From the NCBI GenBank assembly GCA_038127595.1, contig JAYPIC010000039.1, forward strand, positions 958-16,007: a DNA stretch of 15,050 nt. The letters run 5' to 3'. Shown piece by piece: positions 1 through 15,050 of this stretch. The translations under genes were made by a program, and so were the position numbers. Below the pieces are notes generated by a model. It was given only the letters and a program-made list of their open reading frames with translations. It did no database searches and was not told the DNA's origin. Source of the DNA: a bacterium. Lineage in GTDB: Bacteria; Fidelibacterota; Marinisomatia; Marinisomatales; UBA1611. Numbering within the stretch: the first letter of the stretch is position 1; each line of letters starts with the position of its first letter.

Positions 1-72
1 ACCTTATTCAACATTGAAGGTCTTCCCTCATCACCATTTTCATCTGAATACATGGAAGATATTAATCGATAA
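1..72 (+). CDS. 3' end (partial) of a probable sialate O-acetylesterase (SIAE/SASA-type SGNH esterase)
   Basis: Frame +1 from base 1 reads TLFNIEGLPSSPFSSEYMEDINR then TAA at 70-72. It resembles the C-terminal NL(F/Y)NxEGLPAxPFxxD motif of bacterial sialate O-acetylesterases. Only 23 aa are visible. Confidence 0.7.
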   Translation, partial: TLFNIEGLPSSPFSSEYMEDINR

Positions 73-73
73 A

Positions 74-3000
74 TTATTTTTTCTTTATTCTGAATGTTTT
101 TATTTCAAATGGTTTTAGTTTTATTTTAAAATTACCCTTAACATTCTTTTTCGTACCAATATTTTTCTGTTCCATTAGGTTTGTTTCCACTAAACTCCCT
201 GTGAATTGAATATAACCCTCTGAATTTCTCCCAAGAGTTTCTACAGCTCTAATAATTAACTCATTATTAAACTCACTTTTTTTGATTGCTGAAATTTCAA
301 TTCCTTTTCCAATGAAATTTACCGGACTCTCAATAGATAGGTTCTCATAACCATCAAAAATTATAGGAGTATGATTTAATAAAGTAGATTCTTTAATAAC
401 ATTAGATCTTATTAGATCCTCTTTGTGTGGGTAAAAGCTATAAACAAAACTATGCCTGCCAAGATCTGCATCAGCATCAGGGTTATTGGGAGATCTCAAA
501 AGATTTAGATCAATAGTGTTATCCAATATGGAATAACCATATTTACAGTCATTCATCAGAGCTACTCCATAATCATTGTTTGAAAGGTCTGCAAATTTAT
601 GTCCAACGACCTCAAACTTTGCTCTATCCCAACTAGTGTTTTTATGGGTATTTCTTTTTACATAACCGTATTGTATATCGTAGGAGGCTTGCTCAGACTT
701 AATAATAGTGGGGAAATGGACCCTAAGCATTTTATGTTTTTCACTCCAATCGACAGTAGTATTGAAGTCTAGTCTCTTGGAATCATTAGCTAGAGTTATT
801 TTTTGATCTATTTTAGAATTTCCAATTATATATGAAATTTCTAAAGCACTGCATACATTTCCATTTACAACTTTATTGATATTTTTAATAGATGCTGTTT
901 CAAGAAGTGATTCCTTATAATAAAAATCAATATCCCATGCATCCCAATTAAGGGGTCTGTCTTCATAAAGAGATAGAACATTACCATCATTTTTAAGAAT
1001 ATTAAGTTTAATTTCCTTATCATAAGCAACCTTTAAGGTGCCATTATCATTGAATTCATACCTAACAAATTGATTTTCAAGTATTAATTCAGACTCATTT
1101 TTTGACTGTACCTTCATCTTTTCATCTTTTTTAAATGTTGTAAAAGAAAATGGTTTTAAATGGACATTAATAATTACTTGACCATTTAATATTTGTGTTG
1201 AGTAAGTATGTCCTTCATTCGAGGTGATGTTGTAGCCTTTGTAATCATTTGGAACTATTACTATACCTTTATAGCTGTAAGAAAGTGCATTAACAAGCAC
1301 AAATGATTCTTTTTTTCGTTTAAAAAGATTCGAAGCTGATTTCAGTATCAACTTATCGCAAATATCATGAATTTCATTATACTCATTATGAGTGTTTTTA
1401 TATACTAGATTAATACTGGAACCAGGAATTATATCGTGAAATTGATTTATTAATAATTTTTTCCAAGCATAATCAAGTTCCTCACTAGGATACTTTTTGA
1501 GTTCAATATTAGACCACAAAAACTCCACAGCTTTTAATTTAATCTCAAGTTTTCTATTTTGTTTTTTGACTAAACCATGTGTTGTTAGTGTGCCCCTATG
1601 AAGTTCTAAATAAAGCTCACCAACCCATGTTTCAAGTACAGATTTATTTTTATTTAGCCTTTTAAAGAAGTTTTTTGCTGTGTCAAATGATACCTTGGGT
1701 GCACCCTCAAGATTGTTTATCCTTTTTCCCATTTCAATATTTTCTGGTTTCGGACCGCCTCCACCATCTCCTACACCAAAAAGTGACATAAATTCATTTA
1801 ATTTATCTTTTTCTTTAAACGTTTCTTGAGCAGGCATAATAAATTTAGTGTCAAGCTCACTGTTGTATGTGTTTTCTGGTGGGAAGTGGGTAAGAATTTC
1901 CGTTCCATCTATTCCTCTCCAATTGAATGTTTGAAATGGAAAATCATTAAATTGGTTCCAAGATATCTTTTGGGTTAAAAAATAATCTATTTCAGCAAGT
2001 TTTAAAATTTGAGGTAATGCAGCAGAATAGCCAAACACATCAGGCAACCATAAATTATCTACATCTACTCCAAACTCTTTTTTATAGAAAATTTTACCAT
2101 AGAGTAGTTGTCTAACCATTGACTCGCCGCTAATAAGGTTACAGTCAGCTTCTACCCACATGCCACCTTGAAGTTCCCACTGTCCTTTTTTAACAGCAAT
2201 TTTAATTCTTTTATAGATATCAGGATAATAATCTTTCATGAATTGATAGTGCTGAGGCATAGAAGCACCAAAAACATAATCAGGATATCTTTCTATTAAG
2301 TCAAGCTGAGTTGCAAAGGTTCTAGCACACTTTCGAACAGTTTCTTTTACAGGCCACAGCCAACCTGTATCTATATGTGCATGTCCAACAGCGGCAACTT
2401 TTAACTCTGATGATGTTGCACGCTTGTTTAACTCTTTTTCTAAAATTTTTCTAGAAGCTAGAGCATCTTTTTTATCATCCTTAAATGCATTAGCAGCTTC
2501 ATTTAAAGTTTTTATTATTCTAAGCCGCTGTGTAGAATTATCTTCAAGTTTTTCTACTAGACCTAGAAGAATTCTTACATCTAAATGCAAATGCCAAATA
2601 TCTTCTCGGAAAATTCCAATATCGATTGTTTCAACCTTTGCATCAAATGTCCCATGTCTTTTTGGATTATCTTGATCAGGATCAGCATCTACAAATATAC
2701 CAAATAGTGAGTTTGCAGCTGTTTCTACCCACAATTCAACCTTGCTATTTTTTATACAACTTTTTGGAACTAATACTCGAGTTCTAGCAAAATTTTGATC
2801 CCATATTGATGCATTAGTTATTCCTTGTATTTCTTTACCTTTTGGAGTGTAGACTAAACCTTCACCAGAGAAATCAAGATCGACAATAATCTGTTTTCCA
2901 CGCCACTCTTTTTTGATATTTCCTGTTAGGTGGAACCAAGCGCTTTCCCACTCCTTTCCCCAAGATTTACCTTTTTTTATGTTTTTATATTTAAGTTTAT

Positions 3001-3142
3001 TTCTATTTGCAAAAGGAACGGCTTCTTTTGACCATCCATATTTTGCTGAGAGTGGAGTCCTATCCTCAACAAAATAGCCCAACATCCTAGAATACCATTG
3101 CTCAATTCGTGATACAATTATTTCAGTCTCTTTTTTGTTCAA
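74..3142 (-). CDS. Alpha-mannosidase, glycoside hydrolase family 38 (class IIC, MAN2C1/Ams1-like), no signal peptide
   Basis: 1022 aa. Motifs GHAHIDTGWLWP (Zn ligands), WLPDVFGYS (nucleophile Asp), GDGGGGP, WVGELYLELHRG and NQFHDIIPGSSI. TTG start with AAGGAA (3151-3156, minus strand) 8 nt upstream. Confidence 0.96.
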   Translation of the reverse strand: MNKKETEIIVSRIEQWYSRMLGYFVEDRTPLSAKYGWSKEAVPFANRNKLKYKNIKKGKSWGKEWESAWFHLTGNIKKEWRGKQIIVDLDFSGEGLVYTPKGKEIQGITNASIWDQNFARTRVLVPKSCIKNSKVELWVETAANSLFGIFVDADPDQDNPKRHGTFDAKVETIDIGIFREDIWHLHLDVRILLGLVEKLEDNSTQRLRIIKTLNEAANAFKDDKKDALASRKILEKELNKRATSSELKVAAVGHAHIDTGWLWPVKETVRKCARTFATQLDLIERYPDYVFGASMPQHYQFMKDYYPDIYKRIKIAVKKGQWELQGGMWVEADCNLISGESMVRQLLYGKIFYKKEFGVDVDNLWLPDVFGYSAALPQILKLAEIDYFLTQKISWNQFNDFPFQTFNWRGIDGTEILTHFPPENTYNSELDTKFIMPAQETFKEKDKLNEFMSLFGVGDGGGGPKPENIEMGKRINNLEGAPKVSFDTAKNFFKRLNKNKSVLETWVGELYLELHRGTLTTHGLVKKQNRKLEIKLKAVEFLWSNIELKKYPSEELDYAWKKLLINQFHDIIPGSSINLVYKNTHNEYNEIHDICDKLILKSASNLFKRKKESFVLVNALSYSYKGIVIVPNDYKGYNITSNEGHTYSTQILNGQVIINVHLKPFSFTTFKKDEKMKVQSKNESELILENQFVRYEFNDNGTLKVAYDKEIKLNILKNDGNVLSLYEDRPLNWDAWDIDFYYKESLLETASIKNINKVVNGNVCSALEISYIIGNSKIDQKITLANDSKRLDFNTTVDWSEKHKMLRVHFPTIIKSEQASYDIQYGYVKRNTHKNTSWDRAKFEVVGHKFADLSNNDYGVALMNDCKYGYSILDNTIDLNLLRSPNNPDADADLGRHSFVYSFYPHKEDLIRSNVIKESTLLNHTPIIFDGYENLSIESPVNFIGKGIEISAIKKSEFNNELIIRAVETLGRNSEGYIQFTGSLVETNLMEQKNIGTKKNVKGNFKIKLKPFEIKTFRIKKK

Positions 3143-3199
3143 TGTAAAAATTCCTTATATCAAATTAAAAGTTATACAAAAGTTTTAAGTTACTTAATA

Positions 3200-5521
3200 T
3201 TAAATAGGAGAACCTTCCATTTGTTCTTCAAGTTTTCGTGCAACTGAAAGAAATTCATTAGTGTTCATTTCCTTTAAGTTTACGGCTCCATGGACAGCTC
3301 TTAAATGGGGATTTTTATTTTCATACCAATAGTCTCTTCCTAAAAGTAATTGCAGCTCTTTATGCTGTTCTACCCAAATATTCTGCGAAAGATCGCTAAA
3401 TGGTCCATCAAATTCATAACTAGGAAAAGAAGCTTCCTTTTGACTAAGGTAGCAATTATTAAAGGTAGAACGCAAAATCGACATTGAGTTTAATGTAACA
3501 GGAACTATGATATCTGCTTCATATAGATCAAACCTGTACCAGACATTACGATATCCCCAAATACGTAAATTTGAAAGATCTTCATTTTTACTCCAAATAC
3601 GTACTGCTTCTGCGATCGTTTGTAAAACTTTGTAGTGAGTATCTGGACCGCTCCCTTCAGGGTCAAAAGCAACGGAAATTACTGTTGGCTTAATAGCCTT
3701 TAACTGTTCTAATACAGGGAGTACATCTCTATTTATTTCAGGGTTTTCAGTAAAAACATCTCCTTTATAGAAACCCAAGCGTAAATGATGAATATCAGCA
3801 ACACGAACTCCAAAATTAGCCCAAACTAGTTCTTCCTCATATTCCCTAATCATTCCCTTAAGGCTTTGTACCTCTTTAGAGTTTTTCTCACCATCATAGT
3901 AATTATTTATCTCAGAAGTGATTTTTTCAATAAGTGTAATAAGTTCTGTTTTGCTACTAACGCCATAGATTTCAATTAAAGCTCTAACAAGTCTATGTGA
4001 CATTCCACGCTTTTGTTGTTCAGTATCGTTTCCTGCAATTGAGTCTAGATAATGAAATACATCTTTGTCCCATTTATCTTTATAACCACTACTAAAAAAA
4101 TCGTCAAACCTAATCATTTGAATTTGATCATCAATCAAGAAGGCCTTGGTATCATTTAGTAGGTTCTTTATAAAATCATTTGTTACTGAGGTAAAACCAG
4201 ATGTCATGTTTACAAAATGATGATAATTGCTTGGCTCTCTTATTAACTGAATGATATAAGGCATTAATCCTAACATGATATCATCATGGTGAGGTCCAGT
4301 ATGATAAAAAATTTGATCTGTCTCTGATTTGGATCCTTTTAGGACTTTTTGTTCTACGGCATTTATAACACCAGGAACAGTATTTTTATCTAAATTTGGA
4401 ATGTTTTTACAATGGATATCTTTTTGTAAATCTTCCAGCTCTAGTTTTTTCCCAAAAACATTAATTTTTTTAGATAATTCTAAAATTGATCGTTGAAGTT
4501 TTTGATCGTCCCAAATTCCATTATTCCAATAATCATTTTCAGAATCGGTAAGAGCTTTTGATGCACCTTTCGTAATGTAGAAGCAGCTGTTTTCTAGTTT
4601 AGATAAGGACGTAGCTGGATACTTGACATCGGGCTCGTTTTCAAGTGACTTTTTTATTATTTTTGCTTTTGCTTCACCCGCTGCAATTATAATGCCTGTA
4701 GCCCCTGGGTTATGGGTAATTGTACCTAATCCAATAGTGATGACTAGCCTATTTCTGCTAATCTCAATACCGCCAAGATCAGTTGCTGCTGCTGCTTGGG
4801 TTTCAAAGTTTGTTGTGGTAAGTCTTGTGGTTGAATTATGATCCGAGCCTCTAACATTAAAGGCTATGTGTCCGTCTGGCCCAATACCTCCCAGAAAAAA
4901 GCCAATGCCGCCCATAGAACGAATTTTATCTTCATAATCAGCACACCATTGATCAATTAAAAATATTGACTCTTGTTGTATTTTCTCATGTTCATTTTCT
5001 GCATCTCTAAAGCGAAGAGTTAGGTCAACTATATTATCAGGAAAGACAGTTTTTCTATCATTATTTTCAAAAAGGGGAATGTCGTCTGAATTAATAAGTA
5101 ATGCGTTATCATAGCTTAATCCAAATCCATCCAAATAATATTTGCATACATAGTTATAAAAGCTATTGTGCTGTTTTGGATTTAATGGGTAAAACTCATC
5201 AATTTGTACAAACTTTAATTTAGAAAGGTCTGGTTTTTCTCTTATTTGAAGCCCATTTCTATCTCTTATAGCTTTTACTTCCTTTTTACTCCAATTTTGT
5301 AGTAAATGATGAGTCCATTTAATAAAATATTCTGGAGTTTTTCCAGTAGGCAAACTAATAACTCCCTCAGGATAATCATATGCCCATTCTAAAAATCTAA
5401 GCGAGGTAATTAATCCAAGCTGGGGGAAATTATCTAAAACTATATATGGAATCTGTGATGTTTGATCTTTTATTGATTGTTGATCAAAAAAATGTTTTTC
5501 TACTGAACTAAACTTTTGCAT
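3200..5521 (-). CDS. nagB: Glucosamine-6-phosphate deaminase-like protein fused to a C-terminal PIG-L/LmbE-type de-N-acetylase domain
   Basis: 773 aa. NagB motifs LPTGKTP, QIDEFYPL and GGIGPDGHIAFN in the N-terminal part. The C-terminal half has the PIG-L-type metal motif GPHHDD (P410-D414) and a downstream GPDTH. Confidence 0.88.
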   Translation of the reverse strand: MQKFSSVEKHFFDQQSIKDQTSQIPYIVLDNFPQLGLITSLRFLEWAYDYPEGVISLPTGKTPEYFIKWTHHLLQNWSKKEVKAIRDRNGLQIREKPDLSKLKFVQIDEFYPLNPKQHNSFYNYVCKYYLDGFGLSYDNALLINSDDIPLFENNDRKTVFPDNIVDLTLRFRDAENEHEKIQQESIFLIDQWCADYEDKIRSMGGIGFFLGGIGPDGHIAFNVRGSDHNSTTRLTTTNFETQAAAATDLGGIEISRNRLVITIGLGTITHNPGATGIIIAAGEAKAKIIKKSLENEPDVKYPATSLSKLENSCFYITKGASKALTDSENDYWNNGIWDDQKLQRSILELSKKINVFGKKLELEDLQKDIHCKNIPNLDKNTVPGVINAVEQKVLKGSKSETDQIFYHTGPHHDDIMLGLMPYIIQLIREPSNYHHFVNMTSGFTSVTNDFIKNLLNDTKAFLIDDQIQMIRFDDFFSSGYKDKWDKDVFHYLDSIAGNDTEQQKRGMSHRLVRALIEIYGVSSKTELITLIEKITSEINNYYDGEKNSKEVQSLKGMIREYEEELVWANFGVRVADIHHLRLGFYKGDVFTENPEINRDVLPVLEQLKAIKPTVISVAFDPEGSGPDTHYKVLQTIAEAVRIWSKNEDLSNLRIWGYRNVWYRFDLYEADIIVPVTLNSMSILRSTFNNCYLSQKEASFPSYEFDGPFSDLSQNIWVEQHKELQLLLGRDYWYENKNPHLRAVHGAVNLKEMNTNEFLSVARKLEEQMEGSPI

Positions 5522-5575
5522 GTAGTAAATTATAATTCATATGTAGGCTATGATTGTTATCGTAAAAAAAAATAT

Positions 5576-5599
5576 TAGTATCTTAGTGTTAAGATAGTA
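5576..5599. promoter_or_regulatory. Palindromic operator candidate, copy 1 (TAGTATCTTA-gtgt-TAAGATAGTA), between divergent nagB-like and glycosylasparaginase genes
   Basis: Inverted repeat read directly from sequence. It extends to 13-bp arms over 5573-5602 with one mismatch. A near-identical copy is at 14618-14641. Confidence 0.75.
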
Positions 5600-5660
5600 A
5601 TAATTTATTATAGGTAACTAGGTTAATAATGAAAATTTTTTGTAAAGTTGAAATAATATT

Positions 5661-6614
5661 ATGAAGAGAAGAGAGTTTTTTAAAGCTGGTTTAATTGGGG
5701 CGACACTTCCTGCATTGACATTTGGTAATTCTGAGCTTAAAAGGAACCAGAAAAGTCCAGTGATAATTACTACTCATAACTTTCCAAAGGCCAATGCAGC
5801 TGCTATTGAGGTCTTAGAGAAATACGGGTCATCCATGGATGCAGCAGAAGCAGGGTGTAGGGCTATAGAGGCCGATGAAAATAATAGTAATGCTGGTATT
5901 GGTAGTTTACCAGATGAAAATGGCAGAGTAACACTAGATTCATGTGTAATGGATAGTAGAGGAAATTGTGGTTCAGTAGCATTTTTACAGAATATAGCTC
6001 ATCCAGTTTCAGTGGCTAGAAAGGTGATGGAAGATACAAAACACGTTATGCTTGTAGGGAGAGGTGCAAAAAAGTTTGCAATATCACAGGGTTTTAAGCA
6101 CACTAACTTACTTACAAGAGAGGGTAGAAACGCATGGATGGAGTGGAAAAAGACCAGAAAAGAGATGACTCCGCATGATACTCATGATACTTGTTCTACG
6201 TTAATTCAAGACCATAAAGGCGATATATCCGGTGCATGCACGACAGGAGGGTGGGCTTACAAAATGCATGGCAGAGTAGGAGATAGTCCATTAATTGGTG
6301 CGGGTTTATTTGTAGATAATAACATTGGAGGTGCAGCTGCAACAGGTTTAGGGGAGGAAGTCATTAAATCTTCTGGGAGTTTTTTGGTTGTAGAGCTAAT
6401 GAGACAAGGATATGACCCTGCATCAGCTTGCAAGGAAGCACTCGATAGGGTAATTAGGGCACATAATGGCAGTCCTGACTTTCAAATATGTTACATCGCC
6501 TTAAGAAAAGATGGTGAAGTTGGAGCAGCTTGTCTAAAATGGGCTTTCCCTCATTTAGTTACTATGAAAGGAAGAACTACTTTAAGAAGCATAAAAGGAA
6601 TTTTAGTTAAATAA
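5661..6614 (+). CDS. N4-(beta-N-acetylglucosaminyl)-L-asparaginase (glycosylasparaginase; Ntn-hydrolase, Asparaginase_2 family) with twin-arginine signal peptide
   Basis: 317 aa. Tat motif KRREFFK, then PDENGRVTLDSCVMD, HVMLVG, the HD/T autoprocessing site, ACTTGGWAYKMHGRVGDSPLIGAG and ATGLGEEVI. Confidence 0.9.
   Translation: MKRREFFKAGLIGATLPALTFGNSELKRNQKSPVIITTHNFPKANAAAIEVLEKYGSSMDAAEAGCRAIEADENNSNAGIGSLPDENGRVTLDSCVMDSRGNCGSVAFLQNIAHPVSVARKVMEDTKHVMLVGRGAKKFAISQGFKHTNLLTREGRNAWMEWKKTRKEMTPHDTHDTCSTLIQDHKGDISGACTTGGWAYKMHGRVGDSPLIGAGLFVDNNIGGAAATGLGEEVIKSSGSFLVVELMRQGYDPASACKEALDRVIRAHNGSPDFQICYIALRKDGEVGAACLKWAFPHLVTMKGRTTLRSIKGILVK
6174..6191 (+). repeat. Perfect 9-bp tandem repeat (CATGATACT x2) encoding HDT-HDT at the Ntn autocleavage site
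   Basis: 6174-6182 and 6183-6191 are identical and in frame within the glycosylasparaginase gene. Confidence 0.9.
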
Positions 6615-6638
6615 CTAACATAATAACAAAGAAGTAAG

Positions 6639-7394
6639 ATGAGTAAGATTTCAGAAGAAAATATTATTAGAATATTAAGCAGATTAGATGTGCCTGGTAA
6701 TGCTGCAAAAATATATATCTTTTTATTAAAGAACGGACCTTCAACTGGCTATGCTGTTAGTAAAAGGTCTGGTGTAAATAATGCAGTGGTTTATAGAGAA
6801 CTAGAGAGACTTAAAAATAGAAACTTAGTTTACCAGTTGGGAGTAAAGCCATTAAAGTATGAAGCAATAAATATGGATGGTTTGCTAAAAAATTTAAAAA
6901 AACAAAATAAGACTGAAGAAAAACTACTTGAAAAGTCCCTCAAGGATATTTTAAAAGATAATAAAAATTTAGTCTCAATAAGAATTGATGAATATGATGA
7001 TCTAATGGTCGAGATAAAAAAAGAGATTCTGGCTGCTAAAGAACAGATACTAATTAGGTTATGGTCTGAAGAACTGGAAATTCTTGAAGATGATTTGCGA
7101 AAAATGGAGGATAAAGGAGTAGATATACAGTTATTGTCATTCACACCATTAGAAAACCCAATTGGTGAGACATTTTCGTACAATATTGACCCACACTCTT
7201 TTACAGAAAATTGGCAGCGTGGAATAGCTTTATTCATTGATGAGGAAAGAGTAGTGGTTGGAAACAAAATTGGTAAATATCCAATCCATGGAATGCTCAC
7301 CAATGACCCGTTGATAGCAGAGTCAATCAAGGATCAAATATTATTAGATGTAGAGCTTGTAAAAAATAAAAGAGAAATGCGTAAAAAAAGGTAA
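6639..7394 (+). CDS. TrmB-family sugar-responsive transcriptional regulator
   Basis: 251 aa. N-terminal winged HTH (AKIYIFLLKNGPSTGYAVSKRSGV..AVVYRELERL...LV...PLKYEA), a coiled linker, and a C-terminal effector domain (ILAAKEQILIRLW...LFIDEERVVVG). Lies 24 nt downstream of the glycosylasparaginase gene. Confidence 0.88.
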   Translation: MSKISEENIIRILSRLDVPGNAAKIYIFLLKNGPSTGYAVSKRSGVNNAVVYRELERLKNRNLVYQLGVKPLKYEAINMDGLLKNLKKQNKTEEKLLEKSLKDILKDNKNLVSIRIDEYDDLMVEIKKEILAAKEQILIRLWSEELEILEDDLRKMEDKGVDIQLLSFTPLENPIGETFSYNIDPHSFTENWQRGIALFIDEERVVVGNKIGKYPIHGMLTNDPLIAESIKDQILLDVELVKNKREMRKKR

Positions 7395-7438
7395 ATAAAA
7401 AAGTAAATGTAAATCCTAATTATCATTTTTAATGTAAT

Positions 7439-8428
7439 TTAATAATACCTCGGCATATTTTCTAAAATATGATCCGCAAATCGTTGAAATCCTATGTCAT
7501 TATAGTGAATACCATCTACGGTAGCTTCATGATCTGAGCCTAGGCATCCATTTTGCCCAATTAAGTGCATGTCTTTAAAACCTAATTTTTCACATTCTTT
7601 TATTTCATTCAATAATAGTAAGTTTTTTTTTCTCACGTCTTCATCTATATACGCATCGTGCATTAGTGGTTGCTCAATGAAAGCTATAGGACATTGATTA
7701 ACATCATTTTTATTCCTTATAGATTTAACTAGTGGAATAACCAGCGATTTAATTTGCGTTATATTAACATTTGGAAGACAATCTATTATAATACATTTAG
7801 CATTCATTTTTGATAATATATCCCCAATTTCAGTTTCTAAATGTCCATTTCCACTAAATCCAAGGTTAATACACGGATGAATAGTTTTCCTTGATATAAT
7901 ATTTGTATGAGCCATTCCAGGCCTTGATGCGCAACCTCCCTGCGTAATGCTAGTTCCATAAAACACAATCGGTTTATTGTCATTTTTTATGAATTTAAAA
8001 TTACTATCATCATCTATGCCTATATTCAGATCAACTATAGAGTCATAAAGCGGGAGATAGAGGCATAAAGTTTTCTTATTTACTTCATTAAATTTTATTA
8101 AGTGTTCATTCTTATTGGAATTAGGCAGGCCAGTTGAAAGATATTTCCATTGGTCATTTACGCATTCATAAACATCTAGACCTTTAATACCAGCATCTGT
8201 CATGTGATTCATTTCAAAATCTAATTTTACTCTCCATTTAAGCTTGAGATTTTTACTATTTGTATTTAGCTGTATGCTTACACCCGCATTATTTTCTGAA
8301 AGATCCCAAACTTTTTTTCTAATACTATTTTTATACTTTTCAGGAAATCTTTGGAAGGGATATTTTCTAAATTCATTTGGCTCAATTATATTTTGAGCGT
8401 CTAAGGATTTTGGAGTGAAATATTTCAC
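7439..8428 (-). CDS. SGNH/GDSL hydrolase with N-terminal GxDLY domain (probable carbohydrate acetylesterase)
   Basis: 329 aa. GLDVY motif, block I FYGTSITQGGCASRPG, NLGFSGNG, DCLPN and catalytic DGIH. The GTG start overlaps the upstream TAG stop (TAGTG, 8426-8430). Confidence 0.88.
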   Translation of the reverse strand: MKYFTPKSLDAQNIIEPNEFRKYPFQRFPEKYKNSIRKKVWDLSENNAGVSIQLNTNSKNLKLKWRVKLDFEMNHMTDAGIKGLDVYECVNDQWKYLSTGLPNSNKNEHLIKFNEVNKKTLCLYLPLYDSIVDLNIGIDDDSNFKFIKNDNKPIVFYGTSITQGGCASRPGMAHTNIISRKTIHPCINLGFSGNGHLETEIGDILSKMNAKCIIIDCLPNVNITQIKSLVIPLVKSIRNKNDVNQCPIAFIEQPLMHDAYIDEDVRKKNLLLLNEIKECEKLGFKDMHLIGQNGCLGSDHEATVDGIHYNDIGFQRFADHILENMPRYY

Positions 8429-9201
8429 TATTTAATATCTTTTAAAATTGGATTTATAATGTCAATCCAATTTTGATAACCAAGATCATTTAAATGCACA
8501 CCATCAGTACTAAATTTGGGGTTTAGCTGAAGGTCTTCATTTAAAAAAGTAGAATGTAGGTCGATAATATTTAATGATAAGTTGCTCTTTAAATTTTTAT
8601 TGACTTCATTAATTTGTTCATTTATCGAAGGCGAGTAATCAGCATGAAGAAATTCAATATTTGGTTTCTCAGTTAGATACTGATTATTATTTATTGGGAT
8701 AATTGTTTGTGTATAGATTTTAGTGTTTGGCGATTTTTTATTTATGATATCAGAAATTAAGAAAATATTATTTGCAACATATTCCGGCGTTCTTTCTGGT
8801 CGACTTCGATTATCCTCAAACAAATCATTTACACCGATGAGTAAAAAAACCGCTTTGGGCTTATAATGTATTATCTCTTCTAATCTAGCTAATACACCAT
8901 CAGTATGATCTCCCGATATGCCTCTATTGACAATATTGTTACCTGACAACTTATCAGTATGGCGCAACAAACCTTGAGTGATACTATTACCAAGAAATAC
9001 TATTTTATTAAAGCCAACAGGAGAGACTTTAAACTCTGATAACTTTTTATGATAAAAATCTTTTTGCCAATCTTGCTGATATTTTATATTAGTATTTATG
9101 CTTGGGTATAACTCTTTTTCAACTACACTCATACCACCACCGCAATTAAAGAAAATTTGAACTACATATAGACAAAAAAATAATCTAAGTATAATATTCA
9201 A
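8428..9201 (-). CDS. SGNH/GDSL esterase, possible lipoprotein
   Basis: 257 aa. FLGNSITQG, NRGISGD, LLIGVND and DGVHLN blocks. Hydrophobic N-terminus ending in FFNC (possible lipobox). TTG start; the downstream Met (MSVVEK) is an alternative start. Confidence 0.88.
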   Translation of the reverse strand: MNIILRLFFCLYVVQIFFNCGGGMSVVEKELYPSINTNIKYQQDWQKDFYHKKLSEFKVSPVGFNKIVFLGNSITQGLLRHTDKLSGNNIVNRGISGDHTDGVLARLEEIIHYKPKAVFLLIGVNDLFEDNRSRPERTPEYVANNIFLISDIINKKSPNTKIYTQTIIPINNNQYLTEKPNIEFLHADYSPSINEQINEVNKNLKSNLSLNIIDLHSTFLNEDLQLNPKFSTDGVHLNDLGYQNWIDIINPILKDIK

Positions 9202-9220
9202 CTAGGTCTGAATTTGTACC

Positions 9221-12200
9221 TTAGAAATTAAATCTAAAACCAAAATCTATAGTGCTACCATAATGTTGCTCTAGCGTTTTTGCACGACTTTTTACAGGTA
9301 TTGTACCTAGATGATCATCTATATTATCATAATTTTGTGATGTAAGGTCTTCATACATCTCAGTGGTAAATGATGGATCAGCTCGATTAAATCCTCGCTT
9401 TCGAGTTATGTCTATCGCCTCATTAAGGTTAGCTATGTTTAAGTAAAGCTCTAAACCATCGATAGGAAGTTTTTGTTTCATAGATAAATCATATCTTCTG
9501 TAAGCATCAGTTGTTTCTCGCATTTCAGGCCAAAAATTCGTTGAGGTAAATACATCAGACATATAAAGCATGGATAGCCTTCCAGAAAAACCTTTGTAAT
9601 CATAGCCTAATGAAAAATTAAATATCTCATTTGGTTGATCAATCAATCTGTCAACATAGAAACTGTCCACGTTGGTTGTGATGACTTGAAAAGAGGGTAC
9701 AAAAACAAACTCTTGTTTGATTTCTGTTCTCGGGTATTTTACTTCTGAGAAAGTCCTGGTGTAGTTAGCATTAAAAACAAGACCACTTAACATGCCAGGT
9801 AAATACCAAAAACGAGTCTGATAATCGATCTCAAAACCATTTAGATCAACTGGATAAGGGTTATTTGACGTATAATCAGCGATAATTTGTTTTTCAGTAA
9901 AGTGGGGAAGGTCATATAGTGAATCAGCGGCACCTTCAACAATGTACCTACGGCCGCTGCTGTAGATCAAACCTTCAATTTCTTTCGTAAAATAACTAAA
10001 TGTTAATAAGCCAAGCTTATCGTTGTTAAATGAGATAACATAATCCTTATTCGTAGATACACCTGGCTCGAGAAATTTATTTCGATAAAGAACTTGTCCA
10101 AAATTACCTTGGTAATTATAAAACGGAATAAAATCGGCATAACTTGGACGCGTCAATGTTTTTGTGCTAGCATACCTTAAAGAAAGCCAGTCAAAGGGGT
10201 CATACTTAAGGAATAAAGCGGGAAGGGAATGAGTATTAGTTCTTTTATGTGTATTTATAGTATCAGAACCAGCTGCACTAAAGTCAGGAAATGTACTTTG
10301 TATACCTTTATAGCTATTATAATTAGTCTCTATCTCTTCCGTTCTGCTACCTGCAATAACATTTAATTTTGAACCGATGTTAAAATCAACCATAGCATAA
10401 CTAGCATTATAATTTTCTGTACCATCATAATCAAATATTAAGGAATTAGTCGCGTGAAATTTGTGAAGTCTTTGTTCATGATATCCAGCATTATAGAAAA
10501 AGGCATCAGATCTAAATAAGTCTATTAAAGATCTCATTCGACCTAAGTCGGCGGCTGGCCCTATATCATATTTCCCGCCTAAAAAACCATCAAGATCATA
10601 ACTATCATCACTAAAAGCTTGATAATTAATTTGCTGAAAACCAGCATCAGCATACTCGTCTAGCCAATCAAAATGCACTATCGCAGAATCTCTACGTTCA
10701 TTTAAGGCAGAATTATTAGTTACCCAGGTAACTAATTCTTGGTTTTGATCATGGTCTCTTTTTTTGTCGCGTGATTTGTAACCAGCTTTTATTTTTCCAG
10801 ATATTTTATTAAATAAATTAAAATCATACTCAACGTTCATCCCAAATGAAGATTCTTTTTCAATCGTTTTATTTTCTCTGTAGTTAGCTCCTAACCAATA
10901 AGCAGAATTAGTATTATTTTTAGTATAATTTTGAATGTTTTCCACACTTTTCTTTAAAACTGATTCAGTATAGGCATCTTGTTCCTCAAATTCATATCTG
11001 TAATTAATACTATCATTTTTTGATAAAGAAAATGAGGTGTAAGCATCTAAAGTAAGATTATTAAAAAGTTTTTGTTCATATTTCCACGTTTCTGATATTA
11101 CGGTAATATCATTTTCACCTTGCCCTGTATTATAATATCTATCTTCAGCAGTTAGAGCATAAATGTCAGAATAGTTAATTTGGCTCTTGTCAATTTTACT
11201 ATTTAGGGCGGTATAGCTGATATTTCCTTGTGGAATGTTATAGTCAAATACAAAAAGATTATTACTACGATCATTTAATCTATTTATATCAGTTAGATAC
11301 ATATTTAAGAGTTGAAGTGAGTTTACAGAATCAAGATTGGCAGGTGCGTTATCATATCTGGCTCCTAGGTCATGTGAGCTTCTATTTCTATTCTCAAGAT
11401 CTAATTGAGCTAATACGCCTAATTTATTATTTAAAAATCTATTTCCTATTGTAGCAACATACTTATAATCTCCTGCCTCTTTATCTAGACCGTTATAGAT
11501 ACCCTGCGCAATTACATTTCCATGCAAGCCAGGTTTTGCCTTTTTAAGAATGAAATTTACGGTCCCTCCAAGAACATCTCCATCTTGATCAGGTGTACCA
11601 GCTTTGGTTACTTCAATTCCTTCAAGCATATATTGAGATATCATACTTATATCAGTGCTCCTATTATTTGGATCTGTAGAGGCTAAGTTTGTTCCATTTA
11701 CGGTAATTTTATTGTATTTGGGTGATAGTCCTCGAATGACTACTTTATTACCTTCACCACCTTCACGTCTGATGGAAACACCTGGTATTCTCGCTACAGC
11801 TTCTGCAGCATTAGATTCTGGTAATTCTTGTATTCTATCTGAAGATACAATATTCTTTATGGATTTTGCTTTAAGTTGTTTATTGATAGCATCCATTTGA
11901 CCTCTTGCTTGGGCAGTAACAACAACTGTTTTACCTTCGACTGTAGTATACTTTAAATCAAAATCAAGCTCGTATTTATCTTGATCTGAGATGGTAATCT
12001 CTTTTTTAATTGTTTCATAACCAATGTAAGTAACTTTTATTGTATAGTTACCAGGAGCAACATTAGAAATACTATACTTACCTGCATTATCTGTCGCCAT
12101 TCCCAGGCTAGTGCCCTCAATGATAACGTTTGCACCGATCAGTACATTGCCGTTGCTACTATCAGCGACAATCCCGGATATATTTGAGCTTTGCGATAAT

Positions 12201-12256
12201 GAAATACTAATTGTAAAAATAATTGAAAATGTTAATTTTTTAAGAAATGTTATCAT
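9221..12256 (-). CDS. TonB-dependent receptor with N-terminal carboxypeptidase-regulatory-like domain (not SusC-type)
   Basis: 1011 aa. Sec signal, GIVADSSNGNVLIGANVII...YTIKVTYIGY N-terminal domain, TonB-box-like VVVTA, plug (AEAVARIPGVS, IRGL, GIEVTKAGTPD..GGTVN) and C-terminal beta-signal DFGFRFNF. Confidence 0.95.
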   Translation of the reverse strand: MITFLKKLTFSIIFTISISLSQSSNISGIVADSSNGNVLIGANVIIEGTSLGMATDNAGKYSISNVAPGNYTIKVTYIGYETIKKEITISDQDKYELDFDLKYTTVEGKTVVVTAQARGQMDAINKQLKAKSIKNIVSSDRIQELPESNAAEAVARIPGVSIRREGGEGNKVVIRGLSPKYNKITVNGTNLASTDPNNRSTDISMISQYMLEGIEVTKAGTPDQDGDVLGGTVNFILKKAKPGLHGNVIAQGIYNGLDKEAGDYKYVATIGNRFLNNKLGVLAQLDLENRNRSSHDLGARYDNAPANLDSVNSLQLLNMYLTDINRLNDRSNNLFVFDYNIPQGNISYTALNSKIDKSQINYSDIYALTAEDRYYNTGQGENDITVISETWKYEQKLFNNLTLDAYTSFSLSKNDSINYRYEFEEQDAYTESVLKKSVENIQNYTKNNTNSAYWLGANYRENKTIEKESSFGMNVEYDFNLFNKISGKIKAGYKSRDKKRDHDQNQELVTWVTNNSALNERRDSAIVHFDWLDEYADAGFQQINYQAFSDDSYDLDGFLGGKYDIGPAADLGRMRSLIDLFRSDAFFYNAGYHEQRLHKFHATNSLIFDYDGTENYNASYAMVDFNIGSKLNVIAGSRTEEIETNYNSYKGIQSTFPDFSAAGSDTINTHKRTNTHSLPALFLKYDPFDWLSLRYASTKTLTRPSYADFIPFYNYQGNFGQVLYRNKFLEPGVSTNKDYVISFNNDKLGLLTFSYFTKEIEGLIYSSGRRYIVEGAADSLYDLPHFTEKQIIADYTSNNPYPVDLNGFEIDYQTRFWYLPGMLSGLVFNANYTRTFSEVKYPRTEIKQEFVFVPSFQVITTNVDSFYVDRLIDQPNEIFNFSLGYDYKGFSGRLSMLYMSDVFTSTNFWPEMRETTDAYRRYDLSMKQKLPIDGLELYLNIANLNEAIDITRKRGFNRADPSFTTEMYEDLTSQNYDNIDDHLGTIPVKSRAKTLEQHYGSTIDFGFRFNF

Positions 12257-12675
12257 AATTTAATTTTTTCTCCTTGCTCTAATTGTATTCCTAAATCAAT
12301 AAGTTCTGATTTTTTTTTATCCATAAGTTTTAGATTATTGCACTCGCTAGGTATGAACATTTTTGCAGCATGTCTTTTAAAACATGAACTAAGTAATTTT
12401 GTATAGTTTCCTGCTAGCCTTTGAATTTCTTTTTTTGTTTTTTCTTGTTTTTTTAATTCTTCAATACTTTTGAAAGCATTTCTTATTTCTCTTGCAATGT
12501 CAATAATTTCCATAGCCTCCTTGTGGCAACCACAGACATCTAATTTTGAGTATATATCTAGCGGTTTTTGAACTGGTTGAATAGATTTTTTAATAATTTT
12601 GTTATCTTCCTTACCGCAACCAGCTACAAAAAGTGTAATGTATAGAAGCGTTATGGTTTTTATTACTTTAGGCAT
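12253..12675 (-). CDS. Small Cys-rich, Lys-rich lipoprotein of unknown function
   Basis: 140 aa. Signal peptide with lipobox VAGC and four further Cys (CGC, SSC, SEC). Its stop overlaps the receptor start (ATGA, 12253-12256). Confidence 0.8.
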   Translation of the reverse strand: MPKVIKTITLLYITLFVAGCGKEDNKIIKKSIQPVQKPLDIYSKLDVCGCHKEAMEIIDIAREIRNAFKSIEELKKQEKTKKEIQRLAGNYTKLLSSCFKRHAAKMFIPSECNNLKLMDKKKSELIDLGIQLEQGEKIKL

Positions 12676-12710
12676 TTATATATCAAGTATTAATTATTAT
12701 TAATTTATAT

Positions 12711-12742
12711 AAAAAAAGGGGTAGTAGAACTACCCCTTTTTT
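12711..12742 (-). terminator. Rho-independent terminator (potentially bidirectional)
   Basis: A7-GGGGTAGT-aga-ACTACCCC-T6: perfect 8-bp stem with T tracts on both strands, about 40 nt downstream of the stop at 12782. Confidence 0.92.
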
Positions 12743-12781
12743 ATATGCGATTAAATTACATTAAATCGTCAGCTCAACAAA

Positions 12782-13255
12782 TTACTTCATTAGAGCCATT
12801 TTTTTCGTGATAGACGATGACCCATCAGTCAACGTGTAAAGGTAAATACCTGTTGAAACGTTGCTTCCTGCTTCATCACGTCCATCCCAGCGTAATACAT
12901 GAGTACCAGCTACTTTAGAACCGCTTGTAAGAGTTCTTACTTTTTGACCTAACATATTATAAATAGAAAGATCAACATTAGCTGCTTTATCTATGCTAAA
13001 TGTGATATCGGTAGTAGGGTTAAACGGATTAGGAAAGTTTTGAGCTAGCTCAAACTTAGCAGGGGTAATTTGCCCACCGTCAACACCCATTGTACTACTG
13101 GCCATCCACTCAGCTTTCTTATCTGGGAAGTTATTTAAGTCTCCCAATGGAAAACCACCATAACCATGTGTGTAAGCAACGGATGAAGTAGAGTAGGTAA
13201 AATCCATTGGTAATGGCCACTCGACTACTTCATAGTTGCCATCAGCTTGATGCAT
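12782..13255 (-). CDS. C-terminal fragment: WPLP/GFPLGDLNxFP segment plus FlgD-Ig/T9SS type-A-like sorting domain
   Basis: FELAQNFPNPFNPTTDITFSI...IYNMLGQKVRTL...WDGRD..G..VSTGIYLY...TKKMALMK. The frame is open 20 codons upstream of the Met (ILSTDWLDNGVHDTHTDRAW). Confidence 0.7.
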   Translation of the reverse strand: MHQADGNYEVVEWPLPMDFTYSTSSVAYTHGYGGFPLGDLNNFPDKKAEWMASSTMGVDGGQITPAKFELAQNFPNPFNPTTDITFSIDKAANVDLSIYNMLGQKVRTLTSGSKVAGTHVLRWDGRDEAGSNVSTGIYLYTLTDGSSSITKKMALMK

Positions 13256-13277
13256 CCATGCACGATCAGTATGAGTA

Positions 13278-14585
13278 TCATGTACTCCATTGTCTAACCA
13301 GTCTGTAGATAGGATCTAAGTTCCAACCTAAATCATCTCCTGCATAAATATTAGCTTCTTGAAAAACACCGTTTGCATATTGAGCTATAGTAGAATCGCC
13401 TACCCATTTGCTTTGTCCTGCAATCATTGTATCACAAAGTGAAACAACATTACCGCTAGCATCTGTAGAGTCATTTCCATCAGCGCCTTTTAGGTTCCAG
13501 CACCATGGATCCATATTAAACATAGCATGAAGTTCTGGTGTGTCTTTCCATCCGTTACGTTGGTATCGAATGTTTCTGTTATTATTATCCCAACACCATT
13601 GATTACCGGTAGCAGCTTCATTAGCTAAATTTGTACTATCAGTACACTCGCCCTGGTATAGAGTAGCCATTTTACCATGGCCATTTTCTCTATCATTATT
13701 CAATGAGATATTGGTGTTATCACCATTTCTTGTCTGACCATTTGCAGCTACATTGATAAATAGATTGTTTGTCCAATATGTGTTATTACCATGGCGGTAA
13801 AATTTTGGCCAATCAATAATATTTACAAAAGTGTTGTGATCAATTTCAATTACCTCATCTGGAGTTCTATCAACCAAACCGTTATCATAAATAACAAAAG
13901 CCTGGCCATGAGCACCTTCAATAGTATTGTTCTGGATTTTTAGTGAGTTCAGAGTACCAGTCCAGGCTCCACCGCCCCAAAAGAAACCACCGAAATACAT
14001 ACCAGCAGGATAGCATGAGTATTGTACCGCTTTACAGTTTTCAATTACCCAATCTTCTTGTTTACCAAAATTCCAATATGTTATTACCTCACTATGAACT
14101 GAAGTAACTCCATCCACATGAATGCTGTTGCGGTTTCCATAGGTAGCTAATACACCATGAAGTGTACCGCTTCCACCAGCAAAAACACCATTAAAAAGCA
14201 GATTTGCTATTTTATATGATTGATCATCGCCATAGGTTTTGATACTACCGGCAGGCCAGTATGCATTAAACTGTGATGCACCATCCGCACCTAAAATAGG
14301 TTTTATTTCTGCAGGACGAGAACCATCAGCATATGGAGCACCAATGACCTCACAGCTAGAATTAAGAATTAAGGTTGACTGCTGCAGGTATACTTTATTT
14401 GACTCAAGCATGTAAACATCATGAGCTTGCGTACCATCAGCAGAAGTATCAGCCATAATAGTGTTTTCAAATTCACCAGGTGCACCTGTCCATGTAACTA
14501 CCAATGTATCGGCAGCGGACAAAGTTGCAACTGAAATTAAAACACAAAAGCTGAGAATAAATCGATTTGATAGCAATTTTATCAT
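13278..14585 (-). CDS. N-terminal fragment of the secreted protein; signal peptide plus Asn/Gly/Trp-rich, probably parallel beta-helix domain
   Basis: Signal peptide ending TLSA-ADT. Beta-helix-like strands (IENCK, IQNNTIE, IDHNTFVN, WTNNLFIN). SD-like AAGGGA about 9 nt upstream of the ATG. Confidence 0.72.
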   Translation of the reverse strand: MIKLLSNRFILSFCVLISVATLSAADTLVVTWTGAPGEFENTIMADTSADGTQAHDVYMLESNKVYLQQSTLILNSSCEVIGAPYADGSRPAEIKPILGADGASQFNAYWPAGSIKTYGDDQSYKIANLLFNGVFAGGSGTLHGVLATYGNRNSIHVDGVTSVHSEVITYWNFGKQEDWVIENCKAVQYSCYPAGMYFGGFFWGGGAWTGTLNSLKIQNNTIEGAHGQAFVIYDNGLVDRTPDEVIEIDHNTFVNIIDWPKFYRHGNNTYWTNNLFINVAANGQTRNGDNTNISLNNDRENGHGKMATLYQGECTDSTNLANEAATGNQWCWDNNNRNIRYQRNGWKDTPELHAMFNMDPWCWNLKGADGNDSTDASGNVVSLCDTMIAGQSKWVGDSTIAQYANGVFQEANIYAGDDLGWNLDPIYRLVRQWST

Positions 14586-14617
14586 ATTGATTTTCCCTTC
14601 TTGTTTTGTTTTTTTAT

Positions 14618-14641
14618 TAGTCTCTTAAGCTTAAGATACTA
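14618..14641. promoter_or_regulatory. Palindromic operator candidate, copy 2 (TAGTCTCTTA-agct-TAAGATACTA), with an extra half-site AGTATCTT at 14650-14657
   Basis: Same arm length and spacing as 5576-5599, with 18 of 20 arm positions identical. Both copies are preceded by TAT. Confidence 0.75.
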
Positions 14642-14664
14642 AATTAATCAGTATCTTCTAGTAC

Positions 14665-14693
14665 ATATTAAACACTTTTTGTAATGGCATCAA
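14665..14693 (-). promoter_or_regulatory. Putative sigma70-type promoter for the secreted protein/receptor unit
   Basis: Minus strand TTGATG (14693-14688), 17-nt spacer, TAATAT (14670-14665). The predicted start near 14658 abuts the operator half-site. The AT-rich context lowers certainty. Confidence 0.5.
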
Positions 14694-14726
14694 CATTTTT
14701 ATTTATTTGATTTATGTTAGGATTAA

Positions 14727-15050
14727 ATGAGAAATAAGTTAGAATTAAGTATCCATAAAAACTGGACTTTTAGGAAAGTCTCTGATCAAAAATGGTATCA
14801 GGCACAGGTCCCTGGGTGTGTTCATACTGACTTGTTGAAAAATGATATCATTCTTGACCCATTTTATGGGACTAATGAAAAAGATCTTCAATGGATATCT
14901 GATGAAAACTGGGAGTATAAAACAAATTTCAATGTAGATAACGAATTTTTAAACAGGGAAGTGCAACTTCTAAAATTTTATGGTTTAGATACTTACGCAA
15001 AAGTTTACGTGAATGGAAAATTACTAATAGAGTCAAATAATATGTTTCAT
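14727..15050 (+). CDS. Beta-mannosidase, glycoside hydrolase family 2 (5' part; runs off the window)
   Basis: ATG at 14727 with AGGA just upstream. 108 open codons: MRNKLELSIHKNWTFRK...AQVPGCVHTDLLKNDIILDPFYGTNEKDLQWI...WEY...FYGLDTYAKVYVNG...SNNMFH, the typical GH2 beta-mannosidase N-terminal domain. Confidence 0.92.
   Translation, partial: MRNKLELSIHKNWTFRKVSDQKWYQAQVPGCVHTDLLKNDIILDPFYGTNEKDLQWISDENWEYKTNFNVDNEFLNREVQLLKFYGLDTYAKVYVNGKLLIESNNMFH

Follow-up and report, generated by a model that had tools for sequence, protein, structure and literature searches.

Two 24-bp palindromes in a 15,050-nucleotide stretch of bacterial DNA, here called the window, are very probably operators of the TrmB-family regulator encoded at 6639-7394, a predicted dimer that is likely to repress four divergent transcription units, including that of its own gene. 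This reading, which the initial annotation had proposed, finds support at the level of sequence comparison: the sites are conserved, motif and recognition helix change together between the paralogs, and where trmB was not found the sites have mostly decayed. A local repressor acting on a palindrome is an ordinary kind of mechanism; the motif and the regulon appear to be new, and the points of interest are the pair of paralogs and the missing sugar pocket. Our literature search, with subscription papers and the regulon databases RegPrecise and CollecTF outside its scope, found no described operator or regulon of a bacterial TrmB-family protein, and no description of this palindrome or of a Marinimicrobia TrmB regulon.

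The palindromes and their locus

The genes, candidate operators and predicted promoters of the window are as follows.

74..3142, minus strand: GH38 alpha-mannosidase (five Pfam GH38 domains)
3200..5521, minus strand: long glucosamine-6-phosphate deaminase-like protein, NagB-like (PRK02122 197.6 bits, under the cut-off of 384)
5554..5581, plus strand: predicted promoter TTGTTA-16-TAGTAT of the asparaginase-trmB unit (consensus match only)
5576..5599, no strand: candidate operator 1, TAGTATCTTA-gtgt-TAAGATAGTA, in the gap between the nagB-like gene and glycosylasparaginase-trmB
5607..5635, minus strand: predicted sigma-70 promoter TTTTCA-17-TATAAT of the nagB unit (consensus match only)
5661..6614, plus strand: glycosylasparaginase-like enzyme, first gene of the trmB unit (closest solved relative glycosylasparaginase, E 2.5e-88)
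6639..7394, plus strand: TrmB-family regulator, 251 aa, clade A, the predicted binder (PF01978 48.9 bits)
7439..9201, minus strand: two SGNH/GDSL esterases (Pfam)
9221..12256, minus strand: TonB-dependent receptor (Pfam, NCBIfam-type profiles)
12253..12675, minus strand: small lipoprotein-like ORF (conserved in the locus; without Pfam family)
12782..14585, minus strand: secreted protein with C-terminal sorting/Ig domain (carries a frameshift around 13303 in the assembly)
14618..14641, no strand: candidate operator 2, TAGTCTCTTA-agct-TAAGATACTA, in the gap between the secreted-protein/TonB-dependent receptor unit and the GH2 beta-mannosidase
14665..14693, minus strand: predicted promoter TTGATG-17-TAATAT of the secreted-protein unit (consensus match only)
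14727..15050, plus strand: GH2 beta-mannosidase, 5' part (Pfam)

As originally described, the two 24-mers each differ at one position from the perfect palindrome TAGTATCTTA-N4-TAAGATACTA, have different spacers, and occupy the only two divergent intergenic regions in the ORF map of the window (5522-5660 and 14586-14726). Two matches in the window compare with 0.01 expected, and none of 200 shuffles contained two. In the whole genome (G000; 2,002,980 bases on 133 contigs, 33% GC, 96% complete), these are the only matches with three mismatches or fewer, the next best having four, and arms separated by spacers of 0-3 or 5-8 bases gave no match at three mismatches or fewer. With two copies in 2.0 Mb, a genome-wide repeat of the REP or MITE kind is ruled out; a common genome-wide repeat was an outcome that the initial annotation had listed as refuting its reading. 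A clade-A matrix scan of the genome revealed no further regulon members, the scores falling from 28 to 11 bits, and a matrix built from site 1 alone gave operator 2 a score of 23.3 bits.

Site 1 is flanked on the left by the GH38 and NagB-like unit and on the right by the glycosylasparaginase-like gene and trmB, while site 2 has the secreted protein, lipoprotein-like ORF, TonB-dependent receptor and two esterases on its left and GH2 on its right. The product of 5661..6614 matched isoaspartyl peptidases at 1e-32, more weakly than glycosylasparaginase, and a full-length orthologue of the GH2 enzyme (in L045) matched beta-mannosidase 2VJX (E 4.5e-199). Judging from the functions of these families, the gene set looks like an N-glycan core scavenging cluster, with activities that fit the core Man-beta-1,4-GlcNAc-GlcNAc-Asn. 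The orthologous nagB-like gene of genome G007 (L045:6570-8895) is split into two ORFs, and is whole in the near-identical contig L111.

The frameshift in the secreted-protein gene is an assembly slip or a strain-level lesion, because four DNA and two RNA runs carry 26 extra letters at 13303 and relatives have a single ORF of 587-662 aa. Long contigs covered this gene (12764-14644) in all four RNA runs, and two RNA contigs ended at 12764-12775, shortly beyond its stop codon. The 435-aa N-terminal part of the protein matched no Pfam or NCBIfam family; the protein is possibly abundant and, as a member of a family outside these collections, may bind or cut glycans.

The 251-aa regulator has a winged helix-turn-helix domain (PF01978 48.9 bits, above the cut-off of 25.6) with the clade-A recognition helix GVNNAVVYRE, in which Y52, invariant in clades A and B, aligns with Y50 of Pyrococcus furiosus TrmB (3QPH). 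Its predicted model (mean pLDDT 79.7) comprises the winged helix-turn-helix, a coiled-coil helix and then the effector-domain alpha/beta fold, a phospholipase-D-like domain; it matches 5BPD, 3QPH and 2F5T, with TrmBL2 and TrmB closest. The profiles for sugar-sensing TrmB and TrmBL1 (NF040851, NF047390) scored 54.6 and 44.2 against cut-offs of 600 and 650, and the C-terminal sugar-binding subdomain of archaeal TrmB is absent. In archaeal TrmB of about 340 aa, residues N305, G320, M321, V324, I325 and E326 bind sugar, and the subdomain absent here carries six of the seven sugar contacts (PMC4158304, accessible part). W142, E145, F168, Y181, W192 and D201, which are common to clades A and B, form a possible alternative sugar pocket. 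A TrmB 86% identical to the protein comes from Candidatus Neomarinimicrobiota, which places the host among the Marinimicrobia.

Conservation, a sister regulator and natural losses of trmB

Among 400 further genomes of the phylum, three (G006, G007, G327) contained clade-A orthologues, and 63 metagenome contigs, many of them partial, carried others. Orthologous loci retain both palindromes even where TrmB identity falls to 55%, bearing out their expected conservation ahead of orthologous genes, and in loci of at least 2.5 kb with trmB on the contig, a site is present in every spanned nagB/asparaginase or secreted-protein/GH2 gap. The conserved arms and variable spacer noticed in the two original copies recur across these loci, with majority-base fractions of 0.85-0.94 in the arms, 0.54-0.65 in the spacer and 0.58-0.59 in the flanks, computed from 30 sites that were picked by likeness and are thus partly selected, two of them from loci without intact trmB. 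The inner core CTTA-N4-TAAG is invariant across sites, with C7 and A10 in 60/60 half-sites. When inverted dyads in non-coding DNA were counted without a seed, TCTTA-N4-TAAGA came out as the top 5-base dyad; it was present in 15 of the 16 clade-A loci used, which had been selected because they span a divergent region. No site was seen in the available DNA of four of the 22 clade-A loci, namely L125, L127, L130 and L146 (rearranged); L127, with GH2 divergent from trmB, has nothing above 3 bits. The subclade at 64-67% identity has lost the site ahead of trmB. A loose pattern with two mismatches matched in 36 of 401 genomes, mostly as single AT-rich and often intragenic hits; it gave two matches in each of the four clade-A genomes and was otherwise uninformative.

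Some subclades have a second operator 32-33 bp, or three helical turns, to the right of site 2 (L121:13008-13063 and L129:10333-10388, 23-24 bits; L118:9614-9670, 14 bits), suggesting that two dimers might bind cooperatively there; the window has no such second operator. One genome from another family contains the whole clade-A locus (G327:C11:146000-165500, L067), near-identical to L138 on the tree, and horizontal transfer is a possible explanation.

The genome of the window encodes a second TrmB (266 aa, G000:C3:17444-18244), 28% identical to the first and with a different recognition helix, inside a starch/maltodextrin locus with GH77, phosphorylase and GH13 enzymes, a symporter and a TonB-dependent receptor. 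Beside the genes of its clade-B relatives we found the motif TAGTAACTCA-N4-TGAGTTACTA, which has the same 10-4-10 geometry as the clade-A palindrome and shares its outer TAGT...ACTA. The clade-B matrix picked out two sites in G000, both in the starch locus, at 26-27 bits, the next scoring 13. The starch locus (G000:C3:7749-28922; L170, L171) also encodes a 1313-aa protein without Pfam family and, after the TonB-dependent receptor, a PorV-like protein.

Comparison of 107 TrmB loci (22 clade A, 74 clade B, 11 other) separated the two motifs. The A site, at 14 bits or more, was present in 18/22 clade-A loci and 0/74 clade-B loci, and the B site in 56/74 clade-B loci, of which 42 served as training and 14 of the 32 held-out loci had a site, and in 0/22 clade-A loci; the 11 others had neither. 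Position 47 of the recognition helix is N in all clade A and P in all clade B, within the helix GVN[NSR][ASG] in the former and G[IV]PRS in the latter, and each operator arm differs by A6 (B) to T and C9 (B) to T. The two groups also differ in protein length, by about 20 aa, and in neighbouring genes, alpha-glucan for clade B and N-glycan for clade A. Among 61 genomes, the B motif occurred in 24/24 with a clade-B trmB and 5/37 without, a partly circular comparison in that the pattern was read from the same loci, and one among kin that are not independent; a reversed control (7/24 versus 10/37) showed no such split. Neither motif was found beside the TrmB genes of 10 other bacteria (Bacillota, Thermus, Vibrionaceae, Bradyrhizobium), where the best score was 7.1 bits, and a search within 2 kb of 12 PRSV-type proteins gave no third motif. 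Weak B-like sites of 10.8-13.4 bits were present in four of 11 longer upstream stretches of PRSV-type proteins.

The GH2/secreted-protein divergon also occurs in genomes, 69-99% complete, in which protein, family and profile searches found no clade-A trmB. Under a matrix built from site 1 sequences, scores at the site-2 position had a median of 23.3 bits (13.1-24.4, n=17) in loci with trmB-A and of 2.2 bits (-0.8 to 13.9, n=11) in loci without an intact copy, and the presence label changes three to four times on the secreted-protein tree (29 rows). G021, G022 and G034, without trmB-A, have no site; in the latter two the trmB slot is empty, and the asparaginase and esterase genes are direct neighbors. 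G011, G033 and G387 have no trmB at the slot that holds it in L130. Two contigs keep only the last 35 or so trmB codons together with a decayed operator (L167:5221-5340, L168:1222-1341). Two genomes with no clade-A trmB found depart from the pattern: G010 (84% complete) has a 13.9-bit site, and G001 (69% complete) a 23.3-bit site on a contig cut inside the locus, for which reason it was left out of the n=11 set. With these two exceptions, and apart from the four clade-A loci in which no site was seen, the co-occurrence of motif and TrmB orthologue proposed as a check was found, intact sites tracking trmB-A and decaying without it. Across these loci the regulator has been lost more than once, and its site has decayed while the enzymes were retained. 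The sites therefore have, with the exceptions given, the features of a transcription-factor operator, being intergenic, with conserved arms and a free spacer, and tracking a regulator.

Most loci without the regulator still show TAGTAT at the left and TAAG at the right, letters that may be constrained by a promoter or not yet reached by decay. Such a half-degraded palindrome, and the good sites of G001 and G010, would also be expected if a regulator encoded elsewhere (e.g., a GlcNAc-sensing LacI, GntR or ROK protein) bound the palindrome and trmB were a passenger, and a similar Xanthomonas N-glycan cluster is run by NagR according to the accessible text of PMC4173781. We consider this explanation unlikely, since full-strength sites track trmB-A over three to four branch changes, the sister TrmB has a sister motif of the same geometry, and, among the 30 asparaginase loci returned (29 from other genomes or G007), none of the 27 in genomes besides G000 and G007 has a non-coding site above 10 bits.

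Predicted promoters and proposed mechanism

The predicted start of the nagB unit would coincide with the right-hand boundary of operator 1, the -10 of the predicted asparaginase-trmB promoter sits in its left arm, and operator 2 would lie within the first 40 nt of the secreted-protein transcript, given the predicted promoter. The sigma-70 promoter scan returned 56 sites, fewer than the 70.8 in shuffles, and intergenic hexamers gave no clear signal for a promoter consensus of the genome. RNA contigs from two studies span site 2 and end at 14641 and 14644, where DNA contigs continue; being assembled contigs without readable start, strand or level, they give a weak hint in support of the predicted start. 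In the 55% subclade (L135, L137, L140, L141), the right arm of site 2 ends in ATTATA, a perfect TATAAT on the opposite strand, and the operator may therefore overlap a leftward -10.

The initial annotation had allowed that the symmetry might partly reflect back-to-back -10 elements. Such elements may explain the TAGTAT and TAAG that persist after trmB loss, and TAGTAT is the -10 of the predicted plus-strand promoter at site 1, but they do not account for the full symmetry. That promoter elements on both strands (TAGTAT or TAAGAT as -10) produced the palindrome with no protein operator at all is, we believe, very improbable: the invariant positions are those of the inner CTTA/TAAG (C7 in 60/60 half-sites), which decay without trmB, one subclade has TAAGCT in place of TAAGAT, the clade-B sister reads TGAGTT, which is not a -10, and, more weakly, RNA contigs of the leftward gene cover all of site 2. 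The extended -10 proposed at 5587-5595 (TGtTAAGAT) is present in its letters, but its TG is kept in only 2/18 orthologous site-1 sequences, and we rejected it. Least credible of all is an RNA hairpin in 5' leaders, acting in pausing, processing or translation control, for although site 1 folds at -9.7 and -7.3 kcal/mol (z -4 to -5) and site 2, which is contained in RNA contigs, at -6.5, the same letters stand at two unrelated places, the 51 departures from pairing comprise, on either strand, 44-45 true mismatches and just 6-7 G-U, only 2/10 positions show more than one Watson-Crick pair type, no terminator was called, and the features of an intrinsic terminator or conserved hairpin were not found.

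If the palindromes are TrmB operators, as we favor, TrmB would bind each as a dimer in the manner of archaeal TrmB, its two recognition helices entering neighboring major grooves and each reading one arm. The sites overlap predicted starts or follow them closely, so binding would block initiation; by these predictions site 1 comes right after the nagB start and covers the asparaginase-trmB -10, and site 2 falls in the secreted-protein leader. A sugar of the pathway, such as a Man-GlcNAc fragment or GlcNAc- or glucosamine-phosphate, would then release TrmB. Given binding, action by repression seems probable by analogy with the archaeal precedent and in light of the predicted promoter positions and RNA contig ends; the accessible parts of two reports describe archaeal TrmB as a dimer that occupies palindromes and, when these lie at or behind the start, acts as a repressor (PMC4158304, PMC2710871). 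The proposal is weakest with regard to the inducer and the pocket that would hold it, since the subdomain with which archaeal TrmB binds sugar is missing from this protein.

More tentatively, it is possible, at somewhat less than even odds, that Marinimicrobia carry two orthogonal short TrmBs per genome, one being a duplicate with a rewired helix (IPRSA to VNNAV) that shifted two bases per operator arm, took over N-glycan scavenging, and senses a Man- or GlcNAc-derived sugar via a non-archaeal pocket, probably the W142/E145/F168/Y181/W192 cluster of the phospholipase-D-like domain. If true, the rewired duplicate would reveal how the short TrmB proteins of bacteria encode their specificity, and would add a new ligand site to this group. 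Two short TrmBs with distinguishable operators in one genome make the DNA specificity and inducer sensing of the TrmBL2-length form testable, and the locus points to the N-glycans of glycoproteins as a food source whose use is regulated in this abundant marine lineage, which is uncultured.

Comparison with known systems

The regulator shares the winged helix-turn-helix, coiled coil and effector-domain fold of Pyrococcus furiosus and Thermococcus litoralis TrmB (3QPH), along with the conserved Tyr (Y52 versus Y50) and a local sugar regulon with a palindromic promoter site. It differs from these proteins in being bacterial and shorter (251 versus 338 aa), and in lacking the C-terminal subdomain that contains G320 and E326 (equivalog score 54.6 versus a cut-off of 600). 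Its operator is longer than and different from the Pyrococcus/Thermococcus TACT-N3-AGTA, and is associated with N-glycan rather than trehalose/maltose genes (PMC4158304, accessible part). The best fold match is Thermococcales TrmBL2 (5BPD, 5BOX; E 2e-10, 16% identity), a 264-aa protein with the same short architecture and no sugar-binding part, as the accessible part of PMC4158304 describes it. TrmBL2 has been described as a general chromosomal protein, whereas the TrmB of the window goes with two specific genomic sites.

By eye, the palindrome matched none of the published TrmB consensuses compared in the accessible texts (TACT-N3-AGTA; TGM TATCAC-N5-GTGATA; TACT-N7-8-GAGTA). The haloarchaeal TrmB (VNG1451C) motif TACT-N(7-8)-GAGTA, taken from the accessible text of PMC2710871, has the spacing of the clade-B core AACT-N7-GAGTT and agrees with it at 7/9 specified bases; the clade-A site ATCT-N7-AAGAT agrees at 4/9, a comparison made with the consensus string only. 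Haloarchaeal TrmB is portrayed in the same text as a global regulator, in contrast to the short protein and local two-site regulon of the window.

The gene content recalls the Xanthomonas campestris nix cluster, in which a TonB-dependent receptor and alpha-/beta-mannosidases for N-glycan use are linked to GlcNAc catabolism (PMC4173781, accessible part). According to the same portion of that report, nix is under NagR, which belongs to another family than TrmB, and the asparaginase lies outside the GlcNAc regulon. In the window, unlike Xanthomonas nix, the asparaginase appears from the gene arrangement to be co-transcribed with the regulator gene trmB.
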